In this document: piece by piece, positions 1 through 64,000 of the stretch
How the letters are laid out: each line of letters begins with the position of its first letter
Position numbering within the stretch: position 1 is the stretch's first letter
Source: Marinobacter alexandrii
GTDB lineage: Bacteria; Bacteroidota; Bacteroidia; Cytophagales; Cyclobacteriaceae
Assembly (NCBI GenBank): GCA_039984955.1
Contig: JBDWTN010000008.1
Location: 23,506 to 87,505, forward strand
Length of the DNA stretch: 64,000 nt
Direction: 5' to 3'
Made by a program: the position numbers and the translations under genes
The notes under the pieces: generated by a model
What the model was told of the DNA's origin: nothing
What the model saw: the letters and a program-made list of their open reading frames with translations, nothing else
Databases searched by the model: none

Positions 1-1
1 A

Positions 2-265
2 GGTGACCAGTATGTTGATATCCCAATTTGGGCCTTTCATGGGGATAATGATAATACCGTTCGTACTGCAGGTTCTATCAATATGGTAGAAGCTATCAAT
101 GAGGCAAATCCTACGACACGTGCAAAATTGACAATCTATCCTGGTGTAGGTCACAATTCATGGACGAGGACGTATGACGGTAGCGGAATGGGAGATGAAA
201 GTACAGATTATGATGCTTTCAATATGAGTATATACGATTGGATGTTTACGTTCCAGAAGGAATGA
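2..265 (+). CDS. alpha/beta-hydrolase family esterase, C-terminal fragment (5' end outside window)
   Basis: The frame is open from the window edge. The translation GDQYVDIPIWAFHGDNDNTV...KLTIYPGVGHNSW carries the acid (HGxxD) and His (GxGH) loops that close the catalytic triad of carboxylesterase/dienelactone-hydrolase-type folds. Confidence 0.55.
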   Translation, partial: GDQYVDIPIWAFHGDNDNTVRTAGSINMVEAINEANPTTRAKLTIYPGVGHNSWTRTYDGSGMGDESTDYDAFNMSIYDWMFTFQKE

Positions 266-398
266 GTAGATCAATCATTTACAAAAATGAGCTAGAGAAG
301 TATTAAAATTGGTGAAGTATTAATAAATAGGGCTTATTCTCATCTTTAGCTACTAAGTCTTAGCGAATCTTTAAGTCTTTGGATACTTTTAAAGTATA

Positions 399-2783
399 AT
401 GAACGAATTAGGTTCTTTTCGTTATGCTTCACTTACATGGATAGTTGTTTTTCTGATCTCCTATCCAAATTATTCTTATGCTCAACAAGGAGATAGTATT
501 CTTGCGGCTTTACCTAATGAACTAGGTGTTACTGGCAGGGTTGATACATTGAATACATTAGGTTTTGATCTATTATTTACCGACCCAACAGAGTCTAGAG
601 TTATCTTTGATGAAGTGATTAAATTATCGACTTCTATCGATTATTTGAAAGGAAAAGCTCAAGCACTCAAGAATAAGGCCATTTCTTATGACATTCAGGG
701 CAACTCCAATCAAGCGATTGTCTATTATCAGGAATCGCTCGCTTTGCTGGAAGAACTACAAGACACATTGGGCATTTCAAGAGTCAAAAACAATCTGGGA
801 ATTGCGTATAAAAACTTAGAAGATCTGGAAACGTCCCGAAAATTTTATAATGAGTCAATTGAGTTAAAAAAGATTTTAGGTGACGTCAGAGGCGTAGCAT
901 ATGGATTGAATAATATTGGAGAGTTGTTCCAAAAAGAAAGGAATTATAAAGAAGCATTGGAATACTTCGAAAGAGCTTATACCATCGTTGATTCTTTAGG
1001 AGATGATCGTGGACGTTCGGTAACGCTCTCAAATCTGGCTATTTCATACCTTGAATTGCCTGACTACTCACGTGCAATAGCCAACCTTGAACAATCAATG
1101 AAATTGGATGAGATCTCCCAAGATCTTTATAGCCTATCCTACTCTTATATTCTATTGGCAAAAGCATACCTCAATACCGATCGTATTTCGGAGGGGATGC
1201 AATCCATTGAAAAAGCAGAAAAAATAGCTAAAAGCATAGCTGCACTGAAAGTTTACTATGACAGCCAGGTTTTGAAGGCCCAACTAATGAGGCGAGCAAA
1301 TCAAATTGAATTATTACCGGATCTCTACGAAGAAATATTAGTGTTGAATGACAGTTTAGCTCGTGTTAATCTGACGGAAGAGACAGCAAGATTGAAGACG
1401 GTGTATGAAAGCCGTGAGAAAGAATTGATTATTGAAGACTTGAAAAAAGAGTCTACCTTAAATCAAGAGCTTTTTGAAGTGCAAGAAAGGCTTTTTAGAT
1501 TGACCTTATTAATAGCAATTCTATTAGTGGCTTTACTTATTGTGGTGTATGGCTTTTACCAAAATGTAAGGAGTAAGAAAAAAGAACTTGAAATTAGAAT
1601 CATGGAACGTGATAGAGCAAAAGAGGAGACTGAGTACGCAAGTCAAGCGAAATCTCAGTTTTTAGCTCAGATGAGTCATGAAATAAGAACACCTTTAAAT
1701 GCAATCATAGGCTATATCGATCAGGTCTTGGAAACGGATCTGGACGATACACAGAGAAAACATCTTGGAATAGTAAATCAATCATCACTAGGATTACTTG
1801 GAATCATTAACGGAATCCTGGATCTATCTAAGTTGGAGGCTGGAAAATTGGAGTTGGTTGTGGAGCATACTGACCTGTTTGAGCTTTGTAATCATGTGGT
1901 GCAAATGACTAGTTATAAGGCAAGTCGAAAAAATATCGAATTGAAACTGTCACTTGTTGACCGCAAATATCAATATGTCTTAGCCGATGATATCCGCCTA
2001 AGACAGGTATTGGTAAATCTCTTGGCGAATGCTACGAAGTTTACCAAGAAAGGCGAAATTGAATTGAAAGTTGAGGCCTTGGATGAAGACAAAGACCAAG
2101 GGGTTCGCCTAAGATTTTCAGTAAGAGATACGGGAATTGGTATTAAGCCTGAAAATGTTGAAAAAATATTTGAAGCATTTTCACAAGAAGATTCGTCCAC
2201 AACCAGAAAGTACGGAGGGACTGGGTTGGGATTATCCATATCCAATACCCTGCTATCATTAATGGATAGTAAGCTGGAAGTCAGAAGTGCTCATGGAGAA
2301 GGCAGTACTTTTTTCTTTGAAGTATCCTTCAGACTTTCTAGTGATCATACAAAAGTTGGATCGGGGAACTCTAAAGTCAATACAGTTAAGAAAGTAGTTT
2401 CGACAAGTGATAAACTGAAAGTTTTGATTGCAGAGGATAACGCTAACAACATGGTTATTGCTAAAGCGATGTTAAAAAAAGCACTCCCGAATGCTAAGGT
2501 AATTGAAGCAGAGAATGGCATAGATGCGGTGGATCTATATGAAAGTGAAAAGCCAGATGTTATTCTGATGGACGTGCAGATGCCTGAAATGGATGGCTAT
2601 GATGCGACAAGAAAGATTAGGGAAATAGAAATTGATGTTCGAACTCCAATCATCGCTTTAACTGCTGGATCTATGAGAGCTGATAAAGAGAAATGTTACG
2701 AGGCAGGGATGGATGATTTTGTCAGCAAACCCATCATCAATAATGCTCTCGCAAATGTGCTGGAAAAGTGGATTAAGGATTAA
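399..2783 (+). CDS. hybrid sensor histidine kinase/response regulator with N-terminal TPR-like repeats
   Basis: 794 aa. The N-terminal half is TPR-like repeats (LNNIGELF..., ALEYFERAY). There is one TM helix ([20 protein letters not shown]) and an H-box [11 protein letters not shown]. HATPase boxes are present ([28 protein letters not shown]). The C-terminal receiver shows LIAEDNANN...[12 protein letters not shown]...SKP. Confidence 0.9.
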
Positions 2784-2813
2784 TTGGCTAATCTACTCTG
2801 TAAAATTCAAAAA

Positions 2814-3311
2814 TCATCCCACAGTTACGTGATCACCTGTTAGTTCCTCGTAGAGATGATGAATGTCAAACAACTGCTGTGCTGCGAGTTTTTGACCAGC
2901 TTGTGCTGATATGTAAAGGATAACAGCTATCAATGCAAAAGCAGGGATAAACCAAAGAATAGAAGAATCCAGGTCTAGACTCCATCTGGTTAGTCCCCAC
3001 ATCCCAATAAACAAAGTCAGAATACCCAGAGCCACATATCCGAAAAAGAAAATCGCCCAAACAGTAGGATTAGGACCATAAAGTCCTCTTACAATCACGT
3101 TATCTTCATCTTGCTCAAAAGAAAGATGAAGTTGGGGAGACCAAAAATGTTGTTGGCTCGGATGTATTCGGATGTAGATATGTCCAGGTAAATGACTTGT
3201 GATGAATTGGCTTTCCTTCTGCTTAATTCCGGTCAGAAGCATTTGTTCAAGGTCTTCTTTCGTGCCAGAGATTCTCTGTTTAAAGCGCGGACGTATCTTA
3301 AAACTAGACAT
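2814..3311 (-). CDS. hypothetical membrane protein
   Basis: 165-aa ORF. A soluble N-terminal ~80 aa is followed by hydrophobic helices (VWAIFFFGYVALGILTLFIGMWGL, ILWFIPAFALIAVILYISA). No family recognised. Confidence 0.55.
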   Translation of the reverse strand: MSSFKIRPRFKQRISGTKEDLEQMLLTGIKQKESQFITSHLPGHIYIRIHPSQQHFWSPQLHLSFEQDEDNVIVRGLYGPNPTVWAIFFFGYVALGILTLFIGMWGLTRWSLDLDSSILWFIPAFALIAVILYISAQAGQKLAAQQLFDIHHLYEELTGDHVTVG

Positions 3312-3801
3312 GGCATTAAGCTAGCTTAATGCCAATTAAATTCAAATGAACATGATTTCTATCATATATTATTCTGCTCTCTTGGGTGTGAAAGTAATTT
3401 ATTACAATGCAGATGAACACAATTCAGTCAGTCAAAGGCCTACTTAGAGTATCCTTGATAATTGTTTTGAAGAAAAAAGAGGATTGAGTAGCTCTATGCA
3501 CCCTTTAAACATTTATTTCACAGATAACTAAACTACAATTTCAGCTAAAAAGTGCTTATTTTGGGGTTTTTGTATGGCATTTGAATCAATTCTTTTAAAA
3601 ATTCAGTCTGCTGAATATCGAAAAATAAATCCACTGTTTGACCCGCTGACTAGCGGGAAGTTTGGATTTATTACCCTTAACAGGCTGAATTTTAAGAATT
3701 TATTCATAGCCTTGGGGTTTTTGCTTCGTTTTTGGGCTAAGCCAAAAATGAAGAACCCGTCCGGTTCGAGGACATTGAATAAATAAACAAGGACGGCCTA
3801 C

Positions 3802-4578
3802 CTACTTCAGATACAATTGATCGCTACCTTTTAAAAGCTTCATCTCCTTAAACCTTTTTTCTCGCATCCGATAAGCATTCATGGCAGTCTTGCCCAGCTT
3901 ATTCGTGAGCTTGTGATTCACCATTGCACCTGCAAGAGCACCAACGACTGGGATAAGCTGCAATAATTTAGCTAAATCAATGTAATCTCGATATTCTAGC
4001 TGAAAGGTTCGCCAGTCAAAAGTGTTTAGGTCATCAGGTAATTGATCCTTGATTAGTTCCCAGTTCTCCAAAGTCTCAAATACCTCATTGCGACGCTCCT
4101 GACTAGAAAAAGTAAGCTGAAAGATGTGCAGAATATAGACTCGTTCTTTATAGTCTTTAGTATCATAACCATATCTGGAAGCTATCTCGAATAGCATCTT
4201 CATCTTAAGTGTAAGCCAAAGTGGAAAATCTGCCAGGCTAAGTAAGAATCCTCCAAAACCTGTAGCAGCTCCTTCCACGGCTGCAGAAGAAGAATAGAAG
4301 TTTATACGTTCCTTCACCTTGATTTCTATCTCTTCTAAAGTTTTTACTTCTTTTCGCGTACGAGTGGTAAATCCAGAACCGAAGATCACTGCTCGAGTAA
4401 TCTCTTTGATTGCCTTAGTGATCGCTTTATGAACCTTCTCAGGAATAATTCTATTGATTTTTTTTTGCACCTTCTTGGTCGTACGATTCCAGAATGAAGG
4501 CTTTCGTTTCATGGCTGATTGCCATTGTTGCAACTCTTGAGAAATGAGTTGATGATAGATGGAGTTGGAGTCAGTCAT
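3802..4578 (-). CDS. EcsC-family-like protein
   Basis: 258 aa with a basic N-terminus, central helices and a C-terminal glycine-rich hydrophobic segment (LIPVVGALAGAMVNHKL). This pattern resembles EcsC-family proteins. The assignment is from recall, not a search. Confidence 0.5.
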   Translation of the reverse strand: MTDSNSIYHQLISQELQQWQSAMKRKPSFWNRTTKKVQKKINRIIPEKVHKAITKAIKEITRAVIFGSGFTTRTRKEVKTLEEIEIKVKERINFYSSSAAVEGAATGFGGFLLSLADFPLWLTLKMKMLFEIASRYGYDTKDYKERVYILHIFQLTFSSQERRNEVFETLENWELIKDQLPDDLNTFDWRTFQLEYRDYIDLAKLLQLIPVVGALAGAMVNHKLTNKLGKTAMNAYRMREKRFKEMKLLKGSDQLYLK

Positions 4579-4722
4579 TCTTTATGTAGAGGAATCATTT
4601 TATGGTTGCAGGTTTAGGTTGGCAAATAAGTGAATCACTCATTTTTTCCAAATACTTAAAACACGCTAACTAAGCTAAAGGGTCCCTCAGATATTTGCTA
4701 TGTAAACCAAAAAAACATTGTC

Positions 4723-4914
4723 ATGGAAAATATAGAACGATTAAGTGTATCCTTTGAGGACTTTACTATTATCAATAGAAATTTTGAAATGAATAATCAA
4801 AATGCAGAAGCCTATCAATCTTACAAAAATCAAATTGAAGCAGAATACGGAATGGAGCTGGAAGATACATTATTTGATGTATATGACGAATACTTTGAAA
4901 ACGATGAGGTGTAA
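4723..4914 (+). CDS. small acidic hypothetical protein
   Basis: 63-aa ORF with an ATG start in an otherwise empty gap. It is very acidic (EDTLFDVYDEYFENDEV). No family recognised. Confidence 0.3.
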   Translation: MENIERLSVSFEDFTIINRNFEMNNQNAEAYQSYKNQIEAEYGMELEDTLFDVYDEYFENDEV

Positions 4915-4948
4915 GACTTAGAGTCTTACTTTTTCTGCTAAGTCTATA

Positions 4949-5971
4949 CTACTCATGTTTAGCTTGAACATACTTGCTTAAGAATTCTCTTTTGTCATCC
5001 TTGAAAGTGGATATAGCTCCGACTTTGTTCAAGCAGTAAATGTATACCCAAGCCAAATCCAATTGATACGGAAGAAAACCTGCACGTGCGCTGTTTGGAT
5101 ATAGGTGATGATTATTGTGCCACTCTCCAGAAAACCATCCAGGTCTGGATTGATTGATAGAGAGGTTGGTTCTATCAAAATCAATACCCTCTTTGTGACT
5201 CACTTTTCCTTTTCCATGACCTGTGTAATTGAAAGCTCTTACAAGCACAAACCAAAACATAGCGGCACTAAAAGCAGCACATGCCAATCCATGACCACCC
5301 AATAAATAAAATGAGGCATACCAAAAAGACCAATTGAGCAACCATAATGATACCGTGTATAACGGGCTAGCTACTGATCCCCATTTTTGATACTTCGCAT
5401 AAGAATTCATTGATACTCCAGAATGACTCATGAAATTAGATGCTTTTCTATATTCAGACTCACTTAGATCTTCTGCGATACTTTGATGGTTGACATCTGA
5501 CATCATGCAATACAGAAATCCCCCTTGAGCGTTGTATGGATCTCCTGGTAGATCTGATTTGGCGTGATGAACATGATGAGATATCACATAGATTTCTTCA
5601 GGAAAGGTTTTAATGACAAGATTTTGAGTAATAAAACGCCAGAAAGGATGGGAGAAAGTATATGCTTTGTGAGTGCAGTACCTATGAAACCAAATAGTTC
5701 CATGTGTACTCATGATGATCATTGCGTAAAGCATAAAAAAAGCGAATGTACCTAAGCTAAAATGGAAAACGATAAAGAAAAAGAAAAATGGAAGCATGGA
5801 TAATACCATCATCCAACTTATGGAAGAGATCCAATTTTTCTTATTTGCGAAAACATTTATCCGAGCAAAAAACTCATTAAAAAGTTGTTTTTTGCTAGGT
5901 ACAATGAGCTGATTTTTTTCATCTGCCCAACCGTAAGAAGGTACCTTTAATACTTTATCGATAAATGTCAT
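4949..5971 (-). CDS. membrane fatty-acid (acyl-CoA/acyl-lipid, delta-9-type) desaturase
   Basis: Three histidine boxes (HRYCTH, HHVHH, HNNHH) with N-terminal TM helices. This is the classic di-iron membrane desaturase signature. Confidence 0.85.
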   Translation of the reverse strand: MTFIDKVLKVPSYGWADEKNQLIVPSKKQLFNEFFARINVFANKKNWISSISWMMVLSMLPFFFFFIVFHFSLGTFAFFMLYAMIIMSTHGTIWFHRYCTHKAYTFSHPFWRFITQNLVIKTFPEEIYVISHHVHHAKSDLPGDPYNAQGGFLYCMMSDVNHQSIAEDLSESEYRKASNFMSHSGVSMNSYAKYQKWGSVASPLYTVSLWLLNWSFWYASFYLLGGHGLACAAFSAAMFWFVLVRAFNYTGHGKGKVSHKEGIDFDRTNLSINQSRPGWFSGEWHNNHHLYPNSARAGFLPYQLDLAWVYIYCLNKVGAISTFKDDKREFLSKYVQAKHE

Positions 5972-6329
5972 TAATCAAAGCTAGTCATTTAAACGCCCTT
6001 AGGTTATTCAAACTTAATTTTCCTTACAAACTCCCGCCAAGTCCTATCTTAAATAATTCCATCTTCACTTGTGTATTCGAACAATTCTTGAACTTCTGCT
6101 TGTTATATCCAATAGGAGTATTGAAGATCACTGATGCAGTAATTCGCTATTTGGATAAATTCATTGATGAGTTAACAAGTAGTGAAAGAAGCGGAATAGT
6201 GGAACAAGCATATTGATATGAATAATATTAGAGGCATAATAGTTGTGTTAAACAGTAGAAAAAAAAGACGCTTTTATGGAATTTCCCCCTAGCGCGCATC
6301 TCTATATGTAACATCAAAACACATACATA

Positions 6330-9191
6330 ATGAAAACGCTTTTCACATTTATTGCCATGTTTATTTTTTCGACCTGTTTCAGTCAAATCCCATCCTTGAC
6401 AATTGGAAATGATGATAAAAAACGGGAACTGGAGATATCAAGCCTGGATGTGAATGTTGAAATCATTGGAAATATTGCGACTACTACTTATGATATTATT
6501 TTTTTCAATCCCCAAAGCAGGGATTTGGAAGGTGAGTTATCTCTTCCTCTAGGTGAGGGGCAGGAGATATGTAGATATGCGTTGAGCGTTAATGGTAAGC
6601 TCAGAGAAGGGGTAGTCATTGAAAAAGTGAAGGCAAGACAAGCTTTTGAAGCAGTCACGAGGCAAAACATTGATCCGGGTATTATCAATATCACGAAAGG
6701 AAATTTCTTTAAGACCAGAATTTATCCGATCTCATCAAAAGGAAATAAACGGGTAGTATTGGCTATTTCGGAAACATTAAGCGGAGATAAGAACAACCTG
6801 TACTACTCATTACCAATAGAAACGTCTAAAAGCATTGGTGAATTTAACCTGAATGTAAAGGCTATTAAGAGTCGAAAAACTGATAAGGCCATTTTGAGTG
6901 AATTCGAAAACATTCAATTTGATGACGCAAATGATGCGTTTGTTTTATCTCTTTCTAGAAAGAATTTTTCTTCATCTAATCCAATCAAATTTACTTTACC
7001 AAGATTTGGTGGAAGCGATCATCAATTATTCACGCATGAGTTTGAAGGGGAGACCTACTTTTATTTAAATATTAAGCCACCTACTCTTTCAGCTACCAAT
7101 CAAAAAAAATCAGAGAAGGTCGGAATCTTTTGGGATAATTCATCTTCAGGAGCCAAGCGTGACATTGAAAAAGAGTTGAAGTTGCTCGAGAGTTACCTGA
7201 ACTCATTGACGGACGTAAAAGAGATATCGGTGACCTCCTTTAATGCGGTAATGAACGAAAGTGAAAACTTTGGAGGAAGCATTCCATCAGTCATTTCATG
7301 TATTCGTGAGCTTACGTATGATGGAGCTACCCGATTTGATCAAATCAATCTTCATGGAAAGTATGATGAGATACTTTTGTTTTCTGATGGTATCAATACA
7401 ATTGGAACTGAGGATATTAGGATGCCTAAAAATGTAGTTCATACAATTACTTCCAGCTCAGGGAGTAATTACAGTCTACTCAAAAAGTTGGCAAGAAAGA
7501 CCAATGGTGAGTTTATCAACCTCCATAAAACCTCTACCAAAGACGCACTTAACATATTGCAAAAGGATGAAGAAAAATTCTTATCAAGTAGTTACTCAAA
7601 TGCGGATTTCAAAGAAGTATATCCTAATCTTCCCCAAAGAGTTGGTGAGTATTTTGAAATTGCTGGCATTCTAAAGACTGAAAAAGCAAGGATAAAAATT
7701 AACTATGGAGATAGGAATAATGTAACTAAAAGTCAAAGCTTCGAAATAGAAAAAAAATCAACAGCCCCAATTTCCCGATTATGGGCAAGTAAAAAAATAG
7801 AGACTTTAAATATTGACTACCAAAGGAATAAAGAAGCAATATTCACACTAGCCCAAAAACACAACATCGTCACAAAGAATAGCTCCTTTATTGTTTTGGA
7901 CAGAGTCGAGGATTATGCGGAGTACGAAATAGAACCACCGATTGAATTAAAGAAAGAATATGATCGATTAATTGCCCAGAAAGAAATATCCAAACCCGAT
8001 CCCAAAGCGATTTTTCAGAGAAATTTTGAAAGATTTAGTTCATTAAAAAATTGGTATGCTTCACCTCCTATTATATCACAGGAAGACAAGGATCAAGTAG
8101 ATGATTCTAGTGCTGTCTCAAGATCCCTCCAAGGAACTGTAGCAGGCGTTGAAGTCGAGTCAGCTGATGAGGAAGCATACATTATATTAGAAGAGGCTCC
8201 CGAAGAAGAGGCTTTACAGGAAGTGGTTGTCACCGGTTATAGCGCAACAAGTCGAGCGAAATCTTCTGTTGAATCTACATCTGGCGGCTCTTCTATTAAG
8301 GTGCTGGCTTGGCTTCCAGATGCACCCTATATGGAAGAGTTAAGAGGTGCTGCAGAAAACCATGAGAAACTTTATTTTAAACTGAAAGAGGAAAACAGCA
8401 CACGACCAGCATTTTTTATTCAGGTTTCAGATTTCTTTTTTGACAAAGGCATGAATAAGATAGCCGTTCGAATTCTTTCTAATGCGATAGAATTGGATCT
8501 GGAAAATCCAGAACTTATAAGGGCGGTAGCTAAGCGCCTCCTAGATGAGGATGAAATTGAAATGAGTGTTTCACTATTTCTGGAAATAAAGGAACTACGA
8601 CCAGAAGAACCTCAATCGTATCGAGATCTTGCTTTGGCATACATTGAGAACAAACAATATCAACAAGCGCTTGAGCTTTTTAACTATGTGCTGAATAAAG
8701 ATTGGGCTCGATTCGCAGATATTAAGGATGTTGTCCTTAATGAATTGAATAATTTGATTTCCTTGTACAAAGATGAACTCGATCTTTCTTCTGTAAGCAA
8801 GGAACTAATCGAGCCAATGCCATTGGATGTTCGAATAGTAATCGACTGGAGTAGTAATGATAGTGACATTGATTTGTGGGTCATCGATCCCAATGGAGAA
8901 AAGTGCTTCTATAGCCATCCAAACACAAAAATAGGAGGTAAAATAAGCAGGGACTTTACTGAGGGCTATGGTCCTGAGGAATACTCACTAAAAGAAGCTA
9001 AGAGAGGTTTCTATACTGTTTATGTCAATTATTATAGCGAGTCTCGACAAACCATTACAGGCCCTGTTACGATATACGGGACGCTCACAACGAATTATGG
9101 TACATCAAAACAAGAGACTAAACGAATTGCGGTCCAACTGACAGACAATAAGGAGTCAAGGCAAATCGCCCAACTGGAGTTTAGGGAGTAA
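6330..9191 (+). CDS. secreted VIT + vWA domain protein with TPR-like region and DUF2135-like C-terminal domain
   Basis: Signal peptide MKTLFTFIAMFIFSTCFSQ, then an N-terminal VIT-like region. A central vWA-like block follows (VGIFWDNSSSG ... LLFSDGINT). Helical TPR-like repeats occur at YRDLALAYIENKQYQQALELF. The C-terminal block IVIDWSSNDSDIDLWVIDPNGEKCFYSH...GYGPEEY is typical of DUF2135. Confidence 0.75.
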   Translation: MKTLFTFIAMFIFSTCFSQIPSLTIGNDDKKRELEISSLDVNVEIIGNIATTTYDIIFFNPQSRDLEGELSLPLGEGQEICRYALSVNGKLREGVVIEKVKARQAFEAVTRQNIDPGIINITKGNFFKTRIYPISSKGNKRVVLAISETLSGDKNNLYYSLPIETSKSIGEFNLNVKAIKSRKTDKAILSEFENIQFDDANDAFVLSLSRKNFSSSNPIKFTLPRFGGSDHQLFTHEFEGETYFYLNIKPPTLSATNQKKSEKVGIFWDNSSSGAKRDIEKELKLLESYLNSLTDVKEISVTSFNAVMNESENFGGSIPSVISCIRELTYDGATRFDQINLHGKYDEILLFSDGINTIGTEDIRMPKNVVHTITSSSGSNYSLLKKLARKTNGEFINLHKTSTKDALNILQKDEEKFLSSSYSNADFKEVYPNLPQRVGEYFEIAGILKTEKARIKINYGDRNNVTKSQSFEIEKKSTAPISRLWASKKIETLNIDYQRNKEAIFTLAQKHNIVTKNSSFIVLDRVEDYAEYEIEPPIELKKEYDRLIAQKEISKPDPKAIFQRNFERFSSLKNWYASPPIISQEDKDQVDDSSAVSRSLQGTVAGVEVESADEEAYIILEEAPEEEALQEVVVTGYSATSRAKSSVESTSGGSSIKVLAWLPDAPYMEELRGAAENHEKLYFKLKEENSTRPAFFIQVSDFFFDKGMNKIAVRILSNAIELDLENPELIRAVAKRLLDEDEIEMSVSLFLEIKELRPEEPQSYRDLALAYIENKQYQQALELFNYVLNKDWARFADIKDVVLNELNNLISLYKDELDLSSVSKELIEPMPLDVRIVIDWSSNDSDIDLWVIDPNGEKCFYSHPNTKIGGKISRDFTEGYGPEEYSLKEAKRGFYTVYVNYYSESRQTITGPVTIYGTLTTNYGTSKQETKRIAVQLTDNKESRQIAQLEFRE

Positions 9192-9324
9192 AAACTGAAT
9201 TGCTACTGTCCGAATAGATTGAGTCTTCAGCATCACTTTATGTTGGAATTTGTGGAGGTAAGGACTCTGATTCAGAGCTATTTTTCCCGCTTTGTCATAG
9301 TTTTTCTATTTTTCTTTCAGGGGT

Positions 9325-10596
9325 TTAGATAGTTTCTTTTTCCTTCATTTCCTCAACCTCCTTATCTAACTCTTCCCAATCAGTAAATGAAAGTTCGTTC
9401 ACTTCCTCAATATCTTCTTTCTTAGAAATCAGTCCAGTTGTCATGATGATGCTAGTTGCCAGTATCACAATGAGTAAAATAGATGGATTGAAACGCTCAT
9501 CAATAAATTGAGCCGGAATAGAAAAGAAAAGCAATACTGTAATCAAACCTCTTGGAGCGATCCAAAGTTGTGGTGTGATACTATTCTTAACGATGACTTT
9601 TAGCAGAATAAAACGAAGTACGTAAGTAATCCCAAGAACAGCCATGGCAATATACAATGAGGGTAAATCGGAGAGTCCTGAAAAGTCCAGAGTCATGCCA
9701 AAGATGACGAAGAAGAATGTGCGAACTACGAAAGCGGTTTCCATAGTTACCACATGAAAGTCTTCAGTGATATGGTCTAATGCATCTGGTTTTATCCATT
9801 TTTTCAATCTGCCTCGGAAGAATAGCCTATAGTTATTCAGCACCAACCCAAACACCATGATGATCAGTAGAGACGATAAGTGGAACATCTTACCAGTAGA
9901 GTAGAGCAGTACCAGAATAGCAATAAGAAAAAAGAGCTTCACTTTAGATTCTAGCTTTTGAAGCAAAATCACCATTAAGTAGCTGATAAGTATTGAAAGT
10001 ACGATAGTGATCACTATGCTACCTGATACTTCCATCACTATCTCGCTGGTTTGACTGGCTTCAGAGCCACTTAGCACAAAATAGAAAAACATGATTCCGA
10101 GAATATCAGAGAAAGTACTTTCGTAGATCATAAATTCTCGTTTTTTATCCAAAAGTGAACTAACACTTGGAATAATTATCGCACTGCTTAGAATAGAAAG
10201 TGGTATTGCATAAACCAATGAGGTCAGGAAGTCATCAAAAAGCACAAGGTTAAAAATATAGGCTACTAATAGTGCTGTACCAACCAATGCTATCAATGCA
10301 ATAATGAAGGATTTGACAAGCAAAGGTTTTTTATCCTTTTCCAGCTTTAAATCAAGAGCTGCCTCCAAAACAATCATGATCAATCCTACCACACCCAACA
10401 ACTCGAGTGCGGACATAATATGGTTATCTAAATTAATCTCAACCAATTTTAGTAGATATTGGATACCAACACCTAATCCTATCAACAACAACACACTGGG
10501 AACCTTGGATTTTTTTGAAATGAAATTGAATAAGTAAGAAATGATGATGATCAATGAGATGGCAATTGTCTGGGTATAGGCATTTAGGTATTCCAT
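9325..10596 (-). CDS. cation:proton antiporter (Na+/H+ exchanger family)
   Basis: 423 aa with about 11-12 hydrophobic helices throughout and an acidic C-terminal tail. The architecture matches CPA1/CPA2-type exchangers. Confidence 0.75.
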   Translation of the reverse strand: MEYLNAYTQTIAISLIIIISYLFNFISKKSKVPSVLLLIGLGVGIQYLLKLVEINLDNHIMSALELLGVVGLIMIVLEAALDLKLEKDKKPLLVKSFIIALIALVGTALLVAYIFNLVLFDDFLTSLVYAIPLSILSSAIIIPSVSSLLDKKREFMIYESTFSDILGIMFFYFVLSGSEASQTSEIVMEVSGSIVITIVLSILISYLMVILLQKLESKVKLFFLIAILVLLYSTGKMFHLSSLLIIMVFGLVLNNYRLFFRGRLKKWIKPDALDHITEDFHVVTMETAFVVRTFFFVIFGMTLDFSGLSDLPSLYIAMAVLGITYVLRFILLKVIVKNSITPQLWIAPRGLITVLLFFSIPAQFIDERFNPSILLIVILATSIIMTTGLISKKEDIEEVNELSFTDWEELDKEVEEMKEKETI

Positions 10597-10720
10597 TGAT
10601 TTTCTTTATTCTTGGGACTTATTTCTTAAAACTAGTCACAGTTTATGAGTAAATTTTGTGACTTAATTTAAAAAATAAGGTCTTGAAGGTCGAAAAAACC
10701 TAAGTAATCCCGATCACTAT

Positions 10721-13700
10721 ATGGCAAAAGTTAAAAAGTTTGGAACTTTTGGTGGCGTCTTCGTCCCTTCAATATTGACTATTCTCGGTGTGATCATGTA
10801 CTTGAGGCTTCCTCAAATAGTAGGAGAGGCGGGATTATGGTATACACTAGGGATCATTGTAGTAGCGCATATCATTTCAGTGACCACAGGTCTCAGTATC
10901 TCCTCAATGGCGACCGATAAAAAAGTGGAAGCTGGAGGGCCTTACTACATCATCTCTCGAAGTTTAGGATTACCTATTGGAGGTACGTTAGGGCTTGCAC
11001 TTTTTGTGGGACTATCATTTAGCATAAGTCTATATTTAATTGGTTTTTCTGAAAGTTTTCTACCCTATTTTGGGTTTTCATCGGACATATCAAATATACG
11101 GATTGCTGGATCGTTGGCACTAATTGTACTAACCATAATTACTTTCATAAGCACGTCCCTTGCTATCAAAGCACAGTTCTTTATTTTGATAGCTATAGTT
11201 CTGTCTTTAATTTCTATTCTTTATGGACAGCACGAGTTCACTACAGAAAGTCCACTTTTTTATAGTTCTCCAAACGCTACTTCACTTATGGTGTTGTTTG
11301 GCATTTTCTTTCCTGCAGTAACTGGATTTAGTGCGGGAGTTAGCATGTCGGGCGACTTGGAAGACCCTAAAAGATCCATTCCCAAAGGAACAATTGCAGC
11401 CATCACTACGGGCTTCATTATTTATGTCGCTCTAGCCATATTCTTTTCGTTCACCGTAAGTAGAGAGGCACTGACCAATGATTCGCAGATACTTCTCAAC
11501 ACTGCATGGATACCTGAATTGGTCGTGGCGGGGATTTGGGGAGCTACACTTTCATCAGCATTGGGAAGTATTCTGGGTGCACCCAGAATTATGCAGGCTA
11601 TTGCAGTTGATAAAATCGGGTCAAAATTTTTCGCAAAAGGCCATGGACCAACCAAAGAACCTAGAAATGCTGTCTTGCTGGCATTCGTGATTGCAGAGGC
11701 AGGCATTCTCATCGGGGAACTTGATATTATTGCTCGAATTGTCTCCATCTTCTTCATAACAACTTATGGCTTTCTAAACATAAGCGCAGCATTTGAGAAA
11801 TGGACAAGCACTGACTATCGACCTGATTTCAAGGTTTCTGGGTGGGTTAGTTTGATAGGAGCAATTGCTTGCTTAGTGGTCATGATCCAGCTAGACTTGT
11901 TAGCACTACTTGGTGCTGTTTTAATCTTGGGTTTGACATACTTCCTTCTAAAAAAACGTGAACTCACTTTAGACTCTGGAGATGCGTGGAGTGGTGTTTG
12001 GGCCTCAGTGGTTAAAACAGGCTTAACCAATCTGATGAAACATAGTGTCAACAATCGAAACTGGAGGCCAAACGTGATCATGTTTAGCGGTAATCCAAAT
12101 AATCGTATTCACATGATAGAAATTGGGAAGGCAATTGTAGGCAAACTTGGAATTCTTACCGCTTTTGAACTAGTGAAAAGCGATGATCGCATTATGGCTA
12201 AGGCTGAGTCTGATCTTGAAAAAGGGAAAGACGCTATAGGATATTTTAAACACAAACTTCATTGCCGAGACATCTATTCAGGTATGGATCAGATTGCTCG
12301 TGTGTATGGCTTTTCCGGAGTAGAGCCAAATTCTATTTTGATGGGGTGGAGTAAGATTCCGACTAATGAAGATCGGTTTCTTGACTTGATCGAAAGTTTT
12401 GCTAGCCAAAATTTCAATACACTCTTTTTAAACTACGACCATGACAAAGGGTATGGAAACGGAAGCACCATTGATATCTGGTGGAGTGGTTCCGGACGAA
12501 ACCTATCACTTTCATTTGGCTTAGTAAGATCCATCACAAATTCTATCTTATGGAAAAGCGCGAAAGTAAGAGTGCTAATTATTAATCGGGCAGATGAAGA
12601 GTCAGAAACTATCTATAAAAATACGACAGCCATTCTGGATCGCTTTCGGTTACCTGCAGACGTGAAAATCATAGACAATGAAAAGGAGCAGTTAAGTGAC
12701 CTGGAAATCATATCCCGCGAATCAGAAAAAGCCGATCTTGTACTCCTGGGAGTGCCCGATCAGGAATTCAAAAACTTTGGAAAATCTTTCCATAAAATAA
12801 ATGAAATCGTTGAGAGTATTGGTAGCTCATTGATCATTAATGCATCGGAAGACTTTGAGGAACTGGAGGTAATAGATCAGCACAAACCTAAACTGGTTAC
12901 CAAATCAGGGGTACATTCATTGGCTATGCCGCCATTACCTGAATCAAATTATCAGGAGATAACCTCAGATATTTGGAAAATAGATCGAAATGGTCAGGAA
13001 GTTCTCGATCGATTTTACGTTCAAGCCTTCAAACCCATTTTTGATAGTAACCGCTCTTTCCTTGATGATCTTTCAAGTCGAATAGATTCTATTAAAAAAG
13101 AGGTTAAAAAAATTGAGGAAACACCAGAACTGCTCAAACGAAAGAAAGCCATAGATAAACTTAAAAATGAAAGCTTGTTTAAGCTGGATTTTTTTATCAA
13201 CGAAGAAGTCTCAGAGGTGAGTATCCCTTATCAGACAAAGCAATTGGAGGAAGGGATAAATTGGTATATCAATCAGTTTAAAGTGGATTTCAGAAGGTTT
13301 CCCAAATATTTTAAAATCAAGTATGCTGACAAAGACTTTGCCATCCATCAAGATGATAACTTGAGGATTAAGTCAATCAAAAGAGCGAAGAAATTTAAGC
13401 ACCTGATTGTTGGGAAGCCCATTACTCAGACTATTAATTATAGGGAGCTGGCAAGGTACTTTCAGTTAAGTACCAGAGTGATATTTCTAAAAAAACTACT
13501 TCAACAACTACTGAAGGATGAGACAAAATTTTACGAAAGTGCGCGAAAACTGATTGGCAACATTACAGATACGTTGAACAATATAGAAAGACAAATATGG
13601 GAAGAAGACAAGTTAGAATTACAAGAGATATTTCAACTTGAAATACTTATTAAGAAAACAAAAGAAGAACTTGAGTCACTAGCTTCACTCTATCAAAATA

Positions 13701-15766
13701 GATTGCTGGTCGAGTTTAGGAAGAACCTGATCCTGATGCAAAAAGATATGGAGCGGTTGGATACGGATCACCTAGTTCAAAAGAGGTCGAAAGCAAAAAA
13801 AAATTATGCCCGTAACGAAAACTTCCTAAAAGATTTTTCTGAGAGATTTGAAGTAAACGCCCACACAATAGTCAACTTATTGGTTCTTGAGTTAAAAGTC
13901 CATGCAATAAGGAATAGACAAGAAACTGAGATCATGGATTTCTGTGAAAACATGAAAATGGTTATTCACTCGCAATACGTGAAAAAAGCAGAAGTCATCT
14001 GCTCATCAATAACTCAAAATGATTCTGAAAAGGCTTTTAAGATAAAGTTGGATGTGGATTTCGAGACTGAGTTACAAGAGCAGTTTGAAGAGCATGAGGC
14101 AAAAATTATTTCCTTAATAGAGGAACTTCCAGAGAAAATTGAAATATTCTCGCTCTTACATAGTGATCACGAACCTGTTTCTATTCCGGTCTCAAGAATG
14201 GCCGAATACTATATTAAGTCCAGATATGAATCTCCCTCGGAAGAAAGATTTGAGCAATTAATGGATTCCCTTAAAAGAGCCATTTTAACCACACAAGACA
14301 CCATAAGCCTAGCTCAGTTTAACCTGGAAAATGAAGAACAGACAGTAAGCACAACCCAGGAGATTCTCGAAGGATGTAAAGCAAAAGTTGAAAAAGAGAA
14401 AAACAAATTCATTCAGCTTTTAGAAGATTTCCCAAGAGATAGTGAGAAACTACTCGAAAGTGCTTATGAACCTCTGGAGTCAATCCGAATTGAAGAAAGC
14501 GCAGAGGATTACACCAGCGGACTTAGGGTTTATCAAGGTCAGCAGGTCCTATCAGGTGTGGAGGCATTGTTAGAAAGAACCAAACAAGTCATTCGAAGAG
14601 CTATTACTAAATTGCTTTATAGACGTAGTGAAGCGACTTTATATGCAAGCAAGCTTGGAGGAAGTCAAAAACAAGCTTCTGCCAATAGTATGTTACTCGA
14701 TTTGAAAGAGCAGTTGAGTCCACCCATCAAAGGCATAGAGCCACTGCCTCAGTACTACACGAGCCTCTTCAATGGGAAGTCAAATATCAGTAAGGATCTT
14801 TGGATCAAACGTCCTATTGAAGAAGGTTTGTTTAAGAAGGCAGTGAAACGACACAGAGGTGGATATAGTGGTGGAATATTGGTATTAGGTGATCGCAACT
14901 CAGGTAAAACTGCTTTTGCTAAGCACGTAACACAACAAATATTTAAAAGCAGTAGTGTTTTTCACCTGTTTCCTCCTATTCCAGGCACGACTTCCATTGA
15001 AGGATTTGAAAAATCGCTTGCTAAAGCATTACAAAAAAGAGGCACATCACAGCAAATGCTCTCCAGAGTAGCCAAAAGCAGTATATTAATTATTCATGAT
15101 CTAGAGCTTTTCTGGGAGCGGTCTGAAGATGGATTGGAGGTAATCAACTTGATTGGAAAGCTGATAGATCAATTTGGAGACAAAGTGCTGTTTGTGGCTA
15201 ATATGAATGCGTATGCATACAAATTGATCAATGAACTTACAGCAGTGGAAGATCATTTCATTGAGATTATCAATATGGCACCTTTCGATGCAGAGGAGCT
15301 CGGTGAATTGGTACTTAAAAGACACAAGTCAAGCGGGCTGAAGATACATTTTGATGAAAAATCGGACCAGTTAAATGAGTTACAATTGGCTTCTCTTTTC
15401 CACAGTTATTTCAAGTACAGTCACGGAAGTCCTGGAGTAGCACTAAATGGTTGGTTATCTAATATTCATAAGGCAAACAAAGAATACATCTGTGTTCAAA
15501 AACCTGACTACCCTTCATTAGAGGTATTTGATAAATTAAGTGATGACTGGACCATGCTGATCATTCAGTTTGTACTGCACAAGCGACTTTCAATTCCAAA
15601 AATCATTCGGATTACGGAGTGGAGTGAAGGACAGGTAGTGGAAAAAATACTTGCAATGCAGAGATCAGGTTTAATCACAGAGAAAACAGGAGGCATTTAC
15701 AACCTCGATCCGGTGATGTATTCATTCATCCTTGATGCATTAAAAGAAAGAGAGGTGCTTCTATGA
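10721..15766 (+). CDS. fusion protein: SLC12/cation-chloride-cotransporter-like APC permease + coiled-coil region + P-loop (AAA+/STAND-like) ATPase + winged-helix tail
   Basis: Uninterrupted 1681-aa ORF. The N-terminus has FGTFGGVFVPSILTILGVIMYLRLPQIVGEAG and GGPYYIISRSLG, typical of CCC/SLC12 permeases. A cytosolic CCC-type C-domain runs to about aa 740. About 600 aa of E/K-rich helical sequence follows. Walker A is GDRNSGKT (nt 14888-14911) and the Walker B-like motif is ILIIHDLE (D at 15098). A lid-like APFDAEELGELVLKRH and a C-terminal wHTH-like IPKIIRITEWSEGQVVEKILAMQRSGLITE complete it. Confidence 0.8.
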   Translation: MAKVKKFGTFGGVFVPSILTILGVIMYLRLPQIVGEAGLWYTLGIIVVAHIISVTTGLSISSMATDKKVEAGGPYYIISRSLGLPIGGTLGLALFVGLSFSISLYLIGFSESFLPYFGFSSDISNIRIAGSLALIVLTIITFISTSLAIKAQFFILIAIVLSLISILYGQHEFTTESPLFYSSPNATSLMVLFGIFFPAVTGFSAGVSMSGDLEDPKRSIPKGTIAAITTGFIIYVALAIFFSFTVSREALTNDSQILLNTAWIPELVVAGIWGATLSSALGSILGAPRIMQAIAVDKIGSKFFAKGHGPTKEPRNAVLLAFVIAEAGILIGELDIIARIVSIFFITTYGFLNISAAFEKWTSTDYRPDFKVSGWVSLIGAIACLVVMIQLDLLALLGAVLILGLTYFLLKKRELTLDSGDAWSGVWASVVKTGLTNLMKHSVNNRNWRPNVIMFSGNPNNRIHMIEIGKAIVGKLGILTAFELVKSDDRIMAKAESDLEKGKDAIGYFKHKLHCRDIYSGMDQIARVYGFSGVEPNSILMGWSKIPTNEDRFLDLIESFASQNFNTLFLNYDHDKGYGNGSTIDIWWSGSGRNLSLSFGLVRSITNSILWKSAKVRVLIINRADEESETIYKNTTAILDRFRLPADVKIIDNEKEQLSDLEIISRESEKADLVLLGVPDQEFKNFGKSFHKINEIVESIGSSLIINASEDFEELEVIDQHKPKLVTKSGVHSLAMPPLPESNYQEITSDIWKIDRNGQEVLDRFYVQAFKPIFDSNRSFLDDLSSRIDSIKKEVKKIEETPELLKRKKAIDKLKNESLFKLDFFINEEVSEVSIPYQTKQLEEGINWYINQFKVDFRRFPKYFKIKYADKDFAIHQDDNLRIKSIKRAKKFKHLIVGKPITQTINYRELARYFQLSTRVIFLKKLLQQLLKDETKFYESARKLIGNITDTLNNIERQIWEEDKLELQEIFQLEILIKKTKEELESLASLYQNRLLVEFRKNLILMQKDMERLDTDHLVQKRSKAKKNYARNENFLKDFSERFEVNAHTIVNLLVLELKVHAIRNRQETEIMDFCENMKMVIHSQYVKKAEVICSSITQNDSEKAFKIKLDVDFETELQEQFEEHEAKIISLIEELPEKIEIFSLLHSDHEPVSIPVSRMAEYYIKSRYESPSEERFEQLMDSLKRAILTTQDTISLAQFNLENEEQTVSTTQEILEGCKAKVEKEKNKFIQLLEDFPRDSEKLLESAYEPLESIRIEESAEDYTSGLRVYQGQQVLSGVEALLERTKQVIRRAITKLLYRRSEATLYASKLGGSQKQASANSMLLDLKEQLSPPIKGIEPLPQYYTSLFNGKSNISKDLWIKRPIEEGLFKKAVKRHRGGYSGGILVLGDRNSGKTAFAKHVTQQIFKSSSVFHLFPPIPGTTSIEGFEKSLAKALQKRGTSQQMLSRVAKSSILIIHDLELFWERSEDGLEVINLIGKLIDQFGDKVLFVANMNAYAYKLINELTAVEDHFIEIINMAPFDAEELGELVLKRHKSSGLKIHFDEKSDQLNELQLASLFHSYFKYSHGSPGVALNGWLSNIHKANKEYICVQKPDYPSLEVFDKLSDDWTMLIIQFVLHKRLSIPKIIRITEWSEGQVVEKILAMQRSGLITEKTGGIYNLDPVMYSFILDALKEREVLL

Positions 15767-16056
15767 ATTGGAAAAAGCCATTAATAAAAATTCGTTCCTT
15801 TATAAGAGGAACTAAAATTCAGACTGATCCAAAGAAAGAATCAACCTCTTCGGTGATCTATTCCTTCTCGATTTCTTATTCATTGGTGGATCTGAGAGAT
15901 TTGAAGGTGTTGATACTTAATAGTCCCTGGTGTCTTGATATTCCGAAAATCAGTATTGCCGATAGCGCTTATTTGATAGATGTGGCAGTCTTGAGCGAAG
16001 AAAAAGGAAGGTTGATTGAAGCGGCGTTTAACGCTTCAATGAACACAAATGAGTAA
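15763..16056 (+). CDS. hypothetical protein, translationally coupled to the transporter-ATPase fusion
   Basis: 97-aa ORF whose ATG overlaps the stop of the 1681-aa ORF (ATGA, 4-nt overlap). No family recognised. Confidence 0.45.
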   Translation: MNWKKPLIKIRSFIRGTKIQTDPKKESTSSVIYSFSISYSLVDLRDLKVLILNSPWCLDIPKISIADSAYLIDVAVLSEEKGRLIEAAFNASMNTNE

Positions 16057-16154
16057 CATAAGAAAATTCAATTTACGATTCTTATTTCCCCTTCCGGATC
16101 CAGTTGTTTCTTGGCAAGGATACTTATGTTTGAATCGTTAAAAACCTTGGCATC

Positions 16155-17507
16155 ATGATACAAGAAATAAAACCCTGGGAAATTCTCAAAGAGTATCTTG
16201 AGATAGAGTCAATAGATGAAATTAAAAAGTATCTGGATCTACTGGCCGCAGAAGATATTGTTGGTTTAGTCAGTCATCTTAGTGAGACACAAAGACTCAA
16301 ACTCTTATCCCTCCTGACACCAGAAGACGCAGCTGAACTGATAGAGGATTTACCTTGGGTTCAGGCAATAGAGCTCATCAAGGATATGAACAGCAAAGAA
16401 GCTGCTGCTATCATTGCGGAACTTCCAAGTGATGAGCAGGCCGACTTTTTAGGTGAAATGTCTGAGCAAGGAGCAGCGGCCATTATGCTGGAAATGCCTG
16501 AAAAAGAAGCTGAAAACATCCGAGAACTCATTCAATATGAAGATGATTCTGCTGGAGGACTGATGGTAACAGAATTCCTCTCTTTTGAGGAAGAGGTTAC
16601 TGTTGGAGAGGTAGTAAAAGACTTGCAATCCAATGCAGAGAAATATGAAAAATACCATCTGCAATACATTTATGTAACGCATAATAGGCAGTTTTCAGGT
16701 GTGCTAAATATGCGTGCATTGTTGCTATCCAAACCCACAGTGGAGCTCTCTGAGATTGTACTGAGAAATGCCTTGACGGTACAAGACAAAGACTCACTGG
16801 AAGACCTGATTAAGTTTTTTGATACCAATGATTTCTATGGTGTACCAGTTGTAGACGATCGATTACAATTGAAAGGAGTCGTGCTTAGAAAAGATCTAAG
16901 AGAGGCTCAAACCGAACAAGTGAATGTGGAGCACCTGGAGACTCAAGGTATTGTCGGCGGGGAAGAGCTTAGGACTATGTCGGTATGGTTGCGGGCAAGA
17001 AGAAGACTTTCCTGGTTGAGTGTAAACATCCTACTCAATATCGCTGCAGCAAGCATAATAGCAGTTTATCAAGATACTCTCTCAGCAGTAATTGCCCTTG
17101 CCGTTTTCTTACCTATCATTTCAGATATGAGTGGTTGTTCAGGTAATCAGGCTGTTGCTGTGAGTCTAAGAGAGCTTTCGCTTGGTGTCGTCCGCCCTTA
17201 CGAGGTAACCAGAGTATGGATACAAGAAATATCCGTAGGACTTTTGAATGGTCTTGTGTTAGGAACACTTATTGGAGTGGCTGCATGGCTATGGCAAGGG
17301 AATATTTATCTTGGATTAGTAGTAGGTGGCGCGCTTTCGATCAATACACTAGTAGCTGTATCTCTAGGGGGCACTATTCCACTTATATTAAAAAGAATGA
17401 ATGTAGATCCTGCATTAGCTTCAGGACCTATTTTGACAACAGTGACGGATATGTTCGGCTTCTTTTTAGCATTGACCTTTGCCGGAATGATGATAGGAAA
17501 TTTGTAA
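16155..17507 (+). CDS. mgtE: magnesium transporter MgtE
   Basis: Acidic helical N-domain, then a tandem CBS region (GGLMVTEF..., FYGVPVVDD...). The C-terminal 5-TM channel domain carries LPIISDMSGCSGNQ and GPILTTVTDMFGFF. Confidence 0.9.
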   Translation: MIQEIKPWEILKEYLEIESIDEIKKYLDLLAAEDIVGLVSHLSETQRLKLLSLLTPEDAAELIEDLPWVQAIELIKDMNSKEAAAIIAELPSDEQADFLGEMSEQGAAAIMLEMPEKEAENIRELIQYEDDSAGGLMVTEFLSFEEEVTVGEVVKDLQSNAEKYEKYHLQYIYVTHNRQFSGVLNMRALLLSKPTVELSEIVLRNALTVQDKDSLEDLIKFFDTNDFYGVPVVDDRLQLKGVVLRKDLREAQTEQVNVEHLETQGIVGGEELRTMSVWLRARRRLSWLSVNILLNIAAASIIAVYQDTLSAVIALAVFLPIISDMSGCSGNQAVAVSLRELSLGVVRPYEVTRVWIQEISVGLLNGLVLGTLIGVAAWLWQGNIYLGLVVGGALSINTLVAVSLGGTIPLILKRMNVDPALASGPILTTVTDMFGFFLALTFAGMMIGNL

Positions 17508-17972
17508 TTGATAGAGTATACATTATGAATCAATCATTACTTCGTGTAGATACTAAGTGAGTTCAAGGAAATACATATAAGGGCATACTCTTACACCAAA
17601 TTAGCTTCAGGATACCTCCATGAATGCTTTAATACATGGAACTTGGATACAGCAGCGGTCATAATACTGCTCTTTTCAAGAGCTCTCACCGCTGATGAGA
17701 TAAAAATTCATGCGACAAAATAGCAAAGAGGTTATTGCTTGATTTCAAATAAATATACTAAGAAGACTAGAAGATTGAGCGGAGGTGTTGCTTAGGGCTA
17801 TCCTTTTTCAATTTCCACAGTTGCCGATAACTTCGGGATAACATGCACTGTGCACGTTATTTACTTTTTTTATTAAAAGTTTCATTTACATCATTATTAG
17901 AGGGGTATACTCCGCTCTATCGTGTTGCCAAATCTATAGTATCGATGGGATAGATGATATCCAATCAAACGG

Positions 17973-18902
17973 TCAATTCATATTAAGCGACTTCCTAAAT
18001 TCCAATGGTGATTGATTCGTCTTTGATTTAAATAGTTTGCTAAAGGATTGTGGGTACTCAAACCCTAATTCATAGGCAATTTGGCTAACAGATAGACCTG
18101 TTGTAGAGAGCTTTTCCTTTGCAAGGTCAATTAATTTATTGTGGATGTAGTGCTGTGTCGACTGACCCGTCAAATGCTTTAACAATGAGCTTAAATAATT
18201 GGAAGTTAAGTTCAATTGATCTGCAATATCCTTTACTGATGGCATCCCTCGCTCTATGAAATTTTCATTTCTAAAATATTCGTCAATTATGTCTTCAAAC
18301 CTTTCTAGAATACGATGGTTCATCGGCTTGCGGGTTATAAATTGACGTTCGTAAAAACGATTGGAATAGGCTAATAAAGTACCCAATTGGGAGACAATAA
18401 TTTGTTGGCTATGCTTATCGATGACGGATTGATACTCATTCTCTATGCTTATTATGATTGTATTTAATACATGTTCTTCCTTTTCAGATAAAAAAAGCGC
18501 CTCATGTGTGGAATACTTAAAAAACTCATAGCTCCTAATCGTTTTTGCTAATGGCGTTCCAAATAAAAAATCAGGATGAACAAGCATCATCCACCCGGAC
18601 TTTTGGATGGTTTCATTTTCCTCTCCCTCAATGCTAAGAAGCTGTCCTGGTGCAATGAAAAACATCACACCTTCGTCATAATCGTATTGATTCTGACCGT
18701 ATTTCATCCTGAAGTGAGGATCAGAACTTCTCTTTATAGCAATAAGATAAAAGTCAAAGACCCAACTTTTATGTTGATCTTCCTGCAAAATCTTTACGTC
18801 ACGATAATTGACAATACTGATCAAAGGATGTACTGGCTTCCCCAAACCACGAACCTTGTGATACTGATTGATTGATTTTATATGATGAGGTTCTGTGGAC
18901 AT
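17973..18902 (-). CDS. AraC family transcriptional regulator
   Basis: C-terminal double HTH (VKDIADQLNLTSNYLSSLLK..., VSQIAYELGFEYPQSFSKLFKSKTNQSPLEFR) with an N-terminal cupin-like effector domain. Confidence 0.85.
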   Translation of the reverse strand: MSTEPHHIKSINQYHKVRGLGKPVHPLISIVNYRDVKILQEDQHKSWVFDFYLIAIKRSSDPHFRMKYGQNQYDYDEGVMFFIAPGQLLSIEGEENETIQKSGWMMLVHPDFLFGTPLAKTIRSYEFFKYSTHEALFLSEKEEHVLNTIIISIENEYQSVIDKHSQQIIVSQLGTLLAYSNRFYERQFITRKPMNHRILERFEDIIDEYFRNENFIERGMPSVKDIADQLNLTSNYLSSLLKHLTGQSTQHYIHNKLIDLAKEKLSTTGLSVSQIAYELGFEYPQSFSKLFKSKTNQSPLEFRKSLNMN

Positions 18903-18930
18903 TATTACTAGGTATCGCTTTTATCTAATT

Positions 18931-19838
18931 TTAGGCATTTTCATAGGCAGCTGCAAATTCTTGAGCAAAATCTTCCAGCTTTACTTTGCCCATTTCTGCA
19001 GGTTTGTTTTTGTAGTAATCTTCATACAATAATCCGCTATGAATGGCCGTATACATTTCCACCATTTGCTTCGCTATTTTCGGTTGCATTCCACCACCTT
19101 CTAAGCTTTCTTGAAGTTGTTCGTTTGGAATCATCATCCATTTCAGGTCAGGCTTACCAATAACTGAACCAAGCGTTCTTGCCAGTTCTCTGTACATCAA
19201 TTCTTCACTTGCTACATATTGCACTTTTCTCCCTGATGAAGGAGTGTTGATCTCTTCAACCACACAATCTGCGATATCCAGAGGCGACACCCATACATTC
19301 ACGTCATTTTCTGCCAGGTTGCTGGCTATAATCCCATGATTCTTAATTAAACCGATAAACTGAATAGATTGTAGTAAATCTCTGTAGGTCTTATATGCGT
19401 AACATCTACATCCTGAGGTAGCTTATTTAGTCTTTGTTCTACATGATAGGTGCCTTCTAAGATCCCATTACCTTTCGCTAGATGTGCACCAATACTGCTC
19501 ATGTTTAAAACCCGTTTTACTCCAGCCTGCCTAATTGCTTCAGCAAAGTAGTTTCCAAGCTCCTTGAAATGCCCAAGTAAGTCCAAGTCATGATCGAAAT
19601 AGTTAGCTGGTGGAACCATAGTGTAAACAACATCTGCCCCTCGGAAAGTAGAAGCTAAAAAGGGAGTGTCTTGTAAGTTTCCGATAGCAGGCGTAGCTCC
19701 CAATGCTGAGATTTCAGTGCTTCTTTCCGGATTACTACTAATGACGGTAACCGAATGCCCATCCTTTACCAATTGTTCGGTCAATGGCTTACCGATATTC
19801 CCTAAAGAGCCTGTTAAAACTAGATTTAATTTTTGCAT
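18931..19838 (-). pseudogene. NmrA-like/SDR NAD(P)-binding oxidoreductase, interrupted by a 1-nt frameshift
   Basis: The N-terminal ORF (19347-19838) starts with a Rossmann motif, LVLTGSLGNIGKPL. The C-terminal ORF (18931-19302) continues the same family. The C-terminal frame is already open and family-like upstream (..FIGLIKNHGIIASNLAENDVNVWVSPLD). It meets the N-terminal frame (..EIYYNLFS) at about 19355-19362. Confidence 0.7.
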
Positions 19839-20011
19839 GATTCCGTTTTTGTTTATACAAAACTCAGAATTAGCCAGGAGATATTATTAATCGAATCTAT
19901 GGAGGTTGTGTTTAAAACTAGGATTAGATAATGGTAACTTTCCGAGGGGCTTAAAAAAGCGCCAGTTTGAGTGGGAACTCCTGTATGAAAATAGCTTAAC
20001 AATCTTTACAG

Positions 20012-20929
20012 ATGACTATGGAGTATAAGATAAAGACGTATGATACTTCCGGGTTTATGGATAAGTACATTGATCTGAAGCTCAAAAAAGAAGAAAAGGT
20101 CAATGAAGGTAACGGCACTTTCCTCATCATGCCTGTCCAGCAAATGCTCAAAGCCTCCAAACTTCCTGTTCCGCCTACCAGAGCTACAACACATACGCTT
20201 ATTTTCTTAACGGAAGGTAAAGCATCAATGAAAATTGGGCTTCACCCTGTTCATGCTCAACAGGGCGAATGCATGATTGTCCCAGCAGGACAGATTTTTA
20301 GCTATAGAGAGTACGAAATAAATGATGGCTACATCATCGTATTTGACAATCACTTTCTGATTGGAAAGATCGGAAATACAGAACTACTGAAAGACTTTGA
20401 ATTCCTGAATGTATGGGGGAATCCTACTGTTCATCCGGATACGCAAACTGCCACTTACATTATTCAAACACTAAATAGGATATATAATGAGTATGCCGCC
20501 AATGGAATTAAAAATCAGGAGCTTTTACAGACCTACTTATTAGCAGCATTATTTGAATTAAAAAAAGTCTATAAACCACTTTCACTAAATAAGAGTAAGA
20601 GAGCTGTTGAAATCTCTAATAGGTTCAAAGATTTGGTGCATACGAACATAAGGGAGCTTCACAAGGTTTCAGATTATGCATCCATAATCAACGTCACTAC
20701 AAACCATCTCAACAAAACGGTTAAAGTGGTCACCGGTCGCCCGGCTTCCAAATGGATTGAAGAGATGCTTATCATTGAAGCGAAAGTCCTTCTCTTTCAA
20801 ACCAATGACCCCATCAATGCTATTGCAGCGGAATTAGGAATCTTGGACCATTCTTACTTTAGTCGATTATTCAAAAAACTTGAAGGGGTATCGCCACGGA
20901 GATTTAGAAAATTGATTGATAAGTCCTAA
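20012..20929 (+). CDS. AraC family transcriptional regulator
   Basis: C-terminal AraC/XylS double HTH (VSDYASIINVTTNHLNKTVK..., INAIAAELGILDHSYFSRLFKKLEGVSPRRFR). Confidence 0.85.
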   Translation: MTMEYKIKTYDTSGFMDKYIDLKLKKEEKVNEGNGTFLIMPVQQMLKASKLPVPPTRATTHTLIFLTEGKASMKIGLHPVHAQQGECMIVPAGQIFSYREYEINDGYIIVFDNHFLIGKIGNTELLKDFEFLNVWGNPTVHPDTQTATYIIQTLNRIYNEYAANGIKNQELLQTYLLAALFELKKVYKPLSLNKSKRAVEISNRFKDLVHTNIRELHKVSDYASIINVTTNHLNKTVKVVTGRPASKWIEEMLIIEAKVLLFQTNDPINAIAAELGILDHSYFSRLFKKLEGVSPRRFRKLIDKS

Positions 20930-21059
20930 TTACTGATTCCTCTATCCTAACAACGAATCAATTCAAGTTCGAACTTTGCATCAAATGAAAAACGAATATA
21001 AATGACGATTGGCGCAGAAGCATTCACGCATTTCGTAAACCATTCGTTTCCTAATACAA

Positions 21060-21518
21060 ATGTATCAATACTTACTCCCCATTCATTCCGTTCTGCGTTG
21101 GCTGATATTACTTTTCTTATTTACATCGATTTTAAGAACTGTTGCAGGTTATTACAGAAACCATACATTTACCAAATGGGATAATGTGTTGAGGCACTGG
21201 ACAGCCACAGTTGGGCATATCCAAATGATTGTGGGTATACTATTGTATATAAAAAGCCCGATTGTCCAGTACTATTGGGACTCACCATATCCTATAAATG
21301 GTGAAGCATTGTTTTTTTCAGTCTATCATATTGCGTTGATGATACTTGCCATTGTCATCCTGACAATCGGGTCGGCAATGGCAAAACGGAAAGAGACAGA
21401 CAAACAGAAGTTCAAGACTATTTTGATATGGTATAGCCTATGCTTGGTAATAATGTTCGTCTCGATCCCCTGGCCATTTTCACCTTTTGCTAACAGACTA
21501 TACTTAAGACCATTTTAA
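21060..21518 (+). CDS. hypothetical 4-TM membrane protein
   Basis: 152 aa with four hydrophobic helices. Its stop overlaps the start of the next ORF (TAATG). Confidence 0.55.
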   Translation: MYQYLLPIHSVLRWLILLFLFTSILRTVAGYYRNHTFTKWDNVLRHWTATVGHIQMIVGILLYIKSPIVQYYWDSPYPINGEALFFSVYHIALMILAIVILTIGSAMAKRKETDKQKFKTILIWYSLCLVIMFVSIPWPFSPFANRLYLRPF

Positions 21519-21844
21519 TGATAAAGAAATTCTTGTTTAACCCTATTGGGCGGCTCAGATTAATAGCCTTTTTAGAAGGGGTGTCTCTTATTCTACTAGT
21601 CTTCATTGCAGTACCCCTTAAATATATGCTTGATAGTCCTCAAGCTGTTAAAGCAATTGGCCCTATACACGGAGCTCTTTTCCTATTATTTATATTCAGC
21701 TCCCTTGGCGTTGGTATAGAACAAAGCTGGAAGTTTAAAAAAACGACATGGATAGTCATCCTGGCTTGCTTCATACCCTTTGGCACATTTTACATCGACA
21801 ATAGAATTCTCCGAAAACTTCATGGAGACAATGAGTTCTCTTGA
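21518..21844 (+). CDS. DUF3817-like small membrane protein
   Basis: 108 aa. The pattern LRLIAFLEGVSLILLVFIAVPLKYML...IGPIHGALFLLF and the three-helix layout match the DUF3817 family as I recall it. Confidence 0.6.
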   Translation: MIKKFLFNPIGRLRLIAFLEGVSLILLVFIAVPLKYMLDSPQAVKAIGPIHGALFLLFIFSSLGVGIEQSWKFKKTTWIVILACFIPFGTFYIDNRILRKLHGDNEFS

Positions 21845-21857
21845 AATAGGTATGTAT

Positions 21858-22763
21858 TCAAAAGCTTTCCTCCGTTAGCTCTTTGTTAATCGCTGCACCT
21901 GCAATGTTACCACCGTAAACAGCTGTTGCAACAGAACGCATCATGGTGCTGTTATCTCCACAGGCAAATACACCATTGATATTAGTCTTTTGCATAGAGT
22001 CTACTTTTATATATCCCTGCTCGGTAAGTTCACAGCCTAAACTGACTGGTATGTCAGAACTTTGCTCAAAAGGGATCGGTGCGTAGACTGCATCAAAAGA
22101 TTCCTTGCTGCTGTCTTTGAAAACAACAGTCTTTACCTGTCCATTTTCGTGAGTGATTTCTACAACTTCCTTTTCCATGATTCTGATATTACGCATTTTC
22201 AGTTTTTCTGATTGACCTTTATCAAATGTTGGTTTCCCTGAGGTTAGAATAGCCGACTCTTTGGTCAGGTTATGGACTAACGGAGCAAGATGAAAAGCGC
22301 TATCACCATTAGCCAGAATAGCTGTTTTTTGATTTTTAAATTCATAACCGTGACAGTAAGGACAATGTATCACAGATATCCCCCAACAATCTGCAAATCC
22401 AGTTATACTTGGTATTAGGTCTTTTATGCCTGTAGCAATGACTATTTTCTTAGTCGTAAATGTGTCTCCATCTGAATTGATAATTTCAAAACCTCTGGAA
22501 GTCTTTTTTCCGCTATTGGCAAACCCTTCATAAAACCTGATGGTATCATACTTGGAAACTTGCAGCTTAGCAATATTTGAAATCTTTTCAGGTGTACTTC
22601 CATCTTGTGTTAGAAAATTATGAGAATGAGGGGTTTGACGATTACATGGTTTTCCTGCATCCATGATCAATGTCTTTCTAAGTGAGCGTCCTAAAGTTAA
22701 TGATGCAGAAAGCCCTGCATAACTTCCCCCAATAATTATTACTTCAAAATCATTATTGTCCAT
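21858..22763 (-). CDS. NAD(P)/FAD-dependent oxidoreductase (thioredoxin-reductase-like)
   Basis: N-terminal FAD motif VIIIGGSYAGLSA, redox-type CPYCHG motif, and C-terminal GVFACGD flavin motif. Confidence 0.85.
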   Translation of the reverse strand: MDNNDFEVIIIGGSYAGLSASLTLGRSLRKTLIMDAGKPCNRQTPHSHNFLTQDGSTPEKISNIAKLQVSKYDTIRFYEGFANSGKKTSRGFEIINSDGDTFTTKKIVIATGIKDLIPSITGFADCWGISVIHCPYCHGYEFKNQKTAILANGDSAFHLAPLVHNLTKESAILTSGKPTFDKGQSEKLKMRNIRIMEKEVVEITHENGQVKTVVFKDSSKESFDAVYAPIPFEQSSDIPVSLGCELTEQGYIKVDSMQKTNINGVFACGDNSTMMRSVATAVYGGNIAGAAINKELTEESF

Positions 22764-22990
22764 TGTCGTATTACCTTTAGTGGAAAGTGTTGCCCTATGC
22801 TACACTTTCATTTTTGGTAAAAGTAATAGATATTTACATAAATGCAATAGTGTTGCATTTATGATTATTTGCTTTGTCAGAAGCTTATAAAGCTCCAGAT
22901 ATTCTCCAGTGCCCCAAAGAATAATTTATAACTTGTAAGATGATGATTATCATAAAGTTTGAGATTGCAACCAACTAAAATCTATTGACC

Positions 22991-23695
22991 ATGAAGATTG
23001 GCATTATTGGATCCGGCAATATGGGTGGACAAATTGGTCGACTGTGGGGGTTGGCAGGTCACGAAGTGATGTTTAGCTCAAGAAACCCACAAAAGCTATT
23101 ACCATTGATTGACGACCTTGAAGCTGGCCAAGTAGGAACAGTAGCAAACGCTATTGAATTTGGTGAAGTAATTCTTTTAGCAATAAACTATTGGACAATT
23201 AAGGAAGCCATTGAGCCATTAAGAAACTCAGATAAAATCATTATTGACCTTACCAATCCATACAAATGGTCTGAAAAAGAAGGTTTAGAGCGAGTGATAG
23301 AGGAAGATACATCCGGAGCTGAAACTCTGCATGCTGAATTGAAGACATCTGTCATAATAAAAGCTTTTTCCTCACATTCGGCAGATGCTCTTGCGAAACA
23401 CCACTCAAATCCAAGGATAAGCGTACTCTATACTTGCAATAAGAAAGAAGGAAAAACAGTGGCCGAAACCTTAATAAAAGATCGGGATATCTATGTCTGT
23501 TTTATGGAAAAAGACAGGACATGGACAAAACCAATTAACCTTGGAGATCCAGTAAATACAAGTGCTAATGAAGGAGTTCCGAGTATCAGTCCAGATGGTA
23601 AATACATGTTTTTTGGAAGAGAAGAACAAGACGGGACAGGAAATATCTATTGGGTGAGCACTGAGATCATTGAGCAAGTAAGACCTGCCGACTGA
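22991..23695 (+). pseudogene. chimeric ORF: NADP-oxidoreductase (F420-dependent/ProC-like) N-terminal domain fused to the last PD40/TolB-like beta-propeller repeat of another gene
   Basis: The Rossmann start is MKIGIIGSGNMGGQIG. Family-like sequence runs to ..GKTVAETLIKD (about nt 23482). It then switches abruptly to RDIYVCFMEKDRTWTKPINLGDPVNTSANEGVPSISPDGKYMFFGRE..GNIYWVSTEIIE, a typical C-terminal PD40 repeat. ATG 22991 is preferred over the TTG at 22985. Confidence 0.55.
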
Positions 23696-23698
23696 TGA

Positions 23699-23836
23699 TC
23701 AACCAAAGTATAAATCGCGAATGATGTCACTTAATTTTTGGCCTTTACTGCTAATGATCAAATGGGTATGATTTGTCATAGGTTTATTAGCTGAATTATT
23801 ACAAATCCATTTTTCTCCATGCTCTTCCAGATACCC
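23699..23836 (-). pseudogene. remnant of an HUH (Y1, IS200/REP-associated-type) transposase
   Basis: The open fragment translates to GYLEEHGEKWICNNSANKPMTNHTHLIISSKGQKLSDIIRDLYFG*. It contains the HUH-type motif (N-H-x-H-L-I) and the following LSDIIRD segment characteristic of this family. It is truncated at both ends. Confidence 0.5.
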
Positions 23837-23930
23837 TTAGGAACATCTGGAGAAGCATGGAGAGGGCATATTCTGAATTACAGCCTATTAGTCCGAGGAT
23901 GAGCAACCTCGTCAAATGTTCAAAAAATTA

Positions 23931-26027
23931 TCACCTCAGTGGAATAGTAGAATCTTGAGTTATTCGATTAGGAAGCAATTCAACGTATAAACTAGAAGTA
24001 TTTACCGTCATGTGCTTTACTTTCTCAACCCTCATTTCTCCATTCCCAAATGTTGCCACAAGATAACTGCCATAAATCGGGCTACCTGACTGGTATATTG
24101 GCACTCTGTATTTATCACGGTACGAACCATACCTGCCTAATTGGGGGTGCAAATGCCCGGCAAACACCGCCGTGATATTATCGTACCTAGAGATGATGTT
24201 TTCGAAATCACGTCGTTCAGACCCTTTGAAGTGCATCTTGCGATCATGAAGATTAAGGATCACGGATTTTCCTCTCCGATAGGCTTGCTCCAGATCTCTT
24301 TCGAGCCAGGCGAGTGATGATCTGATTTTATAAAAATTGCTTCGATCCACCTCGTAGGTTGGATAATTGTGGAGCTGCACAAAATGAATACTGCCAATCT
24401 CCCAAGAATAGGCCAGACTTCCTTGTTCGTCTTTGCTGTTCCAATCAAAGCCGGTAATAGGTAATTGCATAACGTCCTTGATCAAGTGATGTTTGATTAG
24501 CATTTCTGAGCCCTTGCTAAGATGATTGGCATAGTCGTGATTACCCAGACCCGGGTAAAGTGTTATTTCACGTAGGTCTTCATTTTCTTTATACATCAGC
24601 TCGTACTTTTTTCGGTTACTCCTAGCTGGTTTTTCTGTTAAATCCCCATTAATTATAAGTCCTTTAACATCGATAGAGCTTCTTCTGTTTTTGAGTTGAA
24701 CAATACTCCTAATCTGGCTGATATTAGCCTTCTCGGATTTTTTTTTATTATGATGATTACCGATCAGTATGTAACCGGTGGTATCATGGCCCAATTCCAT
24801 AACTCTATAAAATTGAGGGTCTCCAGTAACAACCATGTAATAAGAATCATCGTGAATGTGAGCTGTCTGAATGTCCAAATGCCAGTCATAAGTGGTGTTA
24901 CGCATTGTATCCGGATGTAGATACGCTCCAGTTGAAATATTTTTGATAGCATAGGATCTGGTGGAATTACTGTAGGTCAATGCCCACAATGACTTTTCAT
25001 GTATGTCGTCATCCGTCGGAATTCCACTTACTTCACTCAGGTATTGGGTTTCCCTAGACCTATTGCTCGCTGTGCGATTGATAATTCGATAACTATTATT
25101 AGGACCCTTAACGAACTGATAGTTTTTTGCATCAAACATGGTGGGGACTCCTGCTGAGCTTAAAATTTTATACTGATGATCAATTGAATTTAAAACATCT
25201 CCATAAGGTAGCACAGGGTTGCTTGTAGATACAAGTTTGAAAACTTCTGCATCTTTGTTAAAGGAATTGTTACCGATATATCCGGTAATGAGGTTATCCG
25301 TAGACTGTATGATTTTACATTTTTGGAGTCCCGATCCTGTTGATTCTAAAGTTAGTCTTCCGGAAGATTTAGTAAGAAACAATTCTTCCCTGCCATTCCT
25401 ATTTGTGAACCTTACAGATCCATCATGTTCTGGCCAAACTTGCCACTCCTGAGACTTGAATCCATTGTTTGATTTGAAAGAGCAATCCTTACCATTCCAT
25501 TCCAGGTATTTTGAATCTTTTTCAATTTTAACATACGTTGTTGGAGCCGGAAAATTTATCGGAGAGTTCAGTGAAAAAGTCCAGTAATCAATTGTAGATG
25601 AAATAACAAACGCGCCATCGTTTAAAGCCATAAATCGATCAGGGCCAATAGGCACTGGAAGGATACTATCGCCAACAATAGGATCCAGTACAATTTTAAA
25701 CTCCAATGCCTTTTTGGTCGTGCTGGCCAAAGGACTAGTCGGACTAAGGAACAGATCTTTGGAGTAGGCCGAATTAGCAATGTAATGATGGTCATCACCC
25801 ATAACCACCTTCCAGGTCTTGGTAGAAAGCGGATCGTCATTGGGGCTTAAGTATAAATTACCCCCGTTATCAACAGCCAAATACTGGCCTGTGGAATTGT
25901 TTTTAATGCTGTAATAGTGAGTTGTAACAGGTTGTGAATGAGTTGGAATATTGATTGAAATGTAAAAAAAGATGAAAAGTACGATTAGACGAAATCCTTG
26001 TCTGGTTAAGTTGATTTTAGGTAGCAT
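23931..26027 (-). CDS. secreted calcineurin-like metallophosphoesterase with N-terminal ricin-type (QxW) beta-trefoil-like repeats
   Basis: A signal-like N-terminus is followed by repeated Y-x-I-K-N-x-S-T-G-x-Y-L modules. QxW-like motifs are present (KTWKV, QEWQVW, SLWAL). The C-terminal phosphoesterase motifs are GNHDYANH, LNLHDR and FAGHLH. Confidence 0.7.
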   Translation of the reverse strand: MLPKINLTRQGFRLIVLFIFFYISINIPTHSQPVTTHYYSIKNNSTGQYLAVDNGGNLYLSPNDDPLSTKTWKVVMGDDHHYIANSAYSKDLFLSPTSPLASTTKKALEFKIVLDPIVGDSILPVPIGPDRFMALNDGAFVISSTIDYWTFSLNSPINFPAPTTYVKIEKDSKYLEWNGKDCSFKSNNGFKSQEWQVWPEHDGSVRFTNRNGREELFLTKSSGRLTLESTGSGLQKCKIIQSTDNLITGYIGNNSFNKDAEVFKLVSTSNPVLPYGDVLNSIDHQYKILSSAGVPTMFDAKNYQFVKGPNNSYRIINRTASNRSRETQYLSEVSGIPTDDDIHEKSLWALTYSNSTRSYAIKNISTGAYLHPDTMRNTTYDWHLDIQTAHIHDDSYYMVVTGDPQFYRVMELGHDTTGYILIGNHHNKKKSEKANISQIRSIVQLKNRRSSIDVKGLIINGDLTEKPARSNRKKYELMYKENEDLREITLYPGLGNHDYANHLSKGSEMLIKHHLIKDVMQLPITGFDWNSKDEQGSLAYSWEIGSIHFVQLHNYPTYEVDRSNFYKIRSSLAWLERDLEQAYRRGKSVILNLHDRKMHFKGSERRDFENIISRYDNITAVFAGHLHPQLGRYGSYRDKYRVPIYQSGSPIYGSYLVATFGNGEMRVEKVKHMTVNTSSLYVELLPNRITQDSTIPLR

Positions 26028-26112
26028 TGATACTATTCGTTATGTGAAAATTAATGAAGTAAATGTATTTATGCGGACATAGAGAAGTCTGTAAATAATC
26101 GTCAAAAATGAC

Positions 26113-26922
26113 TTATCGCGCTTTCTTCATCACTTCTCGAAGTATTTCAAAATTGGGCCCGAGATAATCTGCAGGTTTGACATTAGCGAAGCGCAAAAAA
26201 TCTTTTGTCAGATGCGATTGATCAAAGTAATCGTACCAACAGATCATGTCATTGATCGGATGTTTATTGCTGATTTTTCTTATGAGAAGGTTGAATTTTA
26301 CCAATCGAATATAAAGAGAAGTTGTAACTCCTACATACTTCAGAAAGTACCTATTCAAAGTGCTCTGGGAGCATTTGCTTCTAGACAAAAGCTCATCGAT
26401 TGAAACCAGGCCTTCTGAGGTTTTGATATGCTTAATGATATCATCTATCGGCGTAGTTTTCATCTGAGGAACATGTTTTTCAAAAAAATGATGCATTAAA
26501 TCAACGAAGGCCTCAATACCTTCGACATGCTTTACCTGATGATACAACTTCTCCGTTTCTTTTATACCTAAGATTTCATCTAGTGGCAAAAACCTGTCCT
26601 GATAATCACTTGCTTGTCTACCAGTGATCTTGTAGAAGCTACATTCGTGCAGTACGGCAATGTAATAGATTGATTTTTTTGGTTTATTATAATTTAGGTA
26701 ATGATCTCGAACCGGCTTCAGATAACTTTTAGGACTCTTTACCCATTCGTCTTTTATCTTAATATCGCACCCGTTATAATCAAATATGATGTAGCTTTTG
26801 TCGAAAGCAGGTAAAGGCTCATTAATAACTTCTTCAATATGGATAGCTTTGGCAAAAAGGCTAAAATAAGAATTTTCTTCAGGTAAGAAGTAATCGATTG
26901 TTACACTCATGATTAGTTCCAA
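26113..26922 (-). CDS. AraC-type HTH domain protein
   Basis: C-terminal HTH_18-like region (CSQSTLNRYFLKYVGVTTSLYIRLVKFN...FDQSHLTKDFLRFANVKPADYL). Confidence 0.7.
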   Translation of the reverse strand: MELIMSVTIDYFLPEENSYFSLFAKAIHIEEVINEPLPAFDKSYIIFDYNGCDIKIKDEWVKSPKSYLKPVRDHYLNYNKPKKSIYYIAVLHECSFYKITGRQASDYQDRFLPLDEILGIKETEKLYHQVKHVEGIEAFVDLMHHFFEKHVPQMKTTPIDDIIKHIKTSEGLVSIDELLSRSKCSQSTLNRYFLKYVGVTTSLYIRLVKFNLLIRKISNKHPINDMICWYDYFDQSHLTKDFLRFANVKPADYLGPNFEILREVMKKAR

Positions 26923-27027
26923 TGTAGGAATTTATGTAGTTTACATTACCAATTTCAAAGAAAAAAATCCCCCCATTATCGTCCTCGCTTGCAATGAGGA
27001 TGTGAAAGAGTAAAAGCATTATAATAG

Positions 27028-27207
27028 CTGAAATACTCGCTTCCTCGACGGAAATACCTGTCCTTTCAATCTTATAATAAGAGTAAAGCAGCTGCAGCAG
27101 TCACATTATATAGTAGTAAGGAACTTCCAATAAGTGAGATAACATCAACTCTTGGGATAAGTAGGTCTACTCTCTATGAGTACTTGAGAAGGGAAGTAGT
27201 TATGTGA
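27028..27207 (+). pseudogene. remnant of serine recombinase (resolvase/invertase) C-terminal HTH domain
   Basis: The open fragment with no start codon translates to ..LPRRKYLSFQSYNKSKAAAAVTLYSSKELPISEITSTLGISRSTLYEYLRREVVM*. The xISEIxxxLGISRSTLYxYL pattern is the resolvase HTH_7 signature. The catalytic N-domain is absent. Confidence 0.5.
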
Positions 27208-27291
27208 CTATTAAAAACACTACAATTTAAACGTTGATACACTACATTTCATTCTGTACTCTACAACAGCATTTCACTGTTATACATTCAA

Positions 27292-27312
27292 ATTCCCCCA
27301 CATCCCCCCACC
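27292..27312. repeat. C-tract element related (in inverted sense) to the dcw G-tract repeats
   Basis: ATTCCCCCACATCCCCCCACC. It shares the ATTCCCCC head with the four dcw repeats. Its complement contains GGGGGGATGTGGGGG, similar to the GGGGGATGTA tail of the long repeat form. Confidence 0.35.
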
Positions 27313-27455
27313 AAATTTCATTTTTTAACTTTTTCTAGACTTTTTTATTAAAAACCTTCCTATTCCCTAGAAGATTCATATCTCACTGACTTTCAATTCA
27401 TTTCCTTATTCCTTAAGATCATTGATTTAGGTATAATAATTAACTTTTTTTACGT

Positions 27456-27492
27456 TCTGTGTGTGAAAGTGGGAGAAAGTGGAGGAAAATAG
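27456..27492 (+). promoter_or_regulatory. candidate MraZ operator: 10-bp-phased direct repeats
   Basis: The array reads TCTGTGT-gtg-AAAGTGG-gag-AAAGTGG-agg-AAAATAG. Heptamers with 3-nt spacers (10-bp phasing) sit directly upstream of the putative -7 box and 51 nt upstream of the mraZ ATG. This matches published MraZ operator architecture (phased GTGG/TGGG-type direct repeats). Confidence 0.6.
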
Positions 27493-27503
27493 GAATAATT
27501 GTT

Positions 27504-27511
27504 TAAGTTTG
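27504..27511 (+). promoter_or_regulatory. candidate Bacteroidota -7 promoter box for the dcw operon
   Basis: TAAGTTTG matches the TAnnTTTG -7 consensus and lies 32 nt upstream of the mraZ ATG. No clean TTTG -33 element was seen. Confidence 0.4.
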
Positions 27512-27542
27512 CTACGGTGGTTTATATTTTTCAAGGCTCAGT

Positions 27543-27986
27543 ATGGCGTTTTTTACAAGCGAGTATGAGTGTAAGTTGGATACTAAAGGAAGGTTGGTCT
27601 TGCCTGCAAAGATCAAGAACAACCTTCCGGAGGTCTCCACTGCAGAACTAGTAATTAGGAAAGGATTCGAACCTAACCTAATCCTCTACCCAATGGTGGA
27701 GTATAAAAAGATACACCACAAGATCTCATCACTTAGTGAATTCGATCCTGAACAACGAAAGTTGAAAAGGACATTTTTCAGGAGTATCGCCCAGGTGGAA
27801 CTGGATAGCGCTAACCGCATCTTGATCCCTAAGCAGATGCTCGCTCATGCACAGATAGAAAAGGAAGCACTCCTTATTGGCACGGGCAACTATATAGAAA
27901 TGTGGAATCCTGAAGTATTTGATAAGCACATGATTGATGATGCAGGAGAGTACTCAGCTTTAGCGCAGAAGTTTCTTGATGAATAG
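27543..27986 (+). CDS. mraZ: transcriptional regulator MraZ
   Basis: 147 aa with two SpoVT/AbrB-like halves (KLDTKGRLVLPAKIK..., ELDSANRILIPKQML). It is the first gene of the dcw cluster. Confidence 0.95.
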   Translation: MAFFTSEYECKLDTKGRLVLPAKIKNNLPEVSTAELVIRKGFEPNLILYPMVEYKKIHHKISSLSEFDPEQRKLKRTFFRSIAQVELDSANRILIPKQMLAHAQIEKEALLIGTGNYIEMWNPEVFDKHMIDDAGEYSALAQKFLDE

Positions 27987-28008
27987 CTGGAAACTAATTA
28001 AAGAAGCA

Positions 28009-28060
28009 ATTCCCCCTTGCGAGGGGGGTGTGTTGGGTAGTGAGAGGGCAGGGGGATGTA
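28009..28060 (+). repeat. dcw C5/G5 hairpin + G-tract repeat, long form (mraZ|rsmH gap)
   Basis: ATTCCCCCTTGCGAGGGGGGTGTGTTGGGTAGTGAGAGGGCAGGGGGATGTA. It has a C5/G6 hairpin and four G3+ tracts, and is homologous to 33071-33122. Confidence 0.7.
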
Positions 28061-28072
28061 AAATCTACTGCT

Positions 28073-29011
28073 ATGAGTGAATATCATAACCCGGTTATGC
28101 TCAAAGAGTGCATGGAAGGGCTGGATATAAAACCGGATGGAGTATATGTGGATGTGACCTTTGGAGGTGGCGGTCATAGCAAAGCAATACTCGAGCAATT
28201 AACAACCGGACACCTCATTGCTTTTGATCAGGATGCAGATGCTGAGAAAAATGCACAACAGCTTGTCGGACCGGATACTCCCGGAATGTCGGGCAAACGT
28301 TCTTTTACATTTATTGAGTCAAATTTCAGGTTCCTGAAAAAGTATCTCAAACTACATGGCATCACGGAAGTGGATGGCATACTGGCCGATTTGGGAGTTA
28401 GCTCCCATCAGTTCGATGAGCCGGCGCGAGGATTCACCATTAGGGCAGAAGGTGTGTTGGATATGCGTATGGATCAGGCTGCTGATAGAAGCGCTAGAGA
28501 AGTAGTAAATGAGTACGATGAAAAGGATCTGATACATATTTTGAGTGCATATGGTGAAATCAGAAATGCACGAACTCTTGCAAGAGAGATTGTGAATTTC
28601 AGAATGAATCAACCAATCGAGACCAATGAGCAGCTGAAAGCAATAGCTATGAAGAATGCTCCTAAAGGTCGAGATCTTAAATACCTCGCGCAGGTCTTTC
28701 AGGCCATTCGAATAGAGGTAAATGAAGAAATAGAAGCACTCAAGGAATTTTTAATACAGGCTGGCGAAGTGCTGAAGGCAGAAGGCAGACTGGTGGTGAT
28801 GAGTTATCACTCACTGGAAGACAGACCGGTTAAAAATTTCATCAATAAAGGAAATATCAAAGGGGTAGATGAAAAAGACTTTTATGGGAATCCAATCAGG
28901 GTATTAGACCCGGTGAACCGTAAACCCATCGTCCCTGAAGCGGCAGAAATAAAAGAAAACAGCAGAGCGAGAAGCGCTAAGCTGCGTATTGGCAGAAAAA
29001 GAAGCAAGTAA
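28073..29011 (+). CDS. rsmH: 16S rRNA (cytosine1402-N4)-methyltransferase RsmH
   Basis: The conserved N-terminus is MSEYHNPVMLKEC, followed by the SAM motif DVTFGGGGHS. ATG 28073 is preferred over the GTG at 28028, whose extension is just the translated G-rich repeat. Confidence 0.93.
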   Translation: MSEYHNPVMLKECMEGLDIKPDGVYVDVTFGGGGHSKAILEQLTTGHLIAFDQDADAEKNAQQLVGPDTPGMSGKRSFTFIESNFRFLKKYLKLHGITEVDGILADLGVSSHQFDEPARGFTIRAEGVLDMRMDQAADRSAREVVNEYDEKDLIHILSAYGEIRNARTLAREIVNFRMNQPIETNEQLKAIAMKNAPKGRDLKYLAQVFQAIRIEVNEEIEALKEFLIQAGEVLKAEGRLVVMSYHSLEDRPVKNFINKGNIKGVDEKDFYGNPIRVLDPVNRKPIVPEAAEIKENSRARSAKLRIGRKRSK

Positions 29012-29067
29012 TAAGCCTTAAGCCACAAGCTTGACTTGGAACTTGCAGCTTGAAACTTGTAACTAAG

Positions 29068-29430
29068 ATGAAGAACACCTACAAATTACCCCAACGAGAA
29101 GAGCGAGGAGACTTATTTCGTCTCATCAATCGCTTTCTACGCATGGATAGCTCCATAAGCGAGGTGATACACGTGCGTTTTCTTCCCCAAATTCTATTTC
29201 TGGCATTCTTATGTCTGCTGTATATCGGAAACCGACACTACGCGGAAAAGAAGGTTCGGGATATCAATAATCTGGAAACAGAAGTTGAAGACCTGAGAGC
29301 AGATTACACGACTCTGAAGGCTGATTTCATGTATGAAAGCAAGCAATCAGAGGTAGCAAAACGAGCCGCAACGCTCGGTTTAAAAGAGAGTAAGGAGTCA
29401 CCAATACTGATTCGAAGCTTTGAAGAATAA
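29068..29430 (+). CDS. ftsL: FtsL-like cell division protein
   Basis: Small bitopic protein with one TM (ILFLAFLCLLYIG) followed by a coiled coil (LETEVEDLRADYTTLKADF). It sits in the conserved position between rsmH and ftsI. Confidence 0.7.
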   Translation: MKNTYKLPQREERGDLFRLINRFLRMDSSISEVIHVRFLPQILFLAFLCLLYIGNRHYAEKKVRDINNLETEVEDLRADYTTLKADFMYESKQSEVAKRAATLGLKESKESPILIRSFEE

Positions 29431-29448
29431 AAAAATTAGAAGAACCCA

Positions 29449-29477
29449 ATTCCCCCTTTGGAGGGGGTAGGGGGAGG
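29449..29477 (+). repeat. dcw C5/G5 hairpin + G-tract repeat, short form (ftsL|ftsI gap)
   Basis: ATTCCCCCTTTGGAGGGGGTAGGGGGAGG. The 6-bp stem is CCCCCT/AGGGGG with tetraloop TTGG, followed by a second G5 tract and GGAGG. Confidence 0.7.
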
Positions 29478-29489
29478 TTAATTGAATTA

Positions 29490-31589
29490 ATGAGCATAAA
29501 AAAAGACATAGTACTAAGAGTTCGTATCGCATTCATCCTCACCTTCTTGGTGGCAGGATTAGTTGTGTTTCGTATCGCCAAAATTCAATATGTAGAAGGT
29601 GATAAGTGGAGAAGCCTGGGGGAGACGCTTGGTATTCAAGCAATGAATGTCAAAGCGACTCGTGGTAACATCTATGCGGATGATGGAAGCTTATTAGCTA
29701 CTTCACTTCCTTTTTACCGATTGGCGATTGATCCTTATTTACCAACGAATGGACTCTACAAAAACAACATTGACTCGCTTAGCTATTTATTAGCCAGGTA
29801 TTACAAAGGCTTAACACCGACACAATACAAGCGAAAAATTGACAATGCTCGGAAGAATGGCCGTCGATACCTAACACTCAATAGACAGGAAGTAGGCTAT
29901 CAGGATAAGAAGCTCATGGAAAACTGGCCACTCTTCAGAGAAGGTCGATTAAAAGGAGGAGTACTTTTTGAAAAAGTAGAGAAGCGCTTTCTGCCTTTTT
30001 CTCATTTAGGTATCCGAACGATCGGAAGCGTAAATGCAAACGATCGAGGAGTGGTGGGATTGGAGTATAGCTTCAATACACAGCTTGCTGGTATCAATGG
30101 CAAAGGGCTTTACCAGAAAATGGCTGGGGGTGGCTGGAAGCCAATATATGATGGCACGGAAAGACGTCCGGTAGATGGGTTCGATATTCAAACAACCATC
30201 AACGTAGACCTTCAGGATGTAACAGAATCAGCATTACTTGACGAATTGCAAAAACATGATGCGGATTATGGTGTAGCAATCGTAATGGAAGTAAGCACAG
30301 GAGAAATCAAAGCTATTTCAAACCTAAGTAGAAATACAGAGGGTGACTATTACGAAAGATATAACTATGCCGTAGGTAGTCAGGGTTCTCGTGAGCCAGG
30401 CTCAACATTTAAGCTTGCGAGTATGATAGCGCTATTGGAAGAAACAGACATTAAGCTATCGGATTCTATTGATACAGGTAATGGGAAACTAGAATTTTTT
30501 GATAAAACCATGCGCGACCATAAGCCGGGTGGCTTTGGAAAACTGACCATTCAAGAAGTATTTGAAAAGTCTTCGAATATTGGTGTGGCCAAGTTGGTGT
30601 CTCGCCATTTTGATAACGAACCAGATAAATTCATCAACTATCTTAAACGTATGAAACTCCATCAACCACTTGATTTTCAAATGGTTGGAGAGGGTAAGCC
30701 TTACATTAAAGACTCTTCAGATAGCACATGGAGCGGGGTAAGCCTACCATGGATGTCCCATGGTTATGAGTTGAAAATGACGCCTCTTCAGATGCTCGCT
30801 TTGTACAATGCTGTTGCCAATAATGGAAAAATGGTAAAGCCAATGATTGTGAAAGGGGTGATGAAGGCCGATCGTACGGTAGAGGAATTCGAAACAGAAG
30901 TGATCAATGATCGAATTGCTTCAAAAGAGACATTGAGAAAATTGAAGCTGATGATGGAAGGTGTAGTTGAACGTGGAACTGCGAAAAACATCAACTACAG
31001 TCACTATAAAATTGCTGGTAAAACCGGAACAGCTAAAAAGGTAAAGAATGGTAGATATGTGAAAGAATACTATACCTCATTTGCTGGATATTTCCCTGCT
31101 GAAGCTCCACGATATAGTTGCATCGTAGTAATTGATAACCCGAAAGGCTTTCAAATTTATGGTAGTGATGTGTCAGCTCCAGTATTTAAGGAAATCGCTG
31201 ACAAAATCTATTCACTCGAATTAGATATGCATGAAATTGGTACACAGGAACGGACTTTTGTAACAGGAGTTTTTCCATACATCAAGGCTGGAAAGCGTGA
31301 TGAATTGACGATGATCTGCAATGAGCTCGGTATCTCCAACCATGCAAAAACAGAGTCGGAGTGGGTAAAAACAAGAGTGATTAATGATGCTGTGTATTGG
31401 AAAGAAAATTCAGTCAAGTATGAAGTAGTACCAGATGTTAGAGGAATGACACTCCGTGATGCCATCTATGTGCTAGAAAATCTGGGACTTGATGTAGAAG
31501 TGGATGGAAGAGGAAGGGTATCGACTCAGTCAATGACCCCCGGCGGAAAGATTGCAAAAGGTTCAACCATTAAACTTCAAATGAGCTAA
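29490..31589 (+). CDS. ftsI: penicillin-binding protein (FtsI/PBP3-type transpeptidase) with C-terminal PASTA domain
   Basis: N-terminal TM anchor, dimerisation domain, and transpeptidase motifs STFK, SSN and KTGT. The C-terminal PASTA-like segment is VPDVRGMTLRDAIYVLENLGLDVEVDGRGRV. Confidence 0.9.
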   Translation: MSIKKDIVLRVRIAFILTFLVAGLVVFRIAKIQYVEGDKWRSLGETLGIQAMNVKATRGNIYADDGSLLATSLPFYRLAIDPYLPTNGLYKNNIDSLSYLLARYYKGLTPTQYKRKIDNARKNGRRYLTLNRQEVGYQDKKLMENWPLFREGRLKGGVLFEKVEKRFLPFSHLGIRTIGSVNANDRGVVGLEYSFNTQLAGINGKGLYQKMAGGGWKPIYDGTERRPVDGFDIQTTINVDLQDVTESALLDELQKHDADYGVAIVMEVSTGEIKAISNLSRNTEGDYYERYNYAVGSQGSREPGSTFKLASMIALLEETDIKLSDSIDTGNGKLEFFDKTMRDHKPGGFGKLTIQEVFEKSSNIGVAKLVSRHFDNEPDKFINYLKRMKLHQPLDFQMVGEGKPYIKDSSDSTWSGVSLPWMSHGYELKMTPLQMLALYNAVANNGKMVKPMIVKGVMKADRTVEEFETEVINDRIASKETLRKLKLMMEGVVERGTAKNINYSHYKIAGKTGTAKKVKNGRYVKEYYTSFAGYFPAEAPRYSCIVVIDNPKGFQIYGSDVSAPVFKEIADKIYSLELDMHEIGTQERTFVTGVFPYIKAGKRDELTMICNELGISNHAKTESEWVKTRVINDAVYWKENSVKYEVVPDVRGMTLRDAIYVLENLGLDVEVDGRGRVSTQSMTPGGKIAKGSTIKLQMS

Positions 31590-33040
31590 TGCAAACACTA
31601 AAAGACATATTGTTTGGGGTGTCACTCAAGTCTCTTATAGGAAATAGAGAAGAGGGAGTTTCTGGCGTGGCTTTCGATTCTCGAAAAGTAGAACAAGGAT
31701 TCCTGTTTGTCGCAGTAAAAGGATTGACTGTTGATGGACACGATTACATTGAGATAGCTGTAGAAAGTGGTGCGAAGGTTATTGTTTGCGAGTCAACCCC
31801 GAAGAAAAGAAACGAATCGATCACGTATGTAGAGGTGGATAATTCTTCGAAAGCACTGGGTATCATCGCCTCTAACTTCTACGATAGACCATCTGAAAAA
31901 ATTAAGCTTGTAGGTATTACAGGAACGAATGGTAAGACCACTTGTGCAACACTCCTTTTCGAGCTTTTCCAAAACCTGGGCTATACTGTGGGCTTGCTTT
32001 CTACTGTGGAAAACAAGATTAATCACGAGATCTTAAATACCAGCTTTACGACACCAGATGCAGTGCAACTCAATTCGCTCTTATCCAATATGGTTGAGAG
32101 TGGTTGTACCCATTGCTTCATGGAAGTAAGCTCACATGCCCTTGTTCAGCATAGAGTAGCTGGAATACATTTTACGGGAGGAGTATTTACCAACATCTCT
32201 CATGATCACCTGGACTATCACAAAACCTTCGATGAGTATATAGCTGCGAAGAAGCTTTTGTTTGATGGACTCTCGTCAGAATCATTTGCCTTGGTCAATA
32301 CAGATGATAAACGTGGAAGTGTGATGCTACAGAATACCAAAGCTGATAAGTTCCGCTTCGGAATCAGATCAATGGCTGATTTCAAAGTTCGCATCATTCA
32401 TAATACACTTCAAGGCCTGGAGCTAAACTTTGATGGTACCGATGTTTGGTTCAGGTTAATAGGGGAATTCAACGCCTACAATTTACTGACTGTATACTCA
32501 ATCGCAATCTTGTTAGACGAAGAAAAGGAAGACGTTTTAAGCGGACTTTCTACGACTTCAGGTGCAAGTGGGCGATTTGAGAAAATAGATAACAAGTCAA
32601 ATGTGATGGCGATTGTGGATTATGCGCATACGCCAGATGCTTTGGAAAATGTGTTGAAGACCATAGATGATTTGCGTACCAAAAATGAAACACTGGTGAC
32701 CGTCATTGGGTGTGGCGGAGATAGAGATAAGACCAAGCGTCCTAAAATGGCCGAAATAGCAGCACTCCTAAGTGATAAAATCATCTTGACTTCTGATAAT
32801 CCTCGTAGCGAAGATCCAAAACAGATTCTGGAGGATATGAAAATGGGAATTCCGAAATCTAAAGAACGAAATGTGATGGTGATTGAAGATAGAAAGGAAG
32901 CTATCAGAACAGCCTGTAATCTGGTCAAAGACAAGGATATCATTCTTGTTGCGGGTAAAGGGCATGAGACTTATCAAGAAATAAATGGAGAACGTCATCA
33001 TTTTGATGATCGGGAGGTATTAGGAGAATTATTGAACTGA
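31589..33040 (+). CDS. murE: UDP-N-acetylmuramoyl-L-alanyl-D-glutamate--2,6-diaminopimelate ligase
   Basis: Mur ligase P-loop GITGTNGKTT and DNPR motif (TSDNPRSEDP). The ATG overlaps the ftsI stop (TAATG). Confidence 0.93.
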   Translation: MQTLKDILFGVSLKSLIGNREEGVSGVAFDSRKVEQGFLFVAVKGLTVDGHDYIEIAVESGAKVIVCESTPKKRNESITYVEVDNSSKALGIIASNFYDRPSEKIKLVGITGTNGKTTCATLLFELFQNLGYTVGLLSTVENKINHEILNTSFTTPDAVQLNSLLSNMVESGCTHCFMEVSSHALVQHRVAGIHFTGGVFTNISHDHLDYHKTFDEYIAAKKLLFDGLSSESFALVNTDDKRGSVMLQNTKADKFRFGIRSMADFKVRIIHNTLQGLELNFDGTDVWFRLIGEFNAYNLLTVYSIAILLDEEKEDVLSGLSTTSGASGRFEKIDNKSNVMAIVDYAHTPDALENVLKTIDDLRTKNETLVTVIGCGGDRDKTKRPKMAEIAALLSDKIILTSDNPRSEDPKQILEDMKMGIPKSKERNVMVIEDRKEAIRTACNLVKDKDIILVAGKGHETYQEINGERHHFDDREVLGELLN

Positions 33041-33156
33041 TGAAAGAATTTAAAGATATCGTTATGAAAAATTCCCCCTTTGAAGGGGGGCGGGAGGATA
33101 TGTGGGTGAGCTGGGGGATGTATTCTAGAAACTCAAAACTTATGACTAGAATCTAA
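33040..33156 (+). CDS. 38-codon bridging micro-ORF spanning the murE|mraY gap (speculative)
   Basis: The ATG overlaps the murE TGA (TGATG) and the stop lies 5 nt before the mraY ATG. The peptide is [38 protein letters not shown] and reads through the G-rich repeat. Confidence 0.2.
33071..33122 (+). repeat. dcw C5/G5 hairpin + G-tract repeat, long form (murE|mraY gap)
   Basis: ATTCCCCCTTTGAAGGGGGGCGGGAGGATATGTGGGTGAGCTGGGGGATGTA. It has the same head, G-tract series and GGGGGATGTA tail as 28009-28060. Confidence 0.7.
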
Positions 33157-33161
33157 AAATT

Positions 33162-34337
33162 ATGCTGAATTACTTGTTTGAATATCTGAATCAAATAGAC
33201 TTCCCGGGAGCGGGACTGTTTCAGTATATCTCATTTCGAGCAGGAATGGCGGCATTACTATCGCTATTAATCACGATCACCTTTGGTAAGAAATTGATCA
33301 ATATGCTCCATAGATATCAGCTAGGCGAATCCATTCGTGACTTGGGTCTGGATGGACAAATGGAGAAAAAGGGAACGCCAACCATGGGCGGAATTATCAT
33401 CATTTCTGGAATTGTCATTCCAACCTTACTGCTTGCAGATCTCAGTAATATCTATATTTTATTGTTGATTATCTCAGCACTTTGGATGGGAGTAATCGGT
33501 TTCTTGGATGACTATTTGAAAGTAAAAAAGAAGAACAAAGAAGGGCTAAGAGGAAAATTCAAAGTAATAGGACAGATCGGACTTGGATTGTTAGTAGGCC
33601 TGGTGATGGTATTTCATGATGATATCGTCGTGAGAGACTTCTCAGGAGAGGCTTTCAAAGATGAAAATTCACTGCTTACCACCATACCATTTGTAGCCAA
33701 CAATGAATTTCAATATGATTGGCTGCTACCTGACTTTCTAGCTGATTACGCATGGGTTTTATACATATTTGTAGTGATCTTCATTGTTACTGCTGTATCG
33801 AATGGTGCAAACATTACTGATGGTTTAGATGGGTTAGCAGCAGGAACATGTGCAATTATAGGTCTCACGCTAGCAGTTTTAGCATACTTATCTGGTAACG
33901 CCATCTTTGCTGACTATCTCAACATCATGTTCATTCCAAACTCGGCGGAAATGGTGATCTTTTGTACCGCATTTGTGGGCGCTTGCATCGGCTTTCTTTG
34001 GTATAATGCCTACCCTGCACAGGTATTTATGGGAGATACGGGCAGTCTGTCACTGGGTGGTATCATCGCAGTATTAGCTTTCGTCATTCGAAAAGAATTT
34101 TTGATTCCTGTTTTATGCGGAATCTTCGTTATTGAAAATCTATCAGTCATCATACAGGTGGCATACTTCAAATACACCAAAAAGAAATACGGTGAAGGTA
34201 GAAGAGTATTCTTGATGTCTCCTCTTCATCATCACTATCAAAAGAAAGGAATCCATGAAGCAAAAATTGTGGCTCGCTTCTGGACCGTAGGAATACTCTT
34301 AGCCATTTTCACACTAGCAACCCTAAAAATCAGGTAA
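33162..34337 (+). CDS. mraY: phospho-N-acetylmuramoyl-pentapeptide transferase
   Basis: Polytopic membrane protein with motifs [22 protein letters not shown] and APLHHH-type (SPLHHHYQ). Confidence 0.95.
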
Positions 34338-34705
34338 TGACAGTAACACAAATTCACGAATTAAACGAAAAATTTCAGAAAAGTGCAGTACAGCTTTCTG
34401 AACTGATTCCTTCTGGAACTCTAGTTCAAGCTACTTCTATGTTGATTAGAAGTGCAAGAAAAATTGACGAACGTTTTCTGAAACTTGTTTCTGCATCATC
34501 AGAAATAAAGTTCAATCAAATCATGAGCCAGTTGGAAGATGAAACAGACGAAGTGCTGTTCATTCTGGATCAACTAGAGATGGCAAATAAGAAGCAGAAG
34601 ATTAGTTTGATCAATGATTTCTTGAAAGATGGGTATGAGTTGGTTTCTATCTACTCTAAATGTTTCGATCATATCATTGACAAAAAAGTTAAAAAAGAAG
34701 ACTAA
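34337..34705 (+). CDS. all-helical hypothetical protein inserted between mraY and murD (possibly four-helix-bundle / 23S-rRNA-IVS-protein-like)
   Basis: 122 aa with TAATG overlaps at both ends. The segment ..MLIRSARKIDERF..SSEIKFNQIMSQLEDETDEVLFILDQL.. loosely resembles the Q-I-R-R-A..S-I..N-I-A-E-G ... E..E-T pattern of four-helix-bundle (TIGR02436-type) proteins. The match is weak and from recall only. Confidence 0.55.
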   Translation: MTVTQIHELNEKFQKSAVQLSELIPSGTLVQATSMLIRSARKIDERFLKLVSASSEIKFNQIMSQLEDETDEVLFILDQLEMANKKQKISLINDFLKDGYELVSIYSKCFDHIIDKKVKKED

Positions 34706-36084
34706 TGAACGAACGCATAGTCATATTAGGCGGAGGTGAGAGCGGTATAGGTGCTGCTATGCTTGCTCAGCAGAAGGGCTATGATGTATTCCTGTCTGAC
34801 GGAGGGGGTATTGCACCTGACCGAAGAAGGTCACTGAAAAGTCAGGATATACAATTTGAAGAAAACGGACATTCGGAAGAGCTGATTACAAATGCGTCGC
34901 TAGTGGTCAAAAGCCCAGGCATCCCTGATTCGGTTCCTTTGATTCAAACTCTCTTACATAAGGAAATCCTTGTCATTTCCGAAGTGGAGTTTGCCTATAG
35001 GTTTATAGACAAAGCAAAAGTGGTCGCTATTACAGGGACCAATGGAAAAACAACCACATCATTACTGACCTATCATCTGTTAAAAACAGCTGGATATAAA
35101 GTTGCCTTAGGAGGTAATATCGGAAAGAGCCTAGCCGGATTGGTAGCCGAAGGTGGATATCATTACTATGTAGTAGAAGTAAGTAGTTTTCAACTAGATG
35201 GAATTACTAATTTCCGACCAGATGTTGCCGTGTTGCTAAACATTACCCCTGATCATCTTGATCGATATGAGTATAATTTCAATCGATATGTGACATCTAA
35301 GTTTCGCATTATTGAAAACCTGACCAACGAACAAGCATTTATCTACTGTGCAGATTCAGAACCTGTTACTGAAGAGATTAACAAGAGGAAAGTGGAGGCA
35401 AGCATGTTTGCTATGACTGCTTCTAACAATAATAAGTTGAATGCTTACTTAAAAGACGAACACCTAATCTTCAATTACCAGTTCAAAGAAGATTTTAAAA
35501 AATACCAAATTCCACTTTCCGAAATTTCTCTTATAGGGAAGCACAACATGGTGAATAGCATGGCAGCTGTTTTGAGTGCGCTCTGCATGGAAGTTCCGAT
35601 TGAGAAAGTGCTGAAAGGGTTGAAGAATTTCAAAAACGCGCCACATAGATTGGAGTTTGTGAAAGAAATTAATGGAGTGGCATACATTAACGATTCCAAG
35701 GCTACTAATGTGGATTCAGTGTATTACGCCTTAGATGGTGTTAAAGGAAATATCATTTGGATTGCCGGTGGTATAGATAAAGGAAATGATTACGGACAGA
35801 TAGAAAAACTTGTCAAAAAGAAGGTCAAAGCGCTGATCTGTATGGGTAAAGACAACCATGCATTAACTGAATATTTTGATTCTAAACTGGATAAGATTAT
35901 TGAAGTTGATAGTGCAAAAAAAGCAATTCAACAAGCGTATCAATTAGCAGAAGAAGGAGACGTGGTGTTGCTATCACCAGCATGTGCCAGCTTCGATTTA
36001 TTCTCAAACTACGAAGACAGAGGAGACAAATTCAAACGTGAAGTAACCAAGTTGAGTAAGAAACTAAAAGCGAAAGAAGTGTAA
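34705..36084 (+). CDS. murD: UDP-N-acetylmuramoylalanine--D-glutamate ligase
   Basis: N-terminal Rossmann ILGGGESGIGAA and Mur ligase P-loop ITGTNGKTTT, in the conserved dcw position. Confidence 0.95.
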   Translation: MNERIVILGGGESGIGAAMLAQQKGYDVFLSDGGGIAPDRRRSLKSQDIQFEENGHSEELITNASLVVKSPGIPDSVPLIQTLLHKEILVISEVEFAYRFIDKAKVVAITGTNGKTTTSLLTYHLLKTAGYKVALGGNIGKSLAGLVAEGGYHYYVVEVSSFQLDGITNFRPDVAVLLNITPDHLDRYEYNFNRYVTSKFRIIENLTNEQAFIYCADSEPVTEEINKRKVEASMFAMTASNNNKLNAYLKDEHLIFNYQFKEDFKKYQIPLSEISLIGKHNMVNSMAAVLSALCMEVPIEKVLKGLKNFKNAPHRLEFVKEINGVAYINDSKATNVDSVYYALDGVKGNIIWIAGGIDKGNDYGQIEKLVKKKVKALICMGKDNHALTEYFDSKLDKIIEVDSAKKAIQQAYQLAEEGDVVLLSPACASFDLFSNYEDRGDKFKREVTKLSKKLKAKEV

Positions 36085-36206
36085 TGAGAATGAATACCGC
36101 CCCATCCGAAATAAAACGATTTCCCCCTTTGGAGGGGGCTAGGGGGAGGATTGTATCTCAAGAAGATTGCAAGAGGATGTTGAATCTAAAACAACTCGTA
36201 TCATGA
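36084..36206 (+). CDS. 40-codon bridging micro-ORF spanning the murD|ftsW gap (speculative)
   Basis: The ATG overlaps the murD TAA (TAATG) and the TGA overlaps the ftsW ATG at 36203 (ATGA). The peptide is MRMNTAPSEIKRFPPLEGARGRIVSQEDCKRMLNLKQLVS and reads through the repeat at 36119-36149. Confidence 0.25.
   Translation: MRMNTAPSEIKRFPPLEGARGRIVSQEDCKRMLNLKQLVS
36119..36149 (+). repeat. dcw C5/G5 hairpin + G-tract repeat, short form (murD|ftsW gap)
   Basis: ATTTCCCCCTTTGGAGGGGGCTAGGGGGAGG, nearly identical to 29449-29477. Confidence 0.7.
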
Positions 36207-37354
36207 ACAGCGTAAAAAATTGGGCATATCGAAACCTGAAAGGAGACCCGGTGATTTGGTTCATCGTTCTCATTTTTTCATTATTCAGCATCATGGTGGT
36301 CTATAGTGCTACCGGCAGTCTGGCATATAAAATGATGGGTGGCAATACGGAGTATTACCTGATAAAACATTCAGTTTTAGTATTAGTCAGCCTAGTGGCA
36401 ATTTGGCTAGCACATCGGTTAGATTATCGCTATTATTCAAAAGTTTCGAAGCTTGTTCTATGGCTATGTGTGCCTCTTTTGTTATTCACCTGGGTATTTG
36501 GGACGAACATCAATGAAGCTTCAAGATGGTTAACAATCCCTGTTATCAATCAAGCATTCCAACCATCTGATTTAGCCAAATTAGCATTACTTGTCACGTT
36601 GGCCAGTATGCTTTCAAAGCGACAGAAATCAATTGATGACTTCCAGAAAGCCATAGTTCCTATGCTTTTTTGGATCGGATTAATTTGCGGATTAATCGCA
36701 TTGACAAACTTCTCTTCCGCTATTCTCTTATTCTTGACATGCATGCTTGTGCTATTCATTGGCAGGGTTCCAGTTAAGTACCTGGCAATGCTTGTCTTAA
36801 TATGTTCAGCATTTGGATCAGTCGCCTTTATGGTTGGCCAGAGAGGAGGCACGGCTATGTCCAGAGTCGAAGATTTTATAAATGATGATACACCATATCA
36901 AGCTAAGCAAGCATATATAGCAATTGCTTCAGGGGGAGTAATTGGAAAAGGACCTGGACAAAGTGATCAAAGAAATTTTCTTCCACATCCGTATTCAGAT
37001 TTCATTTATGCAATTGTTCTCGAAGAGTATGGGCTCATCGGTGGAATCGTTATTCTGTTTTTATACCTCGCATTGCTTTACAGGGGAATGAAAGCGGCAG
37101 AAGATAATGATCGTGCATACGGAGGGCTACTTTCAGCGGGACTGAGTTTTGCGCTTGTCATGCAAGCGCTAGTCAACATGGGGGTTGCCGTGGGTTTAGG
37201 TCCTGTTACAGGATTGACACTTCCATTCATAAGCATGGGAGGTACATCCCAGCTATTCGCAGGAATTGCATTGGGTATTATTCTTAGCGTGAGTCGTGGT
37301 GAGCGAGGTAACCTTGGAGGGACCATTGGAAATCAATATAAAGAAGCTGCATAA
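36203..37354 (+). CDS. ftsW: FtsW/SEDS-family peptidoglycan glycosyltransferase
   Basis: About 10-TM SEDS protein (LKGDPVIWFIVLIF..., PHPYSDFIYAIVLEEYG, LPFISMGGTS). ATG 36203 is preferred. An alternative TTG start lies at 36167. Confidence 0.9.
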   Translation: MNSVKNWAYRNLKGDPVIWFIVLIFSLFSIMVVYSATGSLAYKMMGGNTEYYLIKHSVLVLVSLVAIWLAHRLDYRYYSKVSKLVLWLCVPLLLFTWVFGTNINEASRWLTIPVINQAFQPSDLAKLALLVTLASMLSKRQKSIDDFQKAIVPMLFWIGLICGLIALTNFSSAILLFLTCMLVLFIGRVPVKYLAMLVLICSAFGSVAFMVGQRGGTAMSRVEDFINDDTPYQAKQAYIAIASGGVIGKGPGQSDQRNFLPHPYSDFIYAIVLEEYGLIGGIVILFLYLALLYRGMKAAEDNDRAYGGLLSAGLSFALVMQALVNMGVAVGLGPVTGLTLPFISMGGTSQLFAGIALGIILSVSRGERGNLGGTIGNQYKEAA

Positions 37355-37380
37355 TCGAAAAGGAACGAACATATCGCATT

Positions 37381-38460
37381 ATGATTAGTGGAGGAGGCAC
37401 AGGAGGCCACATCTATCCAGCTATTTCTATAGCACAGGCATTGAAAGAAATGCTTCAGCATGTAGAGATTCTTTTTGTAGGAGCAAAAGGAAAGATGGAG
37501 ATGGACAAAGTTCCTGCTGCGGGTTTTGAAATCGAAGGACTTTGGATTAGTGGAATCCAACGAAAGGTTACGGCAGGGAATCTCATGTTCCCATTCAAGC
37601 TATGCTCAAGCATTATGCGCTCATACGTTTTATTGAAAAAATTTAAGCCCGATGTAGTAGTCGGTGTAGGTGGCTATGCAAGTGGTCCTTTGCTTTATGC
37701 AGCAACCAGAAAGGGAATTCCAACACTCATTCAAGAACAAAATTCGTATGCTGGCTTAACCAATAAGTGGCTAGCTAAAAAAGTGAAAAAAATATGTGTA
37801 GCTCATGAAGGGATGGAAAAATATTTTCCAGCTGACAAACTAGTAGTCACAGGTAATCCAGTTCGAAAAACAATTAAGCTTAATCCAAATAGAATCACTG
37901 AAGCATATAAACATTTTGAGCTGGACAGTAGCAAACCGACACTTCTTGTAATAGGTGGGAGTTTGGGAGCCAGAACGCTCAATGAAAGCTTATTGGCAGG
38001 TCTCGAAAAACTAAAAAAAGAAGGTATCCAATTGATTTGGCAGTGCGGAGGATTTTATCATGAAGAAATGCTTGAACGCTCAAATACATATGATGGAAAG
38101 ATGATTTTGAAAGACTTCATTTTCCAAATGGATTTTGCGTACGCTTGTGCGGATGTAGTTGTTTCAAGAGCCGGAGCACTTTCTATTGCCGAATTAATGC
38201 TCACCGGAAAGCCTGCCATATTAGTGCCATCTCCAAACGTAGCTGAAGACCATCAAACCATCAATGCAATGGCTCTGGTGGAAAACAATGCTGCTGAAAT
38301 GGTGAAAGATACAGAGGCTGTGGAAACGCTTATTGATGAAGCAATCAGCCTACTGAATGATAAAAACAGGAAAGAAAAATTGTCTGAGAATATAAAAGCC
38401 ATGGCGCATGAAAATGCGGCTACTGATATTGCAAATGAGGTAATAAGTTTAATTGCATGA
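37381..38460 (+). CDS. murG: undecaprenyldiphospho-muramoylpentapeptide beta-N-acetylglucosaminyltransferase
   Basis: N-terminal SGGGTGGHIYPA motif and GT28 C-domain (GGSLGAR, RAGALSIAEL). Confidence 0.95.
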   Translation: MISGGGTGGHIYPAISIAQALKEMLQHVEILFVGAKGKMEMDKVPAAGFEIEGLWISGIQRKVTAGNLMFPFKLCSSIMRSYVLLKKFKPDVVVGVGGYASGPLLYAATRKGIPTLIQEQNSYAGLTNKWLAKKVKKICVAHEGMEKYFPADKLVVTGNPVRKTIKLNPNRITEAYKHFELDSSKPTLLVIGGSLGARTLNESLLAGLEKLKKEGIQLIWQCGGFYHEEMLERSNTYDGKMILKDFIFQMDFAYACADVVVSRAGALSIAELMLTGKPAILVPSPNVAEDHQTINAMALVENNAAEMVKDTEAVETLIDEAISLLNDKNRKEKLSENIKAMAHENAATDIANEVISLIA

Positions 38461-39851
38461 CACTAAAAGAAGTAAATAACGTCTTTTTCATCGGTATAGG
38501 AGGTATCGGTATGAGTGCATTAGCTCGATGGTTTCATGCAAATGGAGCGTTGGTTGCTGGCTATGATAAGACAGAGTCAAGTCTTACAAAAAAACTTATA
38601 GAAGAAGGTATTGAAGTTCACTATGAAGATCAATTAGATCTTATTCCAGATACATTTCTAAAGAAAAAGGGGACATTAGTCGTTTTTACACCCGCAGTTT
38701 CAGAAAATCACTTAGAACTTAACTATTTCCTTGACGGTGGGTTTACCGTTATGAAACGCTCAGAAGTTTTGGGGATGATTACTAAAAATCATTTTACGAT
38801 AGCTGTAGCCGGTACGCACGGAAAAACCACAACAACCTCAATGATTGCCCATTTGCTTAGCGCTTCTCGGAAGGGTTGCTCAGCTTTTGTTGGTGGAATT
38901 ATGACCAATACAGGTACAAACCTGATTATTGGAGATCGAGACGCACCTATCGTCGTAGAAGCAGATGAATACGATCGCTCATTCATGCAATTGAATCCTA
39001 ACTACACGATTATCACTTCCTTAGATCCAGACCACTTGGATATCTATGGAGATGAAACCACAATGCTTGACACATATGAGGAGTTTGTGAAAAAGACACC
39101 AAAAGAAGGTAAAGTATTGATGTATTCCGATGCTGGGTTCAAAATCAACCCTGGAAATAAATATGTATCGTACGCTATCAAGAATGGCGATGTTGTAGCT
39201 GATGCGCTTCGAATTGTAAATGGAGCATTCGTATTTACTTACAGATACGGAATGGAGAAAATCGCAGATGTACATCTCGAGGTTCCTGGATATCACAACG
39301 TAGAAAATGCTTTGGCGGCCATAACGGTTGCCTTGGATTTGGGAATGGAAGGGAAGGAGATCAGGAAAAGAATGAAGACTTATGCTGGCGTTAAGCGACG
39401 TTTTGAATACATCTTCAGAAGTCCTCACACAACATTGATTGATGATTATGCTCATCACCCGCAAGAAATTGAGGCTTTTTTAAAATCTGTAAGATCACTG
39501 GCAGGCAAGCGTAAGATCACGGCTATTTTTCAACCGCATCTATATTCCAGAACCGATGATTTCAAGAAAGGATTTGCAGAAGCTTTAGATAAAGCAGATG
39601 AAGTAATCCTATTGGATATTTATCCTGCACGCGAAGAACCGATTCCTGGAGTTACTTCAAAATCAATTTTTGATTTGATGGAGAATGAAAAGAAGGTGAT
39701 GGTTCCAAAAGATTACCTGCTCATGGAACTAGATAACCATAACCTTGATATTGTGGTAACCATTGGTGCTGGTGATATTGATCGTGAAGTTCCAAAAGTT
39801 GCTGACTATATGAGAAACAAGTTCAACTCAAAATCTGAAGAAGATGAGTAA
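38457..39851 (+). CDS. murC: UDP-N-acetylmuramate--L-alanine ligase
   Basis: FIGIGGIGMSALA N-domain and P-loop AGTHGKTTTTSM. ATGA overlap with murG. Confidence 0.95.
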   Translation: MTLKEVNNVFFIGIGGIGMSALARWFHANGALVAGYDKTESSLTKKLIEEGIEVHYEDQLDLIPDTFLKKKGTLVVFTPAVSENHLELNYFLDGGFTVMKRSEVLGMITKNHFTIAVAGTHGKTTTTSMIAHLLSASRKGCSAFVGGIMTNTGTNLIIGDRDAPIVVEADEYDRSFMQLNPNYTIITSLDPDHLDIYGDETTMLDTYEEFVKKTPKEGKVLMYSDAGFKINPGNKYVSYAIKNGDVVADALRIVNGAFVFTYRYGMEKIADVHLEVPGYHNVENALAAITVALDLGMEGKEIRKRMKTYAGVKRRFEYIFRSPHTTLIDDYAHHPQEIEAFLKSVRSLAGKRKITAIFQPHLYSRTDDFKKGFAEALDKADEVILLDIYPAREEPIPGVTSKSIFDLMENEKKVMVPKDYLLMELDNHNLDIVVTIGAGDIDREVPKVADYMRNKFNSKSEEDE

Positions 39852-40602
39852 GCAAGAGAAGCAAAACATATTGATCTACTCGTTCAGCGGATTGCTTTTG
39901 CTTTCCCTAATCACATTTGTGAGCATAAAAAATAATGGCCGTCCTGTAGAAGGAGTTAAAGTTGAAATACTTGAGCAGGAGGGGAATTTCTTCACTGATC
40001 AGCTGGAAGTAGTGGACTTGATGACTGACAAGAGTGCGGATTATGTGATAGGAGTAGAGATGGGAGATTTAGATCCAAAAATTTTAGAAGAACGCGTTGA
40101 AACCAATCCTTTTGTAAGAGATGCTCAGGTATATAGAGATCTAAAGGGAAATCTTCAGGTCAAGGTCAAGCAGAGTAAACCGATAGCCAGACTTTTTGTA
40201 GACGGAAAAAATGATCGCTACATAGATTCTGAAGGCCGTGTTCTCCCAGTAAATGCTAAACATACGGCTAGGGTACCGTTAGTGGAAACGGAATTTGACT
40301 TTGTATGGGAGGAAAATCTGAATGAGTCTAAATACGGAATGCAGGTTTTTGATCTACTTACATTTATTGAAGCTGACGATTTTTGGAAAGCTCAGATAGC
40401 TCATATTGTTGTAAAGAAAGATGGAGAAGTAGACATGTTTCCACAAGTAACAAAACAGATTATAGAATTTGGAAGGCCAGAAGACTTTGAAAGTAAATTT
40501 TCAAAACTGATGACTTTCTATAAAGAAATATTACCCAAGAAGGGCTGGAACAGCTATAGTAGGGTCAATTTGAAGTTTGAAAATCAAATTATTTGCGAGT
40601 AG
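39844..40602 (+). CDS. ftsQ: cell division protein FtsQ-like (POTRA domain)
   Basis: One N-terminal TM (ILIYSFSGLLLLSLITFVSI) and a POTRA-like segment, in the conserved position between murC and ftsA. Confidence 0.8.
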   Translation: MSKQEKQNILIYSFSGLLLLSLITFVSIKNNGRPVEGVKVEILEQEGNFFTDQLEVVDLMTDKSADYVIGVEMGDLDPKILEERVETNPFVRDAQVYRDLKGNLQVKVKQSKPIARLFVDGKNDRYIDSEGRVLPVNAKHTARVPLVETEFDFVWEENLNESKYGMQVFDLLTFIEADDFWKAQIAHIVVKKDGEVDMFPQVTKQIIEFGRPEDFESKFSKLMTFYKEILPKKGWNSYSRVNLKFENQIICE

Positions 40603-40627
40603 TAATCACCAAGAAATTATAGATATT

Positions 40628-41923
40628 ATGGAAGATAAAATCATCGTTGGATTAGACATAGGCACGACAAAGATCTGTGCCATTGTTGGTAAGAAGAATG
40701 AATACGGAAAGCTGGAGATACTAGGCATGGGCAAGGCAGTATCTGATGGTGTGATTCGTGGAATTGTAACCAACATTGACAAAACTGTAAGAGCTATTGA
40801 GAAAGCAATTGCAGAAGCAAGTGAGCAGTCAGGAATAGATGTGAAAGTGGTCAATGTAGGTATTGCAGGGCAGCATATTAAGAGCGCGGTACATCATGGT
40901 GGGATCACTCGTGAAGATTCAGAAGGGGAGATTACTATTGAAGACTTAAGTCGCCTGAATAGTGATATGCACAGAATTGTAACACCTCCAGGTAGTGAAA
41001 TTATCCATGTGATGCCTCAGGACTACATAGTAGATTATGAAGATGGCATCATGGATCCGGTTGGAATGACTGGGGTGAAATTAGAAGCAGACTTCCACAT
41101 CATTACAGCACAGACTAACGCAATCAACAACATAAACAAGTGTGTGAGAAAAGCTGGGCTCCAGATTGAGAATCTCATTTTGGAACCACTCGCGTCCAGC
41201 TTATCTGTTTTAAGTGATGAAGAAAAAGAAGCCGGTGTTTGCCTGGTTGATATTGGTGGTGGAACGACGGATGTCGCCGTGTTTTATGACAACATTATTC
41301 GTCACACAGCTGTGATCCCTTTTGGGGGTAATATTATCACATCGGATATCAAGCAAGGCTGTATGGTGATGGAACATCAGGCAGAACTTCTGAAAACAAA
41401 ATTTGGTAAAGCGATATCTGAAGAAGCAAGCCCGAATGAGATCGTATCTATTCCAGGTTTGAGGAATAGACCTCCAAAAGAGATTTCTATTAAAAACCTT
41501 GCGCACATCATTGAAGCTAGAATGGAAGAAATCATTGAACTCGCTCATACAGAGATTATTAGTTCAGGTTACAATAAAAAACTTGCGGCAGGTATTGTGG
41601 TGACAGGAGGAGGCTCTCAATTGACAAACTTGAGCCAATTGTTTGAATATATGACTGGCTTAGACACGCGAATTGGATATCCAAATGAACATCTGGGTAG
41701 AAGCAAAGTGGATGCAGCTAAAAGCCCAATGTTTGCGACTACTGTTGGTCTGGTGCTTTCAGGATTTAAAGCATTGGATATTAGAGAAGCAAGGTATTCC
41801 GAGGTTCCCTCTTTTAAAGGAGAAGGAAAGAAAAAGATGAAACAAGGCAATAAGTTCTTTTCCAATATTCTGGAGAAAACGAAAGGTCTTTTAATCGATG
41901 ATTTTGATGATAAAATTAGTTAG
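40628..41923 (+). CDS. ftsA: cell division protein FtsA
   Basis: Actin-fold motifs VGLDIGTTKICA and VDIGGGTTDVAV. ATG 40628 is preferred over the alternative start at 40577, which overlaps ftsQ. Confidence 0.95.
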   Translation: MEDKIIVGLDIGTTKICAIVGKKNEYGKLEILGMGKAVSDGVIRGIVTNIDKTVRAIEKAIAEASEQSGIDVKVVNVGIAGQHIKSAVHHGGITREDSEGEITIEDLSRLNSDMHRIVTPPGSEIIHVMPQDYIVDYEDGIMDPVGMTGVKLEADFHIITAQTNAINNINKCVRKAGLQIENLILEPLASSLSVLSDEEKEAGVCLVDIGGGTTDVAVFYDNIIRHTAVIPFGGNIITSDIKQGCMVMEHQAELLKTKFGKAISEEASPNEIVSIPGLRNRPPKEISIKNLAHIIEARMEEIIELAHTEIISSGYNKKLAAGIVVTGGGSQLTNLSQLFEYMTGLDTRIGYPNEHLGRSKVDAAKSPMFATTVGLVLSGFKALDIREARYSEVPSFKGEGKKKMKQGNKFFSNILEKTKGLLIDDFDDKIS

Positions 41924-41941
41924 TGAAGAGTAATTGGTTGC

Positions 41942-41986
41942 GAGCCACGAGATGGCTCATAACTCGTAACTCATAACTCAAAACTT
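41942..41986 (+). repeat. hairpin plus four tandem heptamers immediately upstream of ftsZ
   Basis: The hairpin is GAGCCA-cgaga-TGGCTC. It is followed by ATAACTC GTAACTC ATAACTC AAAACTT, ending 7 nt before the ftsZ ATG. Confidence 0.6.
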
Positions 41987-41993
41987 AATAATT

Positions 41994-43550
41994 ATGGCAG
42001 AAAATATGTATCAATTCGACTTACCGTCTCATCACAAGTCCATCATCAAGGTGGTAGGTGTTGGCGGTGGTGGCAGCAATGCTGTTAATCACATGTACAG
42101 CCTGGGGATCCGGGACGTAGAATTTGTGGTCTGTAATACAGATCATCAAGCACTAGAAAGTAGTGCAGTACCAAACAAGCTTCAGGTGGGTAATAACCTG
42201 ACAAGTGGGTTGGGAGCTGGAGCAAATCCTGAAAGAGGCAGAAATGCCGCAATTGAAAGCAAAGAAGAAATTCGGGACCTACTCTCGCAAGACACTAAAA
42301 TGGTTTTCATTACTGCAGGAATGGGTGGTGGTACCGGTACTGGTGCCGCTCCAGTAATTGCGCAAGTAGCTAGCGAGTTAGATATCCTTACGGTAGGAAT
42401 CGTAACAGCACCATTTGCTTTTGAAGGCAAGAAAAAAATGAAAGCTGCTGAAGAAGGTATCAAAGAATTGAAAAAGTATTGCGATACCGTACTAGTAATC
42501 ATGAATGATAAACTTCGTGAAATCTATGGTAACCTTTCCATAAGTGATGCTTTCGCGCAGGCAGATAATGTATTGACAACTGCTGCTAAAGGTATTGCAG
42601 AGATTATCACTGTTCCGGGATATGTGAATGTGGATTTTGAAGACGTAAAGACAGTGATGAAAGGTGCAGGACCTGCCGTGATGGGATCAGCAAAAACTAT
42701 AGGAGACAACCGAGCGCGTAGAGCAGCAGAAGAAGCATTGAACTCTCCATTGTTGAATCAACATGACATTTTTGGGGCAGAGAAAATCTTGCTTTCGATC
42801 ATCTCTGGTGAAGAGGCTGAACTTCAAATGGATGAACTGACAGACATTACCGATTACATTCAAGAATATGCGGGAGATAATGCAGAAGTGATCTTCGGTC
42901 ACGGTGTAGATAGCACACTGGGTGAAAACATTAGGGTAACTGTAATTGCTACTGGTTTTGGCAAAGTAGATGAGGATGGGGAGTATATCTCTAAAGAAGA
43001 GGAAGCAAGACGATTTGACTTAAACTCTCAAAAAGAGATCAGTGAAACACAAAAACAAGACACTACTTCGGATTTCATGTTCGAGATTGAAAACGAAAGT
43101 GACAAGGATGAAGTAGAAGATTGGACTTATGAATTCAGTTCATTGAAAGATGAAATAAAAAGAGAAGTTGAGGAAGAAGACCAAAGTGGAGAAAAACAAA
43201 GAGTGGAACAGCCTGCTTTTGAATTTGACTTCACGAATAGCTTTGAAGGAGAGGAAGAAATTGATGAGGAAGAGGTAAGTATCAATGATGCTTTTACAGC
43301 ATCTCCTGACTCTAAGCAAGTTCGACTCGCACAAGAACGTGCAGAGCGAGAGGCTATGTTTGATGACAAGAAGTTTGAAATGGCAACAGAAGAGTTTAAG
43401 GAGCGTTTAGACGTGCCCGCATATGAGCGCAAGAAAGTAAAACTTCAGAATGTACCTCATTCATCTGAGCGAAATATTTCAAAATTCAACTTGAACGAGG
43501 AGAATCAGATTCTCGGAAATAATAAATTCTTGCATGATAACGTGGATTGA
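41994..43550 (+). CDS. ftsZ: cell division GTPase FtsZ with long acidic linker and extended C-terminal tail
   Basis: Tubulin signature GGGTGTGAAPV and an acidic linker (EEEDQSGEK...EEEIDEEE). The conserved C-terminal peptide-like DVPAYERKK starts at nt 43410 and is followed by 37 more residues ending NNKFLHDNVD. Confidence 0.97.
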   Translation: MAENMYQFDLPSHHKSIIKVVGVGGGGSNAVNHMYSLGIRDVEFVVCNTDHQALESSAVPNKLQVGNNLTSGLGAGANPERGRNAAIESKEEIRDLLSQDTKMVFITAGMGGGTGTGAAPVIAQVASELDILTVGIVTAPFAFEGKKKMKAAEEGIKELKKYCDTVLVIMNDKLREIYGNLSISDAFAQADNVLTTAAKGIAEIITVPGYVNVDFEDVKTVMKGAGPAVMGSAKTIGDNRARRAAEEALNSPLLNQHDIFGAEKILLSIISGEEAELQMDELTDITDYIQEYAGDNAEVIFGHGVDSTLGENIRVTVIATGFGKVDEDGEYISKEEEARRFDLNSQKEISETQKQDTTSDFMFEIENESDKDEVEDWTYEFSSLKDEIKREVEEEDQSGEKQRVEQPAFEFDFTNSFEGEEEIDEEEVSINDAFTASPDSKQVRLAQERAEREAMFDDKKFEMATEEFKERLDVPAYERKKVKLQNVPHSSERNISKFNLNEENQILGNNKFLHDNVD

Positions 43551-43557
43551 TAATCTA

Positions 43558-43622
43558 CGTCATCGCGAGTGAATACGAAGCGATCTTAATATTGAGATAG
43601 CTTCACTTCGTTCGCAATGACG
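43558..43622. repeat. imperfect 27-28 nt inverted repeat in the ftsZ 3' region
   Basis: CGTCATCGCGAGTGAATACGAAGCGATC - loop TTAATATTGA - GATAGCTTCACTTCGTTCGCAATGACG. About 21 of 28 positions pair. Confidence 0.5.
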
Positions 43623-43702
43623 GTTATCTGTCCTAAAGACATGGTTAACGTAGGTGTTAGTCATACATGTGCCGGACATGATCCGGTATTCTGCCAAGAA
43701 TG

Positions 43703-43734
43703 AACCCCGGCCATGGTCGGGGTTTAATTTTTTT
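43703..43734 (+). terminator. rho-independent terminator of the dcw operon
   Basis: AACCCCG-gccatggt-CGGGGTT followed by TAATTTTTTT. Confidence 0.75.
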
Positions 43735-43755
43735 AAAGGAGAGAAAAACTAAGAC

Positions 43756-43938
43756 TTATTTATTTTTTGCGGACTCTTTTCGATCCCTATCAGACTTAAA
43801 AGCTGCATAAATGCCAATTAGAACCCCCAAGCCTAAGGAAATGTATTGTAGGATTTGATTTTCATTGAAGATTGTTAATCCGAGTGTTGAAAACATAATT
43901 CCAATTATGACCAACGATGTACTCTTATCTTTTTTCAT
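43756..43938 (-). CDS. small two-helix membrane protein (hypothetical)
   Basis: 60 aa with two hydrophobic helices (LVIIGIMFSTLGLTIF, ISLGLGVLIGIYAAF) and a basic tail. Confidence 0.4.
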   Translation of the reverse strand: MKKDKSTSLVIIGIMFSTLGLTIFNENQILQYISLGLGVLIGIYAAFKSDRDRKESAKNK

Positions 43939-44138
43939 TGATTTGTAAAATGTATATACAGTTGGTGGTTCTTTCTGTTGATTTATTACAAGAAATTCTA
44001 TTTCAACCTAACAGTCAATAAGTTGAAGGAGACAAATTCGATCATATCCGCAACAATTACTTATTTCTTTCTACATTATCGAAACTAATTAAATGTTAGT
44101 CTCGTATAGAAATTTACAAAATAGAAACTAATAATGGA

Positions 44139-44480
44139 ATGGGAAAGAACGCAATAGGTGAATTCGAAGAATTGTTACTTCTTACAGTACTTATACTTCA
44201 AGAAGAAGCTTATATCCTAAAAATCAAAGAGGAGCTTGTAAATCAAGCAAATCGAAAATCAGCGATGGGAGCAATTCACATTACACTAAGTAGACTTGAG
44301 AGTAAGGACTTGCTCAAGTCAAGTTTAGGAGGTGCTACCGCTGAAAGAGGAGGTAGGAAGAAGAGAATCTACGAACTCACAGCCGCTGGTAAAACTGCAC
44401 TTACTGAAGTCAAGGAGACGCGCAACAGTATGTGGAACAATGTTCCGGAATTTGCACTGAAGGTTGTCTATGCCAATTGA
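44139..44480 (+). CDS. PadR family transcriptional regulator
   Basis: Winged-helix pattern LLLLTVLILQEEAYILKIKEEL...GAIHITLSRLESKDLL...RKKRIYELTAAGK. Confidence 0.85.
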   Translation: MGKNAIGEFEELLLLTVLILQEEAYILKIKEELVNQANRKSAMGAIHITLSRLESKDLLKSSLGGATAERGGRKKRIYELTAAGKTALTEVKETRNSMWNNVPEFALKVVYAN

Positions 44481-47079
44481 CGCTACCCTTACTTTTTCAC
44501 TGAAGCTAGTCAAATGGCTTTGCAAGAATGATTTAGTAGAGGAAATTCAAGGCAACCTTGAAGAATACTACCTGCTACTAAGGACTGAGAAAAAATCATT
44601 CTTTTTTGTGAGATACTGGTATCAGGTACTTCATTACATGCGACCCTCATTTCTTCAATTATTCAAACTCAAAAACAAAGGACCTATGTTTAATTTCAAC
44701 CCGAAAATTGCAATACGTAACTTAATGAATCATCGCTCTACAACTATCATAAGCTTATTAGGCTTTGTTGTAGGGCTTACGTCAGTCATATTCCTGTATT
44801 TCTATATAGAGAATGAACTGAATACTGACTCTTTTCACATAGACAAAGATCAGATATATCGTGTAGTCCGAATGGCTTCAAACAATACAGGAGATGTTTA
44901 CCCAGTATCGCCCACTTCAGGACCATATGCTGGAGCATTAGCCAATGATTTCCCGGAGACAGTTCAATCTACAAATCGAGTGCTTTTCGAACGTGGATTG
45001 GTCACATTTGAAGACAAGAGTTTTTACGAGGAAGACATTGTGTTTGCAGATGCCAATTTCTTTACCTTTTTCTCATATCCACTAAAAAAAGGAAATCCTG
45101 CTACCGTGCTTTCTGGAGCAAATGATGTGGTGATAAGCCAGAAGATTGCAGAGAAATATTTTGGAGATGAAGACCCTATTGGAAAGATATTGGATATCGA
45201 TGCAGGTGACTATAAATATACGGTTAGTGGAGTATTTGATGATTTCCCCACTAAATCTCACCTACGATTTGATATGGTATTCTCGATTGATCTGTTCGAT
45301 TCATTCGAGTGGTTTGGTCGCTGGTTCAATCATGGACTCTGCACATACATAAAAGTGAATACTCCTGCAGAAGCAGACTACCTGGAATCTCAGTTTCCAG
45401 ACTTTATGAATAAATATATGGGCGAAGATTTTAAAAGACTTGGGACGCAATGGGGAATAAAGTTGGAGTCGCTTGGTGATCTTTATTTTAATGAGATCAG
45501 ATTTGAATTTCCAGACATTAAGCATGGAAGTACAGTCAATGTAATAACACTTGGCAGTATCGCCTTAGCTATTCTGTTTATTGCATGTTTCAACTACATA
45601 AACCTTTCTATCGCACAATCATATAAGCGTGCAAAAGAAGTGGGAGTACGAAAAGTTTTAGGAGTAGATCAAGGAAGATTAATAGCTCAGTTTCTCGGAG
45701 AGTCACTTGTAATTTTACTCATTTCTGTATTGGCCTCCATATTGTTAAGTGAATTGTTAAAAGGGAGCTTTAATCAATTCTTCGATCTTAATGTCATATT
45801 TAACTGGCAAGACCCGCTTGTTATTGTTTTCTTTTCAAGCCTTTTTATTGTTATCGTTATTGCCTCTGGACTATATCCTGCGCTTTTACTTTCATCATTT
45901 CATCCTTTGAAAGTATTAAAAACAGGAAAACCAGCTTTGGGTAAGAATATCATAGTTAGAAAGGGCTTGGTCATTCTCCAATTCTCTATGTCAATATTTC
46001 TAATAATTGCAACGTCTTTGATTTACATGCAATTAAGTTTTGTTCAAAATAGAGACCTTGGTTTTGATAAGGAAGCGGTGTTGATTATAGAAAGCAACAA
46101 TGCTCCAATTGGCGAAAACCATGAAACTTTTAAAGATCTTTTAAAATCCAGCCGTTTTGTCAAAAGTGTTACTTCCGCTTCAGGAGAGCCTGGAGGGTTT
46201 CATGATAACGCACCTATCGAGATAGATGGAATTGAAGAGCCGGTTCACTTAAACACTATTTTCGCGGATACAGAATACTTAAAGACTTTTGATATCTCGT
46301 TAGTGGCAGGTAGAGCTTTTGATTCAAATATTTCTTCTGACAATGAATCGGTAATGATGATCAACGAAAGTGCTGTTAAATCAACAGGCCTTTCAGCAGA
46401 AGATATTATTGGTAAAAAGGTGAGAGGTTCTTTTTGGAATTTGGATCATAGGATAATTGGAGTCTTTAAGGATTATCATTTTAAAGGCCTCAAAACTGAA
46501 ATTGAACCACTTGTAATTATATCAGGAGATGATGATGCAAGGATTTTTGCAGCAAAAATTGATGCCAATAATCTGAGTGAATCGGTGAAAGAAGTAGAAG
46601 ATATCTATAAGCGAATTTCACCAAATTTTCCAATGAGTAGTCGATTTTTAGATGATTCTATTGCGCAACAGTATGAGGAAGAAGCAAAACAGGCAAGAAT
46701 TTTTACAGGTTTTGCCATTCTCTCCATTTTCTTGGCATGTATGGGAATATTTGGTTTGGCTTCCTTCTCTGCCCAGCAAAGACAGAAAGAATTAAGCATT
46801 CGAAAAGTATTGGGCGCTTCTGTCAAGCAAGTAATCTATTTGATATCGAACGAATTTTTAGTCCTAGTGCTTATATCATCTTTAATGGCAATTCCGTTTT
46901 CGTGGTACTTTGTATCAGGATGGCTTGATGGTTTTGCCTATAGAATAGAGTTATTAAATAGTTGGCCAATTTTTTTACTTGGAGGTGCAATAACAGCAGT
47001 AGTAGCCTTTATAACCATAGGTGCTAAAACGTATAAAACAGCAGCAAGTAATCCTTCTGAAATAATGAGATATGAATAG
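44464..47079 (+). CDS. FtsX/MacB-like ABC transporter permease with PadR-associated N-terminal prefix
   Basis: 871 aa with two FtsX 4-TM modules (..RAKEVGVRKVLG.., ..RQKELSIRKVLGAS..) separated by large periplasmic domains. Its start overlaps the PadR gene. Confidence 0.85.
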   Translation: MSMPIDATLTFSLKLVKWLCKNDLVEEIQGNLEEYYLLLRTEKKSFFFVRYWYQVLHYMRPSFLQLFKLKNKGPMFNFNPKIAIRNLMNHRSTTIISLLGFVVGLTSVIFLYFYIENELNTDSFHIDKDQIYRVVRMASNNTGDVYPVSPTSGPYAGALANDFPETVQSTNRVLFERGLVTFEDKSFYEEDIVFADANFFTFFSYPLKKGNPATVLSGANDVVISQKIAEKYFGDEDPIGKILDIDAGDYKYTVSGVFDDFPTKSHLRFDMVFSIDLFDSFEWFGRWFNHGLCTYIKVNTPAEADYLESQFPDFMNKYMGEDFKRLGTQWGIKLESLGDLYFNEIRFEFPDIKHGSTVNVITLGSIALAILFIACFNYINLSIAQSYKRAKEVGVRKVLGVDQGRLIAQFLGESLVILLISVLASILLSELLKGSFNQFFDLNVIFNWQDPLVIVFFSSLFIVIVIASGLYPALLLSSFHPLKVLKTGKPALGKNIIVRKGLVILQFSMSIFLIIATSLIYMQLSFVQNRDLGFDKEAVLIIESNNAPIGENHETFKDLLKSSRFVKSVTSASGEPGGFHDNAPIEIDGIEEPVHLNTIFADTEYLKTFDISLVAGRAFDSNISSDNESVMMINESAVKSTGLSAEDIIGKKVRGSFWNLDHRIIGVFKDYHFKGLKTEIEPLVIISGDDDARIFAAKIDANNLSESVKEVEDIYKRISPNFPMSSRFLDDSIAQQYEEEAKQARIFTGFAILSIFLACMGIFGLASFSAQQRQKELSIRKVLGASVKQVIYLISNEFLVLVLISSLMAIPFSWYFVSGWLDGFAYRIELLNSWPIFLLGGAITAVVAFITIGAKTYKTAASNPSEIMRYE

Positions 47080-47111
47080 ATAGGAGTAGCTTCAATTTTC
47101 TTAAAACACTT

Positions 47112-47146
47112 AAAGCCCTTGGTTACACATAGATCAAGGGCTTTTT
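47112..47146. terminator. bidirectional hairpin terminator between convergent genes
   Basis: AAGCCCTTG-13 nt-CAAGGGCTT followed by TTTTT on + and preceded by an A-run. The right arm overlaps the last codons of the minus-strand plsC-like gene. Confidence 0.65.
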
Positions 47147-47859
47147 ATGTCAAGCGCCAAGCTCATCTTGTTTACCAAATCGTCCACAGTATCTTTTTCA
47201 TAGTCAATATCCAAAGGCTGACTGAATTTCAATGATAGATCTACACCTTTTTGTAGCCTTTTTAATCCAGTTTTATCAAAAGCTTTTCTAAAACCATCAA
47301 CGCGTACTGGTACAACCACAGGCTTATATTGTTTAATGATATGCGCAGTACCTTTTCTTACAGGCGCACCATCACGTGTTGTACCCTGAGGGAAGGTGAC
47401 AACCCAACCATCTGCTATGGCCATACCAATGGATTTTGTGTCATCTGGATTAACCTCTCGCTTGATCATATCATCTCCTTGTCTCCAGGTTCTGTCTACA
47501 CTTACAGCACCAGCATATGCTAGAATCTTAGGGAACAGTCCTTTTTCCATAGTCTCACGGGCAGCTACATAGTACACATTCACTTTAGGATTTTTCAAAT
47601 AACTTCCATCTGCTATAGAGTTTACTTGTCCATTTAAAGCAGCAAACATGGCATTGTACATAGCAATTACATCTGTGAAAATAGTCTGATGATTTGAAAT
47701 AAATAGAACTCCATGTGCTTGCAGATTCGGAAGCACTTCAGCTCCTGAAATAACGACGTTATTTGGATTCAAAAGTCGCGACCTAACAAAGCTGCCAACT
47801 ACTCTAAAAATCTTCTTCTTAAGCCATATTTTTTGACCGAATACATTCTTTTTAGACAT
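47134..47859 (-). CDS. plsC: 1-acyl-sn-glycerol-3-phosphate (lysophospholipid) acyltransferase
   Basis: HX4D motif NHQTIFTD and FPQGTT block typical of the PlsC/LPLAT family. Confidence 0.75.
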   Translation of the reverse strand: MSKKNVFGQKIWLKKKIFRVVGSFVRSRLLNPNNVVISGAEVLPNLQAHGVLFISNHQTIFTDVIAMYNAMFAALNGQVNSIADGSYLKNPKVNVYYVAARETMEKGLFPKILAYAGAVSVDRTWRQGDDMIKREVNPDDTKSIGMAIADGWVVTFPQGTTRDGAPVRKGTAHIIKQYKPVVVPVRVDGFRKAFDKTGLKRLQKGVDLSLKFSQPLDIDYEKDTVDDLVNKMSLALDIKSP

Positions 47860-47900
47860 ACAGTTTTTCTAATTCCTAAACTACAAAGCTCAAAGGTAGA

Positions 47901-47929
47901 TAAAACAAAACCCCGCATCTAGCGGGGTT
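47901..47929 (-). terminator. rho-independent terminator for the upstream minus-strand permease gene
   Basis: On the minus strand it reads AACCCCGC-tagat-GCGGGGTT followed by TTGTTTT. Confidence 0.7.
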
Positions 47930-48040
47930 CTATAGTAGAGTAGGTGATCGGGCGTTTCTTCATTCTACCAAAACGATCTATAATAAAACCTTAAACTATC
48001 AGAAAGACGTTTTACCATTCACAAAGAGCATTATAATATG

Positions 48041-50497
48041 CTATTCATCTCTCAAAGAATCAATGGGATTAGTCTTAATAGTACTTAAGATCTTAGACAT
48101 GATACTTAGAATTGCCATTCCTATTACAAAGACTACCGGTATTACGAAGAACCACCAACCAAGATCAATTCTGAACGTGTAGCTTTCTAACCATTTGTTC
48201 ATGATTAAATAGGCAACAGGGACACTTAATATGCATGCTATTCCAGTTAAAATCAGATATTCTTTTGATAAGAGAAGCACCAGATGCTTAGCTGAAGCTC
48301 CTAGCGCTTTTCTAATCCCAATCTCTTTTGTTCGTTGTTGGATGGTGAATGATGTTAATCCAAACAAACCTAAACAAGCAATCAAGATTGCAAGTGAAGA
48401 GAATCCACTAAAAATCTTTCCGAAGCGGACGTCTTCTGTGTATTGCTCATCGAAGGCGCTATCTAAGAAAAAGTAGTTCATCTGATAATCAGTAAATACA
48501 TTGTTCCACTCACCTTTAACGGAGCTTACTAAGTCAGCAAGCTGATTACTTCTAGAAGCCCCCTTTGTGTCATCCAGCTTCATTTTTATGAAGTAATATT
48601 CTGTCCAGGAGCTCAATATATAAGCTAGCGGTTGATAATCGTCATGTAAAGATGTGTGGTGATGATTCTCTAAAACGCCTCTTACGGTAAGAGGTGCAAA
48701 GAACCCTGATAACTCAGCACCCAAAGCATCATCAGGTGTGTCAAATCCTAATTGTTCTGCCAGCTTTTGATTGATAACCACATCTTGTTTAGTCCATGGA
48801 TCATCACCTTCCCTCAATGCTCTACCAGCAATTACATCAATTCCAAAAAATGATGGAAAGTCTGTGTCCATAGAAATCAAACCAGTCTGAACTGAATTTG
48901 CTCTGGATTCATTTTTTAGGTAGATGCTTGTACCCCATCCCACCTGCTCTCCTGGGATTTCCCCAGCATTAGTAATTTCGGCAATACCACTTTGCTTAAG
49001 AAGCTCCGTTTTCAGAGTTCTGAAGCGATCTACGTCTTCTCGTTGCTCGGAACCAACATCTCCTGGAGGTGACTGAATGACTAGAATATTTTCTATCTCA
49101 ATTCCAAGATCCGCATCCCGCATGTAGTTTATTTGATTGTAAATGGTAATTGTCCCCGCTATAAGAATGAAGGTGATTACAAACTGAACAAATACGAGCC
49201 CTTTTCGCAATTTAGTCCCACCTACTTTGCCTCTTTGACCTACTAGGACATTAACCATATTAATAGTCTTTAATAATGCATAAGGATAGAACCCTATAAG
49301 TAGAGTCCCAACCACTATTAATCCTCCTAGCAATAGAAGTATTTCCATATTCATCAAGGCTGATATAGGAAGGCCAGTAATTTCGAGTAGATATTTTTCT
49401 CCTATTTGAGTGATAAGAAGTGCGAAACCAAAAGCAATTGCATTCATGATGAATGCCTCAAGTACAAAAAGCTGAGTAATCTGTTTCATCGAAGATCCCA
49501 TGCATTTCCTGATCCCCATTTCCTTCAATCGCTCGATTGTACGAATAAGAGATAAATTCATATAATTAATCCAGGCGATTACAAGAATGATAATGGCTAT
49601 CAAACTTAATATTAAGATGATTTTCCCATCAAGCCCTGCTCGAAAAATGTCCGCACTTTCTTGATCTAAATGGATTTCAGTGATTGGTTGAAAATAGTAA
49701 TCTACTGAATAACCACTCTTGCCTATTGATTGCTTAATGTTTTGATCATATAGGTTTTTCACTTCATCAAGAACCTGACCTTTTTGGCCGGGCTCTTCCA
49801 GCATCACATAAGATATCATTCCGTTTTGAGTCCAGCTATTTCTTCCCTTAGAGTAATTGTCAAGAGAAGGAAAGGAGAGGAGCAGTTCGAAACTGAGATG
49901 AGAGTTATCTGGAACGTCTTTTATAACCCCAACCAATTCATACTCATGAGTACCATTATTTCCGCTTAAAGTAAACTTTGAACCAATGGCTTTTTGAGGA
50001 TCATCAAAGTATTTAACTGAAGCACTTTCTGATAGAATAGCTTTTTGTGGCTCATCGAACTTCTGACTTCCACCGGCTACAAACTCAAGGTCGAATATAT
50101 CGAAAAGTCCGCTTTCAGTAACATATACTTGACTTTGCTTAAAATTAACCTGCTTCTCATTGTAGTTATAAATGATCGTATTATTCGCATAGTTATAATC
50201 ATAAAAACGGGCAATGCTTTGTACTTGTGGCACTGTTTCTTTCAATGTATATGCCAACATTGCAGGAGTTGAGGCAGTTTTTCCCAATGATTCACCACTC
50301 TTATATGCCTCTCCTTCAATACGGAAGGTTCTTTCAGAATTAGAATGAAATTTGTCGAATGATTTATGAAAGCTGACATATTGGGCAATAACGAGACATG
50401 CTGCCATCCCTAAGGCGAGACCGAAGATATTGATGAAAGAAAATATTTTGTTCTTTTTAATCTGCCGAAAGATCGTTGTTAGATAGTTCTTAAGCAT
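48041..50497 (-). CDS. FtsX/MacB-like ABC transporter permease
   Basis: 818 aa, same duplicated FtsX architecture (..RLKEMGIRKCMGSS.., ..RTKEIGIRKALGAS..). Paralogue of 44464-47079. Confidence 0.85.
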   Translation of the reverse strand: MLKNYLTTIFRQIKKNKIFSFINIFGLALGMAACLVIAQYVSFHKSFDKFHSNSERTFRIEGEAYKSGESLGKTASTPAMLAYTLKETVPQVQSIARFYDYNYANNTIIYNYNEKQVNFKQSQVYVTESGLFDIFDLEFVAGGSQKFDEPQKAILSESASVKYFDDPQKAIGSKFTLSGNNGTHEYELVGVIKDVPDNSHLSFELLLSFPSLDNYSKGRNSWTQNGMISYVMLEEPGQKGQVLDEVKNLYDQNIKQSIGKSGYSVDYYFQPITEIHLDQESADIFRAGLDGKIILILSLIAIIILVIAWINYMNLSLIRTIERLKEMGIRKCMGSSMKQITQLFVLEAFIMNAIAFGFALLITQIGEKYLLEITGLPISALMNMEILLLLGGLIVVGTLLIGFYPYALLKTINMVNVLVGQRGKVGGTKLRKGLVFVQFVITFILIAGTITIYNQINYMRDADLGIEIENILVIQSPPGDVGSEQREDVDRFRTLKTELLKQSGIAEITNAGEIPGEQVGWGTSIYLKNESRANSVQTGLISMDTDFPSFFGIDVIAGRALREGDDPWTKQDVVINQKLAEQLGFDTPDDALGAELSGFFAPLTVRGVLENHHHTSLHDDYQPLAYILSSWTEYYFIKMKLDDTKGASRSNQLADLVSSVKGEWNNVFTDYQMNYFFLDSAFDEQYTEDVRFGKIFSGFSSLAILIACLGLFGLTSFTIQQRTKEIGIRKALGASAKHLVLLLSKEYLILTGIACILSVPVAYLIMNKWLESYTFRIDLGWWFFVIPVVFVIGMAILSIMSKILSTIKTNPIDSLRDE

Positions 50498-50605
50498 TAG
50501 TCAAGAGGTTTTGGTAGACTATATAGTTAATAAGAAGTATGCCAAGATCTTAAAAATCTGATTTTCAAGCATTTATATTTTTTTTAAATGAATTATTGTT
50601 CGCTG

Positions 50606-50630
50606 ACGCACAATATGGTGTGCGTTTTTT
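50606..50630 (+). terminator. orphan intrinsic-terminator-like hairpin in a divergent promoter region
   Basis: ACGCACA-atatgg-TGTGCGT followed by TTTTT. It lies upstream of a TATATTTG (-7-like) box at 50656-50663 and the ATG at 50688. Confidence 0.45.
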
Positions 50631-50687
50631 AGTTTAAATGTGCCTTGAAGACACCTATATTTGTCCAAAATCTCATAAAAGTTCAGA

Positions 50688-51854
50688 ATGAAAGCATATA
50701 TATTCTTATTCTTTCTCATCCCAATTTCCTTGACTGCTCAAATAACATTTGAGGAAGGCACATGGGAAGAGTCGTTAAGAAAAGCTAAACAACAAAATAA
50801 GTTAATCTTCCTTGATGCTTATGCAGAATGGTGCGAGCCATGTAAGGAGATGGAGGAGTATACATTCTCTGATTTAGAAGTTTCCAATTACTACAATTCA
50901 AACTTCATAAATGTCCATATGGATATGGAGGATTATCCAGGGGTAGAGCTTGCAGAACATTATACCGTAAGCGTATTTCCGTCTCTATTATTTATTGATG
51001 GAGATGGTAAAGTAATTCATCGCGGATGCGGTGCTATGGATGCTACTCAATTTCTAGACCTGGCTAATGAGGCGCTATCTGATAGCAAGACATTAGCATC
51101 ATTAGAGAATAGATATGATCAAGGGGATAGATCTGTCGACTTCATGCTTGATTATCTGGAACTATTGGAAGAAGCTTGCTTAGATGCAGAAAAATTTGCA
51201 AGTAATTACCTGAACAGTGTCAACGTAAATGATTTAGCAAATGAAACTGCATGGGAGGTTTTCGCTACCTATCAATGGGATATTTATAGTCGTGAATTTC
51301 AGTATGTTCAAAAAAATAAACCTGCATTTGAAAATAAGCTTGGTCAGGATATAGTCGATGCAAAATTGTATGATACTTACCTTTCTCAGTATCAGGAAAT
51401 ATTTGAATCGGAGGAATTGCATGATTTTGCAATGCGCGCGCTTTTACATCAGATGAAGGATATATCCTTTGTTGGATCAGACACTTTGAAATTGATGATG
51501 AACCTTCACTATGCAGAGTTTACGGAGAATTGGATCAGTTATGCTGATTTCGCAATAGAGTTAGTAGGTATGACAGAAATTGAAGATCCTGATCAATTAA
51601 ATGAACTAGCGTGGAAATTTTATCTTTTTGTAGAAAATAGAAATCAATTGGAAATAGCTTCTTCATGGGCTCAACAAGCGGTCGACGAGCTTCCAGAACC
51701 TTCAAACATAGATACTTATGCTTCACTTCAGTTTAAGCTAGGCAACAAGAAAAAGGCAATAGAGCTAGAAAAACGCGCACTTGAATTAGCTCAAGAATTA
51801 TACGATGATACTTCCCATTACAAGCATCAACTGAAAAAATTTGAAGGGGAATAA
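50688..51854 (+). CDS. secreted thioredoxin-fold protein with C-terminal helical (TPR-like) domain
   Basis: Signal peptide MKAYIFLFFLIPISLTAQ and thioredoxin-like WCEPC motif. The helical C-terminal half ends with TPR-like FKLGNKKKAIELEKRALELA. Confidence 0.75.
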   Translation: MKAYIFLFFLIPISLTAQITFEEGTWEESLRKAKQQNKLIFLDAYAEWCEPCKEMEEYTFSDLEVSNYYNSNFINVHMDMEDYPGVELAEHYTVSVFPSLLFIDGDGKVIHRGCGAMDATQFLDLANEALSDSKTLASLENRYDQGDRSVDFMLDYLELLEEACLDAEKFASNYLNSVNVNDLANETAWEVFATYQWDIYSREFQYVQKNKPAFENKLGQDIVDAKLYDTYLSQYQEIFESEELHDFAMRALLHQMKDISFVGSDTLKLMMNLHYAEFTENWISYADFAIELVGMTEIEDPDQLNELAWKFYLFVENRNQLEIASSWAQQAVDELPEPSNIDTYASLQFKLGNKKKAIELEKRALELAQELYDDTSHYKHQLKKFEGE

Positions 51855-51884
51855 GAGCCTCTTCTTAGATAGAAGCTCCTACAA

Positions 51885-51921
51885 ATAAAAAAGCCCACAA
51901 ATATATGCGGGCTTCATCTTT
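51885..51921. terminator. bidirectional terminator between convergent genes
   Basis: The A-run AATAAAA precedes AAGCCC-acaaatatatgc-GGGCTT, followed by CATCTTTT. It can serve both the + gene ending at 51854 and sdhB ending at 51935. Confidence 0.65.
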
Positions 51922-51934
51922 TATATGTGATTCT

Positions 51935-52696
51935 TTAGCTTATGCTACTTTTCAAGTACTCTCTATTCATCCTGGCGATGTTTTCTAGAGAAATTCCTTT
52001 AGGACATTCTACCTCGCAAGCTCCGGTATTAGAACAGTTCCCAAAACCTTCTTCGTCCATTTGCTTCACCATATTTTGCGCTCGCTCTTTAGCTTCAACT
52101 TTACCTTGAGGCAGGAGTGATAGCTGAGATACTTTAGCTGAGACAAATAGCATAGCAGAAGCATTCTTGCAGGAAGCAACACAAGCTCCGCATCCAATAC
52201 ATGTAGCGGCATCAAATGCTTTGTCAGCATCATGTTTATCGATTGGGATAGCATTCGCATCTTGCGTATTACCGGAAGTATTTACACTAATAAAACCTCC
52301 CGCATTCATTACTCGGTCAAAAGCGCTTCTATCTACAACCAAATCCTTTATTACCGGAAAAGCTTTTGCCCTCCACGGCTCAACATAAATAGTATCTCCA
52401 TCATTGAAAGATCTCATATGTAGTTGGCAAGTAGTCATCCTTCTGCCAGGACCATGTGCTTCACCATTGATATACATAGAACAACTTCCGCAGATACCTT
52501 CACGACAATCATGATCAAATGCGATAGGCTCATCACCTGAATCTACCAATTGTTCATTCAAAATATCCATCATCTCAAGGAAAGAACTATCTATGGAAAT
52601 ATTAGAAACCTGATAAGTCTCCATTTTTCCTTGATCTTTGTCACTTTTCTGTCTCCAGACCTTTAGTGTAAGGTTTAATTCTTTTGCTGCTGACAT
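51935..52696 (-). CDS. sdhB: succinate dehydrogenase/fumarate reductase iron-sulfur subunit
   Basis: The 2Fe-2S cluster motif is [11 protein letters not shown]. The 4Fe-4S/3Fe-4S Cys clusters are [11 protein letters not shown] and [12 protein letters not shown]. Confidence 0.93.
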
Positions 52697-52703
52697 ATTT
52701 TTA

Positions 52704-54713
52704 TTATTTGTAAGAACGAGTCTTCAACTCAATGTTCTCGTATTTCAAATCTTCTTTGTGTAGTTTGGCTTTAGATGGTTCACCTGTATATTCCCATGCT
52801 GATACATAAGTAAATCCTTTATCATCTCTAACAGCCTCACCTTCTTCTGTTTGGTACTCCTCTCTGAAATGACCACCACAGGATTCATTACGTTCTAATG
52901 CATCTCTGGCAAATAATTCCCCTAGTTCTAGGAAGTCAGCCACTCTGCCAGCCTTTTCCAGTTCTTGGTTAATACCATCTGCTGAACCCGGTACTTTCAC
53001 TTCTTTCCAAAATTGCTCACGTAATTCTTTGATCTCTTTGATAGCATCTTTCAAACCTTTTTCGTTTCTGGCCATTCCAACCTGATTCCACATAATCTTA
53101 CCCAATCGCCTGTGGAAGTAATCAACCGAATGCTCACCTTTATTAGTTACGAAAAATTCAATACGCTCACGAACGACCTTTTCTGCTTCATTAAATTCCT
53201 TGCTGTCCGTCGATATTGCACCCGTTCGAATATCATCCGCTAGGTAATCCCCTATAGTGTAAGGAATCACAAAGTATCCGTCAGCAAGACCTTGCATCAG
53301 TGCTGATGCACCAAGTCTATTTGCTCCATGGTCTGAGAAATTAGCCTCACCAAGTGCGTAACAACCAGGAATAGTGGTCATCAAATTATAATCTACCCAC
53401 ACACCTCCCATGGTATAATGCACCGCAGGATATATCTTCATTGGAGTCTTATATGGATTGTCACCACTAATATTTTGGTACATTTCAAACAAGTTACCAT
53501 ACTTGGCTTCAACCACCTTTTCACCAAGCTCTCTCACTTTGGTATCAGAAGCATCATGGATACCTTTTACATTCGCTTCTTCCTGCCCATAGCGCATGAT
53601 GGCAGCATCAAAATCTAAATAAACTGCTTCACCTGTTTCATTAGTGCCTACCCCAAAACCGGCATCACTACGTTCTTTAGCAGCTCTGGAAGCCACATCT
53701 CTTGGAACCAGATTACCAAAGGATGGGTACCTTCTCTCCAAATAATAATCCCTATCCTCTTCTTTGAGGTCAGTAGGTTTTAGTTTACCAGCCCTTATGG
53801 CTTCAGCATCTTCTTTTTTAGCAGGCACCCAAATACGACCGTCATTCCTCAAAGATTCCGACATCAAGGTGAGCTTAGATTGCTGTTCACCATGTTGTGG
53901 AATACAGGTAGGATGGATCTGTGTGAAGGAAGGATTTGCGAAATAAGCACCCTTTTTATGAATTTTCCATCCTGCACTCACATTTGACCCCATCGCATTG
54001 GTTGACAGGAAAAAAACATTTCCATAACCTCCTGAAGCGATAATTACGGCATGTGCAGAGTGCCTTTCAATTTCTCCCGTGACAAGGTTTCTTGCTATAA
54101 TACCTCTGGCTTTACCATCTACCATTACGAGATCCATCATTTCATGACGGTTAAACATCTCGATTTTACCTTTGCCTATCTGACGAGACATGGCAGAGTA
54201 TGCACCTAAAAGAAGTTGCTGACCCGTTTGACCTTTAGCATAGAAGGTTCTCGAAACTTGTACTCCTCCAAACGACCTGTTATCTAATAACCCTCCATAA
54301 TCTCTGGCAAAAGGAACTCCTTGAGCTACGCATTGGTCGATGATATTTGTAGATACTTCGGCTAGTCTATATACGTTGGCTTCTCGAGACCTATAGTCAC
54401 CTCCTTTGACAGTATCATAAAAAAGACGATAAGTAGAATCACCATCTCCTTGATAATTTTTTGCTGCATTGATGCCTCCTTGTGCCGCAATTGAGTGTGC
54501 CCTTCTTGGTGAATCCTGATAGCAAAATGCTTTCACATTGTAACCAAGCTCAGCAAGAGTAGCTGCAGCTGATCCACCAGCTAGGCCTGTACCAACGACA
54601 ATCACATCAATGGATCGTTTGTTAGCAGGATTGACTAGTTTAATATTGTTTTTATGATTGGTCCACTTTTCAGCTATTGGACCTTCAGGTATTTTAGAAT
54701 CTAATGTTGACAT
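52704..54713 (-). CDS. sdhA: succinate dehydrogenase/fumarate reductase flavoprotein subunit
   Basis: FAD motif [14 protein letters not shown], covalent-FAD His region [14 protein letters not shown], and active-site HPT/HYTMGG blocks. Confidence 0.95.
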
Positions 54714-54725
54714 GCCTCTTATTTC

Positions 54726-55394
54726 TTAAAGGGAATTGACATAATGAAAAACAGCAATGAAGATGAACCCAATTGGAATCAAAATCGCATAAGCACGACC
54801 AATTTTTTGAATAGTCGGAGTGTATTTATCGTGGCGCGCACCCATCGATTGAAAAGCAGACTGGAATCCGTGAAGTAAATGCAAAGCAAGAAATACGAAT
54901 GACAGACAATAAACGATTACTCGACCAGGACTAGTAAACATGTGAACCACTTCTTCATAGTAGCGATTTGGATCTTCCGGATTCATTTCAATGTATTTGT
55001 AATTCATTTCTGGGATCCAGAAATCGTAGAAATGAAATAATAGAAAAAGGAGAATGAATAATCCGCTCCAAATCATATTTCTCGACATCCATGAAGAATT
55101 AGCAGCTCCGTTATTCTTAGCATACTTAATTGCACGTGAATTTCGATTCTTAATTTCCAACACAAATCCCATGATGAAGTGAAAAGTCACACCAAACATA
55201 AGAATTGGCTGCATCACAAATTGTATCAACGGATTAGTGCCCATAAAATGAGATAGTTCGTTGAATGTTTTTTCACTAAATACAGAAGTGAAATTTATTG
55301 TGAAATGCTGCAATAGAAATATGATCAGGAATAGCGCAGAAAGTGCCATGGCGAATTTTCTACCAATGCTGCCTGAAAAAAGTTGCTTGCTCAT
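54726..55394 (-). CDS. sdhC: succinate dehydrogenase cytochrome b subunit (b558 family)
   Basis: 222 aa, 5 TM helices with conserved His residues. First gene of the sdhCAB operon. Confidence 0.85.
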   Translation of the reverse strand: MSKQLFSGSIGRKFAMALSALFLIIFLLQHFTINFTSVFSEKTFNELSHFMGTNPLIQFVMQPILMFGVTFHFIMGFVLEIKNRNSRAIKYAKNNGAANSSWMSRNMIWSGLFILLFLLFHFYDFWIPEMNYKYIEMNPEDPNRYYEEVVHMFTSPGRVIVYCLSFVFLALHLLHGFQSAFQSMGARHDKYTPTIQKIGRAYAILIPIGFIFIAVFHYVNSL

Positions 55395-55618
55395 TTAAAT
55401 TGGGTTATTGGATTTTAGCCAAAGGTAAATTCAGAAAGCTTGTCTGGCAATTCAAATTTCTTTTTTGACTGGTTCTAAATAATAAATCTATCTCAAGAGT
55501 AAGTATTAAAACTTTAAGTGTTGTTGAAATAAATAACCAGTCAAGCACAATTCTTGTTTGGTAAATATTCGTTATGTATTAAAGCTTTTTAGTTTTACGT
55601 AAGTTTAACCTAGTTTCT

Positions 55619-58498
55619 ATGAAATACCTGAGGTTCTTATTTGTCTTCTTTTTTATGCTTTCGGCAATGATAGCTAACGCAACTCATATTAGAGCTGGCG
55701 AAGTAATCGCTAAAAGGGTAACAGGTCTAACCTATCAGTTTACATTTATTGGGTACCGTGATATTGATGGAGTGCCTTTTGGACAAGGCATTTTTGATTA
55801 CGGAGATGGTAATTTTTATGGAGATGACCCGGGAGAGGGAATTCCTTGGGGGCAAATAGAAAATATAGGAAACGGAGTTGAAAAGTGGGAATTCACACTT
55901 GTGTATACGTATTCAAGTGCTTCGAATTACCTGGTTAGCTACAAGGAAGATTTTAGAAATGCGAATATTCAGAATATATCTGGTTCTGTAAGTACTTCAT
56001 TTTATGTAGAAACTTTAGTAGTTATAGATCCTTTGATAACAAATAGTACTCCTTTTTTTACTGTGCCACCAATTGACCAGGGTGTTGTAGGGGCAATTTT
56101 CGAACATAATCCAGGAGCTTTTGATCCTGATGGCGATAGTCTTTCCTATTATTTCACTAACCCAAAACAAGATGAAGGCTTAGAAGTAAATGGTTATCAA
56201 ACGCTTATAGACCCCTCATTTTATACAAATTTTGCTGAAGGCAATCAGAGTAAAAACGGTCCGCCAACTTTATCAATTGATCCAGTCACGGGCACATTAA
56301 CATGGAATGCACCTGGCGGAGCAACAATACCAGATCAAGAAAACAGGGAGTTCAATGTTGCTTTTGTAGTTGAAGAATGGAGAAGGATTAATGGTGTCTT
56401 AATAAGACTTGGTTTTGTTACAAGGGATATGCAAATTATAATTTGGAATTATGATAATGATCCCCCTGAACTTGAAGTACCTGAGGATACTTGTGTAGTT
56501 GCAGGTGATATTATTACTGGTATTATTACGGGAACTGATCCAGATGGAGACCCAGTTAAGATAGAAGCATTCGGAGGTTCGTTTGAGATTTCACCTGCTG
56601 CTAGTGTAAGGCCCAACCCCGCAGAATTTCAAGGGCCACCATCAATTTTAAATTTTGAGTGGGAAACAGATTGTGGGCTAGTTAGAATAGCACCCTATGA
56701 AGTACAGTTCAAAGCAACGGACAGTCCCACTATTCCAGGAATTACGAATCCACCAGGTCAAGTAAATTTTGAATCGTGGAGAATTACCGTAGTAGGACCA
56801 GCTCCTGAAGGACTTGTAGCTGAAACTCGTCCTGGAAGAAGTATGCAATTGAACTGGGACCCTTACTCATGTACTAATGCAGACTCAATGCAAGTTTGGA
56901 GGAGAGTTGGGGAGTTTGAGATAGACCCTACATGTAATCCAGGAATTCCTGAAAACTCAGGATATGCGCTCATCGAGACACTTGATATTTCTGATACCAG
57001 TTATTTAGATAGTAATAATAATATAGGTCTATCTTCAGGATCAAATTATTGTTACCGCTTAGTTGCATTGTTTCCATCCCCAGGCGGAGGTGAAAGTATC
57101 GCATCCGAAGAAGCGTGTGATAGTTTGCTAATTGATGTGCCTATCATTACAAATGTAGATATTGAGTCGACAAGTGAAACAGCTGGAGAAATTTTGGTTA
57201 AATGGACTCCTCCATATCAAATTAATGCTGCAGCATTTCCTCCAACATATACATATGAAGTTCTTCGAAAAGAAGGTCAGAGCTTTGGAGGCACATTTAC
57301 TTCAGTACGACCACCTTCTACAGACACGACCTTTGTTGATTCAGGATTAAATACAGAAGATATTTCTTATTCATATAGAATTGTTCTCTATGATAATACT
57401 GACCAGCCGGTAGACACCTCGCAGCAAGCCTCATCTGTAAGATTGGAACCGTCGGCCCTTGTCGGAGGAATTAAATTGGATTGGACTGCAAGTGTTCCAT
57501 GGTCTATCAATGTGCAGGAATACCCCTACCATTATATATGGAGAGATAACGTAGTAAATGGGGACCCTGAGTCAATTCAGTTAATAGATTCTGTGGAAGT
57601 AACACTCGATGGTTTAACTTACCTTGATACAGGAGATTTTAATGGAGTTGAGCTGGATGAAGAAACTGAATATTGTTACTTCGTCACGACATTTGGAAGT
57701 TATGATAATGACCTTTTGCCAGAGCCGTTAATCAATAGGTCTCAAATTATTTGTGCTCAACCAAGTGATACGATTCCACCATGTCCTCTCATAGAGGTGA
57801 ATTTCACTTCGGATAGTAATTTTAGCTGTGAGACTCAATTTTCTTGCGAAAGGCAAGCTGCTGGACTTAATCAAGAATTAAGAAATGTGTTGAATTGGGA
57901 ATCCAATATTGCTCCAGAATGTGATGATGATATTTCTTTTTTCAGAATTTATATATCAAGATCAAAGGAAGTTGAGACATTCGTTCTCTTAGATGTAACT
58001 ACTGGAAATGAATTTATTCATGATAGTGACATTTTCAATCAAGGCCTCCCGTTGAACTCACTCGCTTTTTGTTATTACATAACCGCTGTTGACCGATCGG
58101 GAAATGAAAGCCAGATTTCGGAAATTATTTGCAATGAAAATTGCTCTCAATACATTTTGCCAAATGTGTTTACACCAAATGGAGACGGTGTAAATGATAC
58201 GTTCACTCCTTTTACGAACAATGGTGATTGCCCTCGTTTTGTTGAATCGGTTATTTTCAAAGCCTTTAGTAGGGCAGGAGCAGAACTATTTACATACAAT
58301 TCTTCGGATAGGGAAATAGGCGGTGAAGGAACAGTTTCTTCCGAAAATACGATTTTCATTAATTGGGATGGAAAGTCAAATGCAGGAAAAGAATTGCCAG
58401 CTGGAGTTTATTATTACTCAGCTGAAGTAAGTTTTGTTGGACTGAACCCTGAAGGTGATGTTGAAGTTATTAATGGGTGGGTACAGATCATTCGATAA
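55619..58498 (+). CDS. large secreted cell-surface protein with gliding-motility-associated/T9SS type-B C-terminal sorting domain
   Basis: Signal peptide followed by Ig/FN3-like repeats. The C-terminal block ILPNVFTPNGDGVNDTFTP...GVYYY...GWVQIIR is characteristic of the CHU_C / T9SS type-B domain. Confidence 0.85.
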   Translation: MKYLRFLFVFFFMLSAMIANATHIRAGEVIAKRVTGLTYQFTFIGYRDIDGVPFGQGIFDYGDGNFYGDDPGEGIPWGQIENIGNGVEKWEFTLVYTYSSASNYLVSYKEDFRNANIQNISGSVSTSFYVETLVVIDPLITNSTPFFTVPPIDQGVVGAIFEHNPGAFDPDGDSLSYYFTNPKQDEGLEVNGYQTLIDPSFYTNFAEGNQSKNGPPTLSIDPVTGTLTWNAPGGATIPDQENREFNVAFVVEEWRRINGVLIRLGFVTRDMQIIIWNYDNDPPELEVPEDTCVVAGDIITGIITGTDPDGDPVKIEAFGGSFEISPAASVRPNPAEFQGPPSILNFEWETDCGLVRIAPYEVQFKATDSPTIPGITNPPGQVNFESWRITVVGPAPEGLVAETRPGRSMQLNWDPYSCTNADSMQVWRRVGEFEIDPTCNPGIPENSGYALIETLDISDTSYLDSNNNIGLSSGSNYCYRLVALFPSPGGGESIASEEACDSLLIDVPIITNVDIESTSETAGEILVKWTPPYQINAAAFPPTYTYEVLRKEGQSFGGTFTSVRPPSTDTTFVDSGLNTEDISYSYRIVLYDNTDQPVDTSQQASSVRLEPSALVGGIKLDWTASVPWSINVQEYPYHYIWRDNVVNGDPESIQLIDSVEVTLDGLTYLDTGDFNGVELDEETEYCYFVTTFGSYDNDLLPEPLINRSQIICAQPSDTIPPCPLIEVNFTSDSNFSCETQFSCERQAAGLNQELRNVLNWESNIAPECDDDISFFRIYISRSKEVETFVLLDVTTGNEFIHDSDIFNQGLPLNSLAFCYYITAVDRSGNESQISEIICNENCSQYILPNVFTPNGDGVNDTFTPFTNNGDCPRFVESVIFKAFSRAGAELFTYNSSDREIGGEGTVSSENTIFINWDGKSNAGKELPAGVYYYSAEVSFVGLNPEGDVEVINGWVQIIR

Positions 58499-58896
58499 AA
58501 AAGCCAATTATTTTTTTTGATGGAGTTTGCAATCTCTGCAACTCTTCTATCCAGTTTATCCTAAAAAAGGATAAAAAAGAAAGGTTTCTTTTTGCTTCAT
58601 TGCAGTCAGGATATGCTAAGCAAAACTTGCCATATTATTTATTAGGAGATAAGAATTCCCTTCAAAGTATCATTCTCAAAGATGGAGATACAATCAGGAA
58701 AAAAAGCAGTGCTGTTCTTGAAATCTCTAAAAGTCTCTCAGGTCTATTACCATTACTCTATATTTTTATCATTGTCCCAATTTTTTTAAGAGATTGGGTC
58801 TACGATATAGTTGCTAGAAATAGATACAAATGGTTTGGAGAAAAGGATCAATGTATGATCCCGTCACCTGAGCTAAGAAATCGATTTATCGATTAA
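58477..58896 (+). CDS. thiol-disulfide oxidoreductase DCC family (DUF393) protein
   Basis: The N-terminal motif is IIFFDGVCNLCN. The only in-frame start upstream of this motif is the GTG at 58477, which overlaps the preceding gene by 22 nt. Confidence 0.75.
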   Translation: MGTDHSIKKPIIFFDGVCNLCNSSIQFILKKDKKERFLFASLQSGYAKQNLPYYLLGDKNSLQSIILKDGDTIRKKSSAVLEISKSLSGLLPLLYIFIIVPIFLRDWVYDIVARNRYKWFGEKDQCMIPSPELRNRFID

Positions 58897-58934
58897 ATGG
58901 ATTGCCTACTTTTGCAAGGAACAAACATTTACTT

Positions 58935-59813
58935 ATGAGCAAAGCATACGTCTTTCCTGGTCAGGGCGCCCAATTCTCTGGGATGGGAAAAGAACTTTAC
59001 GTTAACCACTCGAAAGCAAAAGAACTTATAGATTCATCTAATGATATTCTTGGTTTTGATATTAAAAGTATTATGTTTTCAGGTTCAGATGATGAACTAA
59101 AACAAACTAAGGTTACTCAACCTGCAATATTCATTCATAGCGTAGTTGCAGCAATTACTTCCGATGATTTTAACCCTCACATGGTGGCAGGACATTCACT
59201 GGGTGAGTTTTCGGCTTTAGTTGCAAATGGAGTTTTAAATTTTGAAGATGGTCTTTCATTGGTTTCAAAAAGAGCGCGGGCGATGCAGAAAGCATGTGAA
59301 ATGCAAGCATCAACTATGGCAGCTGTTTTAGGCCTAGAGGATGAAGTAGTAGAAAAAATCTGCGCGAATGCTGATGGTGTTGTTGTAGCAGCAAACTATA
59401 ATTGCCCGGGTCAATTAGTGATTAGTGGAGAAATTGAAGCGGTAAATGTAGCCTGTGAGAAATTAAAAGAGGCTGGTGCTAAGAGAGCATTGATATTGCC
59501 TGTAGGAGGAGCTTTTCATTCCCCATTGATGGAGCCAGCCAGAGAAGAACTAGCAGATGCAATACAGGACACAAACTTCAATGATCCAAAGTGTCCGGTT
59601 TATCAAAATGTAGATGCAAAAGGATATTCAGACATTGAATCAATCAAAAAAAATCTTGTTTTGCAATTGACTTCACCTGTTCGATGGACACAATGTGTGC
59701 AAAATATGATCGCTGATGGTGCCACCAGTTTCACGGAATGCGGTCCTGGCAAGGTGTTGCAGGGACTGGTTAAAAAGGTAGATAGAGAAATGATTGTGGA
59801 AGGTATTTCATGA
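58935..59813 (+). CDS. fabD: malonyl-CoA:ACP transacylase
   Basis: N-terminal FPGQGAQ and active-site GHSLGE motifs. ATG 58935 is preferred over the alternative start at 58902. Confidence 0.93.
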   Translation: MSKAYVFPGQGAQFSGMGKELYVNHSKAKELIDSSNDILGFDIKSIMFSGSDDELKQTKVTQPAIFIHSVVAAITSDDFNPHMVAGHSLGEFSALVANGVLNFEDGLSLVSKRARAMQKACEMQASTMAAVLGLEDEVVEKICANADGVVVAANYNCPGQLVISGEIEAVNVACEKLKEAGAKRALILPVGGAFHSPLMEPAREELADAIQDTNFNDPKCPVYQNVDAKGYSDIESIKKNLVLQLTSPVRWTQCVQNMIADGATSFTECGPGKVLQGLVKKVDREMIVEGIS

Positions 59814-59962
59814 AGTTCAATAAAGCCATATTCATTTTATTTTTAGGCACAATCCTGATAGGAGCGGAGGGTTGTAAAAAGGGGCCGTCTTCTTCTAATG
59901 GTAAGAACAAAAAGAAAATAAAGAAAGGGAAGCCTATCCCATGTCCAATCAAGGATTGCTGA
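59810..59962 (+). CDS. 50-aa basic lipoprotein (unannotated in the ORF track)
   Basis: The peptide is MKFNKAIFILFLGTILIGAEGCKKGPSSSNGKNKKKIKKGKPIPCPIKDC. It has a signal peptide with a lipobox-like LIGAEG-C. The ATG overlaps the fabD TGA (ATGA) and the TGA overlaps the cmk ATG (TGATG). Confidence 0.5.
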   Translation: MKFNKAIFILFLGTILIGAEGCKKGPSSSNGKNKKKIKKGKPIPCPIKDC

Positions 59963-60627
59963 TGAATAAAATTGTAATTGCGATTGATGGCTATTCAGGT
60001 ACTGGCAAGAGTTCCACAGCTAAACAAGTAGCCTCAAAATTAGGTTATACCTATATTGATAGTGGTGCCATGTATAGGGCTGTTACTTATTCTTTTATCA
60101 CAAATGGAATTGATTTTTTAAAACTAGCTGAGGTTGAAAAAGGCCTAGAAAATTGTGATATTTCATTTCATAACAGTTCTATTTTTCTAAATGGGAAGAA
60201 TGTTGATTTTGAAATTCGAACCATGGATGTCAATCAAAACGTGAGTCAGATAAGTGCAATATCCATCGTGAGAACGAAATTGGTTGAACAACAACGAAAA
60301 ATGGGAGAAGACAAGGGGGTAGTAATGGATGGAAGAGATATAGGGACAATTGTATTTCCAGAAGCAGAGTTGAAATTATTTATGACAGCTAATATGGATA
60401 TTCGAGCAGAAAGAAGAAGAAAAGAATTGGCGACAAAAGGAATTGAAGAAGATCTAGATACCATCAAAACAAATCTGAAAGAACGTGATGATATCGACAG
60501 TAGTAGAGAAGATAGCCCGCTTATAAAGGCAGAGGATGCATTTGAGATTGATACTTCTGATCTAACTTTGGATCAACAGATAGATAAAATTGTTAAAATG
60601 GCCGAATCCATAACATATGAAGGTTGA
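59962..60627 (+). CDS. cmk: (d)CMP kinase
   Basis: P-loop IAIDGYSGTGKSSTAK and YIDSGAMYRA motif. ATG 59962 is preferred over 59941. Confidence 0.93.
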   Translation: MNKIVIAIDGYSGTGKSSTAKQVASKLGYTYIDSGAMYRAVTYSFITNGIDFLKLAEVEKGLENCDISFHNSSIFLNGKNVDFEIRTMDVNQNVSQISAISIVRTKLVEQQRKMGEDKGVVMDGRDIGTIVFPEAELKLFMTANMDIRAERRRKELATKGIEEDLDTIKTNLKERDDIDSSREDSPLIKAEDAFEIDTSDLTLDQQIDKIVKMAESITYEG

Positions 60628-61507
60628 AATTGACGAAAATTCTGGATACTGTTTCGGTGTTGAATTTGCTATTCAAATGGCGGAAGATGAAATGATCGAA
60701 GGACATGAACTCTATTGTCTTGGAGATATAGTTCATAATTCCATGGAAGTTGAACGTCTTTATAACAAAGGACTGAGAACAATTACAAGAGAAGAGCTGA
60801 AGAACCTCAAGGATTGTAAAGTATTAATCCGAGCGCACGGGGAACCGCCTGAAACTTATCAAATTGCTATTGAAAATAATATCGAGCTAGTTGATGCATC
60901 GTGTCCTGTAGTCTTGAAATTGCAAAATCGAGTAAAGAATGCATATGACCTGTCTAAAAATCGGGAAGGTCAATTGGTTATCTATGGTAAGCCGGGACAT
61001 GCAGAAGTAATCGGATTGACTGGGCAAACATCCAATGAAGCGATCATTATTACTGAGTCTGATGATTTAGAAAAGATTGACTTTTCTCGCCCTATTACGC
61101 TTTTTTCCCAAACAACAAAGAGTACAAAAGGCTTTTACTCTATTAAAGAGGAAATTGAAAAAAGAATAAAATCGGAAGGACTGCTCACGGTGGAAGATGG
61201 TTTTAAGGCGAATGACAGCATTTGTCGTCAAGTTTCTAATCGAGAGCCTCATATGGAGAAATTTTCTCAGAAGCATGATGTGATCATTTTTGTGGCAGGT
61301 AGAAAAAGCTCGAATGGGAAGGCATTATATAACGTATGTCTGACATACAATTCAAGAAGTTATTTTGTGGAGAGTGAAAAAGAAATTGATTTGTCCTGGG
61401 TTGAACCAGGCGATTCAGTAGGAATTTGTGGGGCAACATCGACTCCAACATGGTTAATGGAACAGGTTGCAGATTTCCTGAAAGAAAATGAACCAGCAAT
61501 TGCATAA
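60617..61507 (+). CDS. ispH: 4-hydroxy-3-methylbut-2-enyl diphosphate reductase
   Basis: LytB/IspH pattern with GYCFGV (Cys1), ASCPVV (Cys2) and NDSICRQV (Cys3) cluster ligand regions. Confidence 0.9.
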   Translation: MKVEIDENSGYCFGVEFAIQMAEDEMIEGHELYCLGDIVHNSMEVERLYNKGLRTITREELKNLKDCKVLIRAHGEPPETYQIAIENNIELVDASCPVVLKLQNRVKNAYDLSKNREGQLVIYGKPGHAEVIGLTGQTSNEAIIITESDDLEKIDFSRPITLFSQTTKSTKGFYSIKEEIEKRIKSEGLLTVEDGFKANDSICRQVSNREPHMEKFSQKHDVIIFVAGRKSSNGKALYNVCLTYNSRSYFVESEKEIDLSWVEPGDSVGICGATSTPTWLMEQVADFLKENEPAIA

Positions 61508-61647
61508 TTGACCAAACCATATGATTATAATTTGGTTTATTTCCAAAAGCTATAAAACAAGGTTTTTTATTGAAAATTAGACCGAGGTTAAATCTGATAT
61601 TGATTAAGTTTGCCTCGTTTTTTTAGACGTTCTCCCAAGTAAGAAAT

Positions 61648-63012
61648 ATGTCTCAGACAATAAAGCTGAAAAAAGGTTTTGACTTGAACCTAGCCGGAAA
61701 GGCAGAAAATAAAATAATCGAAGTACCTCAACCGGACACTTACGCGCTTAAACCGACTGATTTTGCAGGTTTAAGTAGGCCAAAGTTGTTGGTGAAGGAA
61801 GGTGATAATGTGAAAGCGGGATCACCACTATTCTTCGAGCGGAATGAAGAAGATATTCTGTATACATCACCAGTGAGTGGTGAAATAGTCGAAATCAAGC
61901 GAGGTGAAAAACGCAAAGTACTAGAAGTTAAAATTCTTGCAGATAAAGAAATAGAGTTCGAGAAATTCAAAAAGTATTCTTCATCTGATATAAATGGAAT
62001 ATCCAAAGAAGATGCGCTGGATCAATTAAAAAAATCTGGAGGATGGTTGAATATCATCCAAAGACCTTACGGGATTGTTGCGAATCCTGCCGATTCTCCA
62101 AAGTCCATCTTTATTTCAACTTTTGATAGCAGTCCTCTTGCTCCGGACTATGCCTACATACTTCAAGGGCATGAACAAAACTTTCAAGCAGGAATTGATA
62201 TTCTTAAAAAATTCACAGCTGGTAATGTTCATTTGAATATCAATAGTAAAGCTGAAGTATCTCAACTTTTCTCACAGATGAAAAACGTTGAGGTTAACAA
62301 TATTACAGGACCGCATCCTGCGGGAAATGTTGGCGTACAAATTCATCATATTGATCCGATAGCGAAAGGAGATGTTGTTTGGACGGTGAACCCTATTGGT
62401 GTTGCAGTGATTGGCAAACTCTTCACTGAAGGTATATATGACACCTCGAGACTGGTAGCACTTACAGGGTCTCAAATGAACGAACGAGGATATACTAAGC
62501 TATTCGCAGGAGCATGTCTAAATAAGATAAGTGAGAAGGCGGAAGGAACAGATAACCGATATATTTCGGGAAATGTATTGAGTGGAGAAGGTATAGGAGC
62601 TGAGGGATACCTCGGTTACTACAGTAATCAAATCACTGTCATTCCTGAAGGGAAGCATGAGGAATTTTTAGGATGGATTAAACCATCTACAAATAAATTA
62701 AGTTTCCACAAGGCGTTTGGAATGTTGACTTTTTTAAATGGAAAGAATAAGGAGTTTGAAGTAAATACAAACACCTATGGTGAAGAAAGAAATTTCGTGA
62801 TCAGTGGAGCATTTGAAGAAGTAATGCCTATGGATATTCTCCCTACTTATCTATTTAAAGCAATCTTGGCTGAAGATTATGATGACATGGAGGCACTAGG
62901 AATATATGAGGTGATTGAAGAAGACGTTGCTCTTTGTGAATTTGTAGACGTTTCCAAGAATCCAATTCAGGAAATACTTAGAGAAGGAATTGAACTAATT
63001 AAAGAAGGATAG
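61648..63012 (+). CDS. nqrA: Na+-translocating NADH:quinone oxidoreductase subunit A
   Basis: The N-terminus KLKKGFDLNLAGKAE... is typical of NqrA, and the gene is immediately followed by nqrB. Confidence 0.9.
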   Translation: MSQTIKLKKGFDLNLAGKAENKIIEVPQPDTYALKPTDFAGLSRPKLLVKEGDNVKAGSPLFFERNEEDILYTSPVSGEIVEIKRGEKRKVLEVKILADKEIEFEKFKKYSSSDINGISKEDALDQLKKSGGWLNIIQRPYGIVANPADSPKSIFISTFDSSPLAPDYAYILQGHEQNFQAGIDILKKFTAGNVHLNINSKAEVSQLFSQMKNVEVNNITGPHPAGNVGVQIHHIDPIAKGDVVWTVNPIGVAVIGKLFTEGIYDTSRLVALTGSQMNERGYTKLFAGACLNKISEKAEGTDNRYISGNVLSGEGIGAEGYLGYYSNQITVIPEGKHEEFLGWIKPSTNKLSFHKAFGMLTFLNGKNKEFEVNTNTYGEERNFVISGAFEEVMPMDILPTYLFKAILAEDYDDMEALGIYEVIEEDVALCEFVDVSKNPIQEILREGIELIKEG

Positions 63013-63017
63013 CAGGA

Positions 63018-64000
63018 ATGAAGTTTTTGCAGAAAAAATTCGACGATTTGAAGCCACTTTTTGAAAAAGGTGGCAAATACGAAAAGTTCTACCCGCTATA
63101 TGAGGGGCATAGAACTATCTTTTTTGCGCCTGATATAATAACAGGTAAGAAAGGGGCACAAATAAAAGATGCAACGGATCTAAAGCGTTTGATGATGACA
63201 GTTATCATCGCAATGATACCTTGCCTCATTTTTGGCATGTGGAATGTTGGTCATCAGCATTTTATAGCAACCGGAATTGAGGCATCAATCCTAGATAAAT
63301 TCTGGATTGGCATTCTCAAGGTAGTACCAATAATTGCCGTCTCTTACGGTGTTGGGTTGATGACGGAGTTCACTTTTTGTGTGATCTACCAAAAACCTGT
63401 TGAGGAAGGATACTTAGTAACTGGAATGTTAATTCCGCTCATTATGCCAGCAACTATTCCCTTGTGGCAAGTTGCTTTAGCAACCGTATTTGCTGTAATA
63501 ATAGGCAAAGAGGTCTTTGGAGGTACCGGGATGAATATCTTGAATGTTGCCCTAACAGCAAGAGTGTTTTTATACTTTGCTTACCCTTCACAAATCTCTG
63601 GTGATGTGTGGACGTACTTTGGAGATAAAACTCCGGTAGATGGGTTTTCTGGGGCAACCATTTTAGCATATGGTGCCGAAGCGGCAGGTAATGGAACGAA
63701 CATGATGCAACTCGCATCCAACCATTGGTACTCAGGCATGTTTGATTTTTGGAACATGTTTATTGGAATAATACCTGGAAGTATTGGTGAGACATCAACT
63801 TTAATGTGTTTGATAGGAGCAATAATACTAATTGCTACAGGTGTAGGGAGTTGGAAAATTATCCTAAGTGTTGTTTTAGGAACACTAGCTATGGGCGGAC
63901 TTTTCAATCTTACGGGCGGAAATAGTTTTATGGAAATGCCTGCGCATTACCATTTAGTGATAGGTGGTTTAGCTTTCGGAGCAGTATTTATGGCGACTGA
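63018..64000 (+). CDS. nqrB: Na+-translocating NADH:quinone oxidoreductase subunit B (3' end outside window)
   Basis: ATG at 63018, frame open to the window edge. The translation is MKFLQKKFDDLKPLFEKGGKYEKFYPLYEGHRTIFFAPD..., a polytopic membrane protein. The FMN-attachment-type region GFSGATIL is visible near nt 63640. Confidence 0.88.
   Translation, partial: MKFLQKKFDDLKPLFEKGGKYEKFYPLYEGHRTIFFAPDIITGKKGAQIKDATDLKRLMMTVIIAMIPCLIFGMWNVGHQHFIATGIEASILDKFWIGILKVVPIIAVSYGVGLMTEFTFCVIYQKPVEEGYLVTGMLIPLIMPATIPLWQVALATVFAVIIGKEVFGGTGMNILNVALTARVFLYFAYPSQISGDVWTYFGDKTPVDGFSGATILAYGAEAAGNGTNMMQLASNHWYSGMFDFWNMFIGIIPGSIGETSTLMCLIGAIILIATGVGSWKIILSVVLGTLAMGGLFNLTGGNSFMEMPAHYHLVIGGLAFGAVFMAT

Follow-up and report, generated by a model that had tools for sequence, protein, structure and literature searches.

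Cation-chloride cotransporters (CCCs), which rank among the major drug targets, are central to the control of cell volume and chloride in animals. To our knowledge, hardly any work exists on their prokaryotic relatives, and the prokaryotic homologues that we know of, such as MaCCC from Methanosarcina acetivorans, end after the cytosolic C-domain. Cytosolic regulatory parts are found on other transporters, including Trk/Ktr with ATP/ADP-binding RCK rings, OpuA with CBS domains, and BetP and ProP with helical C-termini.

The C-domain of MaCCC is available as a crystal structure (Warmuth et al. 2009, as cited in PMC4301019), and literature searches on bacterial CCC-ATPase fusions or bacterial CCC function returned nothing relevant beyond it. 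In human NKCC1, the side-chain ligands are S613 and S614 for Na+, Y383 and T499 for K+, and Y686 for Cl-, with the contact of N298 to K+ described as a backbone carbonyl (PMC7889885). Both Na+-site serines are replaced in the KCCs, and NCC lacks the ligand tyrosine (PMC8461084; PMC7889885). An earlier note on the DNA analyzed here stated that secondary transporters of this family are not known to need an ATPase; the C-domains of KCC1 and NKCC1 bind ATP/ADP (PMC8280820), and a premise that CCCs are unconnected with nucleotides is too strong. The same paper describes TeaD, the USP subunit of the osmolyte transporter TeaABC.

Table 1. Features of the fusion gene and its surroundings, in positions of the window
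Feature	Position	Strand	Basis and remarks
Whole fusion gene, 1681 aa	10721..15766	+	Single ATG-to-stop ORF; CCC part, helical repeats A and B, AAA+ module, WH domain
CCC/SLC12 transmembrane domain, APC/LeuT fold, aa 1-460	10721..12100	+	Pfam, TIGR00930, NKCC1 match
SLC12 cytosolic C-terminal domain, aa 461-735	12101..12925	+	PF03522; alignment to NKCC1/KCC C-domains
Helical repeat A, aa ~744-998	12950..13714	+	AF2 model; hhalign to repeat B
Helical repeat B, aa ~1029-1260	13805..14500	+	AF2 model; hhalign to repeat A
AAA+ alpha/beta base, aa ~1365-1520	14813..15280	+	AF2, Foldseek; Walker A GDRNSGKT, aa 1390-1397, 14888-14911; Walker B ILIIHDLE, aa 1455-1462, 15083-15106
AAA+ lid, aa ~1521-1580	15281..15460	+	R1534-H1535; S-x-G-[NS]-P-G-x-A-L motif
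C-terminal winged-helix domain, aa ~1601-1681	15521..15763	+	AF2 secondary structure H-b-H-H-b-b-H; Foldseek
Partner gene, 97 aa	15763..16056	+	Start overlaps the fusion-gene stop codon by 4 nt; homologous to the C-terminal domain of the MscS-like partner of other lineages
CPA cation/proton antiporter gene (Na_H_Exchanger family), 423 aa	9325..10596	-	PF00999, E 6e-21; divergent
Inverted repeat GTCAC-N18-GTGAC	10635..10662	.	Intergenic, 59 bp before the start of the fusion gene; candidate operator

A CCC transporter fused to a long C-terminal tail

The window, the whole 64-kb stretch of DNA analyzed here, contains a gene in which a CCC/SLC12 transporter continues in the same open-reading frame into a tail (aa 741-1681) of helical repeats, an AAA+ module and a winged-helix (WH) domain (Table 1). 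The earlier note had read by eye a single unbroken frame with a complete CCC and its C-domain, a long helical region, a P-loop ATPase and a winged helix in that order; an ORF check confirmed the frame, and Pfam, PDB sequence searches and AF2/Foldseek confirmed the order. Both Walker motifs lie where that note had placed them, and APFDAEELGELVLKRH, SHGSPGV and the C-terminal segment that it quoted are all present in the fusion protein. The protein is 100% identical to the NCBI entry 'hypothetical protein [Ekhidna sp.]' (P0170), and ORFs of 1681-1683 aa occur at three Ekhidna MAG chromosome loci.

The N-terminal part, already taken for an APC/SLC12-type permease up to residue ~460, matched the Pfam family AA_permease (PF00324, aa 12-421, E 1.7e-42) and the K-Cl cotransporter model TIGR00930 (aa 2-550, E 2e-107), the latter at 360 bits, far under the model cut-off of 953. 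The SLC12 C-domain family PF03522 matched aa 461-740 (E 1.5e-6, 27.9 bits, cut-off 27), and among PDB sequences human NKCC1, KCC1-4 and NCC were matched at E values of 1e-63 to 1e-76, with NKCC1 at 1e-76, in alignments extending to query residue 659. The end of the C-domain had been set correctly at aa 740, since tail-only relatives begin at window aa ~735-740. From these alignments, the CCC identity of the N-terminal part is well supported.

Residue conservation was counted over 211 family members. The NKCC1 ligands Y383, T499, S613, S614 and Y686 align to Y105, T201, S278, S279 and Y349 of the fusion protein, each of which is kept in 209-211 of the 211, while one K+-site residue differs, N298 of NKCC1 being T20. 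Since the KCCs replace the serines and NCC lacks the tyrosine, the ion-site pattern of the fusion protein is NKCC-like, and any ion selectivity ascribed to it is an extrapolation from the eukaryotic CCCs. The transporter core has a median identity of 68% to the window protein and a dN/dS of 0.03.

The fusion belongs to a large family found in Bacteroidota and in Myxococcota MAGs, whose members carry only the database names 'amino acid permease' or 'hypothetical'. An exhaustive HMMER search with the tail gave 1674 relatives, and 404 representatives of 50% identity clusters matched the tail at E <= 1e-30; a word-index search for homologues of the entire tail (aa 741-1681) gave no match, probably because charged words of low complexity took up its candidate list. 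Among the best 150 tail matches, most are 1666-1830 aa long with the tail beginning near residue 740-800, and the databases contain at least 120 full-length homologues that span 98-100% of the query. Of the 51 loci whose ORF is complete, 47 have CCC and tail fused, at lengths of 1641-1752 aa. The dN/dS ratio, taken from the pair formed by the window and locus L001 alone because dS is saturated in more distant pairs, is 0.03-0.12 across every region of the fusion gene, indicating purifying selection. By these comparisons, the fusion is old and stable in the family. The earlier note knew of no characterized example of this architecture, and our literature searches likewise found no publication describing the family. 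The fusion is no one-off, being widespread.

Helical repeats, AAA+ module and winged helix

The middle of the tail had been described as about 600 aa of E/K-rich helical sequence forming a coiled coil. The region is helical and 34% charged, but it is not simply a coiled coil. An AF2 model of aa 741-1345 (pLDDT 86.5, pTM 0.74) predicts a bundle of helices 45-73 residues long with small beta hairpins, and the two repeats of ~250 aa each are homologous by hhalign (probability 94.7%, E 6e-8, 232 columns). The pTM, the homologous repeats, the conserved non-heptad motifs within them and a dN/dS of 0.10 led us to reject a simple coiled-coil spacer. Neither repeat matched a Pfam family, and Foldseek found no PDB fold match to the middle region (best E 0.65, TM-score <= 0.19); ABC-transporter helices, vinculin and designed bundles at this level were rejected as noise. 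A duplicated helical region of ~600 aa that is confidently predicted and has no Foldseek relative in the PDB qualifies as a candidate for a new domain family.

The AF2 model of the AAA+/WH part is moderately confident (pLDDT 78, 12-sequence alignment). Its best Foldseek matches were Cdc6 (1fnn, 3e-9), ORC4 and archaeal ORC1/Cdc6, at E 3e-9 to 1e-7 and probability 1.0; the initiator entries 1fnn, 2v1u, 2qby and 7jk6_D span E 3e-9 to 4e-7, at a sequence identity of 11-15%. The matches are 390-440 columns long, with base, lid and WH domain aligned together, at TM-scores of 0.4-0.5; CbbX, RFC, RuvB, TnsC, Avs5 (STAND) and an archaeal Walker ATPase were found lower down. The likeness to ORC/Cdc6 or archaeal-ATPase/STAND proteins that had been noticed in the sequence thus holds, with Cdc6/Orc1 at the top, as does the wHTH-like reading of the C-terminus, which adopts a WH fold in the model and aligns with the Cdc6/Orc1 WH domains. 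Pfam matches were weak, with AAA_16 (E 0.003) and AAA on the fusion protein below the curated cut-offs; a relative gave ATPase_2 at E 0.024 and nSTAND3 at E 0.27. NCBIfam gave only far sub-threshold matches to the ATPase module, an ORC1-type model among them at E 0.14, and PDB sequences compared with the tail and with a profile of the ATPase module gave chance-level P-loop matches only. With nothing above threshold in Pfam, NCBIfam, PDB sequences or PADLOC, the tail is not a characterized domain, a result in favor of the reading in the earlier note.

The Walker motifs are conserved across homologues, again in favor of that reading. Walker A reads G-[ED]-R-N-S-G-K-[TS], with G1395 in 211/211 members and K1396 in 200/211 (R in 10), and Walker B reads hhhh-[NH]-D-L-E, with D1460 in 203/211 and E1462 in 202/211. 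At the end of strand beta-4, N1494 is kept in 179/211 and N1496 in 184/211, and in the lid R1534, G1569 and W1578 are invariant (211/211 each), with H1535 and G1572 at 208/211. No conserved Arg was found at aa 1497-1520 (beta-4 to beta-5) in the 211 members, the most basic columns being mixed K/R/E/Q, and an arginine finger (box VII) appears to be absent as judged by motif position. The sensor-2 Arg also seems, from motif positions, to be missing from the lid motif S-x-G-[NS]-P-G-x-A-L, in which G1572 stands where we take the Arg of the G-D-A-R-type motif of Cdc6/Orc1 to be expected, in a register set by motif similarity. Since the Walker and acidic residues are kept and both arginines appear to be missing, the module is most likely a slow ATP/ADP switch and not a ring motor.

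Conserved residues of the WH domain are H1620 (203/211), K1621, R1622, K/R1627, R1630, R1648, G1650 and K1655, and a conserved basic patch is present in H1/H2. Helix 3 begins with an N-terminal half that is acidic family-wide, and only one basic residue is conserved in the wing, which is short.

Partner gene, antiporter and tail-only forms

A partner gene lies directly downstream of the fusion or tail gene in 75 of 81 loci, in a long form in 60 and a short form in 15, and is missing in 6. Its start overlaps the preceding stop by 4 nt in 30 loci, and from this arrangement we read the partner gene as translationally coupled to the fusion gene; its dN/dS is 0.12 (window vs L001). The long-form partners, of 230-257 aa, match PF00924 (MscS beta-domain) at 22.7-31.9 bits, with a cut-off of 20.2, and the 97-aa partner of the window aligns to the C-terminal ~80 aa of such PF00924-bearing proteins, 232-257 aa in length. 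This short protein gave no Pfam match and has no membrane part, nor does it have the TM3b/beta-domain (PF00924) feature. NCBIfam searches with the partner gave far sub-threshold matches alone. The partner profile came down to 105 columns because short forms were included, and its only match among PDB sequences, a multi-copy one to RecA, was rejected as spurious.

Ion-transporter neighbors of the family loci are a CPA antiporter, the MscS-like protein and MgtE. The antiporter, for which NCBIfam gave a weak K+/H+ antiporter match, adjoins in 22 of 52 loci (tail-only genes included), being divergent at 76-377 bp in 21 of these, and is missing in the other 30. Between antiporter and fusion gene, the inverted repeat GTCAC-N18-GTGAC is the single match in the window, with 0.13 expected by chance. 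A like repeat stands in the same relative place in L001, L002, L011, L017, L018 and L023, so that GTCAC-N17-20-GTGAC is found upstream in 7 loci, all of them in the divergent-antiporter clade.

Four loci encode tail-only proteins of 952-986 aa, which have no CCC part and keep the same MscS-like and antiporter neighbors. All four have the long, membrane-anchored partner, and the short soluble partner was found only with CCC-fused tails, a pattern that fits a physical complex of tail and partner needing one membrane anchor. Since the tail also occurs free-standing with the same neighbors, it is more than an add-on to the transporter; the tail-only forms show a role independent of any CCC, and to call the tail a 'regulator of the CCC' may describe it too narrowly.

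The downstream partner gene, the frequent divergent antiporter and the tail-only forms are new in this analysis. The earlier note had missed the large family, the MscS-type partner gene and the free-standing tail.

Proposed function, alternatives and comparison with known systems

For the fusion itself, a nucleotide-dependent regulatory module coupled to transport is the best inference from the sequence, and the nearly constant adjacency of the partner hints that control of ions and cell volume is built into the module. On the whole we lean, with somewhat more confidence than doubt, toward a nucleotide-switched module for ion and cell-volume homeostasis. Here the transporter half would be a Na+-coupled, K+- and Cl--binding cotransporter of the NKCC type, whose cytosolic C-domain leads into a regulatory tail made up of the two helical repeats, the Cdc6/Orc1-like AAA+ base with its lid, and the WH domain. 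As a slow ATP/ADP conformational switch, like STAND or initiator-type ATPases, the AAA+ module would set transporter activity, with the helical repeats relaying the signal to the dimer of CCC C-domains. The tail may dock the partner protein via the partner's C-terminal domain, the docked partner being a putative mini-MscS-like channel in most lineages and the soluble C-terminal domain alone in the lineage of the window. The neighboring cation/proton antiporter could recycle Na+ or K+, and together the proteins would serve marine and saline bacteria as a module that takes up and releases salt and keeps cell volume constant.

A bolder form of this proposal, which we hold tentatively and regard as possible but rather unlikely, is that the fusion protein joins with the MscS-like partner and the CPA antiporter in a single physical machine of an undescribed kind. 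In such a machine, the ATP switch with its duplicated helical domain, maybe a sensor of ionic strength or crowding, would reciprocally control NKCC-type uptake and MscS-like release, as a self-contained, kinase-free bacterial counterpart of eukaryotic volume regulation.

The tail could instead be a scaffold or assembly factor, whose repeats and AAA+ module organize, remodel, localize or turn over a complex of the CCC, the MscS-like protein and the antiporter without direct tuning of transport. AAA+ proteins commonly assemble or remodel complexes, the tail-only proteins retain their MscS-like and antiporter neighbors without any CCC, and a large duplicated helical domain with no fold match could serve as an interaction platform. 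We nevertheless consider this reading unlikely, as a cooperative ring remodeler is not expected where no arginine finger is conserved, and as a tail joined permanently and covalently to the CCC C-domain, as it is in 47 of 51 loci, seems to act in cis on that transporter.

Still less probable, in our judgment, is a membrane-tethered regulator in which the AAA+/WH part binds DNA, such as the palindrome in its own promoter, and makes transcription or chromosome anchoring respond to ion flux or to the state of the transporter. The best structural matches are DNA-binding initiators with their WH domains included, the WH domain has its conserved basic residues (K1621, R1622, K/R1627, R1630, R1648, K1655), and an inverted repeat is conserved upstream in 7 loci and occurs once in the window. 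However, the helix that usually serves for recognition, helix 3, has an acidic N-terminal half, the short wing offers one conserved basic residue, and WH domains in STAND and AAA+ switches often act intramolecularly. The palindrome is confined to the divergent-antiporter clade and could be bound by any ordinary transcription factor, and a function at the membrane is suggested by the MscS-like partner, present at nearly every locus, and by the ion-transporter surroundings.

We give very little weight to a conflict or defense system, in which a STAND-like NTPase would sense invasion and the transporter and MscS-like protein would serve as gradient-collapsing effectors. The STAND-like features on which it draws are the weak AAA_16 and very weak nSTAND3 matches, the G-x-P-type motif and the WH domain with its conserved His, together with Avs5, a STAND defense protein, among the Foldseek matches and a weak NCBIfam match to an ATPase of anti-phage type (E 1e-4; 20 bits, cut-off 790). 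Against these, PADLOC gave no match at E <= 0.01 for fusion, tail, partner or antiporter, the protein has no C-terminal sensor repeats, and the loci have no defense-island context, their neighbors being transport and housekeeping genes. Synteny with housekeeping and ion-transport genes is stable across deep divergence, and the very conserved transporter core with its intact ion sites is unlike patchy, fast-evolving defense genes.

That two genes were joined by a missed stop or frameshift in assembly or annotation can be dismissed almost entirely: the metagenome assembly ERZ25039505 does have the gene broken into pieces, but its breaks lie in otherwise collinear homologues with fragmented or overlapping calls resembling frameshift errors of that assembly, whereas 47 independent loci, chromosome-level MAG assemblies among them, have no stop or frameshift near aa 740, in favor of the reading in the earlier note, and purifying selection persists across the CCC/tail junction.

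As the family shows, many marine and sediment bacteria encode an NKCC-like transporter fused to a probable ATP-binding switch and, next to it, a mechanosensitive-channel-like partner, and hundreds of 'amino acid permease' database entries are misnamed. If the switch controls transport, this would be, as far as we know, the first secondary transporter with fused AAA+ regulation, would provide a simple, genetically tractable model for signal transmission by the CCC C-domain, and would define a new bacterial osmoregulation module.

Among known systems, Trk/Ktr, OpuA, BetP, ProP and TeaABC may be alike in having a cytosolic sensor of nucleotide or ionic strength that tunes a transporter for osmotic homeostasis, but they have no AAA+/WH module or helical repeat of this kind, and no homology to them was detected. 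The long-form partners resemble the MscS family in their N-terminal hydrophobic helices (by inspection), TM3b/beta-domain and C-terminal domain; they differ in being only 230-257 aa long and in a presumed pore-helix region that is not Gly/Ala-rich (by inspection), and the partner in the window is the 97-aa C-terminal domain alone. With Cdc6/Orc1, the tail shares the AAA+ base, lid and C-terminal WH domain and both Walker motifs, but it apparently lacks a conserved arginine finger and sensor-2 Arg, its WH helix 3 is acidic, and the family is linked to a membrane transporter, with nothing tying it to replication. Nucleotide switches of the STAND, AAA_16 and archaeal-ATPase (PF01637) type (Apaf-1, MalT, NLRs, Avs) are alike in the P-loop, in an acidic Walker B followed by aromatics (DLELWW) and in an effector on the N-terminal side; the GNPG lid motif, which resembles G-x-P, the conserved WH His (H1620, a putative counterpart of the MHD/LHD histidine) and the apparent lack of an arginine finger recall them as well. 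The fusion protein differs from them in that it has no C-terminal repeat sensor (LRR, WD40, TPR) and ends ~80 aa past the lid with the WH domain, and in its sub-cut-off Pfam matches and lack of defense context.

The transporter half has closer relatives. MaCCC likewise has a transporter core followed by a compact C-domain of ~280 aa, which according to the work cited in PMC4301019 mediates dimerization; in contrast to such prokaryotic homologues, the fusion family runs on for ~940 aa past the C-domain and has an operon partner. With NKCC1 and the CCC family at large, the fusion protein shares the 12-TM core, the cytosolic C-domain and identical Na+, K+ and Cl- ligand side chains, and it may plausibly serve salt and volume homeostasis as well. 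Unlike these proteins, it has no long N-terminal regulatory region, its TM core starting from residue ~6, and in a bacterial host the kinase-controlled termini are replaced by helical repeats, an AAA+ module and a winged helix.

Family and conservation of the fusion gene

The fusion gene, described in the earlier note as one uninterrupted frame, was confirmed as a single ORF of 1681 aa from ATG to stop at 10721-15766 (+), and every motif quoted for it was found in its place, Walker A (GDRNSGKT) at aa 1390-1397, nt 14888-14911. Walker B (ILIIHDLE) lies at aa 1455-1462, nt 15083-15106. An identical protein is recorded at NCBI (P0170), named merely 'hypothetical protein [Ekhidna sp.]', a genus placed in Bacteroidota, Cytophagales, Reichenbachiellaceae. 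When one genome per species was scanned, three loci with ORFs of 1681-1683 aa turned up on Ekhidna MAG chromosomes, two of which are paralogous cassettes within one genome. These two (L002 at 2.56 Mb and L003 at 0.51 Mb of MAG OZ253940) are diverged copies of a three-gene cassette consisting of a divergent antiporter, the fusion gene and a small overlapping ORF, and their fusion proteins are 73-76% identical to that of the window. Since the whole cassette is present twice, the three genes were apparently duplicated as a unit.

The tail, here aa 741-1681, was searched alone and exhaustively with HMMER against 1.84 billion cluster representatives, giving 1674 relatives at E <= 1e-3 and 404 at E <= 1e-30. 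Among the best 150 matches, most were 1666-1830 aa long, with 23-45% identity, and in most the match ran from their residue ~740-800 through to the C-terminus. A full-length search gave at least 120 homologues with 41-88% identity over 98-100% of the query, in Ekhidna, Reichenbachiella, Fulvivirga, Marivirga, Imperialibacter, Flexithrix, Roseivirga, Roseihalotalea, Cyclobacteriaceae, Flammeovirgaceae and Bacteroidales, under the names 'amino acid permease', 'amino acid transporter' or 'hypothetical protein'. Family members are also present in Myxococcota MAGs, the taxonomic range being based on source-supplied names. In a sample of 90 fetched loci plus the window, the ORF was complete in 51; the fusion is kept in 47 of these (1641-1752 aa, median 1700), and the other four are tail-only. 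ORF lengths at metagenome loci are approximate, as our own script took the first start codon after the upstream stop. Judged from sequence comparison, the fusion is real and old. Gene calling on the metagenome assembly ERZ25039505 (L004, L005) breaks the family gene into several overlapping pieces, such as one of 1432 aa and one of 266 aa, and these broken versions sit inside collinear homologues; read from the overlapping and fragmented gene calls, they look like assembly frameshift errors and not true splits.

Compared with L001, its closest relative, the window gave dN/dS values (at dS ~1) of 0.028 in the TM core, 0.055 in the C-domain, 0.099 in the helical region, 0.034 in the AAA+ module and 0.119 in both the winged-helix (WH) domain and the downstream small ORF. 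Some members are longer by ~100 aa: in P0105 (1827 aa) extra residues interrupt the transporter core behind its third TM region, and P0114 (1801 aa) carries a charged, proline-rich, low-complexity insertion in the helical region.

Transporter core, helical middle and ATPase module

The N-terminal 735 aa bear out the assignment to a CCC/SLC12 transporter with its C-domain. The core matched Pfam AA_permease (E 1.7e-42) and the K-Cl cotransporter model TIGR00930 (E 2e-107), the Pfam match to the SLC12 C-domain was right at the gathering threshold, and sequence matches in the PDB were human NKCC1 (E 1e-76), KCC1-4 and NCC, with the KCC alignments reaching into the C-domain. In human NKCC1, the S613/S614 hydroxyls bind Na+, Y383/T499 bind K+ and Y686 binds the second Cl-, with backbone contacts at L297-M303, P496 and G500-L502 (PMC7889885). 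In the window protein, S613, S614, Y383, T499 and Y686 align to S278, S279, Y105, T201 and Y349, and the backbone positions to L19-I25, P198 and G202-S204; of the 211 full-length family members, 209-211 keep each of the five side-chain ligands. Because these ligands are kept, while KCCs, which are Na+-independent, have other residues at the two serines (PMC8461084) and NCC, which carries no K+, is without the tyrosine (PMC7889885), homology suggests an NKCC-like ion-site pattern for the fusion protein.

The helical middle (aa ~741-1330) matched no Pfam family, and its AlphaFold2 model, which is confident (pLDDT 86.5, pTM 0.74, 76 sequences), found nothing meaningful in the PDB by Foldseek (best E 0.65). 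The model contains helices of 45-73 residues and two small beta elements. In a profile-profile comparison of the halves, residues ~744-998 were homologous to ~1029-1260 (probability 94.7%, E 6e-8, 232 columns), so that the region consists of a ~250-aa module duplicated in tandem. Charged residues make up 34% of it, and it is the most variable part of the family, with a median of 24% identity to the window protein, yet it retains scattered near-invariant residues.

The ATPase and WH domain (aa ~1365-1681) were modelled with moderate confidence (pLDDT 78, pTM 0.71, 12 sequences), with strands and helices ordered as in an AAA+ base followed by a helical lid and a winged helix. The top Foldseek matches were Pyrobaculum Cdc6 (3e-9), ORC4, Aeropyrum ORC1 and Sulfolobus Cdc6/Orc1, followed by CbbX, RFC, RuvB, TnsC, the STAND protein Avs5 and an archaeal Walker ATPase, and no curated profile reached its threshold for the module (AAA_16 E 0.003, AAA E 0.007, ORC1-type E 0.14). 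The Walker motifs, on whose conservation the earlier note had made its claim depend, are kept across 211 members: Walker A has the consensus G-[ED]-R-N-S-G-K-[TS] (Lys in 200, Arg in 10), and Walker B hhhh-[NH]-D-L-E-L-[WF]-W-E-R (Asp in 203, Glu in 202). The ten Lys-to-Arg members (GxxxSGRT), P0053 and P0105 among them, may represent lineages with altered or lost hydrolysis. Across the same 211 members, strand 4 ends with the conserved N1494 and N1496, R1534-H1535 are invariant or almost so, and the lid motif S-x-G-[NS]-P-G-x-A-L has near-invariant G1569 and G1572, with W1578 invariant. The stretch from strand 4 to strand 5, which by motif position would carry the AAA+ arginine finger, has no conserved Arg, and Gly holds what we take to be the sensor-2 Arg position. 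Conserved residues of the WH domain are H1620-K-R, K/R1627, R1630, R1648 and G1650; the N-terminal half of its helix 3 is acidic, and typical DNA reading by this helix is not supported. Taken together, the Walker and lid conservation, the lack of a conserved arginine finger, the Gly at sensor-2 and the WH features make the module resemble a nucleotide switch of initiator/STAND type and not a ring motor.

Downstream partner and neighbouring genes

A partner gene, new relative to the earlier note, lies directly downstream of the fusion gene. In the window it is a 97-aa ORF, kept in both Ekhidna MAGs, including both paralogous cassettes of one, and in a more distant relative. At the same position, Flexithrix and a Bacteroidales MAG encode proteins of 232-234 aa with N-terminal hydrophobic helices (by inspection) and an MscS beta-domain (PF00924, 30-32 bits against a cut-off of 20.2), and the 97-aa protein aligns with their last ~80 residues, sharing an I-L-N-S-P-W motif. 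Flexithrix dorotheae (WP_020530625) is one relative with a long MscS-like partner. At least 750 nt of downstream sequence was available for 81 loci; a partner is directly adjacent in 75 of them, long in 60 (230-257 aa) and short in 15 (97-115 aa), and at 30 loci it overlaps the fusion-gene stop by 4 nt. None was found directly downstream of the fused members L021 and L023 (1674-aa members near Imperialibacter-named proteins), L047, L055 (MscS-like gene 2.3 kb off) and L070, so the partner is not strictly universal.

Tail-only proteins (952-986 aa) occur in two lineages and consist of the helical repeats, AAA+ module and WH domain, with their start in the linker, immediately ahead of the conserved P-x-L-x-x-S-x-Y...K-I-D-x-x-G motif (window aa ~737-760). 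No CCC gene adjoins them at those loci, which keep an MscS-like gene directly downstream and a CPA gene alongside. In this small sample, the partner is of the long, membrane-anchored form at each of the four tail-only loci, and the short soluble form occurs only with CCC-fused tails; this pattern suggests a physical complex of tail and partner that would need at least one membrane anchor, with contact through the partner's C-terminal domain.

Features around the fusion gene, and inverted-repeat copies at related loci
Feature	Coordinates	Strand	Remarks
VIT/TPR/DUF2135 protein, 953 aa	window 6330-9191	+	N-terminal VIT domain, TPR repeats, C-terminal DUF2135; just upstream of antiporter gene
CPA antiporter gene	window 9325-10596		Na_H_Exchanger family; divergent upstream
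Inverted repeat GTCAC-N18-GTGAC	window 10635-10662		intergenic, between divergent antiporter and fusion gene
97-aa ORF	window 15763-16056		start overlaps fusion-gene stop codon by 4 nt
MgtE magnesium transporter	window 16155-17507	+	TIGR00400, 303 bits (cut-off 232.75); after small ORF
Inverted repeat copy	L001 5895-5922
Inverted repeat copy	L002 5888-5917
Inverted repeat copy	L011 4734-4760
Inverted repeat copy	L017/L018 5892-5920
Inverted repeat copy	L023 5944-5973

A Na_H_Exchanger-family (CPA) gene adjoins 22 of 52 loci, in 21 of them divergently upstream at 76-377 bp. The MgtE gene enlarges the ion-transport gene cluster of the window and was not found as a conserved neighbour of the family; at its position, L001 and L002 have a ~430-aa protein, by eye not MgtE-like, with a seeming signal sequence at its start. 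The VIT/TPR/DUF2135 protein is not conserved beside the family in the other loci inspected.

Function and comparison with known systems

On balance, we lean slightly towards reading the fusion system as a nucleotide-switched module for ion and cell-volume homeostasis. The tail, through its ATP/ADP state, would control an NKCC-type importer in cis and would also engage the MscS-like partner, and the nearby CPA antiporter would recycle cations; ion selectivity, like each of these steps, is a prediction. A scaffold or assembly role is doubtful, and it is improbable that the protein is a membrane-tethered regulator binding DNA, a reading favoured by the inverted repeat conserved upstream of the fusion gene. 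This repeat is the sole match in 64 kb, with 0.13 expected by chance, and as GTCAC-N17-20-GTGAC it recurs at six other loci in the corresponding position, ~60-90 bp upstream of the fusion start; it may serve as operator for some dimeric regulator. A defence system is very unlikely given the lack of PADLOC matches and the stable, housekeeping-like genomic context, and an artefact can practically be set aside.

A secondary transporter fused to an AAA+/WH module is not known to us, and the literature searched yielded none. The resemblance to ORC/Cdc6 or STAND proteins suggested earlier holds for the Cdc6/Orc1 fold and does not extend to membership of either family: the ATPase shares that fold but does not pass as a member by arginine finger, sensor 2 or profile match, and the repeat sensor of STAND proteins is absent from the fusion protein. 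The ATPase should therefore be called Cdc6/Orc1-like or STAND-like and not be placed in either family. In eukaryotic CCCs, a USP-like pocket of the C-domain binds ATP/ADP (PMC8280820), and a nucleotide link to CCCs thus has precedent.
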